A stretch of 63,915 bases of DNA, the filler included, from Folioceros fuciformis (taxonomy: Eukaryota), in assembly GCA_049999805.1 (NCBI GenBank). It is 12 parts of 12 records of this genome, joined end to end, with 100 filler letters (N's around TTAATTAATTAA, not from the genome) between each part and the next. Parts side by side here need not be neighbours in the genome. Positions count along the whole stretch, not along the records: positions 24,299 to 30,391 come from JBNGIO010002237.1; 11 more parts are not named here. One strand, written 5' to 3'. The notes beneath the pieces were generated by a model. The model had not been told where the DNA came from and did no database searches. It worked only from the letters and a program-made list of their open reading frames with translations. Positions 1 through 63,915 of the stretch are shown piece after piece (position 1 is the first letter of the stretch; each line of letters starts with the position of its first letter). A program made the translations under genes and the position numbers.

Positions 1-420
1 GCACGAATTCTGATTTGGTGAAAGCCACTCTGAAGATCAACCTTGCTGAAGACTTTGGCACCCACAAGGTTATCCAAAATCTCTTCTATCCTGAGCATTT
101 GAAACCTATTCTTGACGGTGGATGCATTTAACCCTCTGTTGTCAACGCACATTCTAATCTTATCATTTCTGTGCTTGACTATGAGAACGGGAGCAACATA
201 AGGTGATACTGATTCCTCAATCAGCCCCTTCTTCAGCAGTCCATCCACTGCAGCTTGAACTTCCATGTTCTCTGGGGGAGCTAGCCTGTAAGGTGGCCTC
301 ACCACAGGCTTTGCTCCTGGCACCAGCTCGATGGTGTGGTCCACTTCTCTTCTCGGTGGTAGCCCTTGCATTTCTGAGAATACATCTGCAAACTTGGACA
401 AAAGTCCCAACATCTCAGGT
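1..420 (-). pseudogene. Ty3/gypsy reverse transcriptase N-terminal fragment
   Basis: Manual translation: LLKKGLIEESVSPYVAPVLIVKHRNDKIRMCVDNRGLN...KVFSKVDLQSGFHQIRI. Confidence 0.9.
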
Positions 421-525
421 GGTGCCTCTTCTTCTCCAGTTTGCTTTTCATCCACTTGCTCTAGCTGATAGCAGTTGAAAACTACAACAACAGCATACTC
501 CAGCTTTCCCTTTTGGATAGCTCTC

Positions 526-1212
526 CTAGCATTCTTGCATGAAAAAAAATTTGTTGTCTTGTCTTTGTGCAACTCCGTGTATCTTCAACTCTCTGCCTTT
601 CCACTGCAAGCTCATCACGTGTCTCCTAAAAGATATGTTTGGATCTACTCTCCAGAGCCAATCTTGCCCAAGAAAAACCTCGGGAGCAAGTGCGTCAATG
701 ACCTCCAATCGAATTTGATCAGCATACCCTTGAAAACTAATTTTTGTCATTATCTCGTGCACAGCAATTTGCTCCACTGTTCCGTTGCCCAACTTCATCT
801 ATTGCTTTGTCTCTGTGCAGTAACACATGGCTTCCAGGGCATCTCGAGCTACCTCGAATCTCACATAGACGTGAGATGACCTGCCGTCTATGAGGAATGA
901 TGCCTTCTTCCCACCAAGCAGTCCTTCCACTATTAAGGATTGATGCTTGAGGTGCTCACAGCCCTCCTTCTTATCGCTCTCCGTTCCAGCGACTGTGGGT
1001 GGGTCCTTGCTGGCAAAATTTTCTTTGTGGCTTGCTTGTACACATGGGCTCATTCCGAACAGCTCACATGCATTGACTGTTGTCTTGACTTGCGTCCCTA
1101 CAGGATCAGCTCCCCTCCTCCCTCTCAACCATTTCCCATACATTGATCCATATGGACACTGCCTGGAAATGTGATCAAAAGTAGAGCAAATAAAGCACAA
1201 GCCTTTTGCCAT
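526..1212 (-). pseudogene. Gypsy zinc knuckle plus aspartic protease (disrupted)
   Basis: ORFs 799-1212 and 526-798: CX2CX4HX4C, degenerate D(S/T)G motif, VFLGQDWL...P.ISF protease C-terminal motif. Confidence 0.85.
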
Positions 1213-1499
1213 ATACTCCTTCTTCTCTTTTTCATCACGCTAAATTCAATAGGCTTGAGCTCAACTTGCTGACTAGTGTGTGCAGTGGATCTTGCTGCAA
1301 GCTTTGAACCTCTAGGCTTCCAAGCGTGAGGGGGGTTGTACTTGACTCCTTGAGCTTGGTATGGTCTGTGAAACGCACCTTGTTGTCCTTGGCTTTGCCT
1401 GAATTGTTAAGTTGTCACGGTTGTGGATCCAGTTGGCTTGACTTCATAGTTCTCGACATCCATTGCAGCTTGCATTGCCTCTTCAATAGTGGTGCAGCA

Positions 1500-2999
1500 T
1501 TGCTGCTTGATGCTGAGCTTATACTCTTGCTTGATGGCATTGCAGTACCTAGCGAGCTTTGCCTCCTACTCCAGGTCCGGCATTTTGAGCATAGCTTTCA
1601 TGAACTGCAGATGAAATTCTTTGAGTGTACTTGTATGCTTGAGAGCATACCACGCTGACCAACACCTTTCTTTGTGATCCTTGGGCAAGAAGTTGTGAAG
1701 AAGCTCCGCTTTCATCACCTCCCGTGATTGTATGGGCAGCTTCTCTCCATGCTTCCCAGCCTCCTTCCTGTTCTCCCACCAAGCTCTGGCTAGATGGCTC
1801 ATGTAATGGGCTGCGAAGTCCACCTTCTCCTTTTCTTGCATGCTGACTGCTTCAAAATATATGGTGAATGCTTGCGTCCACTCCTGCAACTTACTCGGGC
1901 TCCTTCCTTGGCATGTGACCACGTCGAACTTAGCCCTCTTCCTCAGATCATCGTTTCGAGTTGGCTCCAGACCTTCGTTTAATGACATCCTTTCTCTAGA
2001 AGCAAGGTCAGTGACTGCCTGGGCTTGAGCTCTCTCATGCCTTGCAATTTGCAGACGCCTAACAATCTCAGCAATTTTGGGATCCTCTTGCTCTTCTTAC
2101 GCCAATCCTTGCACTCGAAAGGTTTTCAATGCTGTTGGCAGGATCGTGTTGATGATGGGAGTCCCAGCTGATGTGGGCAACTCGTTTGTAGAAGCGAACC
2201 TTCCATCTTTGTTGTCGTTTTGTGCACGAACAACCTCTAGTATGCTATCTTGTCCAGAAGTGGGTCTCTGCATGACTTGTGCTAGAATGCTTCTCCAATT
2301 TTGCTCCTTCTCGTCATTTTGTGCAAGCAAATTTGCTACCAACTTCTCATGCTGTTCTTATTGTTCTTGCAATGATTGATGTACAACAGCTTGAGCTTCA
2401 GCTTCCATACGTGCTTTGAATTCAGACAAGCTTGGACCATTGCCTTCGTTCACCTCATCTCTTGGCACGTGCAACTCTTCTTGGACTAAGCCAACGGCAT
2501 GTCCAGGAAGTATCTCACGTAAGGCCTTCTCCCTCTCTGCATTTTGAGCTAGAATATCAGCTAAAAAGTTTTCGTGCTTCTCTTGTTGAGCTTGCAAGGT
2601 TTGCTGGATCATAGCCATAACCTCGGACTCAACGCGGGATCTGAATTCTACTTCTCGTTCTGAGCCCACATTCGCATCAAAATTCGTAGCAGGCTCAACC
2701 TCTGTTGCTCTATGCGTGGGCATATGTACGAGATTGGGCACAACGTCCTCCTCCTCAACTACTTCTTTCCTTGTAGCTTGGCCTCATTTCTGACGAGCTA
2801 CCTTCCCATTGTCTATTGCAAGCCCAACGAGGGATTTGTGAGAACGGGAAATTTTCTTCTTAACGCCCCCTCCAGCTACCAGTCCACCTCGCAACCTCAC
2901 ACTTTGTCGAACTGCAGGCTCGACATCTGGAGCTTGGGCCATGTTGGCTATGGATCTTGCTCGTTGGCGGAGTCGTGAAGAGACACTACTATCGTCCAT
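1500..2999 (-). pseudogene. Gypsy gag (retrotransposon gag domain with long coiled-coil N-terminal region), disrupted
   Basis: 1566-1988 ORF with KVDFAAHYMSHLARAWW and ELLHNFLP gag-like motifs; upstream collinear ORF pieces 2097-2999. Confidence 0.75.
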
Positions 3000-3555
3000 C
3001 GACCTTGCGTACTCATGTAATCCAAGCTCAAATATGCAACTTATCCCTTCGTTGAAAAATTGTTAGCCCTGCTGTCACGTATGCACCTGCTTTCGGATGC
3101 CGAACCCAACTGTCTCTTCTCCTACCAGCACTCGATGTGACCCTTGCCATCGTTTTGGTCACTGGTGATCCACGCTTTAGCTGTGATCGGATGATCCAAG
3201 TGGTCACAATGGGGATTTTGTCACAGATGTGCTTGGAGGACTTGAACAACTAGATGTCGAGCTCCGATGGCCGACTAAGCAGCTCGCGCTGTTCTAGCTC
3301 TTTTCGTTTGCTAAGACTAGCACACGGAAACGCAATGACTTCTGAACTTCGACTATGAGATTGATTCCGCTTGTAACTATGCAGCTTCAGACCTTCCAGC
3401 TTCAAGACTCCTCTGGTTTGTTAGTTCTATTCACGCTCCCTCCACACTTAGTCCATAAGAACGTTCTTCATAGCGTGAGCACATTTCTCACGTTGTCCAA
3501 GATTGTTGAATCTCACTATGCATCAAGAACCACAAGAGCCTAAAGCTTCAACACT

Positions 3556-3805
3556 CCTCTTGCATTGTCTAGGGTCCAAGACCTCACAACTGCAAGGTGA
3601 CAAGAGCCTGAAGCATCAAAATGCCTCTTGCATCGTCTTGGTTCCAAGACCTCATGACTACAAGGTGATAAGAGCTTGAAGCGTCAAAATGCCTCTTGCA
3701 TTGTCTTGGGTCCAAGACCTCACGACTACAAAGTGACAAGAGCCTGAAGCATCAAAATGCCCCTTGCATTGTCTTGGGTCCAAGACCTCACGACTGCAAG
3801 GTGAC
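3556..3805. repeat. 68-bp tandem repeat, about 3.7 copies, in the retrotransposon 5' leader
   Basis: Units start at 3556, 3624, 3692, 3760 (cctcttgcattgtcttgggtccaagacctcacgactgcaaggtgacaagagcctgaagcatcaaaatg). Confidence 0.95.
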
Positions 3806-4155
3806 GGATCTCCTGGAGCTCAAATCCTCTGGCCTTTGCACACTTGCACTTTCTTATTCGCAGCTAGCACACATTTTCGCACCAAGATGGGAGCGTTTGC
3901 TTGCTCAAACATCATTGCTCCGTTCAGCTCCACGTTCTTGATCCTTCCTTCTCCATGAAAGCTATTTCGCTTCTCACCTTCTTTTTCCTTGCACCTGCCG
4001 CAAGCACTCCCCATCCATTCTGAATGACCACGCTCCCACTCCCATGATCACTCCTCCTCGTGGACCATCTATCATGAGCTTTTGTACCAACAGGCACAAA
4101 TCCAAGCAAAGATTTGGCTATTTTTTGGAGTCATGTCTCTTGCATGATCAACCGG

Positions 4156-4167
4156 GCTCTAATACCA
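4156..4167 (-). promoter_or_regulatory. Primer binding site (tRNA-iMet)
   Basis: TGGTATTAGAGC on minus strand, 2 nt from a CA LTR end at 4170. Confidence 0.85.
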
Positions 4168-4169
4168 TA

Positions 4170-4582
4170 TGTAAGCGGAGATGTGCCGAGACTTCTCGCG
4201 AACGTGGGGTCCGACTACCAGAAGCGAGGAGGCCCCCGTTCAGGAATCGAGAGAGTCTGATTAGAGGAGCCCTTAGTTCTTTGTACCCCCGTGTCCATGG
4301 TCTGACCGTTTCTTTACCTGAGCTAACTTAACTACTGGATTGGTTAGCAACTAATTGGGGTTAGCTTAATCCTTCTCGGCCTAACCTCTAATTCTAACCT
4401 TGTTTCCTTCATCTAGCTCTAGCGACTATGTCCTACGCATGCCCTACGCGTACTCTGCTGCGACCATTTCCCGTACGCCACCAGCACCATCTGGATGCTG
4501 ATCAAGTGTCCTGTCCTTCTCGTTGAGCTGCTCTTCAGCTCACTGGCTCGCTACGATCGCTGGCCGTAGCATCATCCCTTCA
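4170..4582 (-). repeat. Probable 5' LTR of the gypsy element
   Basis: CA end next to the PBS is firm; the outer TG boundary at 4582 is a guess because no second copy is present. Confidence 0.5.
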
Positions 4583-4869
4583 TTCATCTCTGAAAGATCT
4601 AATAGTGTGCCTTGTATATCAATTTACATTGCAATTACATACTTGCCAATATAAGTGTTGGGGTGTTGGTGAAGGGATTGCGCACCAGCCAATATAAAGT
4701 GTCAGTGAAGGGATTGCGCACCAACCAATGTAAGTGTTGGTGAAAGAACTTTTTGTGTATAGAGGCTGGTGAACGAATGTTATCTCTATCCAGTGTGTTC
4801 ATCTCTTACATGATTTGACAGTATGCCTTGTATAATAATGTCAAGCTACACACTTCTACCTTACTGCAA

Positions 4870-5330
4870 ACACTTGGTGTCTAGACTCTTTAGCATGTGC
4901 TCTACGGACCTTGTTGTGTTGACATGCTCAAGTCACACCAACTCATTGACATGCCCAAACCATACACTTGGTGTCTAGACTCTTCAGCATGTGCTCTACG
5001 GACCTTGTTGTGTTGACATTCTCAAGTCACACCGACTCATTGACATGCCCAAACCATATCGGATCATTAATACGGCCCAAACCAAATCATCTCATTACCA
5101 TGCGCAAACCACATCTGCTCATTGATATGCCAATCCACATCGACTCATTAACATGCTCAAACCACAACGACTCATTGACATGCCCAAACCACATTGGCTC
5201 CTTAACATGCTCAAAACACATCTGCTCATCGACATGCCTACACCACATCAGCTCATTAACATGCTCAAACCACATCCGCTCATTGACATGCCTAAACCAC
5301 ATCCGCTTCTTTGCATTGACATGCTTGGGT
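4870..5330. repeat. 94-bp direct duplication merging into a 27-bp minisatellite
   Basis: cacttggtgtctagactc at 4871 and 4965; then about 27-bp units ctcattgacatgcccaaaccacatc. Confidence 0.9.
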
Positions 5331-5395
5331 TACCATAGCTAGCTTGGGAATTGCATGATGACAAAGATTATGATATTCCTTACATGAGCAGCAAA

Positions 5396-5795
5396 AACCT
5401 GTAGATGGCAGGGCTACAAGGTAGCAATGGATGCTGCAGAGACCTGTAGATGGTAGGGCTACAAGGTAGCTATGGATAATGCAAAGGCCTATAGATGGTA
5501 GGGCTACAAGGTAGCGATAGATGCTACAAAGACATGTAGATGGTGGGTCTACAAGGTAGGGATGGATGTTCCAAAGATCTGTAGATGGCCGGGCTACAAG
5601 GTAGCTATGGATGCTGCAAAGACCAGTAGATGGTGGGGCTGCAAGGTGGCCATGGATGCTGCAAAGACCTATAGATGGTGGGGCTACTAGGTAGGGATGG
5701 ATGGTGCAAAGACGTGTACATGGCAGGGCTACAAGGTAGCGATGGATGCTGCAAAGACCTATAAATGGCAGGGCTACAAGGTAGCAATGGATGTT
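5396..5795. repeat. 45-bp minisatellite, 9 copies
   Basis: gtagatggcagggctacaaggtagc-like unit at 5401, 5446, 5491, 5536, 5581, 5626, 5671, 5716, 5761. Confidence 0.95.
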
Positions 5796-5987
5796 GAGCT
5801 TGCTTGGTATATTGAATTGAGGCAGGCTTTATTTCACATTAGTTTGCAACGAATCTCGATTGGTACTTTCGCTTTGACTTTCACTTAGCTTTGGATAGCA
5901 AGATTGTGAAGTTTGGCATCTCGGATAAGGAAGTCTTAGCTCACTATCCAAGTGGTTTTGTAATAAGGCAATATATTCTATAATAAT

Positions 5988-6087
5988 NNNNNNNNNNNNN
6001 NNNNNNNNNNNNNNNNNNNNNNNNNNNNNNNTTAATTAATTAANNNNNNNNNNNNNNNNNNNNNNNNNNNNNNNNNNNNNNNNNNNN
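5988..6087. other. Artificial contig linker
   Basis: 44N-TTAATTAATTAA-44N. Confidence 0.99.
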
Positions 6088-6149
6088 GGACTCCTGCTGC
6101 TCGTGGTGGCCTGGAGTAGCGGTTCGAACTGATTCGGGCATGGCGGGGT

Positions 6150-6330
6150 GTCAAAGCTGGATCTTCCAATGTGACTACGAATTGCGTTGGGGAGCACACT
6201 GGGGATTGCGTACCTGCACCACGAGGCAAGCCCCCCGATTTTCCACAGAGCCATCAAGGCTAACAACATTTGGCTGGATGGAAAGCGGAATTCTAAGGTT
6301 GCGAATTTCGGGCGGTCAAAGCTGGGCCGG
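6150..6330 (+). pseudogene. Receptor-like kinase (RLK/Pelle) catalytic-domain fragment
   Basis: [55 protein letters not shown] matches subdomains VIa-VII; HRD>HRA, DFG>NFG, in-frame stop. Confidence 0.8.
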
Positions 6331-6699
6331 TGCGGAACAAGAGGGGTTGAGTCCCGGGCATGGGTTGACGGTGGTGAAGATCTTAAAGAAGCATGATAAC
6401 TAGACTGGGGGTGTCCTTTGCATGTCTTATATCCAGACTGTCCTGCACCAGCCTTCTACATGACGGAGCTACGGCCTCAGCTCGTGAAAGACTGTAAGGG
6501 AACTTGTCTGACTTCTTTTCGATGCCACCCATTTTCCAGCAGTAGCCGTTGTGGAAGTCCTCCTATTTGACGAGGGAGAAAACAGTGTCCATAAAGCTCC
6601 GGGAATGATGTTGAGCGGACGGGTGCTTCTGAGGAGGTTCGAAGCCATGAGCGCGAGCAATGGGCAGCTGGTGGCGCATTCCTCCCCAAAGTAGCCTGG

Positions 6700-8025
6700 C
6701 TTGCCGCAGGCTCTTGCTAAACATCCTGGGGGATCTCCAAAGGTTGCAGCCAGTCTCGGGATCCATTCCCAGTTCCAGGGGGTTACGGTGGCTTGGACAA
6801 GGGCTAGAGGCGCAGGCTGCCAGAAGAATGCATGCGGACAAAGCCGAGGGACTGACCAATTGGCCCATGGTGGAATGGAGCCAAATGGTGGAATGTCACT
6901 TTTAGGTGCCAAGTTTACAAGGCTGCCCCTTGAGGGCACCAGATCAGCAGCATGGAGGCTAAACGAACGTGAAGAGGTGGAGGCTCTGAAGGGTGTAGGA
7001 TGCTCTGGTCAGAGTGAGGTTAGGTCAGGGTTAGGGTTAGGAATAGGTCGGAGTTAGGTTTAGGGTTTGACGAGTGGAGGGTTTTGTTGGAGGCGTGCTG
7101 ACCTAGTTGGGAGTGACAAGGGTTCTTGGCCAAGGAGGTATAAGGGGCCAGGCCTGTCATTGAGGGGGGGCTTTTTTTGGTGAAGAGCGCCCTTGACCTT
7201 GTGTGCAGGCTGCCGGGTTAGAGGTTTAACCCAGTGTGCAGATGTGCCTTGGCCTTGATTCCCATGCCACTAGGGGAACGTGGCGGCTCCCAAAATCGCC
7301 GAGATCTAGGTGGCCAGATCCGCAGGGGCTGGGCTATCTTGCATGCTGGTTGGGTGGTTGGGGTACCTTGACGTCCCTAAGGGGTTTCCAAGGTGACGGA
7401 TTGCAGGGCTGTGAGCCGAGGAGGCTATCCAGCCTGGGTTTGCACATCCTTGCCTCAAGGACTGCAAGTGAGGAGCTACTGTGTTCCAAAATCCAAGAGT
7501 GAGACGTGATGGTGAAGGGTTGAAGAGTTGAAGTGCTGGAGCAGAGATTTGAAGTGTTGGGGAAGTGCCGGAGTAGAGACTTGAGGTGCTGGAGTAGAGA
7601 CTTGAAGGGCTGGAGTTTGGAGTTGTTGTGCTGGGGTGAAGAGCTTAGGTGCTGAAGTTCTCAATCAATTGCTGGGGTGGCTGGCATTTAGGGCTGAGAG
7701 TGGAGGTCGAGGCCAGGGCTAGGGCCTCCTCTCAGCTGCTGAGGTGGCTGATACCCGTAGCTGGAAGTGGGAGCTGAAGATGATGCTGAGTCCTCATTCA
7801 ACTGGGGCTGTGGTTGGTGTTGAAGACAGGGTTCTGATCTTTTTGCTATAGTGTGGTTAGGTCTAGGAGCCGGCTGATAGTTAGGGTTAGATTTGGGCAG
7901 TGAGGGGGAGATTGTGGGGAACCTTAACACTAGTTCACTCCCTTGGGAGCGAATCCTAGTACTACGATGATGATAAGGGGAAAGTGTGGCCCTTGGAGGT
8001 TCTTGGGTGCAAGTTCCATTCCACA
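6700..8025 (+). repeat. LTR family A copy plus adjoining conserved sequence
   Basis: 7010-8025 is the reverse complement of 24346-25290; ends TCCACA at 8025 where it interrupts an ORF; TATAAG at about 7140; 6700-7000 resembles 13080-13700 inverted. Confidence 0.8.
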
Positions 8026-8760
8026 GGCTTCCACATATGCAAAGAGGCAACTACCTCAAGTTCAAGCAGAAGGTTAGCATAACAATGTATGTGTACAAGA
8101 AAAGGAGAAATCATCGAAGGTCGAGGAGAAGGTAAGGTCAAATTCTGCCTCTCCTTGTTCATCCTATCATATAGAATTTTCCCCCAGTCCACCTTGCTGC
8201 CCTTGACAACCTTGTGCACAAATAGCAACATCTGGTTGGAGAGGTAGTCCTACAACCAAATCTGCAAGAAACTCAAGAACCACCTCGTTAGGCCCATCAG
8301 ATAGGGATTGGCCATGTCACGGATCAGCCATCCGTTGGCCTCTTGACCTGTGCCAGTCTTGAATAGCGCCACAGCGGCTCTTGTGGTGTTGCGCTTCTTC
8401 AGGGACTCCAGCATGAGTCCACCCTCTTCCCCCTGGTCGCGCCCGTACACACGCCTCACCAGCTTCAGGTTCCAGTCCTAAGGCCTGCCCCTAATCCCTT
8501 CTTCCCTGACCGGCACCCTCAGCCGCTTGGCGCACTCCCTGACCAGCTGCGGCGCTACGTGATTCCACGTCTGGGTCATGAACCCGAGGCCTAGCTCTTC
8601 GGCAAGCCCTCCGGCTCTGACCCTCCAGTGTTCTATGTTTGGCCAAAAGGCCACATCAATCCTCGGGATAGGAGGTCCCTCCTCCTCTCCAGTCGCTGTT
8701 ACTCCTAGCAACAGTGCCAAAACAGTCCTCATCTGCCCTAATCACCTGCACGTCCTTATC
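8026..8760 (-). pseudogene. Retrotransposon accessory ORF, copy 1 (disrupted, truncated by LTR A)
   Basis: ORFs 8478-8732, 8250-8459 and 7962-8231 are collinear and clearly homologous to 45376-46062 and 52526-53653. Confidence 0.85.
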
Positions 8761-9090
8761 ATTGCCGCTTGCCTGCCCTCTGCTGTTCGCCTGTTGTCCT
8801 TCCTTTGCCCCGCTGCAACTGCGCCCGCTTCACTCCTAGTCGAGGTCCCGCTCCACTGCTACTTTCACTCCCGCTCCCTGACTCGCGATCACGCTCCCTC
8901 TTGCTTCACGGCTAAGTCGCCCTGACTCACCTAGGGTTTTATACTGGCCGTTCCCGTTCCACTACCGCCCATTGCCCTTCCACGACAATAGTTCAACTTC
9001 CACTTCCGTCGCTCAGTCACAACATCCCAATTTTTATGCCTAAGTCCACAACTACCTATGCTCAGGCCCCTTTCTTATTTTCTTATTTTC

Positions 9091-9099
9091 AAGGGGGGG
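9091..9099 (+). promoter_or_regulatory. Polypurine tract
   Basis: AAGGGGGGG just upstream of LTR start TGTAGAC. Confidence 0.7.
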
Positions 9100-9105
9100 T
9101 GCATA

Positions 9106-9340
9106 TGTAGACTCCTTGGTACCCCCCTGACCACCAAAGGCCAAGGACACTCTCGCTCACACCCATCCTTGGTCCTGTAACTCAGTCCAGTAAAAATACC
9201 AAAGGCCAAGAAGACTTTGGGTATAAATACCCAAGTCTTATTCACAAGCTAAGCTGGTTCACTCACACTTTCACAAAAAAAATCACAACCTGCGCATTCT
9301 GTCTCTAAAATGGGAGTTCCAAAAGTTTTTTTCGTCTACA
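9106..9340 (+). repeat. 235-bp 3' LTR
   Basis: Perfect 7-bp terminal inverted repeats TGTAGAC...GTCTACA, internal TATAAATA, preceded by a PPT; cuts the neighbouring RNase H ORF exactly after VDH. Confidence 0.85.
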
Positions 9341-9756
9341 ATGATCAACATGGAAGACAAACTCATAGGAGAGGAGATAATGACAAAATTTACGACATGA
9401 GTAAACCATGCCAAGTGCCTCCCTCTTGGTTGTGGTGTACTTGCGGTCAACCTCCGTGAGTTGGCGTCTAGCATAGTAGTTTGGGTAGTCCCTCCCCTTC
9501 TCATCCCACTGGCTTAAGACTATCCCAATGGCAAATGCAGACACATCCACGTACACATGAAACTTCCTGTCCCAATCAGGCCCCTTAAAGGTTGGTGTTG
9601 TCACAAGGGTAGTCCTCAAGTCTTGAAACATAGCCTCCCTCTCCGTTGTCCATTCCCAAGGTTGCTCCTTCCTCAATAGGCCTGTCAAAGGAGCAGCCCG
9701 TCTAGCAAAGTTGGGCACAAAACGGCGGTAGTAACCCACCATTCCAAGAAAAGCTT
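9341..9756 (-). pseudogene. Ty3/gypsy RT thumb / RNase H fragment
   Basis: FLGMVGYYRRFVPNFA...FHVYVDVSAFAIGIVLSQ...YTTTKREALGMVY...FHVDH. Confidence 0.92.
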
Positions 9757-9779
9757 AAGCAAGGAGGCAACAACAAGCA

Positions 9780-12009
9780 TTGGAGCGTGGGCAAAGAGCA
9801 GTAGAAAGGGAGTTGAGGAGGGCACAACCAGGGCACACACCAGCAATGAGGAAGAGAGGGGCAAGCAACCAATTGATCTTGGGGGGATCAATCTCGTTGG
9901 AGCAAGATCCCCAACCTTCAACTGTTGGAGGGGAGCCTAATCCAGGGCAACCTAACCCAAGTCTACTCCTTGGCCTCCATCCTAATCTTGTGCAGGTGAT
10001 TAGGAGTGCAGGGGCTGAAGGATCCAACAACATTAGCATAATTCCAGTTGTTGGATCTGCAACTGCAGTGGTGAGTGCAGGCACCATGGCAGCTCCAACT
10101 GTTGCAATGTCCACCAAGCAGCCGTACCCCTTGTATGGGGAGAAGAAGGGGTATGAGGATCCGAATGAGTTTGTGGAACGGTTCGAATAGTTGACCATTG
10201 CTAACCAGGAATCAGCGGATGCACAGCGCATCCAATTGTTCTATGGTGTGTTGCGTGGAGGGCCTGCCAAGTGGTATCGGAGGGAGTACCTAAAGTCCGG
10301 CACCTTTCCACCAACTTTTGATGTACTGAAGAGGACTTTTTTTGAGCGATTTAGGGGGATAGACGTAGAGGGCTATGTGTTGTCCAAGCTGGAGGTCTTG
10401 AGAAGGAGGAAGGAGACCTTACAGGCCTATGTGGAGAGGTTTCACAGCCTGCGAGATCGTTGTGGGCCTCATTCGGACTTGCAGGCCATCCGGTGGTTTG
10501 CTGGAGGCCTAAGGTCTAACATGGGGGGTCACGTGAAGTTGTTTGCAAAAAAGGATGTGGATAGGGCTATCAAGACAATCCTCAACTATGAGGAGTCTCA
10601 TCCTTGGGGCAAGGGGAAATCTAAGAGGGAGAAGGACAAGAAGAAGAATAGGCCTAGGAAGGGGAAGAAGAAGAGGGAGTCATCCTCCTCGGATGAAGAT
10701 TCCTTTGAGGAGAGCGATTTTTTAGAAGAATCAGCAGCGGGGACCTCTTCATCTTCAATGGAGGAGAGCATGGAGGAGGAGTCCTCGGAGGACGAGCTTG
10801 CCAAGAAAAGAAGGAAGAAGAAGGAGCAAGAGGTGGCTAGGAGGAAGAAGGAGGCAAAGAAGGCCAAGGATATGGCCAAGGCCAAGCAAGAGGTGGAGCA
10901 TGTCAAGAAAGAGGCTGAGGCTGTAGCCAAGAAGGTGGAGCAGCAGGAGTCCAAGATGGAGGAAATGATGAGCAAGTTTGAGAAGTTTCATCTCCATGTT
11001 GTCAAGGAACATGAGAGGAGGAGGGCTGCAACTAGTGGCCGGGCTAATTTGTTTTGCTCCACCTATGGTGAGCAAGGGCACACCAAGACCCATTGTCAAG
11101 GGGCCAAGGTGCACTTGCTGACCTATGAGGGGGAGGAAGAGGAGTGGCCAATGGAGGACTCCTACCAAATTCAGGAGTTTTCCCAAGGGCAGCAATACCC
11201 AAGACAACCCACCCTTCCATTCTACGAAATCCCATGGGCATGGGTGGTCGCAGCAACTAGGTGGGTAGGGTTGCTAATCAAACAGCGGGGGTTGTCCAAT
11301 GCTACAATTGCCGTGGCTTTGGACATTATGCCCAGAACTGTCCATCAGCAACCAGGCAAGCCAATGGGGATTACGATAGGTTGTGTCAAGACTGCAAACA
11401 ACAAGGTCATGTGGTAGGCAGCGTGCTTTGCTTGAACCCTAGGAAGAGTGTGCGGATTGCCCAACCAGCGGTGACAGGGGTGCAGCAAGCAACAACTCAA
11501 GGGGTTGCAATAGCCATGCATGTGGAGGATGCTCTCATGGCTGTTTGGGAGGAGGCTAAGGCTAAGGTGCTTAGGGGGTTGGAAGGCCTAGACACCACAA
11601 AGGAGGGTTACTATGGGGAGGCTGCAGCTATGGCAGTATGCACCTATAGTGGAAGGAGGAGAGGAAAGCAACGGAGTGCCAAGAAGAGGAGGAAGGAAGC
11701 TAAATCGACTGCAGGACCAGAGGAGGAAGGGAAGGGCGCTCCAAACGTGGAAGAGTCAGGCCATGAGGATGGAGACAAGGGGAGGCAGACCTTCGAGAGG
11801 GAAAAACCAGGGATTGAAAAGGAAGCAGCTCCAGCAAAGGAAGGAAACGTGGAATTTTCACCAGATGTATGAGGAGAGGTTATGGACATGATCCAGGAAG
11901 AGCTGGATAAGGCAGCAAAGGTGGCAAGACCCGTGGCTGCAAGTGAGCGACCTAGGGAGGTGGCAACTGTGACTAAAAGCACAGCCGATGTAGGGTTATT
12001 AAAGCCCAA
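9780..12009 (+). pseudogene. Ty3/gypsy gag with K/E/S-rich linker and zinc knuckles (disrupted)
   Basis: YEDPNEFVERFE*...LRGGPAKWY gag motifs; CYNCRGFGHYAQNC and CQDCKQQGH knuckles; stop at 10188 and a frameshift near 11230. Confidence 0.85.
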
Positions 12010-12288
12010 TGTGATTAGACTAATGTGGTAAGTCTAAGATTAGCGTCTAGTTAAGTATCATTAGTTTAGATTACCTTAAGCTAATATGTAGGAAGCTTCT
12101 TGCGCAGCTTCCTGTCCGCTTCTTGTGAAGCTTCCTAGAGAGCTCTTTTAGAGGGTATAAATACCCCCTTGAGCTCCCTTGCAATGAGAGACTTTGTGTG
12201 AGAGTGTGACCTCTCTTTCTCCTCTCCTCCTTGCTTCCTCCTCTCCTCTTTCACCATGTGGCTCCTCTTGCGATCCTAGCATTCAACA
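12010..12288 (+). repeat. Probable short LTR
   Basis: TG...CA ends, TATAAATA near 12156 followed by a CT-rich tract; no TSD seen. Confidence 0.5.
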
Positions 12289-12289
12289 A

Positions 12290-13700
12290 AATAAGAGCTT
12301 TAGCATCATCTTCAGCCCTCACATCCAACTCCAAGTACTAGTCACCTCAACAGCTGAAAGGAGGCCCCAGCCCCAACCTCGGCCTCCACTCTTAGCCCTA
12401 AGTACCAGCCACCTCAGCAGCTGAATGAGACCTCCAGCGCCTAAACTCAATGCTCTAGCACTTCCACTCTCCACTTGAGCACTTCAGCCCTTCACTCCAA
12501 CACTTCAGTCCTTTAGCTCTTCACTCCTTCACTCCCACACTTCACTCCTGGATTTTGGAACACAATAGCCTTCCCACTTGCAGTCCTTGAGGCAGGGGTG
12601 AGTAGGCCCGGGCTGGATAGCCTTCATGGCTCAAAGCCCTGCAACCCTTTGCTTGGAAACCCCCTAGGGACATCCAGATACCCCAACCGACATGCAAGAA
12701 AGGTCAGCCCTTGCGGATCTGGCCACCTAGATCTTAGCAATTTTGGGAGCCACCACGCTCCCCTAGTGACACGGGGAATCAAGTCCGAGGTGCATCCGCG
12801 CACTAGATCAACCCTCTAATCCAACAGCCTGCACACAAGGACAAGGGAGCTCACACCAAAAAAACTCTCCCTTCAATGTCAGGCCTAGCCTCTTATACTA
12901 CCTTGGCCAGGAACCCCTATCACTGCCTAACCAGGTCAGCATGCCTCATACAGAACTCTCCACTCGTCAAAACCCTAAACCTAACTCTGACCTAATCCTA
13001 GCCCTAACTCTGAGCTAACCCTAACTTTGACCTAACCTTAATCCAACCTAATCCTAACCCCGACCTAAGACGGTTTGTGCCCCTTTGACACCACTAGTTG
13101 CCCCTACCAAAAATCACCAACCTCTCAAAACTACCAAAAATTGTCAGTGCCTCTCAACTCTCTCCTCTCCTCTCTCAGATCATCCCTTTCCCTCAGACCA
13201 TCCTGCAACCCTTCAAAACCTCCACCTTCTTCTGATCCTCCCACCCCCCATCCTGCTGGTAGGAGGCCCATGACCCGGCATAGCTACCCATCTAGTACCC
13301 CTGAGGAGGTAACCTTGTAAACATGGCACCTGAAAGTGACATCCCCCCAATCCCTTGTCCCCATAATTATCATCAGGCTTCCTGCCTACGAGCAGCACGT
13401 TTGTATTAGGCTTTCTGCCTACGAGCAGCCAGACGTGTTGCTTGTGGACGGAAAGCCAAATGCTACTTATGTCATCTGGCCACTCGTAGGAGGAGTGCAT
13501 TACTCCTAGCTCCGATAGCTGGATGGGGTAGTTCGCAGGTCCTTCAACCTGTCTCAGCTCTGTCTGCACGCATTCTCATGGAGGGCTGCACCACCGACCA
13601 TTGTCCAGGCCACCGTGGCCTTCCTGCTCGGAGCCAGACTCAAGTTGCTTTCCATCCACCTTGTTCCTGAATCTCCAACTTCCAACCCCGCCTCCTTGAT
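12290..13700 (-). repeat. LTR family A copy plus adjoining sequence
   Basis: 12300-13070 matches 24590-25290 and 55300-55840 directly. Confidence 0.8.
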
Positions 13701-13759
13701 CCAATCTTTAGGGGACTCGTGCCCGGCGGCTGAGCTTGGCCCTTTTTCACATTAGCTAG

Positions 13760-15088
13760 CCGCCGTCTGCGCGGCCACCTTGCTGACTAGTCCGCCTGGC
13801 TGCCAACGCCCGCCGCCTACTTGGATCCAGCCCGGATCTGGCCCTTGCAGCCTAGCTGCTTTTGCCGTGATTCAACCAGCCCGTTGACTGGCCACAATCC
13901 AGCCACCCGCCTAGCTGCCTGGACCCATTGTCCCTGCTTGGATTCCACAGGCAACCTGCTTGAGACCCTGCCGCCATCCAGCCATCTGCCAGGATCCCGA
14001 TCCAGCCCGCTTGGTGCCTGCTAGCCAGCCATCCTGCCAAACACGATCTATGCCAGCTTGCCAAACACGATCCAGGCCCGCCTGCCATGGTTGCCTGGAT
14101 CCTGCCATCCCGGCCCCACTCAGTCTCAGTGATCCGGCCAAGCTTAGATTCGCCATCAACCAGCCAACCTGCTAGGCTGATCCTGGCACCCGCTTGCTTG
14201 GAGCGCCGGTCACCTGGATGCCAGCGCCCCCTCTAATCCACCTAGACGACTGAATCCGGCCCTAGCCGTCTAGAGTCCTACCTCTGGCTAGCCTTCAGTG
14301 CCAACTAGGCCGCCCGCACCAAGGCCTCACACCAGCCTCCTGCCTTCCGAATCCGGCCAGACAGCTAGCTTGCCTGGCATGTCCACCTGTTGGGTTCGCC
14401 TGCCTAGAGGCCGGAAGCCAGCCTGCTTGGCTGCTTAGGTTCTCGCAGCCAGGCCACTGCCCGGTTCCCGGATCCGGCCCCGGCCGCCCACCTGCGCCCC
14501 GCCTGAGCCTCCCCTGCTAGCCAGCCCTTGTCTGGCCCAGCCTCGACCAGCTGGCCGGTTCTGCTAGCCAGAGCCGCTACGGCCCAACCTCCTGCCAGGC
14601 CGCCTACCGGGCGGCCTGCTCCTCAGCACTGATGCCTGGGCGGGCCGCTTGCACCAGCTTGTCCGGTCAGTTGGCTAGCTGGATCTGGCTCGCAAGGCAG
14701 CCAGACCCGACAGCCAAGCCCTTGCCATCCTTTGGCAGCCAACGTAACCAGCCGGTCAACCTAGCTGGTTGCACCGCCGAGCCGCTGCTAGCCCAGCCAT
14801 CCTCCAAGCTGCCAGCTAGGCCGGCCTGCCCTCTTGGATCTGGCCAGGCAGCCAGCCCACAGGGCCGCCTGTTGCCTGCCTGCAGCCAAGCCGTTGCTGG
14901 CCCAGACCCAGGCGGGATCCACACCGCCGTTGGCTCTAGCCTTGACAGCTGGCCAGCCCGTCTGATCGCACAGCCGAGCTGCCGCCTGACTCATGCCCTT
15001 CCCGCTTTTCGCCTGCAGCCGGCCTGATCCAACTGGGTCCACAGCCCGGATCCGGCCCCCTGGCTGGATAGATCCGCCTGTAGCCGAC
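13760..15088. repeat. GC-rich degenerate repeat tract
   Basis: Dense recurrent ggatccggcc / gctagccagcc / cctgcc words; no credible ORF. Confidence 0.55.
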
Positions 15089-15089
15089 A

Positions 15090-15187
15090 GTGAACCTCCA
15101 AAGTTTGGGGTAGTAGTTTGTTTTGGTTGAAAAAGGGTTAATAGTGGTATGGTTTGGTTTTCTTTTTCAACTTATTTTTCCTAATTT
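15090..15187 (+). repeat. Gypsy 3' non-coding segment shared with 61643-61740
   Basis: gtgaacctccaaagtttggggtagt...gggttaatagtggtatggtttgg nearly identical in both places. Confidence 0.9.
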
Positions 15188-15287
15188 NNNNNNNNNNNNN
15201 NNNNNNNNNNNNNNNNNNNNNNNNNNNNNNNTTAATTAATTAANNNNNNNNNNNNNNNNNNNNNNNNNNNNNNNNNNNNNNNNNNNN
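15188..15287. other. Artificial contig linker
   Basis: 44N-TTAATTAATTAA-44N. Confidence 0.99.
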
Positions 15288-15479
15288 CTCTCCACGGGTT
15301 AGCTAAACGACTGTTCGCTTTCTGAACTCCACCACCACTATCTCCAGATTAGCCTATCTAACCTAGTCCTATCTAACCTAGTTTCCTAAACTACCCTTCC
15401 AAGGAATTCAATCAAAACTCAAAAAAAAAACAACCACTACCATTTTTCTAGGGGGTCCATTCGTCATGTGGACTCCACA
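15288..15479 (-). repeat. LTR family A-related terminus
   Basis: Ends catgtggactccaca like 25403 and 55996; truncates a copia integrase. Confidence 0.65.
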
Positions 15480-17965
15480 CTCCCCATAGTGATTGTGTGG
15501 ACATAGGTCCACATATGTCCGAGTGGACAACCTCCTGGAGGGTAGTAGCCATGGTTGGTTCAGGATCATTATAAGGTTTCTGTGTTATCTTTCCATATTG
15601 GCAACTCTCGCAGAAGGTGCCATCCTCAACTGTGAGGGTAAGTTCATCTTTTGTATAGTTCTGGATGCTGCACAATTCTTTGTAGGAAAGCTGGACTTGG
15701 GTGGCATAAGCGACAGCGCCATAGAAAAGTAGGACTAACATTTGGCTTTGCATCAGAAACATTCACATGATGTTTAAATTCTGGAGTGACTTGCAGTTGA
15801 AAGAGACCATGGTATGGGACTCCTATAGCTAATACAAGTGAGTTGTGATATGTTGGTGTTAAGGTACATGAACCTAGTTTGAAAATTAACTGAAATGGAT
15901 GCTCAGAGGTAAGCTTATGAACTGATAACAGATTTTTTGTCATGTGTGGAACATGCAGAACTTCAAGTAGAATGACCTATTGTCCACGATTGAACCACCT
16001 ATTGTCTAGTTGCGCCTGAGTCAAGAAACCACATTGATTTTTCTGCCTTGCTAAGTGACAAACAGACTGCAAGTATAGCTAATGCCTTGTTGTCAGGATT
16101 TGGTCTAACTACATTAGTTTTTGCTACATGACGACGAGGTTCTCCTGCAAGTTTCTTTCGACATTCATGCTCATAGTGACCGGGTATACGACACCAATTG
16201 CAGGGTCCTTTAGTCTTCCGCTGTCATGATGTGGAGCTATTTCTAGGTCCAATATGAGAGTGCCTAGGCCTAAAGTCCCCTCTTCCACGTCCTTTGCCCC
16301 TGGAGGTGTAAAGAACATGTTGCTGTTGATGGGAGGAGGAAGCACAACTTGTTCCCATTCTGCTTGATTCTTCTTCAAGCAGGGCTCCAATTATCTCTGA
16401 TAAGGTAATGGCTGGAGCATGTCCAGCAGGTGCTGCTTTTGCAGCTGGTCTTAATATTGAAGCCTGAGGACTAACTATAGTACAATAGCTTGTGGGAAGA
16501 GATAAGAGCAGAATGTTGGCAGCTTGAAGTTCTGATAATGTGGATCCAGCTGGATCAGTAGAAGCAAGCTTGGCCCTCAAAGTCCAAAACCTATGCACGT
16601 AGTGCTCTATGGTATCCGTCTCTTTCATTCTAAGTATGTATAATTGCCGGGTAACGTTGAGATGAGCCATAGGGTCTTTAGCAGAAAACATGTCTTTGAA
16701 GACTATCCATACTGCAGTAGCTGTTGTTTGGCCTTGATTATGGGGCATCATGTTCCTGTCTAGGGCGGAAACCAAGATGTTTATGGCCCTTTTGTCTTTT
16801 TTGTGCCATGCTGATATAACTAAGGTAGCTGGGCTGCTAGCAGTAGGCTTAAGCTTAGGCTTAGGCTTAGGCTTAGGTTTAGGTGTGACAAGTCTAGCTA
16901 GAGTCCCACCAACGACATCCATTAGTCCCTGTTCTTCTAGGATGGCTGTCATTCTCATTTCCCAAGTGGCCTAATCATTCCCATTAAATCTATCTTGTCC
17001 TTAATTTCTATTATAGGAGAAGGGAGACTACTAGCTGTAGTAGATAACTGTGCAACATTAGTTCCCATGGTGTAATGATGCTAGGGTTATGTGTCCCTAC
17101 AGGATTTGGCTATCCTTGGTAATTAGATCAAAATCTAACATAGAGGCTAGACCTATAAGAGTCATCTCTACAGGCTCTGGTAGGTTTTTGTAAGAAACAA
17201 GATCTACATGTTCAGGTAGAGGTTCATATGCCAATTTAGGTGTAATTGGCTGGTAAGACACTACGGGATCTCGTGCAGAGTAAATGGGTGACTCTACTTT
17301 GGATCTAGAAGCTTCTGAAATTTCAAAACGATGAAATTGGCTTTCTAGTTGTTTGAGGGTTTAGGGTTTTATTTGCTTTTGTAGCATAAAATTATCAAAT
17401 TTTGTCTTACGTTGGTTTGTGTAAACCTCTTTTGCTCATGCCTGGAGTTTGTTTTGTATAGAAATAATAGGATTCTAAGATCTATAAATGTCTTGAGTAT
17501 CTCAATTATGATGAACTCCCGCGGAGGGAGAATGACAAAATCTATTATTGCAAGTGTTTTTAAAGCAACAAGAGAGACTTGTAGATGTCTGGGGTAGGTG
17601 ACACCTACAAAACTGATGGTTCTTTGTCATTTCCCTTTTCTGCAAATTAGTCCTTTAAAGAATACATCAATAGATGCAAGAAAACTGTCATTTTACTCAT
17701 TTTGTTTTTCTTGATTTGTTCAGCAGTTGGAAAAAAACTTCCATGAGGCCTAGATTGGTGGCGCCTCTTCATACACAATTGGTCTGTTGAAATAGAAAAT
17801 TAGATTTCCATGAAGTTTGTTAAATTGTTAGTGATGCTTGTTTATAGGTGGAGGGCCTTATGTTGGGCACAAGATGCAGTGGCCATCTGGATGATGGTAA
17901 CTAAAATATTGCGCCCAATTATAGGTCTCTCCACAGGCACTCTAGCATTGCTAGCTCTGATACCA
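15480..17965 (-). mobile_element. Degenerate Ty1/copia 5' half (PBS, long leader, gag, PR, GAG-pre-integrase, INT start)
   Basis: gag ORF 16224-16958, CNWCRIPGHYEHEC, WFLDSGATR, WRCRLCHPS, VVHSDICGPM; PBS at 17954. Confidence 0.9.
17954..17965 (-). promoter_or_regulatory. Primer binding site (tRNA-iMet)
   Basis: TGGTATCAGAGC on minus strand. Confidence 0.8.
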
Positions 17966-18234
17966 TAAACAGTTATGGTATGCACAAGCTCTTTGGAATC
18001 ATCCCATAATTGCATAAAGAAGAATGTAAAATAAGCAAGTATGTGTGGTACAAGAAGTAGGTGCAAAGAGTCGTGACCGTTTATAACCTAAATGAAAAAA
18101 GTGCAACTATAACTTAAGTAGCGTTTCATAATAACTCTTTCCTATATAACTCTAACCTAATATAATAATTAGTTTGGGATGCATAATAAATAATTACTTA
18201 TTTCTACATACATAATCAACCACTAGCTAATTTG

Positions 18235-20500
18235 TGTTCTTAGGTAACGACAGTGGATTATCCATAGAAGGATCAGGGCAAGTCCTGCTTACCTTAATCG
18301 TGGACAACATGTCATCTTACTTGGAGTCCTACATGTTCCACATTTGACAAAAAATCTGTTATCAATTCATAAGCTTACAACTAAGCATCCACTATAGTTA
18401 ATTTTTAAACCAGTCCTGCACCCTAACACTAGCAAATAAGAACTCACTTGTATTAGAAGTAGGAGTCCCATGCCATGGTCTCTATAGTCTGCAAATTACA
18501 ACACTAGAATCATTACATAAGGCCAATGTTGCTGATGCAAAGCCCAATGTTAGTCCTACTTTCCTATGGCACTATCGCCTATGCCACCCAAGTCCAGCTT
18601 TTCTATAGAGAGTCGTTCAACATCCAAAACTATACAAAGATGGACTTACCCTTACACTTGAAGATGGCACCTTCTGCAAGAGCTGTCAATATGGAAAGAA
18701 AACGTAGAAACCTTATAATGATCCTGAACCAACCAAAGCTACTACACTGCTGGAATTTGTCCATTCTGACATTTGTGGACCCATATCCACACAATCTCTA
18801 GGGGGAGTCATCTATTTCTTATCTTTTATGGAAGAATGGAGTCATTATTGCCAGCTCTATTATTTACATAGCCGCCAGCATACTTATGCCAAGTTTGTCG
18901 AATATGTGGCTTTGGTTGAAGCTCAAACGGGATGCACCATCAAGCGTTTATGACGTGACAATGCCAAGGAATATGTGAGCGGAGAATTCAGTGCTTTCTG
19001 CAGAAAAAAGGGCATAATACACTAGTTAAGAGTTCAATATCATCTACCCCAAAATCCATTTGCAAAGTCCTATAATAGGACTTTAGAAGAAAGGACAAGA
19101 GCCACATTCACTTTGGCAGGACTTACCAAGGGATATTGGACGAAGGCCTACTAGTAGACTATGTTAATTATGTCACCAAGAGGTTGCCTCTAAAGCCTTT
19201 CTATGACACCACACCCTTAGAGAGATGGACTAGTCACAAACCTCGTATCAGTCACCTTCGAATCTTCAGAGCAGCAGCCTATGCTTATATACCAACAAAT
19301 AAGTGAAGAAAGATGACAACAAAGCCACAAAGCATATATCCATTGGCTATTCCGATACGGTGAAAGGATACAAGCTCTATAATCCCTCTACCATGGAGCT
19401 ATCCATAGCACGTAGTGTAAGCTTTAATGAATCTTATATCATGCAATCCCACAAGAAGTTAGTATCCAATTATGACACTCTGTCTGCAATCACCATACAT
19501 GGCCATACACCTTTACATGAAGATAGTTTACCTGATTCAGATTTAGACAGTGACCATGTGATTTTTGAGCCAGAGACAGCTGCAGTTTTGCCTGTAGCTC
19601 TTGCTCCACTTGGTCATGATAATGATCAGCTTGATGAGGCCATTGTCCAAGTTGATGAGGTTGAGATGGATCCAGCAAAACCTGATATACCAATTCAACT
19701 TGGACATAATAAACCACTCGAACATGAGCATAATTATGCTGAACAACCATGTCATGCATAATTTTGCTGAATAGCCAACTACACAGGATTTGGCCAGAGA
19801 TGAACCAATTCCTCTACGACGCTCAACTTGAATACATAGACCACGTTAAGAATGGCTAAATCCTCATATGAACCTTTCAGCTTCCGCATCAGACTCTGCT
19901 AGGGAAAGTATTGAACATATAGCTCGACACATGGCTTATACTATTATGGAACCACCTGATACTTTAATGACCTACAAGGAGGCTCTTGCCTCACAACAAA
20001 AATCAAATTGGCAAAAGACAATTGACAGCGAATATAAATCACTCATGGACAACCAAACATGGAAACTGGTTAGATTACCTCCAGGCCGTAAGGCAATTAC
20101 CTCCAAGCAAGTTTTTAAGTTGAAGCTAAACCCGGAGGGTTATGTTGCCTGCTACAAGGCAGGTTTGGTTGCCATAGGATTCACACAAGTACAAGGGCAT
20201 GATTATAACGAGACTTTCAATCCCGTGGTGAAGCCCACCTCTATGAGGATACTCCTTTGCTATGCTATTCAACACAATTTACTAGTCCACCAAGTGGATG
20301 TTAAAACAACCTTTTTAAACGATCCCCTAGATGAGACCATCTTCACGACACACCCAGAAGGATATGTGTTAGATCCAGACCTTGTGTGTGAACTATTGAA
20401 GTCATTATATGGGTTGAAACAATTAGCTCGCATATAGAATGGACGAGCTGACAAGAAGCTTCCATCTTTAGGTTTAGAACCTCTTACAACAGATTGTAAC
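18235..20500 (+). mobile_element. Degenerate Ty1/copia pol (PR end, INT, RT)
   Basis: WHYRLCHPS, VHSDICGP, IGYSDTVKGYKLY, TWKLVRLPPGRK, QVDVKTTFL, KSLYGLKQ; 18293-18808 is an inverted paralogue of 15480-15995. Confidence 0.92.
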
Positions 20501-20504
20501 CACT

Positions 20505-22913
20505 TGTAATAAATTGCATGTAAAATTTCCTATTAGTAGGAAGCAAAATTATATCTTAAGCTACATTCCATTTCTTATATTAAGCATTATATTAAAGTAC
20601 AAAGATAAGTGTTTCTTTTATGGGTGCCTCAGGCACCTCTTCACTAGGGGTGTGATCGTTTGGGGTAATACTGGGATTAACCTAACTTAAACTGACTGCT
20701 AACTGGGGGTATGGATTACTTAACAAAAGAAACTATTCCTAACACTCCATGTTAAGTGAGACATAACCTAATTCAGCAATCAAGAGCTTAATGACAACCA
20801 TGCTCCCTCTTACGAACGAGTCTTCCTTTGTACTTGGGCGATAGGGAGGTAGGGTGTGTAATCTACAAGTCCCATTCTCTACATGTGCTGATAATGTCGC
20901 AACTTGGGTAGACCCTTTGTCAAGATGTCTACCAAGTTATCTTCAGTAGGTACATAGCCAGCTTGTACCACCCTGCGCTCCACAACATCATGAATGTAGT
21001 GATGCTGAATCTCAATATGTTTTGTCTTGGCATGAAATTTGGGGTTAGAAATGAGCGCCAGAGCTAGCATATTATCACAATGAAGGGGTGTGGGCTGATC
21101 TTGCTTCTGGCCAATATCGGATAGAAAAGCCCTCTCCCATTCAGCTTCCTTGGAGGCATCAATAAGAGACTTGTATTTGGCCTCCGTGGAAGAGAGTGCT
21201 ATGGAGGTTTGCTTCTTGCAGCTCCAGTTCACTATGGCTGAGGATAGGAAGAAACAGTGCGCGCTCAAACTCTTCCTTGAGTCTGGGTCAGATGCCCAGT
21301 CGGCATCTGTATAGCCGGTAAGAGTGAGCTTGCATGTTCCTCCGCTTTGGTATGCCAGCCCATATATTATGGTTCCCTTTAAGAAGCGAAACACCCTCTT
21401 GACGGCAGGCCAGTGTGCCTTGCTAGGCGACCCTAGAAATTGGGATACTGTGGAAACAAAGTATTGGATGTCGGGCCTTGTCCAACCACTGACGAAAAGG
21501 AGGCTGCCTACAGCATGGCAATAGGGAATCCCTTGCATCTCTTTGGCTTCCTCTTCCGTCCGTGAGCACTAATCAAATGTAAGTTTGGTGCCCACGGCAT
21601 AGGGTGTGGATGCTGGCCTGGCTTGATCCAACTTGAACTTTCGTAGTATCTCATTAATATACTTGAACTGGTGGATGACTAGTCTCCCTTCTGCTCTATT
21701 CTTGAGTATTTGGATACCAAGGCAGAACTGGAGCTCACCTATATCCTTCATTTCAAAGCGAGCGCTCAGGAGTTGCTTAACCTCTGCCAGCATATCAGGG
21801 TTGTTTGCTGCAAGAATGAGGTCATCAACATAGAGAGTAAGGACCACAAAATGAGGGCCTCAGGACAGCTTGTACACATTGCCATCAGCTGTGCTCTGGG
21901 CAAAAGAGACGCTCGAGAGGTAGGCGTGCATGGTGGTATACCAAACCGAGCCACTTTGGTTAAGGCCGTAGATGCACTTCCTAAGCCTTAGGACTGTGCC
22001 TGGATGTTGCTTGCTGACATAGCCTTCAGGCTGCTCCATATAGAGCTCCTCGTCCAGGTTGCCGTAAAGAAAGGCAGTCTTTACATCCATTTGGTTGAGC
22101 TCTAGGTTGAGCTCGGCGGCAAGTGCAAGCAAAATTTGGATGGATTGAGCACGTACGACAGGAGAGAAGGTCTCCTGATAGTCGAGGCCTTCAACTTGGG
22201 AGAACACATGAGCTACCAGTCGAGCTTTGAAGCGAGCTACCTAGGCTTGGGCATTCAACTTCAGCTTGAACGTCCATGTACACAAGATGGGCGTCCTCCC
22301 AAGAGGCGGGTCGACAAGCTCCCAAGTTTTGTTCTGAACCAAACTTTGGTATTCGTCCTCCACTGCGAGCCGCCACTGGGAGGACTTGGGGCCAGTGAGT
22401 GCTTGGGTCAAAGTAGTTGGCTCCTCAGGTAGAGAGGAGGAAGAGGTCAAAGCAGCGAAGAGGGAACTAAAAGCAGTCCAAAAATCCACTGACTGATAGG
22501 GTGGCTCAGCCCACTGGGATAGCGCTGGCCGGTGACGGGTGCTGCGGCGAAGGCCAGGAGCTGGTGCAGGATCTGGCATAGGTGGCACAATAGGCCCCGG
22601 CTCACCTTCGTCTGACATAAGAGGTGGAGTGGCCAATGGTGTTCCATCAAGGACATCGACGTCAGGTGCTGGCAACAAGTCACCAGCAGCATTGTCAATG
22701 GTGAGGTGGGTCACCAAAAGCACCAGTATGGTCTTCAGGTGGGAAGGCCTGAAAGGATGGATAGCCGTCCTCAACATCCGAGTCGGCATCCACTATGTGA
22801 GAAGTGCTAGGGTTACCATCCTTCGGAGGGAAGCTTGATAAAGGGTCTAAGTCAGGGGGAACTGGGTCTTCGGCCGAAGTGGCTCCCTCCAAAGCTGTCT
22901 TAGCAAGCTCCAT
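20505..22913 (-). mobile_element. Degenerate Ty1/copia RT-RNase H with probable 3' LTR (about 20505-20744)
   Basis: QMDVKTAFLYG, LYVDDLIL, GYTDADWA, KTKHIEIQHHY; GGAG|TGTTAG at 20744 on minus; LTR limits tentative. Confidence 0.9.
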
Positions 22914-24198
22914 TGTGGAGGCAAAACCCCGGGCACTGATTGCCAACGGGTTCCACCTTTAGTGGCCACACTTATCCCACTGTCATTGAGACATTGGGTT
23001 TCGTTCCCACGAAGGAGCGATGGGGTTCCTTGCTGCTGTGGATGGAGGGTCGGACTTGATCGACTCGATGACGGATTCGAGGGCTCCCCTCCAGCTCCGA
23101 TCAGGCGTAGGACAGGCCTCGCTGTCCAGCGGTCAGCTGCACCTCTCTCGGTGCCCACAAACTCACTCCAGTCACTACAACGACTCTAACCTCTCAGATC
23201 TGCAACTTCCCTCACACACTTCACTCACTCCCTCACTCCAGCACCAACACCAGCAACTACCAGCAACCAGCAACGACACCACTACCTTCTACACTTCCCT
23301 ACGGACTCCTCCTACCCGGCAAGAGTCACTAGACTAACCCCAAACAAAAGGAAGAAGGGAACACACTCCCCTCTTGGGTATCTCCTCCCCACAACCTTAC
23401 CAGACGCCATGAGACATGGCCGGCCTACAGCACTTGACCAAGCAAGGAACAAGAGTGGACAGGTCGAGAGAAAGACACATCCTTTACAATCAAGAGCTAG
23501 GGGCAAGCCCCTACACCCTGGTCATTACACCTTGTGATCCTACCAGACACTATACAACAGGCAACACGCTGCCCGCGATCCTACCAGACATTGTACAGCC
23601 GGCAACACGCTGCCTGCGATCCTACCAGACACTGTATAGCCGGCAACACACGGCTTGCGATCCTACCAGACGTTGCACAGCCGGCAACACACTACAGGTC
23701 CTAGACCAAGCAGGAACAGACCACAAGAGCTCAGGAAGAGAGGACCTCCAAGAGCTCACAAAGAGATAGACTGACTCCCAAAGTGAATGACTCCCTCCTC
23801 CTACATGCTCACCTGATCTTATAGGAGCCTCTCTCTCTCTCTCTCTGACTTCACCTCTCTCTAACTTGAGAAATATTATTTTAATAGCCTAGCCAGCTCC
23901 GTCACCAGCCACTTATTTAGACTTCTAGCACATCCTGCCACCAATGAGCTGCTGGCCCTACCACCACAAGGATCTACCACCTCTTAGACTATCCTGAGAC
24001 TTCAGAGGATGTCTGATCTTGAAAGATCTGGGGACGCCGCCTCTTCCTTGCTGGATGGTCGCCCGCTAAGTCTTTCCCTGCAACTGTTCACCCTTGGTGG
24101 CTGCGCCAGCCTCCAGGGAAGGAGCATGAGCAATGGGAAAGATAGAGAAGAGGTGGGAAGGAGTGGGATCAGCAGCCGGAACCTAGCCTGAAAACGGT
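22914..24198 (-). repeat. LTR family B copy
   Basis: TGTGGA terminus at 22914 interrupts copia; 22914-23175 is the near-identical reverse complement of 54446-54708; TATAAG on minus near 23820. Confidence 0.8.
23536..23700. repeat. 41-bp tandem repeat, 4 copies, inside LTR B
   Basis: gatcctaccagac...ggcaacac units at 23536, 23577, 23618, 23659. Confidence 0.95.
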
Positions 24199-24298
24199 NN
24201 NNNNNNNNNNNNNNNNNNNNNNNNNNNNNNNNNNNNNNNNNNTTAATTAATTAANNNNNNNNNNNNNNNNNNNNNNNNNNNNNNNNNNNNNNNNNNNN
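24199..24298. other. Artificial contig linker
   Basis: 44N-TTAATTAATTAA-44N. Confidence 0.99.
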
Positions 24299-24345
24299 GG
24301 CTCCGGCTCGAGTCATGCTTCGAGCAGGGAGGCTACGGTGGTGTG

Positions 24346-25403
24346 TGTGGAGTGATTTCTTGCACCTAAGAACCACCAAAGGGCCACACATCCCCTTATT
24401 ATCGTTGCAGTACTATGATTCGCTCCTAAGGGAGTGAACTAGTGTCAAGGTTTTCTACAATCTTCCCACACTGCCCTAATCTAACCCTATCTATCAGCCG
24501 ACTCCTAGCCCTAGCCTCACTACAGCAAAAAAGATTAGAATCCTTAGCCCTGTCTTCAACGCCAACCACAACTCCAGCTGAATGAGAACTCCAGCATCAT
24601 CTTCAGCCGCCTCAGCAACTGAGCGGAGGTCCCAGCCCTAGCCTTGGCCTCCACTCTCAGCCCTAAATGCTAGCCACCTCAGCAGCTGATTGAGAACTTT
24701 AGCACCTAAGCTCCTCACCTCAGCACACCAACTCCACACTCCAGCACTTCAAATCTCTACTCCAGCACTTCAGCTTTTCAACCCTTCATCCCTTCACCCT
24801 CACGGTTCACTCCTAGATTTTGGAACACAACAGCCCCTCACTTGCAGTCCTTGAGGCAGGGATGTGCAGACCCAGGCTGCATAGCCTCCTTGGCTCACAG
24901 CCCTGCAATCCGTCACCTTGGAAACCCCTTAGGGACGTCAAGGTACCCCAACCACCCAACCAGCATGCAAGAAAGGTTAGCCCTTGCGGATCTAGCCACC
25001 CAGATCTCAGCAATTTTGGGAGCCGCCACGTTCCCCTAGTGGCATGGGGAATCAAGGCCAAGGTGCATCTGCACACTGGATTAACCCTCTAACCCAGCAG
25101 CCTGCACACAAGGTCAAGGGAGCTCTCACAAAAAAAACCTGCCCCCTCAATAACAGGCCTGGCTTCTTATACTCCCTTGGCCCAGAACCCCTATCACTGC
25201 CTAACCAGGTCAGCACACCTTAGATAGAACCCTCCACTTGTCAAAACCCTAAACCTAAGTTTGACCTAATCCTAACCCTAACTCTGATCTAACTCTAATC
25301 TAACTGAACCTTCTAACCTTTCCTCTACAACACTCACTCACAGATCCTAAAAAAAAGGGAACCCATCATTTCCCACGGGTCTGTTTAGCATGTGGAGTCC
25401 ACA
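24346..25403 (-). repeat. Full-length LTR family A (about 1.06 kb)
   Basis: TGTGGA...TCCACA termini; each end coincides with the homology breakpoint of another copy (8025, 55996); no TSD. Confidence 0.85.
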
Positions 25404-26950
25404 TCCTCCATGGTTCTACAATCAAGAACTTGCCTCCAAACCCCTTGACTATAACTTCTCGACATATTGTTCTCCTAACATTTGACTACATGTAGGATGG
25501 TTCCTATCCAACGTTATGACTCCCTCTTGACAAACTTAGGACTCTTGCCACCCCTTCTTGGCTGGTCTCCCCTATCCTTTGACCCTCTTGGAATAACTAT
25601 CTAGTGAATTCTCCAATAGCTGATGTGTGGTTAGGAGCAATTGGCACCTTGTTATCATGCAGGTCATCATCCTCCCCCACGTTAGTGTGAAAACACTTCA
25701 CTTCCGCACCTTCTCTCACCATCTTGACAGGTTGTCCTATCCCCATGTAGACTCCTGTATTACTAGAGATATTATCTCCAACACTGCCAAATGTGTGTAC
25801 TATGGATGGTCCTATTGTCTCCCCTTTGTAAGGAGCTTTACTCCAAGAGAGAACTAATGTTTTTGGACATCCTGGCTCCCTAGACTTAAGGGTTGCTCCC
25901 TTCTTACCAAAGTCAAACACACAGGCTATCCCATACTATCATGGCCACCCAACTAACACCTTATAACCTAGGTCAGACACTAGCCTCGTCATCAAGTAGA
26001 CCAGGTTGAAAGGTGATCGCATCTTCGTAGGCACATCCCTTAGCAATTCGAGAGGCTTCCTCTTGGAGTGGTTTGCCATCCTAAGGTACACCTAGACAAG
26101 GCTAAACTCTTTACAACCCAAGCAGTGTGCAATGTCCTCCATCATGAGATTGACATCAAACCCTCCACCCTAACCTAACTCAAACCCTGTGTCCAACGGT
26201 AACTTAGGAACCAAACATCCTACTATCTCCACCTCTATTTTAGGTGCTCCACTGTCAGCCAACTCTAGTGAATTCACCCATGCATGTCCAGGCTTCCCCT
26301 TAAGTGGCTTTGGTATCCCACATATTACTTCCTTCACAACCTTCCTGGTATTGGGATTGACAAACAAGAGTTGTCTCAATTTGACCACATTGTCAAACTT
26401 CTGATCCAACAAGTCATCAGCAAAGCCTAAAACCTTCAAGGCTAGTACTTCCCTTGCCGTAGCTGTCTTAGGAGAGCTATCCCCTACATTCTCTTCTGGA
26501 CCACTTGTGTTGTCCCCCTCCTATCCCTCGGTCAGGGGAGGTTCACCCTCCACCACTCTTGTCACTAGAGGGTCTCAAAATGTAACCCCTTTGGGGCGCC
26601 GCATTAGCCTATTCTCCTCTTCCTCCATTATCACAACAACCTCCCTACTAATGTCAGGTGGAAAAAAAGTTTCATTAGGCCCTCTTGCAAACAGTTTTGC
26701 TTCCTGTCACCTTGATAGCTCGACTTCCTTTCCAAGTGACACATCCTTTTGCACCTCTTGGACATGTGCTTTTTCCTTAGTCTCAACTGGTCTAGGAGTA
26801 CAATCACGTTTCTCCCTCCTTCTCCTTCTTTCCAATCTCTCCAAACGACTCTCGTTATTGCGATCACAACGTGTTGAGCGTGTAGTGACCTTTGCCACCG
26901 TGGCCTCTTCTGACCAATGTGGTTTGCACTTGCCACGGTAATAGTAATCT
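25404..26950 (-). pseudogene. Highly degenerate gypsy gag-protease region
   Basis: Minus translation GGGFDVNLM...LRMANHSKRKPLELLRDVP...YKVLVGWP is a decayed DGGSxVN protease; many stops. Confidence 0.65.
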
Positions 26951-27004
26951 CCACATTAGAAGGCATTTCTCCGATGGTGCTTCAGCAATCCTCCCTCCTA
27001 ATGT

Positions 27005-27080
27005 AGTTAGAAATAATAGCAAACCACATTGGTCTTGTACCAATATGGTTAAGAAGCTAGACCTAGCAATTAGTATAGGG
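27005..27080 (+). repeat. Partial copy of the AG...CT copia LTR
   Basis: Starts AGTTAGAAATA and aligns with 27260-27335. Confidence 0.8.
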
Positions 27081-27259
27081 GTATTTTTTATTATTGAAAA
27101 AGAGATGAAAAGTCCCATCTACTCCAAAGATTGGAGAAACAACTTGAGTAGGGCTAAAGGCCAAAAGGGGTACTAGCCCTTCGAACATCATTCTCAAAAA
27201 CTAGTCAAGAGCATAATGACTTGGGATCCTACAATTATAACAACACCTCACTGGTACTC

Positions 27260-27462
27260 AGTTAGAAATAAAAGCAGACCACGTTGGTTCTGTACCAATA
27301 TGGTTAGTCAGCAAGACCTAGCAGTTAGTATAGGTAGTTAGCTAGGCTAGCAAAAGGACACACCCCTTACAAGACCACCTATAAAAGCCCACCTATGAAC
27401 ACACTTAATTCATTGTTAATATAGCATCTTTGCTTAAGAAGCTTCTGCATGCAATTCTAACT
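27260..27462 (+). repeat. Copia 5' LTR with AGTTAGAA...TTCTAACT termini
   Basis: 8-bp terminal inverted repeat, TATAAAA inside, directly followed by a PBS; homologous to 31957-32163. Confidence 0.92.
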
Positions 27463-27474
27463 TGGTATTAGAGC
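27463..27474 (+). promoter_or_regulatory. Primer binding site (tRNA-iMet)
   Basis: TGGTATTAGAGC abutting the LTR end. Confidence 0.9.
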
Positions 27475-27884
27475 CTCGACTCCTACCATGGTCTCTAGGT
27501 TCAATGGCCAGACTTTATACGTATCATTACCTAGGTGAGCCATGGACGTTTGAAGCTCCATGTGCTTGCTTATGGTTAGAAGAAAGTGATACGTTGTTTT
27601 GGATAGCATATTGGTTCTATCTCACTACAAAAAAGGAGCTATGATGAGGTCTTCATCGTCGCTTCCATGCGATTTAATAGACGAGCTTTCTCAAGCCCCG
27701 TAATGAATTTAGTTTGTCTATATTTATATAACTTAAATTTATTGTCTTCTATTTTTATACAAGTTTAGGAATAGGGCAGTTGCACCCTCAGGCGAATCGT
27801 TATCCAACTTAAGTTAGATAACGGGCGCCCCCGAACGGGTGCCACCAGTTCAACGGAATGGGGCAACCAAGGGTACGGAACGGG

Positions 27885-27905
27885 TTTAGGGTTTAGGGTT
27901 TAGGG
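27885..27905 (+). repeat. (TTTAGGG)3 plant telomere-type motif
   Basis: Three exact tandem copies. Confidence 0.85.
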
Positions 27906-30391
27906 TTCAAACCCTGAAACGTTTCGTTTCAACCCTAAACGAAACGGCACACCCGTTCTGCGAACGGGTGTCACCCCTGTTATGTCGAACGGGGCCCCTA
28001 ATACTTTTTCTTATGCTCCTGATAATTGTTTTTCAGGCTCTTTTCCACCAGAAACTAGTGACGATTTTGGTGGCAATCCTCCTCAACTCCGACAGTTTTT
28101 GGCTATGCAATGTGTGCCTCCTACACACTATTTCAACACTGGGACATTGTTAATACCTGCCACCGTAACTGTTAAGGAGGAACCAAGATCATCCTCCCCT
28201 ACTTTCGAGACTTTGGAAGCTGCCTACAAGGAGTTCAAGTACAATGAGGACCAAGCCCAAGCTTCTACTCAAGAGCACGCTCTCTTCATTATCAAAACCT
28301 CTGGTAGTCGATCACACATATCAGCACTAATCTTGTGAATGTTGTTGAAACTGTTCGGCAAATTGAGACAAGCTTTGATAAGGCGAGTGTTTTGAAAAAC
28401 AATCTTGGAGCACAGGATTCAGCTGATGCATGGTAGGTGGCTGGTGTGAGTAAGATTGCTTTGAACTCCCCTAGAAAATTTTTTGCTCACACTACATTTG
28501 TGTTTTTCTGAGCCTTGTGTCACAATACGTTGCTCGTTCACACAATTGTGGAGCCAAGGATTTGACCATGTCAAGAGGCACTCCACCACCACCACCACCT
28601 CCGCCATCTCTGGCTCTTGTGATTAATGGTATGAACGTCTCTATTGACTTTAAAGAGAGAGATCGGTTCAACGAGACCAAATATGAGATTTGGTCTCGAC
28701 GCTCTCAATTTGCGCGATCTTCTCCCACTGGTGGAGGGTGTTTCCCCAAAGCCTACCGCACCTCAGTCAACGGTTGATGCTTGGCTCAAGCTGGATCGTC
28801 AAGCCATGCAAATGCTGGTTTCTTGCCTTGATGAAACCACCTTGCATCACACCGATGGTGCAACTACTTCAGCAGAGGCCTGGAAGCAGATCAATGACAT
28901 CTATCAGTCAACGAATGTGATGACTTTGGTCACCGTTCGACAAGAGTTCTACACTCTTCGGATGCAACAAGGTGATAGTGTTGCCCATCACGTGAGCCGA
29001 TTCAAGTATCTTCGGGCACAATTGGCTGCATTGGGGACTACAATGTCTGAATTTGATGCTGCTGTCCAGCTGCTAGCTAGCCTTCCGGCTAGTTATCAGT
29101 CGTTCGTCTCTTCCCAAAACCAGTTGGTCCAAATTTCATAACAAGCAGTGGCGACTGGTGGACAATCCACGCTAACTATGTCCTAGCTTGCTAGCGCGCT
29201 CCTTCAGGAGGAGGCATTTCGCTTCAACTCTAGCACATCTAAACATGGTGGAGAGCGAGTGATGTTTGTGGCTCGAGGACGGTCACAAAATCAACAACAG
29301 AAGAGAGGGACTAACCCCCGGAGAAACAACAACTCCCGCACATCAAAGGCTGCTCCTTCTGCCGCTTCCTCCTCCAAGCCTACAAAATGTCAAGGGACAT
29401 GCAATTGGTGTCAGTCACCCGGCCATTGGGAGCGGGAGTGCAGAAAGAAGCAAGCCGGTGAGGCCAAGCGTGAGATCAAGACAGCTAATACAGCTGTCTT
29501 TTCCAAGGCCAAGACCCAGTCCAAGTCTGAGATTGCTTTAACCGTGTGCCAAGCTCCTTGCCATGACTCAGCAGGACTTGTATCGAGATAAGTTGCCCTC
29601 CTTGGCCAAGACACCACCTCTTTGTGAAGCGTGTGTGCTTGCCAAGCAGCGGAGCTCTCCCTACTCAAGTCTTCCTGCTCATAGGGTTTCTCAGCCTTTG
29701 GAGTTAGTTCACGTAGACTTGTGTGGACCTCTCCCTGTTACTTCTTTAGGCGGAGCACGCCATTTTATGACGATAGTGGATGATTATTCCCGCTACTCTT
29801 TGGCGTACCCGCTTTGTCTCAAGAGTGACTCCTTTGCTGTGTTCTCACCTTTTGTTTCTACGGCCGAGTTGCACACTGGCTGCAAGCTACGGTGCATCAG
29901 ATCCGATAATGCGGGAGAACTCAACAACCATTAGTTCAAAGACTAATGTGAGGCGTGTGGGATCTTGAGACAATTCACTGTTCCCTACACTTCTGCTCAT
30001 AATGGCATTGCTAAGAAGGCCAATGGCGATTTTATGGCCATGGCGTGGGCTATGTTAGCCTAGCCTCGCTTGCCTAAGTCTTTTTGGGCTGAGGCAATCT
30101 CTACGGCAGCCTACATCAAGAATAGGTTACTGACCAAGTCCGTTGTTGGCCGTACTCCTTTCGAGTGTTGGCATGGGTACAAGCCTTTGATCACCCATTT
30201 GCACGTCTTTGGCTCTCCTGCTTATGCCTATGTCCCCTCCCAGCTTCGTGATAAGCTTTCTTCCCGAGCACGGAAGCTAGTGTTTGTGGGTTATAGTGAA
30301 GATCGCAAGGCGTACAAGTTGATGGACGTGGCTACTTGGACTCTTGTTTATGCTCGAACTGTCACTTTTGACGAGGCTAGTATTCTCTCTT

Positions 30392-30491
30392 NNNNNNNNN
30401 NNNNNNNNNNNNNNNNNNNNNNNNNNNNNNNNNNNTTAATTAATTAANNNNNNNNNNNNNNNNNNNNNNNNNNNNNNNNNNNNNNNNNNNN
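30392..30491. other. Artificial contig linker
   Basis: 44N-TTAATTAATTAA-44N. Confidence 0.99.
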
Positions 30492-32163
30492 ACATGGATC
30501 AACCTGAGGATTATCAGGATAAGAGATTCCCACAAAAGGTGTGTAAACTCCTTCGATCTATTTATGGGCTAAAACAAAGTCCTCGACTGTGGTACAAGAG
30601 AATTGACTCTTATCTTAAGAAGATTGGCTTCGTGCAAAGCGAAGCAGATACTAACTTGTATGTGCTCCAAAAGGACAACTCACTTATTTTAATAGCATTA
30701 TACGTGGATGACTTAGTTATCCCCGGTAATAATGTGGAGCTGGTTAACCAAATCAAGGCTGATCTCAGCAAAGAGTTTGAAATGAAAGATTTGGGTCAAG
30801 TTAAATACATTCTTGGGATGCACGTACACAAAGACAGGTCCTCTGGAGCTATCTACCTTCATCAAGGTCGATATGTAGCTGGGATGCTCAAGAGGTTCAA
30901 CTTGGAGAATGCACGAGCAGCTGTCACCCCAGGTGCTGTTGGAGTTAAGCTCTCCTCGTCGTCTTGTCCACAGTCTGACGAAGAGAAAAAGGAAATGGAG
31001 AGTGTGCCTTATCGTATGGCGGTCGGCTCCCTCATGTTTCTAAGCAATTGGACTAGACCAGACATATCTAATACTGTTAATGCAGTTGCGCAATTCTTTG
31101 AGAACCCAGGAAGGTATCACTGGGTAGCACTTAAAAGAATTATGCGGTACCTCAAGGGTACTCCTAACTATGGTCTCTGCTTCAAGCCCAGTGGCAAAGG
31201 AGTCTACAATTGACTTGCTATGTCGATGCAGATGGGCTTCCGATGCAGATACTCGAAAGAGTCTTTCGGCCTATTGCTTCCTTGCCGGCTCCACAGTTGT
31301 GAATTGGTCTTGTAGAAAACAAGCCTCTATATCTTTGTCCTCCACGGAATCGGAGTACAAAGCTCTCACAGAAGCTACAAAGGAGGCAGAGTGGGAAAGG
31401 AAGTGATGCGAAGACTTAGGTATGCAACAAGCTGGACCTACGATTATTAACTGTGATAATATGTCAGCCATCGCCCTAGTCTCCAACCCTGTGTTTCATG
31501 CCCGTACTAAGCACATCGAGATTCAACATCACTATGTTAGAGATGCTGCTGAGAGGGGCTTAGTGAAGATACAGTATGTGTCAACAGATGATAATACGGC
31601 TGATGTTTTGACAAAGTCTTTGCCCAAGTTTAAACACTGTTTCCACAGAGAAGGGCTAGGACTTTTAGATTGTAGTAGCTATGTGACGCTACACAAATCA
31701 CACATCTGGTGAGGCTTTCCGTGGTTGCTCCGTCGCCACCAAAGATAACTTAATTAGAGGACTCGCTTCCACTCTGGTCATGACTGGTGCTCAACTACGT
31801 GAGTTGTTGTCGACGACAGACTCAGCGTCAGCAAGTGCGACTAGAAGATGTGACAGTCGAGTTGAAGATGGTAGCCTTCCTGTGCTCGTTATTCTTAGTG
31901 GTGATCTCCGTTTCTTAGCTTGGAGCCCTCAGAACAGTAACGTGTCTGAGAGGGAGAGTTAGAAATATTAGCAGACCACGTTGGTTCTGTGCCAATATGG
32001 TTAGTCAGCTAGACCTAGCAATTAATATAGGTAGTTAGCTGAGGTAGTGAAAGGACACATCCCTTGAGGAGACCACCTATAAAAGCCCACCTATGAACAC
32101 ACTTGTTTAACTTTTGTTTATATAGCATCTTTGTTCAAGACGCTTCCGCATGCAATTCTAACT
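30492..32163 (+). mobile_element. Ty1/copia 3' half (RT, RNase H, PPT, 3' LTR)
   Basis: SIYGLKQSPRLW, LYVDDLVI, TRPDIS, RTKHIEIQHHYVR; PPT GAGAGGGAG at 31948-31956. Confidence 0.95.
31957..32163 (+). repeat. Copia 3' LTR with AGTTAGAA...TTCTAACT termini
   Basis: Follows the PPT; homologous to 27260-27462. Confidence 0.92.
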
Positions 32164-32227
32164 CATCTTCTAACGTGAGATCTGTGTTGTCATGCAGTTT
32201 GAAAACACAAGTGCCTTTGCCTTCTAT

Positions 32228-33397
32228 TTACAAGCTGGACTTACTCTGCTCATCACCTAGCAGCACCTTGTTATGGACATGCACAAGGTCTAGGGTGGAG
32301 AACAACTCCTTATCCTTACAGATGTGTGTTGTAGCTCCAGAGTCCAGATACCAGCAGCCATCATCGTGAAGAGAACTTGACAAGCAAACAGTAAGAATTT
32401 TTACTGGTGCCTTGTCAACATTCTGCTTCTCTTTTACAGCAACATTGGCATGTGGCTGCTTCTGTGGCTCACCTGCCTTGCATTTGCGGCACTCTCGTGC
32501 CCAGTGGCCAGGAGTTCCACACCAATTGCAGGTGCCGGAACGTTTGGTGGAAGAGCTGGCAGATTCAGAGCGACCAGAAGAGCTTCCACCTTGATTTCCC
32601 CCTCTGAACTTAGACTTGCCTTTAGGAGGTCTAAAATTCACAGCCAAGGCCTTCTCAGGTCGTGCTGCTTTAGAAACAACAAAGCCATGAAGCAGCCTTG
32701 CTTGCTCTTCCTGGTAGAGTGCTCCAATCACTTCCTCAACAGTGGGGGCGTTGGCAGCAACTACACCAGGTTTGATGGAGGCATTTTGGCTGGTAATGAA
32801 ATTTTTGTATGAAGGAGGGAGGCTAATGAGCAGCTGGGACACAGCCTCAACTTCAGGCATCTTGTTGCTAGTCAACGACGTGATCTGGGCTCTCAATTGC
32901 TGAAACTTGCTTGTGTGAGTTGCTATCTTTTCTCCTTCCTTCATTTTCAATGAGTAGAATTGCATCCTGACAGCTGATAGTGACATCATATTTGTGGAGT
33001 GGTAGGTAGTCTCCAATTGATCCCAAATTTCCTTGGGCGATGTCGAGAATTCAACATCAGGGACAAGGTCTGCAATTAAAGCATTGATGAGCAAAGCCAT
33101 GGCTACACTATTGTGGTACTCCCACTTAGCGTATTCATCTGGCTTTGATTTGGGGTCAAGCTTTTGAAAGCTCCCATCAACACTTGTCCACACACCTCTG
33201 ACAATAAGGACAGCCTTCATTCGGACTCTCCAGACCTGGTAACCGGTCCCACTGAAGCGGTCCTTTCCTTTGACATCTGATGTGAAAGATGTAGAAGGGG
33301 TAGCCATGATGGGTGGTTGGAGTGGAGGGTTTGCAGGTTGTAACGTAAGATTGTTTAAGTTATTAATGAGGGCGTTCAGGTGGGCTTCAACGGACAT
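32228..33397 (-). CDS. Copia Gag plus protease start (premature stop)
   Basis: 389-aa ORF: RFSGTGYQVWRVRMKA, CNWCGTPGHWAREC, WYLDSGATTHIC. Confidence 0.9.
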   Translation of the reverse strand: MSVEAHLNALINNLNNLTLQPANPPLQPPIMATPSTSFTSDVKGKDRFSGTGYQVWRVRMKAVLIVRGVWTSVDGSFQKLDPKSKPDEYAKWEYHNSVAMALLINALIADLVPDVEFSTSPKEIWDQLETTYHSTNMMSLSAVRMQFYSLKMKEGEKIATHTSKFQQLRAQITSLTSNKMPEVEAVSQLLISLPPSYKNFITSQNASIKPGVVAANAPTVEEVIGALYQEEQARLLHGFVVSKAARPEKALAVNFRPPKGKSKFRGGNQGGSSSGRSESASSSTKRSGTCNWCGTPGHWARECRKCKAGEPQKQPHANVAVKEKQNVDKAPVKILTVCLSSSLHDDGCWYLDSGATTHICKDKELFSTLDLVHVHNKVLLGDEQSKSSL

Positions 33398-33866
33398 GAA
33401 AAACTTGACGATTAAGAAGAACTATGGTTCTTCCTAATGCAGCTAAGTTCTCATTCATGCACTGCATTCAGATTTGTAGGAAACACTAACCAATTCATGC
33501 AGGAATGGAGTGCTGGGCTGCTCTACTGGAAATAAAGGTGCTAGCCAATATTGCTAGGATCAGGTCCTGCTGAGCTCCTCAACATGCTATTCGAGCATAC
33601 TTGTTGTGAAAGGTTGTGTCCATACCTGCAAACCCTAACTTGGATAACGGTTCATGAAAAGCCTTTAAAAATTAGGTTAAAAGCAAAAAACTAACCGTCA
33701 TGACCATCTGCTGAAGTGACAGGTACAAGTGGACCAATGTTTGCTGAAGAATGTTGTCTAATCAAAAGGTGCAGGGGAAGAATGCATCGATTCATATCAG
33801 GATGCAAGAGGAGCACTCTTGCACCTGCATGACCCCCGCTCTACAGCAGCGGAAGATTCACAATGC

Positions 33867-34565
33867 TCAAATAATCGAGCTTGATCCTGAATGAGAGCAA
33901 CCCTGTTCTCGCTCGTGAAGCCTCAAGTCAATCAATTTCATAAAATCAGATACGTCATTGATGTCTCTTGAGATTTCTTGTGTGCTCTCAGAAACGGCTT
34001 GCTCAATTTCAGGACGTCGTGTCAGAACTCTGTTCTTCAATAATTCTTGGTTTGTAATTACTTGTGATAGCAATTGTTGAACTCTGATTAGAAGAGATTT
34101 TGTACTTATGTCAAATCCTCTTCCAAATCCAGTGCAGGGGCTAACGCTTTCTCTGGCCTGTGTTGTTGCAGGCTGTTGCGTTGTAACTGATTTGTTGGAA
34201 GTACGTAGCGAAGGGTTTGATGCATAAAAAATAGGCGCTCTTAGAAAATCTGCTGGACTAGATGTTTCTGATCTAGGAGAGTAGTGCAAATCAGGGTTTT
34301 GCCCTCTCCTGTAACAACGGTCTCTATAGAGGCAATCAGCATCTCGATTTTAGTTTAAATGAAAATCAAATGCTCCTCTTCTACTATGTGATTCAGCAAG
34401 CCTCTGTAGCCAATGAGTGGGGTAGTTCTGTTCATAGATATCCAGCACCGTATCAGTATCGATTTGTGGTGGTGCCGTTTGTCTTGGTGGGTATCTTGCT
34501 TGTCGAGAATGTCTCGAGATCCCACCATGACTCGGACATCTAGATGAACCACCCACTCTCGGCAT
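33867..34565 (-). pseudogene. Extra ORF upstream of copia gag, unknown function (copy 1)
   Basis: ORFs 34350-34565 and 33867-34289 share peptide motifs with 38837-39118 and 38575-38925. Confidence 0.65.
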
Positions 34566-34597
34566 CTTCCAAGAATTGTATTAATAAACAGAGCATG

Positions 34598-34609
34598 GCT
34601 CTGATACCA
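34598..34609 (-). promoter_or_regulatory. Primer binding site (tRNA-iMet)
   Basis: TGGTATCAGAGC on minus, next to a CA LTR end. Confidence 0.9.
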
Positions 34610-34778
34610 TGTGTAAAATACGAGCGGAGGTGAAAGAATAACAAAAGCATAAAACAGGATTGATTATAATAAATGAGAGTACAAAATTGTTTAAATACTT
34701 TCTAGGTGACTGTTCATGTGTCAACCTTAGATAGCTTAACCTGTGTGTTAGGTTTAACTAAATCATTTATTTTTAATA

Positions 34779-35767
34779 CCAATCAACTCGCCGTCCCTCC
34801 ATTCTTCTCTTGGTCATGCTACATCCCGTTTTCAAATGATTGTGATAAGATTCAATACTGTTGTTACAATCTTGCCCTGCATTAAGTAATGTGCGAACAG
34901 CTCGTATCCACATGTGCATATTTTTCCCCCATTGATCTTTGAAATATTGCACAAATGCAGGTAGATCAACCTCATATGTGTTGTAGAACATTTGCAGCTT
35001 TGCCTTGACATCATGAATGCTACACCCTTTTATGTCAATATACATAATTTCACCAAGCATTGACATCATATCACCTCGAGTTTGAGCATTCTTCACCTTT
35101 CTCAACAATTGTCTTAGCCATGCACGGTGAACATGCCAAAGGCATAGGAAAATCAATATAGAGGACTCAAATGTAAGTTGAATGGCATTAATCTCAGCTT
35201 GGCAATCGTCAACTAAAAAGGCATTAGGTGTCCACTCACCCTTGCTTTGAAGCATAGATAGCTTAAGGTCCGAAAGCCAAGTACTAATGTCCAAAGTAGT
35301 TGCTAAGTTAGTGATAATCCAAGCAGTAGGAATGCCATTCATGTGGTCGTCGAACACCAGACAAGTGAATAATTGAAACTACAAACCGTGCAAGCCAAAC
35401 ATTAGGTTAGTTTATTAACTTACCAACTTAATAAAATAATTGAACTCATGAGCTTAAATAAATAAAAACTTAACTTAAAATATGAACACCTGAACTAAAG
35501 CGTGGTGTTGTTACCTTCCATTTGTTGGTTCCAAATGTAGCATCGATGGCGATTAAGGACTTATGACCCCACTTTAGCATCATACTATGTTGAAATGGAG
35601 TTTGTATGCCAAGAATAAACTTTGGAAATGTACCTTGATACCCAATTGTACAATGGAAAACGCATTCCGAATGGAGGTGCTTCCACAAATGCACACTATC
35701 TGCGTCATTATTGTGTAGCCTCCAAGACCTTGCTTGCAACTCACTTTGAAGATTCCAAATGTCCTTT
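34779..35767 (-). mobile_element. Mutator/MULE-type DDE transposase fragment with one intron (35379-35514)
   Basis: FILGIQTPFQ...IDATFGTNKWK|FQLFTCLVFDDHMNGIPTAWII...FLVDDCQAE...CLWHV...NSIESYH; phase-0 GT..AG intron joins the two ORFs; both ends cut by LTR insertions. Confidence 0.88.
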
Positions 35768-36551
35768 TGTGGGGTTAAAATATGGTACCCGGGGGTACCG
35801 CGAGGTCCACACAAGCCCTCTATGTTGTTGTAGCTCTGGGATTCGATCCCAAGGGAATGATTTGTGTTAAACTACACAGGTTAGCTTCTAAAGTCAGCCA
35901 ACACCTAAGACTCAACTAACCCACCCCCACACGTCCAATGCTCGGACCTTACCAAGCCCCCTTACTTCTTCCTCCAGGCGACTCCCCTACCACTCGGTCG
36001 CTCCAGGGACTACCTCCCCCTGGACTACTCTTGGTTGCCCACTGGGCTACTCTCCGTTCCCCAGGGGGCTACTACCGTTGTCTTTCAGGCTACCACTCGT
36101 GGGTCCTCTCTCTCTCCCTCTCTCTCTCTCTCTCTAGAATTTTCTCTCTCCGAGTCATCCCTTTCCGACCGTTTTTTTCCGTGCATTCCCTTTGCGCTTC
36201 CCTTCCTTGGTTCTCCACAAAGCCGCCCCTCACTCAGGATCAAACGCACGCACACATGAACAGCAACAATCTGCCGGTCGCCTTCCACCCGAGGGATCTC
36301 ACACCTTAGATACACCCTGTGCAGTCTCAATTCAACTTCTTCACGACCTCTCCAGGCTCACCGTGATCAGTCACCTGCCACACCTCATTATATTCCAGAC
36401 ACATTACTCACCTCGCCCCAGGATCTCACCCGCTTTGCTCTCTCTTCTCCACTCATCAATCCTCTGTATACATTTTCCCCCTCCGGCTCAGCAGTCCTCG
36501 ATTCACTTACACTCCGCTTCACTTCCGGCTTCCACTCCTTCTGGCGTCCTT
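35768..36551 (-). repeat. LTR family C terminus
   Basis: TGTGGGG boundary; 35768-35900 homologous to 41869-42000. Confidence 0.7.
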
Positions 36552-36651
36552 NNNNNNNNNNNNNNNNNNNNNNNNNNNNNNNNNNNNNNNNNNNNTTAAT
36601 TAATTAANNNNNNNNNNNNNNNNNNNNNNNNNNNNNNNNNNNNNNNNNNNN
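36552..36651. other. Artificial contig linker
   Basis: 44N-TTAATTAATTAA-44N. Confidence 0.99.
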
Positions 36652-37291
36652 TGTGTGCACTATGAGTGCGCTGGCGCGCACAAGTGCGCTCGATTAAATA
36701 GCTAGCACACATTTTAAGCGCATAATGGTCAAAACAATCCTAAAGAAAGGAAAAAACCTTAAAAAAATCCCATTTTAAGGCAATGACTTGCACTTGTGTG
36801 CACCATGGCTTCAACGTTTTTTAGGTTTTCTTTCCCTATTTTTACTATTTTTTGGATTCTATAAAGTATAAAAAGTTCATTTCGATTGTTTTAACCCCTT
36901 TTTTCCATAGTTTTCTAGTGAGATTGGACTTGTATTCATCTTTTTTTTTTTTATGATCTAAACCTTGAGTAAGTAGTGAGGATTTTAAGAGTGTTTTGCA
37001 TCCTTAGATGTTTTAACGCCTTTTGCAACAAACGTTCTTTAGAATTATTCTCCATCGCGGCTTCACTAGCAGACGAACCTGGAAAACCCGGCAAACAAAC
37101 TTAAAGAGCCAAATGCGATGGCAAGCCAACCAAATGCAACCCTATAATATTGTCCCCATGACTGAAAGGCCAGAATCCCAGGATTCAAAGAATTAGACAT
37201 TTCGCTAGATAGGCTACATGCCTGTAAGTAGGCAGGTGTACACTTGTGCACACCTTGGTATTGTAGTTTACTAGAAATTAGCTGATTTGGA

Positions 37292-37383
37292 AATCATGTT
37301 TGAAGTGTGCCTTAAGGCACGCTTCAAACATGATTCCCTAAACCCTAAAGCAGACATTGATATAAGATATCAATGTCTGCTTT
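37292..37383. repeat. Two adjacent palindromes flanking a telo-box
   Basis: 37292-37335 has 22-bp arms, no loop and 1 mismatch; 37347-37383 has perfect 17-bp arms and a 3-nt loop; spacer CCCTAAACCCT. Confidence 0.9.
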
Positions 37384-37906
37384 CCTCAGAAAGTAGAAGT
37401 GTGTAAATTCACGTAGCAATAGTCGTTGGCCTTCTCAAACCCTTGAGTTGCAGTAGCTGGCATTTTTACAGGGTGGTGCGATGTCATATGACTAGAGCAA
37501 AAGGCACAGTTGCCTCGGCGTGGGCGTTGTGGCGTATTCCACCTCCGGCTCCGAGTCTCCTCGTCTTGCATATGCCTCCATCAAGTACTCCAACTCCTGG
37601 TCCGCCTATTCCTGGCGCCGCTGTTGAAGCAATTCTCTCCGTTTCTTCTAACTTGGATTTTTTACAAGTTCCTGGCCAAGAACCTTCAGATCTGTGATGC
37701 ACTTGTCGCTCTTCTAATGCCACCATTCAGCTCTTTTTCTCACTCGGTCTTCAATGCTCAGCAGGGAATTGTCCCCGTTGCTCCCGCTGGAGATCCTCTT
37801 CTCTACCTTTGCAATCGGTATGACGTCACTCATCTTGTATGTATAGACTTGTTCACAGCCGATGATCCAATTGCAAGGATCGTGTGCTGTCGAGGACCAG
37901 AACGAG

Positions 37907-37918
37907 GCTCTGATACCA
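37907..37918 (-). promoter_or_regulatory. Primer binding site (tRNA-iMet) of a decayed LTR element
   Basis: TGGTATCAGAGC on minus, 2 nt from a CA end at 37921. Confidence 0.75.
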
Positions 37919-38239
37919 AATGCCACAACCTTGAATTTCCAATGCAAGGATTGTGCGACTTGTGACACGTTGCTTTCATTTTGGGCAGAAAGTGCCTTAA
38001 GTACAAACTTGAGGTCATCAACCAAGAAGGCTGTGCCAACCATAAGTAACGGACCTGGGTCCCGTTACACGTTTAGGGTTTATTATTTACGAAATTATGC
38101 TGGTAACTACGGACTTACTTCCCTTTTCCTAATTACGGCGAAAAGGAAAAATAACGTGACTTTTGCCCCTTTTCCAATAGCGGGAAAAGACAACGGTTTG
38201 CAAATCCGTTGAACTCGTTTCAAACCTGTTGTGTAATTG

Positions 38240-38339
38240 NNNNNNNNNNNNNNNNNNNNNNNNNNNNNNNNNNNNNNNNNNNNTTAATTAATTAANNNNN
38301 NNNNNNNNNNNNNNNNNNNNNNNNNNNNNNNNNNNNNNN
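38240..38339. other. Artificial contig linker
   Basis: 44N-TTAATTAATTAA-44N. Confidence 0.99.
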
Positions 38340-38574
38340 CAACTCTTCTAAAGAACCTATCAACATGCAAGGGACACAATGCTGTGAAAGGGCACCAATC
38401 TGGTTGCAGCGCTTCAGATCCTGATGGCCTCCCGTGCTGGTGCAGGGCGCTCCCGCCTATGTTGTGCAGCGAAAATTTCAGGTTTGCGAGCCATCAGCCG
38501 AGGATAGAATTGGTAGGCTGAATTCTCCCTCGTCTTGGGTTTGTACAATGCTCCCTCGTGTTGCAATGTGTAGA

Positions 38575-39118
38575 TCACACAATTGTTGTGTGATAGAAGC
38601 CACAAGATTCTTGATTATTTGTAGCTTCGCTTCGAATCTTTAGATCATCAACTCTGATCTTCAGCACTTCTTGGTTTGATAGTAAACATGACAGAGTCCT
38701 CTCCACACAAGTCACGGTGGCCAAGGTCCTGTTAGCAGTGCCTTGGCTAGTTTGTGGAATTGAATTTCTGTCTATTTGCTGATCACGTCGTGTTGCTGTG
38801 ATTCTAGGTTGGAAAAGAGACTCAACAGGGAGCAATTCACGTGCTTTGTAGCGTAGATTGTGATTGTCTCCGTTGTTGACACCGTGCTTTATATAATTTA
38901 TCCTTAATTGGATTTCTGTGTGCACTTTGAGCTCTTAATCTCCCACTAGAATGGGTTTCTGCAAAACGTCTAAGGCAAATTTCTGGGTAGTTTTGCTCGT
39001 ATAGGTCTAGCAAGGTATCTGGTGGTGCAAAGGAATTGGAGACTTGTCGTCCATGACGATCTCTCTTGTTTGTGTCTAGATTATGTGCATTCCTAGCAGA
39101 TGCTCCCTGCCTAGGCAT
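38575..39118 (-). pseudogene. Extra ORF downstream of a copia-type PBS, unknown function (copy 2)
   Basis: MPR start shortly after the PBS; DTLLDLYEQNYP and LLSNQEVLKIRV motifs shared with copy 1. Confidence 0.65.
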
Positions 39119-39151
39119 TTTGCATGGAAGTTGCTGAGATGCAGAGCATGG

Positions 39152-39163
39152 GCTCTGATACCA
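39152..39163 (-). promoter_or_regulatory. Primer binding site (tRNA-iMet)
   Basis: TGGTATCAGAGC followed by CATGCTCTG as at 34598. Confidence 0.9.
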
Positions 39164-39345
39164 TGTAAATGTTCTAGATAGAACAAAAAATGATTGAATT
39201 AATTAACAACAAGGGTCTCATATGTCTTTTATATCTAAACCTAATCATGAACGGTCAAATGTCCAATGATCACATACGGTCTATAAACAATAACCTAAGC
39301 AAATGTAGGTTAACCAATATGTACGTATGCGTATATATTCTAACA
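39164..39345 (-). repeat. 182-bp 5' LTR inserted in a LINE
   Basis: TGTTAG...TTTACA on minus, AT-rich, between LINE coding sequence and the PBS. Confidence 0.8.
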
Positions 39346-40576
39346 AGGGTCAAGACGGTCCTTCACCCTTCTCCATGTCGCAGCTCGGAGGCAAGGTGTC
39401 GTAGGGGCATAAACATTGCACACTCCAACCACCCCGCACGGGAGGTGTAGTGACACCCATTGGAAGCAGAAATCTGGGTCCGTGCCATGCTCCAAGATTT
39501 TATACTGCAGTGACTAGTGGATTGTGATTGCCAGCCTTCCTTGGATCCTTGGGCAGGGGCCCAGAAGGTCTACCCCTGGATGTACAGCCGTTTCAGTGCA
39601 CAGTCTTGCACCTTTCTTGCATCTAGCTTGTGATCCTGGACATAGAAGATATCCCAATCGATCGACAATTGGGCATACGCCGATAGGGCTCTGCACTTGG
39701 AGTGCATCTTGGACCAGCGCGACAATCCTCTCACATTCCAGGAGATTACTTGTAGTTGTTGGCCTGTGACATACCTCGGTGGTATGAACGACATTAGATC
39801 AGTTGGTGCTTATCGGCCATAGCTGTCACGAGAGCTAAGCAGTCGTTAGGTGAGACTTCAACCTGACTGTTGGGCTCTGGAACTGTCACAGGGTTGGGGA
39901 GTTTGGGCCTCTCGATGCCAAACGCCTCCGATGCCAGCCATACCCAGTCTTGTCGTAGTGGGACTCCCTTGGTCCCTCCTTGCAGTGTAATCCACGTAGT
40001 GATTTGCAGTGTAGAGTGGGTTGGGGAGACGGCTTTGGTCTCTGGCATGAAGAGGAGCAAGTCATCCCTCCCGAGAGCACCGCCCTCCCCTAGGATTGTA
40101 GTCACAATGTCCAGCGCTGTCTTCCTCGAGTCTGAGGCCACCTCCAGGAATTGGGTTACACCGTCTTTCAACTGCCACAAGGCCTCAGCTTGCTCACCTT
40201 CTGCCCTGAAAACCTTGATCGTGGCACGGAATCGTGGAGCAGAGGTCGGAGGGAGAATGTATGGGAACGGAAGCCCATCATCCGTTGATGGAACGACGTC
40301 CGACATCTCGACGGACTAAGTGTTAACTGTAGCCATTGGGGGCACCACTTCACACGTGCTAGTGCCTAGGACCCTAGAAAGGGATATAGAGTCTGCCTCG
40401 GTCTCCTTGGGGTGTTGAGAGCGTTCCTACTTCCGTCCGCCCTTCGGGTGGGAGTCACCTGTTGCTATGGGATATGTTGCAGCTGCTAGTCTGGGACTGC
40501 GTCAGCGAGATGTTGAGGACGGGGCTTTGTCCGCTCTTCTCTTTGGCTTTTCATTGCCCCCGCTAGTGCTCTGAGA
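39346..40576 (-). mobile_element. L1-type LINE fragment: ORF1 C-terminus and ORF2 AP-endonuclease start
   Basis: ORF2 from 39794: VISWNVRGL...DIFYVQDHK...CNVYAPT; upstream ORF 39794-40306 overlaps it as TAATG. Confidence 0.82.
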
Positions 40577-40676
40577 NNNNNNNNNNNNNNNNNNNNNNNN
40601 NNNNNNNNNNNNNNNNNNNNTTAATTAATTAANNNNNNNNNNNNNNNNNNNNNNNNNNNNNNNNNNNNNNNNNNNN
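40577..40676. other. Artificial contig linker
   Basis: 44N-TTAATTAATTAA-44N. Confidence 0.99.
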
Positions 40677-41868
40677 GGGGGAGGGGATGCAAGCTAAGAG
40701 TGAAGGACCACCAAACTATTCTACGTATAAGAAGAGGAGAAGTTAAGACAAGCTATCATGGAGGTACAGATCCCAAGAACCAAGTGTTGCACAAGGAGTG
40801 CATCATGGGACACAGTTCTTCCTACTGGTTGCAGCTTGGTGGCAGAGTACGTCAACAACTGCTTAGCATCTAAGGAGCCATCAATTCCATCATTGCACAA
40901 CCTTAAAAAGTTGAAGCCCTAACCCGCTAGCTAGCAATCCAGTGTAAGCGATGCTTTATCACATACATACATACCAAAGTGTATGTATGTATGTATGTAA
41001 GTTATACAAATCATCCAGATTTGTCATCGAGGACTTGCAAATGTGCTTACCAACCAAACAGCTGCTCAACGAATGTTCAACTCAAGAGATCTTATTTGCC
41101 AAGATAAGTCCTTTACATTGCAATCAAGCAAGCAACCCAATCATCTAGATTGACATAGTGTCACCATATGTGCAAGTTTGGATTTGCAGCTGATGACAAA
41201 CTAGCCGTCAGTCCAATGGTGTGCTAGACCTTCACCTTGCCTTCATCAGCACCTGTCAAGGATCACAAGCGTGGATTTCTGGTTCCGGATGTTTGGTGGA
41301 TCCAGGTGCCAAGCTAGCTGCTGACTAGAAGACGCCCAACTAATAAGAACAACAAGAAGCATCACCAAGACGGACTACAAGGCTAGGTACCTGTGGAGTC
41401 ATGGTGGTATGAGGTAGAGACAAGGGGACTTGAGCCAGCAATGGAGCAAGGCATTCCATGCACTTGTGTGTTTATATGCTAGGCTAAGAGAGATGTCAGC
41501 CTAATTTCGTGCTTTATGGCAGGGATAGTTGGTGTGCTAGTTAGCCTTGCCACCACAATAATGTTGCTGGGCTTGCTTGTGCTAAGAAATCAATGGGTTC
41601 ATTTATGGGAATTATGCCTAAGAGCCAACGACATCTTGTCAATCTAACATTACAAGAAGCCTTTAAGGTGGTTGAGATTATGAGCTGTCAAAGATATTGT
41701 AGGCGTGCGTGGAATGGATTGGTCTAGAAAAGTCTGACTTGGTTTCTTTTTGCTTTGCACAATTCGAAGGGAGGCATGTGGAAGGTAGGTTTTTGGGCAA
41801 GCGCATATGGTAGGTAGTGAGCAACTAATGAAGGTTTTATTAGATTTTTTTAGTTTTGTCTTGGTAGG

Positions 41869-43450
41869 TGTGGGGGAAAATATTGCACCTGGGGGTGCTG
41901 CGAGGTCCACACAAACCCTCTTTGTCGTTATAGCACTGGGATTCGATCTCAAGGGAATGATTTGTGTCAAATAACACAAGTTTCTTCTAAAAGTCAGTTA
42001 CCACCTAGGTCAGCCTTCCGCTCACCCACCACCTATTCGGCTACCTCAACCTCATCACGACTCGACTACTACCGCCGCCCCTTGAACTACCTTAACCCTG
42101 AGCTACTCGACGGCCTACTCGGCCGCCGAGGTACGTACCTACGTCCCCCAACTACTTTGTCGTCCCTATGGCCACTGCAGCATTCGGCTACTTCCGTTGC
42201 CCCTTCCACGATGGTCGCCCAACCGGCTACTCTGGTGGGGTCCTCTCTCTCTTGACCCCCTCTCTCTCTACTCTCTCTCTCTCCCTCATTCACCCCGCAA
42301 CTTACTTTTCCGACTTATGCCTTCTGATAGTGTTAAAATCCTAGCAGTAGGATTGCATCTAATCTAGCATGATTAGGATTGCATCTAGTCTAGCATGATC
42401 AAGATGCAATGCTCAGAGAGATCTTTCGTGTTAGTCTCTAAAAGGTGTATACAAAGTGTGTCTTAAATAGCGTCACTGGGTGTCTCTTCCGAAGAGGCAC
42501 ACCCGTTCGTAATTATTAAATACTATTAATTACAGTCTACGGTAACTAGCTGGTCAGCAGGGTTACGGGCAGATTATCCATTCTGTAACAGATAGGCGGG
42601 ACTCGCTTCGGTCCTCCCTCTCCCTTTTGCAATCACTCCTGTCACACGGCTCACCTTCACTCTCACTCATGATTGCCGACTGCTTTTCTCAGGACTCGAG
42701 GACGCTTAGTTTATACACCCCTACAGTTACTAATGCTCGGCTTGCGTCCGGCCCTAGCCCCTTTCGTTTCCTCTAGGAATCCTTTGGGCTTACTGCGCGC
42801 AACGGCGCCCCCACACACATGCACACATACGCGGCTTCCCCATCAGCCAACGCACTCTCATTCGCTGTCACACCCTGCTCCCAACCTCAGGCCAGACTCT
42901 CACAACTACTCACGCGTCCTTGTGCCCCAGGCTCACGCACATACAGTCATCTCTCACTTCACGGCATTCCATCTCCAAACATAGTCACGTCCAGCTTTCG
43001 CCACCTTCGTTACTCCGATTACTCTCTGGTTAGCCACGATCACCTCGCCACAGCACCACACACCCGCCATTCCGGCTCCACCACCCCTCGCTTAGCTTCC
43101 TACACACCCCAAGCTCACACACATAGTCGCCCCAGTCATTTGGTCACACAACTTCTTCCTCCTACCATTGCCACTCTCGCGACCCACGTCCACTCACGGT
43201 CTTCACAACATCAGTCACTCAGCACCGCATTCTTTCTTCACCAACACGCATTCATGAGCGCTCTTACTCACACTCTCATTTCTCAATCCAGCCACGACTC
43301 TCAGCACTGTTCTCCAACTCGCCCATCCAGGGCCTCTCTCTCCTCTGAAATGGTAAGGATGGTGGGTCACCAGAGGCTAAGGGAAGGGGTATTCACTTCC
43401 ACTCCGAACTCGCGGATTCGGCCTCCGGCCCCTTTACCACCCCACGCAAC
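41869..43450 (-). repeat. LTR family C copy (right boundary uncertain), interrupted by a solo LTR
   Basis: TGTGGGG boundary shared with 35768; TATAAA on minus near 42710. Confidence 0.6.
42331..42590. mobile_element. 260-bp solo LTR with 5-bp TSD
   Basis: GATAG|TGTTA...TAACA|GATAG. Confidence 0.92.
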
Positions 43451-43810
43451 CGACACGAGAATAGCTGGGGAGCTCATCTCCCACTCGCCGAGGTCTCTCC
43501 TCCCGATTCTTCCCTGGGTCCTAGTTACGAAGCATCCACCACTTGCACCCGCACCCTTAGAGCACTACGTGCGCTCGCTTGCCTGGACCTCATGTCCAGC
43601 AACGGCCATCGCTAGGCTTCCACAAGGTCGGAATGTCGGGATGGTTTCTTGCTGATTTTTTTGAGGCCTCAAATTGGCCTCTTGTACACGGTAGTGGCGG
43701 TCTTTCCGCCATAAAGTCTGTAAAGGGTCAGTTAGCGCTCTTAAATTTTGAGCGGCTTAGGTCCAAGCAAAAACAATCTAAAAAAAAGCTAGTCTAGACT
43801 GTAATTACTA

Positions 43811-46170
43811 TCGCCTCCCTCTTTACTGTTGGCGCCTTCCTCCTAGCCGTCGCGCTCCTCCCCCTACTAGTCTACCTCTGGCCCTCCTACCCCGCCGCTG
43901 GTCAGGTAGGTCCTCCCACAGGACCTCCACCTCACTACTGCTACTGCTGGCCCTCGCTGGCGGCGAAGTAGGTGGGTCCCATTGCAGGAAATCCCTCTCC
44001 TCCCTCCATCGCCGATTACTGAGGATGAGGACAGGCTCCCGTTCAACCCACTACTTTGCCTCCTGCTCTGTCAGTTCCTCCAGGACTGCCTCGGAATAGC
44101 AATGAGGCAGCCCCCATACCCGCCAGCGGTAGTAGTAGATGCCCATGCGGATCTTCAGTTGTAGGCCGTAGCCCCGCGTCCCTCCTGTGCCCATACGTAC
44201 ATACAAAAACAGCTTTAGAACTCAGGCTCCTTCCACATAGAGGCTTGGCACATAAGAGGCCTCCTCCTCATACTGCAGCATAACCTGACCCTCTATCATA
44301 AAGGAGGTGCTTACCCCTTCCTCCCTTGGGCTACCTCGGACTGCTTGTCCCCTGCTCTCCTGGGGTACCTGAGAGTCCTCCATCTCTCTCACTGCTGTTG
44401 CGTGCCCCAGCTCAATCCGCTTGGTGCGAGTCGCCCTCCTGGAACGCCTGGGCACAGGCGCCTCTGCCATCATCTCTTCGGCTACTAGGGTTGTGGCTTC
44501 AGCTACCGGTGTGGCCATTCGTCTACCGGTAGCCCTGTCGGCTATCGGCACTATTGCTCGGCTACCGGTTCGGGGACTCGAATACCGGTAGCCCCTTCGG
44601 CTACCGGTGTCGCCGTCCGACTCCTGCACCTAGCCTTGCCTTTCCCTTTTATTCGCTCCCTGGCCTTGTCCCGCTCCCGTTTGTACCTGTCCGCCAGCTT
44701 CTAGACTTGTTCCATCGCGGCCATCTCCTGCTCCTGAGCCTTAGCCACCTCCTACTGTATCTCCAAATTAGTCTCATGGGCTACCCTCACCTGAGCTAGG
44801 AGTGACTCCTGTTGCTCCACCAGCGCCTGGATCTCCGCCCTGGCCTGGCACACCTCTTCTATTGCTTGTGCTTTGGCCTCGCTCAGGACCCGCTGCTCTT
44901 CTTCCAGGAGCCGTTGTGCCGTCTCAGACTTTGCCAGCTATCTCTAGGCTTCTTACTCCTTTCCACTTGCCTCTGCCTCCCTACTTCGGGCCTGGGCCTC
45001 CTTCTCCGCTTGCCTACTCAGCAAGGTCAATGCCCTGGACACTTGGTCTAATGCATCCGCTTGTGCCTGCACAACGGTTGAGGTTAGTTCTAGCAGATTC
45101 ACCTCCTGCGACCCTACCGGAGCCATTCCCCTCTAGGTTATCCGCCTTCCTAGCATCGCTCGTAATTTCTCTAGCTCCTTTGTCTGCAGCCTATCCGCTT
45201 GAGGAATTTTTCTAAAAACATCCTCCCAGTCTGGGAAGACTTTCTGCTCTGGAACGTGCCCTAATTCACTCCTCTCCTCAGGAGGGGACCCTTCCCCCGC
45301 TGGCATCTACTCCCGGGGTGCTTCCAGTTCTCCTTCGTTTGGATCCTGTTCTGCTAGCTCTTGGTCTGCTGGTTCCTAAACAGCTCCCTGCTCCTGCTCA
45401 ACCTGCTCCGGGGCTGCCTCCTGTGGCGCCGACCCGCTTCCTTTCCTGAAAATCTGGCCACTGGTCCGTCTCTGCTTGGCAGGAGCCTTTTTCCCTAACC
45501 CTGCCTTCTGCTTCTGCCTGGTAGGGGTCCCCTCCTCCGAACTATCCGCACTGCCTGACTCACAGCTGCTGGAGTCGGCTCCTACTAGTTCAGCGGGCTT
45601 CCACTTCACATCCCTTATCGGTCTCCACATGTGCAGTGAGGCGAGCACCTCCAGCTCAGACACGAGGTTAGCATAGTAGTAGATATGAATTAGAAAGGGA
45701 GAAATCATAAAAGGCCGGGGAGAGGACAGGGTTAGATTCTGCCTCTCCTCGTCCATCCTGGCGTACAGGATTTTCCCCCAGTCCACCTTGCTCCCCTTGA
45801 CTACCTCGTGCACAAACAGGAGCATCTGGTCGGATAGATAATCCTGCTTGCGAACCTGCAGGAAACACATGAACCACCTGGCCAGACCCATCAGCTGAGG
45901 GTTGGCCATGTCGCAAACCAGCCACCCATTGGCTTCCTTCTTGGTGCCTAGTTTGAGTAGCCTCTCGGCCTCCGCTGTGCCACCTCGTTTCTTCAGGGAC
46001 TCCAGCACCGGTCCTCCCACCTCCTGCTGATCGTGGCCATACACCCGCCTTACCAACTCCAAGTTTCACCCCTGGGGTCTGCCGCGGATTCCCTCTTCTT
46101 GGACTGGCTCTCTCATCTTCAGGGCGCACTCCCTGACCAGCTGTGGCGCCGCATGGTTCCACCTCTGGTC
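43811..46170 (-). pseudogene. Retrotransposon accessory ORF, copy 2 (conserved domain, low-complexity linker, coiled coil)
   Basis: 45376-46062 ORF homologous to copies 1 and 3; downstream E/Q/A-rich heptad-like region at 44650-45050 and ORF 44222-44629, broken by stops. Confidence 0.8.
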
Positions 46171-47674
46171 CCATGACGTTGTATTGTGTCGGAAAAAGAA
46201 GATACCTACCTACTAGGATGTCTACCTACATATGTAGGGAGGGTACCTACTTAGATATGTAGGATGTCTGCTTATAGGCATTTGGCCTAGGCCTGATACC
46301 CACGTAGATAGGGAAGGTACTTATATGATAGACACCCCACCTGGAAAAAGGAAGTGGTAGGGAGCCTACCTACGCGGTGGAAATCGTAGGGAGCTTATCT
46401 ACGACAAGTAGGGGACCTACCTACGAGGGGAGCAACAGGGAGCCAACCTATGAAGGGGACATTCTCACCCTAAGTAAGGAAGGAGCCTTAAGTTGAAGAA
46501 CAAGTGGATCCCTTCCCTACCGATATTAGGATATTATTGTATCTATAGGTGGTGGTGAAGGGATGTCCAAGGAGATCCACACAGAGGAAGGTATGGTGGA
46601 AGCTCGCAGATCCAAGAGAAGACGGATCCCAATAATGGAGGGGGGACCAGTAGCTCAGCCTATTGACTCTGCTTCCCTTTAGGAGGAGTCCTAGCCACTC
46701 CCTTTTGGAGGGGGGTCTAAGAATCTTGCACGGCGGCGCTGACAATCCTAATTTTCAGCGGCGCGTTGCCTTGGCAATTATTGGTAGGTCTTAGCCTCTT
46801 GGTAGGTGTGCGTAGTTAAAGTTGGTGGCGCCTTGTGTGAGAGGAGGGTAGCCCACCACCTACATGTAGGAGAGGGTTTATGTGTCAATCTTTTCTGTAA
46901 GAAGGGGCTACACAAAGAAATGAACCACCCTATTCTGCACTCTTATTATGGCGAGTCTTTATGCTCAACAAAGCGTAGGAATCTCGTTGCCGGCTGTGTG
47001 CCATCACAGTGCTTGGTTGTGGCTAGAGTTGGAGTGGTTGAAGTGCTCGGTGGAGGGCTTATATTCTTCCATGGGCACCCCTGCAAGTTGCTTCCCTTGT
47101 GAATGGTTGATGTGTTGCTGTGGGTGTGTGGTGATACTTGTGTGACTGTTGGCTTGAGGGTAGACTCTGGGGAAAGCCTCCCTGAAAGTTCTTGGTAACA
47201 GGTGCAAGCACGTAGTAACCAGCCCTAGGAAAAACTTGTTGGTTATTGGACGTAGGGAAATGAGCAGCTAAATTGTTGGGTTCATGAAGGTGTCACAGGG
47301 AGCCTTGTGAGGAAAGGGTATTGAGTGTAAGGAGGTAGAAATTGGTAGGGGGGAGTATTGGCTCCTTCTAAATGAGAAAATGGTGCCCTCCCATTGTCTG
47401 GACGTGTTGTAGGATTGGTAGGTACGTGATTGGGAGTGTTGACTGTTGTAGGGAATGATAGACATAGCTGACCAAGCTCAGAGGGGAGCGATTCCAGGGA
47501 AGCCTATAATGATCGTAGGATTGATGTGGCCACGATACGTGTGAGCGGGTATCTAGTAGGGGTACTATATCTACTTGCCCACAGCGTGTAGTAATGACTG
47601 CGCGAAAAAGGTCACCCTGTAATCACCATGTGCCCACTCACTTAGGGCTTATTGATTTGTATTTATTGTATAGT

Positions 47675-47766
47675 GACATACATATATACATACATACATG
47701 GTATGTATGTATATATCTATGTATGTATGTACGACTATAGATCATATTGTATATATATATATATAC
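47675..47766. repeat. TACA/TATG/TA microsatellite cluster
   Basis: Direct reading. Confidence 0.8.
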
Positions 47767-48255
47767 AATTATTGGTTTAGGCCCATAATGGATCTACTAT
47801 AATTGGCCGTTCTTTATTTATATTACATAACCAGCTCTATGGGCCCAATGACATCACTTTCTCCTCCTTTCATGTTTATGTTATACAACTTTACTCCCCA
47901 AAGTTTAATCTCAAAGTAACATGTTGTCATCAATTTCAAGCATCTATTGTTCTATGGGGAGGGTTTAATCATGAGCCATAGGAAATGATGCACATGAGCT
48001 CATATTTATACTATAAATTTACAGAAAAAGAATTAAAAATAATAAAAATAATTTTAAAAATATTCTATATATAAAATTTATAAAATATACAAAAATTTCA
48101 AAACAAGAGAGAGGTGAAAAAATGGTGCCCAGAAATAGAGATTTATTTTTATACTTTTTCATATTTTTTATAGTTTTTTTAATCCCATACACGCATAAAT
48201 ACATGCTTCCATTCAAACAAATTGGGAGTAGAGGACGTTGGCATGCTGAAGCCCT

Positions 48256-48355
48256 NNNNNNNNNNNNNNNNNNNNNNNNNNNNNNNNNNNNNNNNNNNNT
48301 TAATTAATTAANNNNNNNNNNNNNNNNNNNNNNNNNNNNNNNNNNNNNNNNNNNN
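48256..48355. other. Artificial contig linker
   Basis: 44N-TTAATTAATTAA-44N. Confidence 0.99.
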
Positions 48356-48743
48356 TCCCCGACCCCGACCTCCCACCTCGCACCGGCTAATTCCCCAAAC
48401 AGAAAGTTCATATTTCACCCACTTACGCAACCCAAAACGTCACGTTGTTCAACGGCATCTCATGTTATGTGCTCCCAATTCGCATTACCACGTCCTCTAA
48501 ATCGGAGAGGACAGCGACCACATGCATCTGCATGTACTGCTACATGATGCCTCCCACAACGGGAGAATGGCCATTCCTATCTACTCTACGTGCAATTGCA
48601 CCATGGGGTTAAAAACCTCTCCTCTTCATGAACAAAATTTGCATGCGAGTGGGCAGGAAGGAGAACCAACTCTCACCAAAATGCTCCTCCCTCAATTTCT
48701 CTATCCAATATACTAGAGACCTAAAGGTTCCACAGTGCTCAAC

Positions 48744-51047
48744 TTAGCACACGTTCACCTTCTTCCTAGCAAGGTCGGCACGGTACTTCAAAGGCACACC
48801 TTCTGCCTCCAACTCCTTCAACTTGCGTGCCTTGATTACTTCCAGTCGTTGTCTCTCAATCTCAAGCTTTGCACGAAGCCTGACGCCCTCTTCAACCCAC
48901 TCCTCGTGCTCGGCAATCTTCTTTTCTTTCTTCTTCCGAATCTGCTGCAGTATGTGGTCTTGATGCTCTTTTTCCATCTTCGCCAAAGCAAGTGCCTTAG
49001 CCTGGGCCTTAGCCACCTCCTCCTTCTGTGCTTGAATGATCCTATAGTATTCTTTCTCTTCTACCTTTGCTAGATCAGCTAGCTTCTTCACCTTCAACAT
49101 CTTCTGATTCTCTCTGGAATCCACCAAATCATCCATCATATTTTTCACTCTTTCTGCTTCTTTTCTCTCCTTCTCTCGCCAAGCCCTTTCCGTCTGCTCA
49201 TAAGCTCGTTGAGCCCGCAAAGCATCAAGTTCTATTTGCTTATCCTTTACTTTCTCTTGCATTTTTCTCAACCGAATCGTCTCCATTTCTCGTTCCTTTT
49301 TCACTCGCTCAACTTGGTCAAGATGAGCTTGCAACTTCTTATCCCTTTCAAGCACATATTGCTCAATTCGCCTCATCTCTTCTCGATCTCTCAGCACTTT
49401 CTGTTTCTTCTCCAAAATAGCTTCGTCGTTATCTTTCATAACTTGAGTTAATAGCTTTCTACCCTCTTCATGTTTATGTGCTGCTTTTGCATCATCTTCA
49501 GCTTTGAGTTGTTCAATATGCTGTACCAAGGCTTGACCTTCTAATATTTTTTCCTCTTGGTCATTTTTCTTTTTAGCAGCCCGTTCCTAATATTCAACAA
49601 GACAATATATTTTAACATGTAAAATTTTGATGTAGTAAAAATAAATCAGACTTAAATAAGATTAGCTTACGGCTATCTGCTTCAAAATCAGTTTAGCTCC
49701 TTCTCTTCGCTCTCGATCTTTCTGGGCTTCTATCGTTGCACGAATCTCATGCTTTCTGTTACTGTCAGCTTGCATCATAGCATCGAGCTCAAGTCTCTCT
49801 TGCTTATCGTCTTTGATGCGCTTAGCCTAAGTAATATCCATCTGCTTGAGTAATATTACCACCACAAAGGTGGTCATAAACTTTAATTACTTTAAATACT
49901 TGTCATAAACTACCTTTTCTTCCTTTTGTTTGTCCCTTATAGTTACACATCTTGAATATGTCATCATAGCATTCATCCTTTTCACATCATCTATAGCATC
50001 CTCCCACTCCTTCATTGCATTTGTCATTGTTCTACAGCAAATGGAATTACATCATCACTCTAATCTACCCACAAAAATAAATTATCATGCAAATAAGATT
50101 TTATCAAAAAAGAAAAAGAAAAGGTCGTACGCAGTATCAGCCTCCAGTTTAAGCTTTTCAGTGTAAGACATGTCTCCACTTTTAGCCTTCATCTCTTCTT
50201 CTAGCTACAAGTGCAATTACAACAAGATGAAATATTAGATTCGTTTGGAGTGTGTAATTATTTGAATTAGTTTCATATTAGTTGTCACAAAATTCAAATC
50301 TTACTTTCTGCATTTTTGCCTTTCTTGCATTTGCTATAGCATTGATTTGGGCCCTTTCTGCTTCCTTTTGCTCTTTGATCCGTTGGTGGTCTTCTGGAGT
50401 GAGAATCACACATGCTTCCTACAAAGGAAGATGGGTTTTGTTCAAAGATATAAGAAAGGGAGAATGACATTCAATCATGCACTATACATATGTTTGAAGG
50501 GGAAAAAAGAATAAAAAATCAACCTTAATTCGAGCAATATCACCAGTTGTTACAACAACAGTGTCTGTATCTTCCCTCTCTTCCTGGATGCTTCGTCTTC
50601 TTTGAGAAGGTCGTCTAGGCCAACCTTCACCCACTTTTAACATGCCCTATTGGACAAGGATAAACAAATGATGAACTGGTGGAAGACATTTTCAAGATCA
50701 ATCAATGAACACCTATAACATTTCCACAGACCGGTTTGATGGTTGTGTAATCAAATTTCGAGAACTCATTTGAGTCCTTCCTTTTCTTATCATTTTCAGG
50801 TTTGTTGCCAAAAAGTTTCTCATCAACTTCACTTTTCTTTGAGATCTACACAAAGTTCATGACCAACACCACAAACTTAACACACCCTTCACTAAGTGCA
50901 TCTTGCTCATTGGACTTGGTTAAGTAATGCTTGTAGTATTACTAGTTTATATCTTGCAATGCTCTTGGTATCTGTAGAAGCTCCACTTCGAGAGGATGTG
51001 TCTGTTTGTTTCTTAGCAGCAGGTTTCAGCTGGGTTGGAGCTCCCAT
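48744..51047 (-). CDS. CFAP45: Cilia- and flagella-associated protein 45 (CCDC19), 8 exons, 548 aa
   Basis: Exons 50943-51047, 50732-50845, 50524-50646, 50305-50418, 50131-50204, 49914-50031, 49671-49826, 48744-49586; all GT..AG and frame-consistent (1647 nt). Motifs SEVDEKLFG, DDVKRMNAMMTYSRCVTIRDKQ, ELDALRAQRAYEQTERAWR, KLKELEAEGVPLKY recognised from memory. Confidence 0.9.
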
Positions 51048-51884
51048 CTTGAATTATTGAATCCATTCAAACCCATATCATAAAATTACCGCATCATGTA
51101 CAAAGATCAAGAAACACCCAACATATCATATTGGTTCAATTTTTCTGCTTACATATAAAACCCTACTTCAAAGCATTTGAAGTTAGATCAATAGTTCCAC
51201 AACATGGCAAACACATCCTTTGGGTAGCGTATTAGGCTAAAGCTTATTTGACAAGTGATGAAAAATTACAACTCAATTAAAGAAAAATAAACACCTCTTG
51301 CAGCGTAAAATTCTTGAAAATGGGAGCCCACTTTTCCTTGCTATGGATCTCGGAAGCCTCACATCACAAATTTATGAATTTTATGGGATATCCATATCTT
51401 CGGATAATCTGAGCATGATCTTACATTGTCCTTAATGTCACAATCTAAGATCTTGATGTTTCTTGACTAATATCAGTATAATTCTATAGGATAGTTATAT
51501 TAAAATCTAATAATATTTTTAAATAATTTTGTAAAAATAAAAAAGAAATAAATTAGTAGGTTTTATTCATCTGTGAAATGAGACCTATTTTATGATATAT
51601 AATAGGGGGAAATAGGTTTAGGAAATATATAAGAAATATAATAAAAGGGTTAACGAGAGATCCAATGGATATGTTCTTATATTTGGCATGCTTCTAGAAG
51701 ATTGAAATCAGGTCCATGCACATGCATTAACGATCGTAGGAGTATGGAAATCGAGAAGAAAGGTGTGCGCGAGTGATAAAAAGGGAGGGCGTCGTCGAAG
51801 ATCGTGAAGCTGGTAGGTGAAAAATCGATGAATCGGATAAAGGTGAAAGGCGTGAGCGGATGGAGGAGCATATCAACCTGGGAT

Positions 51885-51984
51885 NNNNNNNNNNNNNNNN
51901 NNNNNNNNNNNNNNNNNNNNNNNNNNNNTTAATTAATTAANNNNNNNNNNNNNNNNNNNNNNNNNNNNNNNNNNNNNNNNNNNN
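51885..51984. other. Artificial contig linker
   Basis: 44N-TTAATTAATTAA-44N. Confidence 0.99.
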
Positions 51985-52399
51985 AGAAATGATTAGGGAA
52001 CAGGCCAATTGTGGACTTAGGCAAAAGTAAGGGCCGAGACGATGGGGCGACGGTAGCCGGCAGGGCAACCATCGTCGGAGGGACGACTAGTGGTAGCCCG
52101 ACGGGTGGTAAGGAGAGAAAGCAGGCAGGGCATAAAAACCCTAGAGAAGGGGGAGCTTTGTCCAGCATCCGAAAGCGCGGGGAGCGGGAGTAACTTCAAG
52201 AGTGAAGCTGCTGAAGGAGGAGAAAGCGCCAGGACGACGGGACAGACGGCGCAGGGCGTGAGGGTTGAGTAGGCACAGGGGAGTGGGAGACCTCCAAGGC
52301 GCGAGCGGTGGAGAGAGTTGGGCGAACAGAGGAAGAGCCAGAGCGCGTCCAGGACAGAAGAGTTCCGAGCCCGAGCGTGAGGGGAGGAGGACAGGCAGG

Positions 52400-53810
52400 A
52401 TGAGGTCCCGGCCTGAACTGATCCCTGGAGCAGCAGCCTCTAGACAGGAGGGGGGGCCTCCTGTCCCCCGAATTGACCTACTCATGTGGCCCAATATGGA
52501 GCACTAGAGGGTCAGGGCAAGAAAGTTGGTGGTAGAGCTGGGTCTGAACTTTATGACCCAGAAGTGGAACCATGGAGCACCCCAGCTGGTCAGGGAGTGC
52601 ACCCTGAGGCTGATAGAGCCTATACGCGAGGAGGGGATCAGAGGCAGACCCAATGAATGGAACCTGGAGTTGATCAGGAGGGTCTACGGGCGCGACCAAC
52701 AGGAGGCAGGGGGACTGGTGCTGGAGTCCCTGAAGAGGCGTGGCGGAACAGGAGCCGCGGAAACGCTGCTCAAGGCAGGCACGAGAAAGGAAGCGAACGG
52801 GTGGCTGGTGCGCGACATGGCAAGTCCCCAGCTGTTGGGATTGGCCAGGTGGTTCCTGAGCTTCTTGCAGGTACACAAACAGGATTATCTGTCCGATCAG
52901 ATGCTCCTGTTTGTGCATGAAGTAGTGAAGGGCACCAGGATCGACTGGGGAAGGATTTTATACACCCGGATGGATGAGGAGAGGCAGAACCTGATCCGAC
53001 CCAGCCCTGAACCTTCTATGATTTCCCCGTTTCTAATCCATGTTTACAGTTACGCTAACCTGGTCATTGAGCTAGAAAGGCTGGCCTCGCTGCACCTGTG
53101 GAAGCCAGTTCGTGATGTGAAGTGGAAGCCTGCTGAGCCAGCAAGGGCTGCCTCCAGCAGTTGGGAAGCTGACAGTGGGGATAGCTCGCAGGAGGAAACC
53201 CCAGTCAAGCCTAGGAAGAGGAGGGCGCCACAAAAGAAGACTCCTGCCAGGAGGAAAAGGACCAGAGGACAAAGTGTGAGCATTGGGGCTGATCAGGAGG
53301 AAGGGGGGACAGCCCAGGAGCAGACAGGTCAGCAGGAGGCAGAACGAGAACCAACTATCCAGGGAATCAAGGACCGAAGGTTGGAGGAGCAAGGTCAGGG
53401 TGGGACAAGACCCGAGGAGCCACCGGATCAGGTGATGGCAGCCGACACAGTTTCCTCCAGACAGGAGGATAAGTTAGGGCACGTTTCAGCACAGGAGGGT
53501 TCCTCAAGGTGGAAGGACATTTCAGGTGCAAGCCTCAAAGAGACAAGTTGCAGGTGGGGGACCTGGACAAGTTGCGAGAATTCCTGGGCAGACAAATCAC
53601 GGCGAGAGGAATGGGCACCGGAGGGATGCAGGAGGTGGACCTACCCGGGCTGACTGCTGCGATGGTGCAGGCCCAAGCAGACCTCCTGGAGCAGGCTGCT
53701 AGGGCCCTGACCTAGTTAAGTGTATAAGCGGAGCGAGAGGTCGAGGCTTGGGGAAAAGAGGAGAAGGCTCGTGAGCGAGAGGCTGAAGCAAGGAGGCAAC
53801 TGGTGGAGTC
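52400..53810 (+). pseudogene. Retrotransposon accessory ORF, copy 3
   Basis: ATG at 52400, stop at 52505, then 375-aa ORF 52526-53653 with a frameshifted coiled-coil continuation. Confidence 0.85.
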
Positions 53811-54345
53811 GGAGACGTCTATAACTAGGATTGATAGCAGATAGATTGCATAAAACAAATCATTGATTATGGCGTGCCCGTGTGTCCGCTTAAAAGATGT
53901 GCGGGTGGACACGACCGTTAGGAGTGTCCCGTGACTTGTGGTGGTTGTCGTTTCATTACGACGGTATGAATCACGACGATTCATATCCGTCGATTTGTTT
54001 TTATTTTTAGCCTAATTAATTATAGAAATAATGCTGGTTATTTAATATCTATTTATCCTACCTCCTATTCCTTTTACTCCCACTTAGCTAGATTATTTCC
54101 TACTGCAATTTAATTATGCTGAAAATAACGACTTTTCGTGCATTTTTCCAGCCAAGTTAGGGCATGATAAAAAAGGTCTTGGACTAGGGCTTGCCTTAGC
54201 GGCTGATTCGGCGGCTGAAACGCCATCGGGCTAGGGCTTGCCTCGGCTGGCCGAAACGCCAACCACTTGCGCAATTCGCTCCCTTTCGCGCTCGCACACT
54301 GAGATCCTGGTGCCTTCGCGCTCCAAGATCGATGCTCACTGTATT

Positions 54346-54445
54346 NNNNNNNNNNNNNNNNNNNNNNNNNNNNNNNNNNNNNNNNNNNNTTAATTAATTA
54401 ANNNNNNNNNNNNNNNNNNNNNNNNNNNNNNNNNNNNNNNNNNNN
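54346..54445. other. Artificial contig linker
   Basis: 44N-TTAATTAATTAA-44N. Confidence 0.99.
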
Positions 54446-54708
54446 AGTGACTGGAGTGAGTTTGTGGGCACCGAGAGAGGTGCAGCTGACCGCCGGACAG
54501 CGAGGCCTGTCCTACGCCTGATCGGAGCTGGAGGGGAGCCCTCGAATCCATCATCGAGTCGATCAAGTCCGACCCTCCATCCACAGCAGCAAGGAACCCC
54601 ATCGCTCCTTCGTGGGAACGAAACCCAATGTCTCAACGACAGTGGGATAAGTGTGGCCACTAAAGGTGGAACCCATTGGCAATCAGTGCCCGGGGTTTTG
54701 CCTCCACA
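54446..54708 (+). repeat. LTR family B 3' end
   Basis: Reverse complement of 22914-23175; ends TCCACA. Confidence 0.9.
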
Positions 54709-55292
54709 TATAACTATCTCCATACTTATCCACAAGGGATGTGACGAGCTAAAAGTGGAAAAGTGGATCACTTTCTAGCGCTGTGAGGAATTTCTATGCT
54801 GCCTCTTGGTCTGTCAGCATTCTTGTACCCTCTCGCAATTTCTATAGTCGACGAAAGGTCATTTGAACAATTTCACCTTTCTTGCGCGCAAAACTTGCTA
54901 ACTCAGCAATCTTCTCAGGTGTCTTGAGGGGAAAATCTTTTCCAAAATCCCCGAAAATGTTGAGAGTAACCGTGCCGTTAGGGTTACACGTTATATAAAC
55001 ATACGTCATTTAGATTAGGGCTATGTATATCAAAGTGACTTAGTTAAGCCTAATTACAAAAGGACATGACTTTACAATTTTGTATATTAGGAGAAACTTA
55101 TCATCAATTAATCGTTCATTCATTTGGCAAGTTTGCTATCCAAGTCTGTTATCCAAGTTTTGTATTCTTGTCCAACGATCCTTAAACATGGTATTGTAAT
55201 TGAGAGTGCTAGTGATGGGATATGCAGCTAAACACATCACTAGGCATTCACTATGTCTAATCATGTGTCTAGTTGCAGACCCCTCCGCCTGC

Positions 55293-55996
55293 GCTCCTCA
55301 CCTCAACACACCAACTCCACACTCCAGCACTTCAGTTTTTCAACCCTTCATCCCTTCACCCTCACGTTGCACTCCTAGATTTTAGAACACAACAGCCCCT
55401 CACTTGCAGTCCTTGAGGCAAGGATGTGCAGACCCAGGCTGCATAGCCTCCTTGGCTCATAGCCCTGCAATCTGTCGCCTTGGAAACCCCTTAGGGACGT
55501 CAAGGTACCCCAACCAGCATACAAGAAAGGTCAGCCCTTGCGGATCTGGCCACCCAGATCTTAGTACTTTTGGGAGCCACCACATTCCCCTAGTGGCATG
55601 GGGAATCAAGGCCGAGGTGCATCTGCACACTGGATTAACCTTCTAACGCAACAACCTGCACACAAGGTCAAGGGAGCTCTCACCAAAAAAACCTCTCCCC
55701 TTAATAATAGGCCTGGCCTCTTATACTCCCTTGGCCCGGAACCCCTGTCACTGTCTAACCAGGTCGGCACGCCTTAGACAGAACCCTTCACTCATGAAAA
55801 CCCTAAACCTAAGTCCGACCTAATCCTAACCCTAACTTTGCCTGGCTCCCGAATCCAGCCCCCAGCCATCTCACCGTTAATCTAACTCTAATTTAATCGA
55901 ATCTTCTAACCTTTCCTCTACATCACTCACTCACAGATCTAAAAAAAAAGAGAACCCATCATTTCCCAGGGGTCTGTTCAGCATATGGAGTCCACA
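55293..55996 (-). repeat. LTR family A copy (partial)
   Basis: Matches 24711-25403; ends GAGTCCACA and truncates the copia RT. Confidence 0.88.
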
Positions 55997-58900
55997 CCAA
56001 GGTTTGATATAAACCTGCTAACTACTCCCACTACAAAAGCAATGTCAAGACGTGTAGCAATCATTGCATACATCAAACTCCCTACAGCTGATGAGTATGA
56101 AACCTTCTCCATTTCAGCTTTGTCCTCCGCAGAACTTGGGCAATCCTTGCTCGAAAGTTTCACATATGGAGACAACGGAGTACTCAATACCTTCCCCTTC
56201 TCCATATTGAAACGTTGAAGCACCCTGTTAATGTTTTCAGTCTGAGTCAAGTAAAGCAAATGCTTATGTCTGTCTCGACGAATACACATGCCAATAATAT
56301 GGGTGGCCTCTCCCAAGTCGGTCATGTCAAAGCGAGCATTCAACTTTGACTTCAACACTTAAATCTCATCATTGCTATTCGCAGCAATTAGCATATCATC
56401 CACATAGAGGACCAAAATGAGCAAGCTTCCATCCTTAGCTTGCTTCGTATAGAGGCAATGATCCTCCTCGCTACGTTTGTAGCTTTGAGAAAGCATAAAT
56501 GAGTGGAACTTGTAATACCACTCCCTGGGTGCCTGCTTCAAACCATAAAGGCTCTTCTTTAACTTACACACCAGATTCTCTTTGCCCTTTTGAATAAAAC
56601 CCTCTGGTTGCTGCATGTATACCTCTTCCTGGAGATCACTATGCAGAAATGCCGACTTCACATCCATCTGGACAAGTTCCATGTCATTCCTCGCAACCAG
56701 AGCAAGAACACATCGCAAGGTTGTCATTTTGACAACTGGTGAGAAAATCTCATCAAAGTCTATACATTGCTATTGCTTAAAACCCTTAGCAACCAATCGC
56801 GTCTTGTACTTGGGTTTGCCATAATGGGGTATGTCCTTCATCTTATACACCCATTTGCATGGCAATGCCTTCTTGCCCCTAGGCAACCGAACCAACTCCC
56901 AAGTTTGGTTCTTATGGAGCGAATCCATCTGCAACTGCATCGCCTTCTCCCACTTGTCCTTGTCAGTCACTGACATGGCCTCTTGATAACAAGAGGGCTC
57001 CCCACAATCCGTCAACATGACATAATCAAGAGATGCAACATACCTGTCAGGAGGACATGAAATCCTTGCTGACCTCTGAAGCACAGGCGCCTCGACCGGA
57101 GCTGGTTGCACTCTCTCTTCTTCTACAAGGGGAGGAACGGGTTCCTGCACATCACGGCGTTCAACCTGCATGGGACCGTCAAGTCCATCTTCTTGAAAGA
57201 CCACCCGTCGCACCTCCACAGTTGGAATAGGCTTCTTGTGCATCTTGGTCTCATTGAAGAACACGACATTGCTGTGAACCACCCTCTTGGCCTCTAGATC
57301 CCATAGACGATATCCCATCTCACCAGATTCACCATAGCCAAGAGAAATACATTTTCTTGACTTGCGAGCCAACTTGTCCTGAAACTCCTACGGAACATGG
57401 TTGTATGCCTCGCAGCCAGACACTTGTAGATGCTTGTATGACGACTTCTTTCCAGACCACATCTTCTCTAGAACCTGCTCATTTACAGCCTTATTAGGAG
57501 ATATGTTAATAAGATGCATCGCAGTAGCCACCGCTTCTACCCAAAATCCGTTAGGCAATCCAGAGTTTGACAACAAACTACGCATCCTCTCCTGGATGGT
57601 CATGTTCATTCATTCAACCACACCATTCTAGGGGGGAGTATACGGGGCAATCAATTCTCTCTTGATTCCCTTAGAACCCAGATACATTTGGTGGGGATAG
57701 ACCAAGAGATCGGACGCACGTGCCTAGGCTCACAAGAACAAACTGAACTAATTACATTGCAACGGGGGTGGACAAGGATATCTGATCCAAGTCCTATGAA
57801 CAGTTACAACCGTCACTTAACTGTTGTTTAGGGTTTCTCATAAACAACTAACCCTAGGTATATGACAATGACTAACTAAATAATACTTATTTCTCAACAG
57901 CTTCTTTCCAGACCACATCTCCTCTGTAACCTGCTCATTCACAGCCTTATTAGGAGATCTGTTAATAAGATGCACCGCAGTAGCCATTGCTTTTGCCCAA
58001 AATCTGTTAGGCAATCTAGAGTTTGACAACAAACTACGCATCCTCTTCTGGATGGTCCTGTTCATTCGTTCAACCACACCATTCTGGGGAGGAGTATACG
58101 GGGCAATCAATTCTCTTGTGATTTCCTTGGAATCACAGAATGGATGACGCAGTTGGATGACGTTGGCTACCACTGTTGGTTTGGAAATCATTCTTGGAAG
58201 ATCTCTAAAGGTTCTCTTGTGTTAGCTTGTGGATCGAAGTGTGGCACATTGTACTCACTTCAGGTAACCAGTGTCAAGGATCATGTGATTTGTGTAACGG
58301 AACAACCAAGTGTTTCTTTGTGGCATTGTCAGTTAAGACGTATGTCTTGTAGGAAAGCCTTCGAAACATACTCTCCCCCATTGTCTATCCTTAGACTTTT
58401 TAGTCGGAGGCCAGACTGCTTCTCCTCAAGGGTGACGAATTTTTGAAACACTGTCCTTTTTCCTCAAAGGATAAACCCACACATGAAAGTGACAAAATAG
58501 GATGCACCACCTAACGATACAGTGGGCATAGGTCCACAAACGTCACTGTGAACCAATTCAAGAGGTTTACTTTTGTGTTTACCTCTTGCTCCATGTGGTG
58601 ACTTTGTTTGTTTCCCATACAAACAGTGCTCACACACGGAGTAATCAGAGAAGTCAAAAGCAGGGATGTAACCAAAACGAGATAAGATCTTCATTCCTTT
58701 TTGAGACATACGTCCTAATCGACAATGCCACAAAGAAACACTTGGTTATTCCGTTACACAAATCACATGATCCTTGACAGCGGTTACCTGAAGTGAGTAC
58801 AAAGTGCCACACTTCGATCCACGAGCTAACACAAGAGAACCTTTAGAGAGCTTCCAAGAATGATTTCCAAACCAACAGTGGTAGCCAGCGTCATTCAACT

Positions 58901-60019
58901 GCCCTGCGCTAATCACGCTTTTTGTCAACTTTGGAACATGCCTAACATTCGTCAGTATGAATGAAGATCTGTTGTCGAACTTCAGCTGCACATCACCAAC
59001 GCCTGCAATCTCGCATGCGTAGTTATTTCCAAGTCGAACACATCCTTTTCTAGTAGCATCATAGGTGCTAAACCACTCCCTATGCGGAGTAACATGGAAA
59101 GATGCTCTAGAGTCAATTATCCAATTAGAGAATAAGTGACTATCCACGGCTGTCAGTTGTGTAGAATCGAAGGAAGAAGATATAAGAACATTTCCATCGT
59201 CAATAGAATTCACCTCGTCAGGCTTGATACTCGGACTTGCCTTGTTGTCGCTCTGCTTCTTCTCCTTTCCTTTGTCCTTCTTGAACTTCTCGCAGTCCCT
59301 TCTGATCTTACCCTTCTTGTGACAATGGTAACACTCAACATTGTTACGACTACGAGATTTACTACGGGAAAGACTTTGCTCCTTGTACTTCCCCTTAAAG
59401 TGGACCTTTCTCTCACCATGAGGGCATTGGAACCTTTCGAAGGTTCCATATTCTTCCTGTTCACCTCCTCTATTAACAGGCTACCTTCTATTTTTACAAC
59501 GGTAAGACCACTGGCAGGAGCGGAAATACTCAAAGCTGTACGAAAGGTGTCCCTACTCTCTGGTAATGTGACCAACAAAAACATAGCTCTCATGGAATTT
59601 GGGAACGAGATGCCTTGAGATGAGAGCTGAATGAAAATGGTATTGAACTCATTCAGATGATCGGACATCCTCGTCCCTTCCTTCATCTTCAAGTCCACCA
59701 GCTATTTCAACTAGTACACCTGAGAAGCCGCACTTTGCTTCTCATACAACTTACACAACTTCTGCCATAGCTCGTAACTTGTGGTCTTGTCTTTCACACT
59801 GAAGTAGACCGACTTCGACAATGTTAGCATGATGGTAGACCTAGCAAGCTCATCTAGATCATGCCACTCATCCTGAGTCATGCTAATAGGTTTCACTGCT
59901 AGCAACTTTATGGGCTTGATCTTCTGCACTAGAACATTATACACTTGTTCTTTCCAGAACGGGAACTTAGTACCATCTAACTTCTCGATATTGAACATGA
60001 CGTTTTCTGAGGACGTCAT
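55997..60019 (-). mobile_element. Degenerate Tnt1/Tork-like Ty1/copia gag-pol
   Basis: IEKLDGTKFPFWK, WIIDSRASFHVT, WHCRLGRMSQKGM, VHSDVCGPM, QMDVKSAFLH, LYVDDMLI; internal duplications. Confidence 0.93.
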
Positions 60020-60311
60020 GATTCAAATAATCGATGCAAATCAAGCAAAAGGCTAGTTAGAAACCAGTTGGGATGTAATGTAGATTTTGTTACCCTTACA
60101 CCTCGTTCTGATTCGGCTGACCACAATTTATGCCTCGGTCGCTCATGATTGCAGTATCCCGTCGTCCGATCGAGATTTCGACGCCTCACGACCGGGATCG
60201 ATTTAGCCCACGCCTTCGCCCTCGGCGTCGGAGCGAGGAACCTCTACAAGGGTTGAGCGCAGCCAGAAGGTCAGCCATGCTCGGAGGAAGAGAAGCCACC
60301 GTGGCGACAGG

Positions 60312-61595
60312 TTGGGAAGGCCTTATGCTAGGCAATTGCTACTAGCTGAGGTGAGGAGATATCTGGAGTTTGGAATCATGCTAGCTGGATTGAGCCAGGA
60401 GGGTAGGGCAGTGTTTTTGCACAAGACAGGCCCATATTGTTTGAAGCAAGGGGTCTTGTACAAACTAGGCCCGGATGATAAGGTGAGGCGTTGTTTAGAG
60501 GTGAATGAAGGTGCTTTGGTGACCGAAGCTTTGCATGCGGAAGAGGCAGGAGGCCACTATTCAATCCCCATTACCATCAAGAAGATCTTGGATACTGGGT
60601 TTTGGTGGGCTACCATGCAGAGGGATGTGTGGGAGTTTGTGAGGAGGAGTGAGGCTTGTCAAAGGGTAGGGAGACCCACATTGACAGCCAGGTGGCCGTT
60701 GACCTACATCCTGCCATTGGCTCTGTTCGAGAAGTGGGGGATCGACTTTGTAGGGCCAATTTGTCCACTTACTCGCTAGACAAGGAAGCAATACATCTTA
60801 GTGGCGACAGACTACTACATTAAGATGGTGGAGGTAGAGGCTACCCGACGGGACGATGACCCAACAGTGGCCAAAATTCTGTTTGAGAACATCATCACAC
60901 GCTATGGGTGTCCATTGGAGTTGGTCAGCGATAGGGGGACACATTTTCTCAATGAAGTCATCACCGCCTTGACCACCTACTTCAACATTCATCATAGGAA
61001 GACCACTCCTTACAATCCGAAGGCGAATGGGTTGACGGAGAAGACCAATGGTCTTTTGGGGACCATCTTGACCAAGGTGACTATGACTCACATGTATGAT
61101 TGGGACAACAAGTTGCATTCAGCACTTTGGGCTTACAGAACAACAGAAAAGATCACCACGAAGAGGACTCCTTACTACTTGACCTATGGTATGTCGCCTA
61201 TTCTTCCCATTGAGTTTGAGACTCCCACTCACCGTGTCATGGATGAGGCTAGGCTGCCAGTGAGGGAGAGCCAAGAAGCTAGGTTGGAAGCTTTTATCAC
61301 CTACGAGGAGGATCGAGAAGAAGCCTTGGAGGAGACGCACAGGATACAAGAGCAAAGGAAAACCCACCATGATGGTAGGTTGAGGAAGAAGGAGACCATC
61401 CTACAGGGGGATCTGGTGCTATTGTATGACAGTAGGTACATGGATTTCCTAGGTAAGCTGAGGTTGAGGTGGATGGGTCCTTATAAGGTGGAGGAAGTGT
61501 TTGAGAATGGGTCTGTCCACTTGAGGGTATTGGATGGTGATTTGTTGCCAACTAGGGTCAATGGTTGGCAAGTCAAGAAGTACTATCAACCATGA
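60312..61595 (+). pseudogene. Ty3/gypsy integrase (non-chromovirus type), one in-frame stop
   Basis: ALHAEEAGGHY zinc finger, FEKWGIDFVGP, LVSDRGTHF, PKANGLTEKTN, WMGPYKV; no chromodomain after GPY. Confidence 0.93.
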
Positions 61596-62554
61596 GAGGG
61601 TTATTTGTTTGCGAGAACGCAGACAGCTGAGAAGGGAGGGCATGTGAACCTCCAAAGTTTGGGGTAGTGGTTTGTTTTGGTTGAAAAAGGGTTAATAGTG
61701 GTATGGTTTGGTTTTCTTTTTCTACTTATTTTCCCTAATTTTCTTTTATTTTCTGGTCTTTTTTTTGCGCTAATTAGGTTAATTGACAAGGAAATAGTTG
61801 ATTTGGTTATTAGAGTGGGTATAGGTTTGGTCCCAGACCTGAGAAATTTTGGGTTTGGTACCGGACCATAGGGTTGGGAAAGTTTGAATCTAGGTTTAGT
61901 GATTGGTTTATTATTAATTAAAGATATATAGTATTAAATGATTAAATAATAATAATAGAATAATATTATTTAATAAAATAATGATTTGAACATAGGAACG
62001 GGAATATGGAGTATGTCAGGGTTAGGTCCGATGTCAGGCTGGCTGATTGTCTGGCTGGCCTAAACAGCCATGGAGGTCGTGCCCTAGCTAAGGCTAGGGC
62101 TGGGGCTGCGGCCGCTCCCATTCCTCCCCCCCTTTCTCCGTTCCTCCTTCATTTTCCTCTTGCCCCCTCTTCTTCTTCTTCCTCTTCCCTCTCTATCTCT
62201 TTGTCCCGCTTCTTTGGATTCACATTGTAGGTAGGAGGAGGGATCGCCGGTGATGGGACTAAATGTGTGCACAAGAGGAGGTTGAGGCGAGCTAGAGGAT
62301 TTGGCCGAGGTAGGGCCAGGCGTGCCTTCTTCTTCTTCCCGCTGATTTCTTGTCCTGTTCCCCTCCTGCCCTGCTCCGATTTCCTCCTCAATCCGCAGTC
62401 CCGCTACTAGATCTGCCATCCCCGTTGCTGCCCCGCTTCCCTATCCCCGCTGCTGATTTCTTCCTCCACCTCCTGCCTGCCAACTCCACGGCCCAGGAGA
62501 TCCCGTTGCTGCAGCCTGTGGCTAAGCGATCCAGTCGCCGCGGCGCTGATGTCC

Positions 62555-62654
62555 NNNNNNNNNNNNNNNNNNNNNNNNNNNNNNNNNNNNNNNNNNNNTT
62601 AATTAATTAANNNNNNNNNNNNNNNNNNNNNNNNNNNNNNNNNNNNNNNNNNNN
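62555..62654. other. Artificial contig linker
   Basis: 44N-TTAATTAATTAA-44N. Confidence 0.99.
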
Positions 62655-63085
62655 GGAGGCAACAAAGTACTCAATACCTTCCCCTTCTCCATATTGAAAC
62701 GGTGAAGCACCTTGTTAATGTATTCAGTCTGAGACAAGTAAAGCAAACGCTTCTGTATGTCTCGACAAATACGAATGCCAAGAATATGGCTTGCCTCTCC
62801 CAAGTCTATCATGTCAAAGCGAACATTCAACTTTGACTTCAATGCTGAAATCTCATCACTGTTAGTCCCAACAATTAGCATATCATCCACATAAAGGACT
62901 AGAATGAGCAAGCTTCCATCCTTAGCTTGCTTCGTATAGAGGCAATGATCCTCATCGCTACGCTTGTAGCCTTGAGAAAGCATAAATGAGTGGAACTTGA
63001 AATGCCACTCCCTGGGTGCCTGCTTTAAACCATAAAGGCTCTTCTTTAACTTGCACACTAGATTCTCTTTGCCCTTCTCAATGAA
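62655..63085 (-). pseudogene. Copia RT fragment, same family as 56170-56600
   Basis: KSLYGLKQAPREW, LYVDDMLI. Confidence 0.93.
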
Positions 63086-63290
63086 TGAAAACATTTGTGG
63101 ATCACGAGATGCGCCAAGCTAACACACAAAAAGCATACATTGATAATGATGGAAAGACACAAATAAGAGTAACCCGTAAAACGGTTACAACGGTTCAGAG
63201 CTGTTCTTAAATAACTAAACTAAATAACCTACTTGGTATAACGTAATGTACTGTATATGTTAAACCATAAAACTCTAACACTCCCACTCA
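63086..63290 (-). repeat. PPT plus 195-bp 3' LTR inserted in the copia RT
   Basis: Minus strand GAGTGGGAG|TGTTAG at 63280 ... TTTTCA at 63086, exactly where RT homology stops. Confidence 0.75.
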
Positions 63291-63915
63291 TGAGTTATAC
63301 GACGATAACACTAAACGAAATTAGGATGAACGAATATTAATTATGTAGGCCCCAACATCTATACGCGTGAATGCCCTCAGTCTCCAGCTCATGTACTGGA
63401 TTCGCTCACACCGCTTATGTCAGCTCGTCTTCCTTGTGAACTCAGGACACTCTTGCCTAAGGCCGCTGCAGCCACGCTCGCCGTTTGTTGCTGAAGCCAC
63501 GGCACAACTGGAGCTCCCATCGCCTTATCTGCTTATGAAGAGACGGAATACCAGGGTGCTGAGGGGAAGTTGCGAGACGGTGCTGAATCTGTTCAGAGCG
63601 CTCCTGCTCCTGTCCATGCAGCCTTGCGCCTTGTGTGTGACTGCCAGTCGCTTGTGCCACCTAGCAACCCTGGACACCCTGATACTGTCCAGGCATGGCC
63701 TGCTGCAGAGGCAAATGACTTCTACAACATAACTATGTACTAGAAGAAGCGGGTGAAGGAAACGGGGAGCAGAGGGGACAGACTGGCACGTGAAGTGGAG
63801 CACCTGAAGAAGAGGACAGCTTTGGCAAAGAATAGCTCCTGCACTTATCCTGATGAGATGGAAGACAACATAAAACTGATGAAGATGGGTGAAGAAGGGG
63901 GAGGCGAGGTGATTG

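Follow-up and report, generated by a model that had tools for sequence, protein, structure and literature searches.

The LTRs of retrotransposons end near-universally in TG...CA, and for the integrases of retroviruses and LTR retrotransposons the terminal CA counts as almost invariant. Plant genomes also contain other types. Of 50 plant genomes surveyed by Ou and Jiang, 42 contain non-TGCA elements; these are of seven types, with only the first T invariable (10.1101/137141). In lotus, non-TGCA elements account for 26% of Copia, and the eight Copia types given there (TGCT, TGGA, TGTA, TGGT, TACA, TACT, TATA and TGTT) all begin with T (PMC9804982). Yin and colleagues report two Ale-lineage subfamilies from Rosaceae, AACA and TGTT, the former with ends AA...CA; integrase divergence is raised by these authors for TGTT, and the AACA integrase is described as indistinguishable from the typical one (PMC5659011). 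Outside plants, Drosophila errantiviruses of the Zam clade have the termini AGTTA...TAACT/TAATT (PMC3601003, PMC5408687), and three of 26 families of diatom CoDi Copia are without TG/CA (PMC2806351). Two plant surveys hold the first LTR base to be always T, a rule from which the AG...CT clade described here departs. No plant Copia with AG...CT ends was found in the literature, of which coverage was partial, making this weak evidence of absence; nor was anything on such ends found in PMC12477816 and PMC10741241. The original prediction understated the precedent for non-TGCA ends and for A as a first base.

The window is the whole stretch of DNA analysed, 63,915 nucleotides of Folioceros fuciformis (GCA_049999805.1). 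Two direct LTRs, both running AGTTAGAA...TTCTAACT on the plus strand, are found in it: a 5' LTR at 27260..27462 (203 bp) and a 3' LTR at 31957..32163 (207 bp; 90.6% identity to the 5' LTR). A third, truncated copy of the same family (27005..27079, plus strand) also starts AGTTAGAA and matches the first 75 LTR bases at 87% identity. It is truncated by an unclassified high-copy repeat of about 125 bp (27081..27203, strand unassigned). Of 486 first-look genome candidates for this repeat, 40 were scored, and 39 of these are further matches with 83-90% identity. The PBS, of the initiator-Met tRNA type (TGGTATTAGAGC, 27463..27474, plus strand), adjoins the terminal T of the 5' LTR; it carries one C-to-T mismatch to the usual TGGTATCAGAGC, which is found in other copies. 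A tRNA-Met PBS is the common type among Copia (PMC6317226). At the other end, the PPT GAGAGGGAG (31948..31956, plus strand) adjoins the first A of the 3' LTR. Telomere-like TTTAGGG repeats and their complement lie at 27885-27940, in the 5' leader of the element.

The coding region is broken but recognizable, and all of it lies on the plus strand. A fragmented Copia gag with a CCHC-type knuckle occupies 28635..29588 (Pfam Retrotran_gag_2, E=9e-32). The protease, present in other copies, is deleted here: about 500 bp including it are missing near 29548, as seen from the break in the match to locus L047. A broken integrase core with an SH3-like domain follows at 29542..30384 (Pfam rve, SH3_retrovirus); its catalytic E is replaced by K, and it carries the K-A-N-G-D helix discussed below. 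An assembly gap of N (30392..30491) separates contigs C2237 and C2238, and the two halves belong to different subfamilies. Beyond the gap lie a broken RT and RNase H (30494..31664; Pfam RVT_2, E=4e-35, and tblastn). The 3' half is inserted into a host Copia gag-protease on the minus strand (32164..33421; Pfam Retrotran_gag_2, Pol_BBD), whose reading ends at the edge of the 3' LTR. Assignment to Ty1/copia rests on the domain order gag-PR-INT-RT-RH with an RVT_2-type RT (Pfam order, tblastn), on direct LTRs, a tRNA PBS and a PPT, and on a target site duplication (TSD) within 4-6 bp, the TSD being taken from copies outside the window. Re-reading bears out the original prediction in its LTR coordinates and ends, the third partial copy at 27005, the abutting PBS and PPT, and the host protease cut at the LTR edge from 32164. 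The canonical comparison GGGAG/TGTTAG (the slash marks the junction) is likewise present as described, on the minus strand with its T at 63280.

One part of the original prediction probably does not hold up, namely that the 5' and 3' LTRs bound a single element. Identity of the 5' half is higher to locus L032 (96.8%) than to L046 (89.4%), and for the 3' half the order is reversed (96.6% to L046, 89.4% to L032). Because the N gap joins two contigs and the halves match opposite loci, the two LTRs probably represent different insertions, the halves being of different copies and subfamilies. The window element has no TSD, its flanks TACTC and CATCT being different. The C2237/C2238 join is either an assembly join or a recombinant. 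With LTRs from different subfamilies, the window alone could not settle the boundary, the termini being unaffected; with mixed halves and no TSD, the terminal evidence rests on other copies. As a separate observation, the stretch 27777-30380 and L032 (96.8% identity) have the protease deletion, the catalytic E-to-K change and the PBS mismatch in common; either they are members of a defective subfamily propagated in trans, or one is a duplicate of the other.

Across the genome the AG...CT ends recur. A BLAST-type search with the LTR, made with no selection on first or last base, gave at least 42 matches (40 of 69 candidates were scored); three of these are the window's own copies, and a duplicated pair is also among them. 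Left ends are AG in 35 of 39 readable cases, the rest being AC, AA, GG and a truncated TT; right ends are CT in 34 of 35, with one AT. The original prediction had named a majority of copies ending TG...CA as evidence against it: no readable start is TG (0/39) and no readable end is CA (0/35). The LTR is therefore not of the canonical plant type, and with 35/39 starting AG it also departs from the first-nucleotide-T rule of the published non-TGCA types. In 87 Mb the pattern AGTTAGAA-N180-210-TTCTAACT has 47 matches, against none for the reversed control, and the PPT-AG junction GGGAGAGTTAGA occurs 76 times against 13 for its control; the termini are thus beyond chance. Canonical PPT-TG junctions in the same genome number 144 against 43 for the control. 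AAC-N-PBS junctions number 252; a hand count over the first 100 listed gives A in 75, T in 25 and C or G in none, some of the T cases belonging to TG-starting families.

Target site duplications place the A and the T inside the element. Nine paired elements, the window included, could be tested; most were found via an internal junction, so their outer ends are unselected. L135 (PBS after both LTRs), L115 (5' LTR truncated) and L118 (5' N) were left out of this count. With the boundaries at AG and CT, a 5-bp TSD is exact in 5/9 pairs (CCAAG, AAATG, AATGC, AAGAA and CTGGT) and within one mismatch in 6/9; the three pairs with no clean TSD are L031 (two mismatches), L032 and the window. A 6-bp TSD at the same boundaries is exact in 0/9, and shifted boundaries at 5 or 6 bp give 0-1 exact TSD among the nine pairs. 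In two of the nine the second base at the 5' end is altered and the A retained. A solo LTR (L268) also shows its duplication, GGAGT, just outside A and T. The first host base is evenly spread across 49 flanks (C13, T13, A12, G11); the A and the T thus do not come from a target motif. Matches between flanks on different contigs (five right flanks, about 0.7 expected) were not counted, since it is unproven that they pair, and two or more of them come from single elements that the count already includes. Two canonical controls from the same genome, L264 and L265, run TGTTAGAA...TTCTAACA with 5-bp TSDs (GTAGC and GCTCT); relative to these, only the outermost base pair is swapped, T to A on the left and A to T on the right.

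These termini belong to several families. From 71 PPT-anchored LTR starts, selected on AG, six multi-copy families and seven singletons are obtained, and the six AG-start families are mutually 52-68% alike. Membership does not follow from an AG start by itself: the singleton L060 is a member of a canonical family (74-84% to L259/L260) and carries its A sporadically. An RT-RNase H tree was built from 50 of 75 rows (25 near-duplicate or outside rows were dropped); in it, 16 AG-ended copies form one clade with L153 and L263 (support 100/100, stem 0.41). L153 has an AG 5' LTR. L263 was considered as a CA-ended clade member and rejected: although its coding region is that of the clade, both LTR and leader come from another family. 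The nearest relatives of the clade include the TG-starting or CA-ending L043, L152 and L262. Two side observations concern relatives of the clade: L152 has a 5' LTR TA...CT and a 3' LTR TG...CA, and in L164 both LTRs end CT, with no clear TSD. Outside the AG clade, L150 (G000:C6258) and L151 (G000:C6309) are TG...CT elements with perfect 5-bp TSDs (TGCCA and TTAAA), and a route to AG...CT through TG...CT is plausible. Because paired LTRs are 91.5-97.6% identical (two values from partial overlaps), their divergence indicates that insertions in the clade are apparently past, not current. No database protein is closer than 50% for the RT or 48% for the integrase. A multi-family, monophyletic Copia lineage with symmetric AG...CT ends is almost certainly real.

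Each of the described systems resembles this lineage in part. The non-TGCA plant Copia elements are likewise Copia with non-canonical ends and short LTRs (about 190-225 bp here, 272-316 bp there), and lotus TGCT has the same CT right end. Their first base is T, whereas here it is A and the two ends form a perfect inverted repeat; the lotus types are intermingled in their tree, whereas the AG...CT type forms one clade. The AACA subfamily of Ale is, like the present lineage, plant Copia with A as first base, but it is asymmetric, with CA at U5 and a 6-bp TSD (PMC5659011); in the present lineage CT is joined at both ends, with a TSD of 5 bp. The Zam clade has nearly the same five terminal bases. 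Its members are Ty3/gypsy elements (RT-RH-INT) with site-specific integration, while the present lineage has the Copia order and inserts at no fixed base, which makes its likeness to Zam ends convergent. The Osser, Bryco, Bianca and TAR lineages are characterized by a half-tRNA PBS or self-priming (PMC6317226), unlike the present lineage, whose PBS is of the 3'-end tRNA-Met type (TGGTATCAGAGC). Ty1, to which the integrase core has its best PDB match (E=3e-13), also has a PBS and PPT abutting the LTR, a blunt cDNA model and a 5-bp TSD (PMC8487063, PMC2939329), but it differs in its TG...CA ends and in its helix, E-R-L-N-R-T.

Further afield, viral contigs gave two pattern matches, neither near Copia genes. 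In metagenomes (88 matches), Copia pol lies directly upstream in 2 of 80 listed loci, L175 and L191. Both are distant: their pol, about 28-31% identical to plant Copia and on a distant branch of the RT-RNase H tree, stands directly before GAGAGGGAG followed by AGTTAGAA, the same 17-base PPT and LTR start. The likeness of L175 and L191 to the present lineage lies in the PPT and LTR start.

In retroviruses the alpha-4 helix after the catalytic glutamate contacts the viral DNA ends. The comparison of integrase residues proposed in the original prediction brings out three rare changes just after this glutamate: with the register fixed by alignment to Ty1 and PFV integrases, E-R-x-N-R-T has become E-K-A-N-G-D in the clade. 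Clade rows were defined by more than 60% identity to a clade integrase (29 distinct rows), and the outside set consists of 331 Copia proteins, of 385, with coverage of this stretch. K at E+1 is found in 29/29 clade rows versus 1/331 outside, G at E+4 in 27/29 versus 2/331, and D at E+5 in 27/29 versus 0/331. The K-A-N-G-D-type motif has 48 copies in 87 Mb and none in the control. Of 55 conserved integrase columns, ten lie in the active-site loop and helix; six of the 55 are replaced, four of them within these ten (hypergeometric p=0.008, for a set of columns chosen after seeing the data); in RT-RNase H the corresponding figure is 2/91. In PFV integrase Pro214-Gly218 stacks on adenine (PMC6784120), and the clade has S at the position of Pro214. 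The same P-to-S change occurs in 7/25 other rows from this genome, including a CA-ended relative, one of the seven being a short clade fragment (L061). PFV integrase, which has canonical CA ends, carries N-S-D at E+3 to E+5, close to the N-G-D of the clade.

The reading towards which we lean slightly is that the integrase may have co-adapted to the CT end through the changes in its active-site loop and alpha-4 helix. The lineage would have replicated for a long time with AG...CT termini. Its cDNA, by analogy with Ty1, would be blunt and need no 3' processing (PMC8487063, PMC2939329); RNase H would cut the plus-strand primer inside the purine run, at GGGAG/AG; and the integrase would join 3'-CT-OH instead of 3'-CA-OH ends on both strands. 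In the sequences themselves, the PBS directly follows the terminal T, the PPT directly precedes the terminal A, and insertion produces a 5-bp TSD without a fixed target base. Co-adaptation of loop and helix would account for the persistence of symmetric CT ends in families whose LTR bodies have diverged as far as 52-68% identity. We infer that the helix changes may cause the end switch, and the support for altered end recognition is correlative: a single clade amounts to one event, here on a long stem, and from such a correlation cause cannot be established. Of the original prediction, then, the lineage and its ends stand, and the altered recognition has this correlative support and a strong rival. 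A more tentative version, less likely than not, would make this an undescribed lineage of seed-free land plants whose integrase specificity switched from CA to CT through few alpha-4 substitutions. Doubtful to a like degree is the extension that such a switch converged on the AGTTA...TAACT ends of insect errantiviruses, and probably also on those of diatom-type Copia.

The strong rival, to which we give a substantial chance though one short of even, accepts the ends as real and combines tolerance with drift: Copia integrases would accept a terminal A:T either way, and the helix changes would be unrelated. With somewhat less than an even chance, too, the end changes would have come successively, for instance via TG...CT, and reverse transcription would have spread each of them to both LTRs. 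The integrase of Ty1 has been described as specific only for A:T ends, whichever the strand (PMC8487063, citing Moore 1995), although newer Ty1 assays with physiological metal give CA as the minimal requirement, CT apparently not being among the probes (PMC8487063). TG...CT is the commonest non-canonical type in lotus, with 6203 copies mixed with TGCA in the tree (PMC9804982), and L150 and L151 show that such elements with perfect TSDs exist outside the clade. L151 retains E-R-R-N-R-S and the AG-starting metagenome element L175 retains E-R-G-I-R-T without the clade helix motif; both keep canonical helix residues. L150 has K at E+1 and D at E+5 as in the clade, and L151 has neither. Against tolerance, the replacements are concentrated in the end-binding helix. 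Selection for the new ends is also suggested, since there is no reversion to TG or CA in the 39 and 35 readable ends (at least 42 matches) and the AG start is kept in six families only 52-68% alike.

A change in primer cutting and 3' processing, in which the integrase would shorten an initially longer cDNA instead of joining a blunt CT end, is very improbable. Retroviruses and Ty3 do process their ends (PMC8487063), and the PPT runs into the LTR as unbroken purines, so that the primer cut is invisible in the sequence; but the PBS adjoins the terminal T of 5' LTRs without a spacer, leaving nothing to trim at U5, and the final joined base would still be T. That the terminal A and T are target site, or mutated after insertion, has next to no probability and is refuted by the TSD boundary test, despite the one sporadic case of L060: the TSDs lie just outside A and T (the original prediction had named A and T lying outside the element as evidence against it), shifted boundaries fail, and dozens of copies agree on the A and T, which also stand at the internal PPT and PBS junctions.

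The clade spans several families, has T at both of its joined ends and canonical relatives within this genome, and carries three residues in the end-binding helix that are nearly diagnostic; it offers a direct test of what reads the terminal base. If co-adaptation of the integrase is true, it would be a natural specificity switch with candidate residues named, in elements of a class that libraries filtered for TG/CA lack. Prediction of REXdb elements required TG/CA (PMC6317226), so AG...CT elements would be left out, in agreement with the original prediction that TG..CA filters would omit the lineage; such pipelines and REXdb would omit at least 47 LTRs and 48 motif-bearing integrase copies in 87 Mb.

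At G000:C354:627-990 and C5171:7-273, LTR ends and PBS form tandem units, mostly with 33-base and 72-base spacing. In L135 (G000:C5991) and L017 (G000:C2883) the LTR has a PPT on its left and a PBS on its right, as in tandem or recombinant elements. Elsewhere in the window, an origin in a land plant with flagellated sperm, most likely one without seeds, is suggested by a CFAP45-like flagellar gene with a TPH domain (48747-49586, minus strand), whose best named relative is from Selaginella (45%).

Follow-up and report, generated by a model that had tools for sequence, protein, structure and literature searches.

A conserved ORF between the primer site and gag

The window analysed here, 63,915 nucleotides of Folioceros fuciformis DNA (assembly GCA_049999805.1), consists of contigs joined by N spacers and carries, on separate contigs, two copies of an open reading frame that we call ORF0 (Table 1). 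The element that holds copy 1 is decayed and belongs to an extensive Ty1/copia radiation carrying ORF0. Its gag is recognised by Pfam (PF14223, E 1.8e-30; also zf-CCHC and Pol_BBD) and has a first ATG at 33397 in weak context and a second, in-frame ATG at 33307 in strong context; the first lies 1212 nt from the PBS, in agreement with the ∼1.2 kb given by an earlier sequence-only reading of this DNA. The element is truncated at 32163 by the 3' LTR of a different copia on the plus strand. In copy 2, ORF0 is interrupted at codon 94 by a stop and elsewhere by a frameshift, and the contig runs out before gag. The tRNA and the TTTAGGG repeats are consistent with a plant host. The earlier reading had also described an ORF beginning a few dozen nucleotides past the PBS in two elements on different contigs, with dissimilar LTRs and diverged DNA, and this description holds: both peptides are present, the ORF0 proteins are 42% identical over 91 aa (tblastn, E 3e-13), the two LTRs gave no significant blastn match, and the ORF DNA has only a 29-nt and a 35-nt piece in common. 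Neither copy is intact, and the second peptide of copy 2 lies in another frame.

Table 1. Features of the two ORF0-bearing elements in the window
Feature	Position	Strand	Remarks
5' LTR, copy 1	34610..34776	-	Outer boundary approximate; blastn to two related copies begins at 34776; ends ...ACA before the PBS
PBS, copy 1	34596..34609	-	Complementary to the 3' end of tRNA-Met(CAT)
uORF, 18 codons	34540..34596	-	Out of frame with ORF0; overlaps the ORF0 start
ORF0, copy 1	33867..34565	-	232 codons plus stop; ATG at 34565 is PBS+44
Premature stop, ORF0 copy 1	codon 72 (34350-34352)	-	Terminal stop at 33867-33869
Conserved helical core (∼aa 36-100)	34266..34460	-	dN/dS 0.24; helical when relatives are modelled with AF2
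Long amphipathic helix / coiled coil (∼aa 150-223)	33897..34118	-	dN/dS 0.29; AF2 models
Candidate NES-like hydrophobic spacing, helix end (aa 202-214)	33924..33962	-	Pattern across the family alignment
D-arm box, 10 nt, complementary to nt 12-21 of tRNA-Met	33846..33855	-	Probably the second part of a split primer site
Spacer segment, possible intron (candidate)	33422..33695	-	Donor-like GTTAG 33695; branch-like CTTAG 33447; CCATAG 33427-33422
gag and start of protease	32228..33397	-	Stop at 32228 in copy 1
Second copy, decayed, other contig	38340..39163	-	PBS 39163; uORF 39149-39111; ORF0 from 39118

Distribution of ORF0 in the genome

A protein search of the same genome returned 90 ORF0 matches. 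Across the family ORF0 is a separate ORF of 183 to 235 aa that begins ∼45 nt past the PBS: 72 of 77 stretches examined have a PBS and a start at PBS+37 to +50, with A at −3 in 71 of these 72 copies, and 16 of the 72 stay open for at least 190 aa, one of them via a frameshift. The relatives have the gag-protease-integrase-RT order of Ty1/copia (tblastn order, Pfam), and ORF0 is placed between the PBS and gag, not 3' of pol as is the SIRE env-like ORF. Copy 1 keeps only the 5' part of its element; LTRs and TSDs were scored on six relatives with both LTRs, which are 5.7 to 6.9 kb long and have LTR identities of 91.6 to 98.1% and a PPT, with a 5-bp TSD in five of the six. Gag-pol is uninterrupted in 2 of 16 relatives examined. 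Best identities among the matches listed were 56% for RT and 29% for gag.

To avoid selecting on ORF0, 60 of 150 gag matches were fetched. Ten of these stretches have <1 kb upstream, and eight lack a PBS or ORF0 match. The remaining 42 leaders, assigned by reading, comprise 27 with ORF0 or a diverged form of it (counted when a profile matched or when the ORF near the PBS begins Arg-rich), 14 with a different leader, and 1 with no leader ORF. In a quick version of an 82-row gag tree, the leader types are intermixed at weakly supported deep nodes. ORF0 diverges much faster than gag: the ORF0s are 15 to 51% identical to the first row of the alignment, whereas gag stays at 49% or more.

Some leaders are rearranged. 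The ORF0 start of L097 (L028) is replaced by a run of TTTAGGG repeats right after the PBS, L100 (L042) has a tandem expansion of a short unit within the ORF0 head, and the PBS region of L164 is in tandem copies with a 52-nt period.

A gene under selection and distinct from gag

For 15 open copies (the 16 above minus the frameshifted one, a set picked for openness and related to each other), a codon model gave an ORF0 dN/dS of 0.367 (2dlnL of 225 against 1). By region, the values are significant for the core (0.24) and the coil (0.29) but not for the head (0.70) and linker (0.73). Under the same procedure the five other frames gave 1.04, 1.52, 0.99, 0.55, and 1.67; the 0.55 frame is antisense, and we take it to share third codon positions with ORF0. 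Gag (nine copies) gave 0.10. The ORF0 value is not near 1, the other frames are at ∼1 or more in four of five cases, and the earlier proposal of a selected accessory protein is upheld.

Its companion proposal, a long separable N-terminal extension of Gag, is not supported by the genomic sequence. In all 13 open copies checked, the ORF0-gag spacer (367 to 579 nt) carries 3 to 15 stops in the ORF0 frame and 6 to 11 in the gag frame, with no continuous frame, and the ORF0-to-gag phase is 0, 1, or 2 in six, four, and three copies, respectively. Because of this stop-rich spacer, the free phase, and gag's own two in-frame starts, ORF0 is not part of Gag, which also has Pfam domains of its own. That ORF0 extends Gag, stays open without selection, or arises as an artefact of alignment is very improbable and appears largely refuted. 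Both window copies are broken and 56 of the 72 copies are not open to 190 aa, as a neutral or artefactual frame might be, but gag is also broken in many of the same old copies and the purifying selection on ORF0 is frame-specific. Since 90 matches occur in its own genome and the dN/dS is frame-specific, ORF0 is not a chance frame, and it is almost certainly a real, separate accessory gene of this copia radiation.

Gag of the relatives has two conserved in-frame starts, often 25 to 40 codons apart, one weak and one strong, suggesting two Gag forms.

A putative split primer site around ORF0

The most invariant non-coding word of these leaders is a box just past the ORF0 stop. It complements nt 12 to 21 of tRNA-Met(CAT), the gene used for comparison having been found in the same genome. 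The exact 8-mer of the box is present in 56 of 88 leaders and 3 of 88 gag stretches; the latter are the better control, as a shuffle control is loose (54 of 440). In ORF0 elements the box is mostly 600 to 770 nt from the PBS, with ORF0 between the two sites. The primer tRNA would pair at the PBS and at the box, looping out ORF0. The PBS and box likely form a split primer site; the complementarity is directly observed, and it is the pairing that we infer. The split tRNA-iMet primer sites of Ty1 and Ty3 likewise have extra D-arm complementarity 3' of the PBS, but the Ty1 segments are described as at most 28 nt apart (PMC4974528); in the ORF0 elements the interval is much longer and holds a gene. 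Reading the post-stop motif as a hairpin was abandoned in favour of the tRNA match, since the hairpin can form in some subfamilies only.

Proposed translation of ORF0 and gag-pol

AUG is the lowest-ranked of the 64 triplets in ORF0 (observed/expected, 0.4 to 0.5); among 15 subfamily representatives, ORF0 has 71 AUGs in 9474 nt, compared with 171 in 7143 nt for gag. In ORF0, T is the last base of a NAY codon preceding G in 38 of 83 cases versus 221 of 266 control codons (p 1e-10), and gag has no such effect (87 of 110 versus 188 of 229 controls; p 0.55). AUG avoidance overrides CpG avoidance, ORF0 codons keeping C and making the CpG that control codons avoid, and a synonymous shuffle of ORF0 agrees (47 observed versus 61 expected). 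The depletion is partial, with 0 to 7 out-of-frame AUGs per copy; ORF0 is AUG-poor, not AUG-free. An upstream AUG follows the PBS in 69 of 72 copies, compared to 128 of 629 LTR windows, and is absent in several diverged subfamilies. It is out of frame with ORF0 in 62 of the 69, and most of the uORFs terminate on the ORF0 start or shortly beyond it. Downstream, 9 of 10 spacers listed contain 4 to 13 AUGs before the gag start, and in subfamily L127 the 399 nt from the box to the gag start contain none. No stable fold is shared among the spacers (z below −2 in 2 of 17).

Scanning across ORF0 to reach gag would favour both the AUG depletion and the uORF, by analogy with rice tungro bacilliform virus (RTBV). 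ORFs I and II of RTBV and badnaviruses are likewise small AUG-poor ORFs before a polyprotein, described as crossed by leaky scanning (PMC5902531). They are nearly AUG-free and follow a shunt leader, however (PMC5902531), whereas depletion in the copia ORF0 is partial and the spacer bears AUGs, and no protein homology between them and ORF0 was found with Pfam. As the first long cistron on the element RNA, ORF0 would capture part of the ribosomes. Others would read the short uORF, terminating past the ORF0 start, or leak past both; such ribosomes would then scan the AUG-poor ORF0 and arrive at the gag-pol start, and small uORFs or an intron in the spacer may take part in some subfamilies. We consider it rather probable that the RNA is bicistronic and that gag-pol is reached by leaky scanning or reinitiation.

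Gag-pol could instead come from a separate RNA, made by splicing at CCATAG or from an internal promoter in the spacer, with ORF0 translated from the full-length RNA and the AUG depletion otherwise caused. In 27 of 44 copies CC(A/G)TAG precedes the gag ATG by 22 to 28 nt, mostly with a branch-like motif ∼20 nt further upstream; GTTAG follows the box by ∼150 to 170 nt, and the stretch between the splice-like motifs is AUG-rich (observed/expected, 1.49; 16 copies). The spacer also carries TTAGGG-type repeats, similar to plant telo-box promoter elements, which would fit an internal promoter. Yet no genomic copy with precise loss of the segment was seen among the deletions listed and relatives checked, one young subfamily lacks the branch-like stretch, and CCATAG could be a relic PBS-like site. 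Avoidance of out-of-frame AUGs would, moreover, have no obvious purpose unless ribosomes cross ORF0, and we regard a separate gag-pol RNA as possible but doubtful. An antisense spliced gene starting from a CTTACC motif was dropped; its would-be GT is not conserved.

The ORF0 protein

The ORF0 protein is basic and soluble. Its disordered Arg-rich head leads into a small helical core, and its coiled coil has an NES-like end. The mean net charge of the first 30 aa is +6.3 (31 sequences), and no stretch reaches transmembrane-level hydrophobicity in any of the 31 (maximum 19-residue hydropathy, 1.38), which sets ORF0 apart from env-like proteins. AlphaFold2 (31 rows) placed helices at 36 to 59, 73 to 85, and 131 to 202 (mean pLDDT, 74), with a pTM of 0.37 that leaves domain packing undefined; in models of relatives the long helix spans 72 to 75 aa, mostly at pLDDT above 85.

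The spacing of hydrophobic residues at the helix end resembles class 1a export peptides, although amphipathic helices are described as frequently giving false matches to NES patterns (PMC4596688). Of the 64 complete rows (85 were aligned, from 114 leaders), 52 have the four-position core at a single column, including rows from subfamilies otherwise only 15 to 17% identical, and 17 have it at another site in the helix; 4 of 22 sequences lack the full five-position pattern. The pattern is a lead and a candidate only, as most of it comes from coiled-coil heptads.

ORF0 has no relative in the databases searched, apart from one Logan fragment. Pfam gave no match at the curated cut-off for 16 members, PHROGs none for 31 sequences, and PDB sequences a best match at E 0.44. 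A 5.8-billion word search found no relatives among 5016 candidates (lengths of 102 to 412 only), and a 1.84-billion profile search gave one match, the Logan fragment (P0004), at 67% over 58 aa to one copy. Two tries at ESM Atlas yielded no usable match, and one single-protein query of metagenome and viral contigs yielded no relative. Structure searches were dominated by generic helices: Foldseek found nothing at E 0.001 in BFVD or PDB, and a VIA fold search that barely probed the core returned only generic coiled coils (best Z, 7.3). Among the RNA contigs of one run, a single piece matched the neighbouring RT and ORF0 was matched by none, from which we draw no conclusion.

Other leaders in the pre-gag slot

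In a sister clade of ten copies (L119, L121, L145, L122, L150, L154, L157, L140, L144, and L128), the box lies 50 to 270 nt from the PBS (it is unreadable in one), and two other ORFs, both under selection, occupy the pre-gag slot. ORF-A (88 aa; dN/dS 0.19, four sequences) ends over the tRNA box where it is present, and is followed by ORF-B, which is ∼130 aa, Arg-headed, and helical (dN/dS 0.54, five sequences); shifted frames gave 1.0 to 1.8. The three tested from this clade had no Pfam match, and hhalign gave ORF0 versus ORF-B probabilities of 0.5 and 5.1%. The Arg-rich ORF of this clade is not AUG-poor.

Four further leaders (L123, L149, L167, and L169) have the box 100 to 210 nt from the PBS and then an Arg-rich helical ORF; in L123 and L149 a long Pro/Gly-rich open stretch continues into gag. 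L165 has only 92 nt between the PBS and the gag core, without any leader ORF. It groups with the ORF0-bearing L120 and L124 (support 96), and its tRNA D-arm box is in the LTR just upstream of the PBS.

Possible functions

We infer the translation, splicing, and localisation of ORF0 from sequence, and its function is approached in the same way. The job judged likeliest, although we hold it with considerable doubt, is RNA export: the ORF0 protein may bind its own element RNA and would carry it from the nucleus in the manner of HIV Rev and Cer1 CERV. Both are element-encoded non-Gag proteins that genomic RNA export requires; an NES is present in Rev, and CERV has a candidate NES together with coiled coils (PMC10309623). 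CERV is described as made from a spliced mRNA and as having a G-like domain (PMC10309623), whereas export by ORF0 is predicted from sequence, and no homology test with these proteins was passed. According to the part consulted of a 2025 review, direct study of element RNA export has yet to be made in plants (PMC12786077).

Several observations weigh against the export and scanning reading. First, AUG depletion is partial, the spacers bear AUGs and share no stable fold, and the uAUG is missing in several diverged subfamilies. Second, the NES-like pattern recurs at a second site, is incomplete in some sequences, and belongs to a class prone to false matches. Third, the Arg-rich ORF of the sister clade is not AUG-poor, and L165 has no leader ORF. 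On the combination of a separate accessory gene, bicistronic scanning, and some RNA-handling role, we are nearly evenly divided, leaning slightly toward doubt.

ORF0 might alternatively act in host conflict, where the classes of factor include RNA-silencing suppressors and sequence-specific anti-silencing proteins. Its divergence, much faster than that of gag, would suit such a role, as would a basic, soluble, small protein; the purifying selection on core and coil and the lack of likeness to any known suppressor in Pfam searches do not, and we think this role unlikely.

Plant pararetroviruses encode small basic coiled-coil proteins upstream of the polyprotein, and ORF0 could similarly be a particle-associated RNA chaperone or scaffold that assists in packaging, in annealing the primer across the split site, or in movement between cells. 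It shares position and translation logic with badnavirus ORFs I and II (PMC5902531), has a basic head and a coiled coil, and lies between the two tRNA sites. Gag brings a CCHC nucleocapsid of its own, however, none of 16 members matched the Pfam caulimovirid families at E 0.05, and the retained NES-like pattern would be left unexplained, which makes this role, too, an improbable one.

The export reading can be extended to the whole radiation, which would then be a "complex" plant retroelement with a Rev-like export cistron inside a split primer-binding site, gag-pol reached by uORF-guided scanning through an AUG-purged gene, and other one- or two-gene cassettes in the same slot of sister clades. 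We think it rather unlikely that this picture holds in full.

Relation to known extra ORFs

The extra ORFs of plant LTR retrotransposons are a long-standing open question. In plant gypsy elements, Ogre and Tekay have a sense 5' extra ORF (PMC6317226) that, like the present ORF0, is lineage-restricted and divergent, and ORF0 of Retrosat2 is also a sense extra ORF (PMC3485330). The host of the present ORF0, in contrast, is a copia (integrase before RT), and there is no demonstrated sequence likeness; neither AUG depletion nor a split primer site appears in those portions of the gypsy descriptions that were consulted (PMC6317226 and PMC3485330).

Among copia elements, REXdb reports 3' sense extra ORFs in 74% of SIRE, and 5' extra ORFs in a few percent of Bianca and Ikeros, although the table cells for those two lineages are ambiguous (PMC6317226). 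The statement in the sequence-only reading that copia extra ORFs lie 3' of pol was therefore too strong; going by these sources, copia elements do carry sense extra ORFs at the 5' side, though rarely. The REXdb elements share with ours the copia superfamily, a tRNA-Met PBS, and a 5-bp TSD, but the present ORF0 is 5', is not hydrophobic, occurs in most of its radiation, and falls below the cut-off of REXdb, which counted only ORFs of at least 250 codons (PMC6317226). Such a cut-off would miss a lineage-wide copia accessory gene. Another paper on extra ORFs covers, in the part consulted, mainly 3' ORFs (PMC7264820), and a literature search, with most subscription papers outside it, found no description of a copia ORF0. 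New here are the AUG depletion of ORF0, the overlapping uORF, the tRNA D-arm box, and the NES-like coiled-coil end. With its selected orphan protein and its many natural variants, the ORF0 family makes clear predictions about translation and export, and these are open to reporter assays.

Other elements in the window

Positions 27260-30391 and 30492-32162 (plus strand) belong to another copia family, whose LTRs end in AGTTAG...CTAACT instead of TG...CA. It has a 1.1-kb leader with TTTAGGG repeats and without ORF0, and its 3' LTR abuts the protease of copy 1. Two further tRNA-Met PBS sites, at 37918 and 17965 (both minus strand), belong to other elements, and tandem arrays with periods of 27, 45, 41, and 68 nt occupy 4867-5841, 23533-23693, and 3534-3804.
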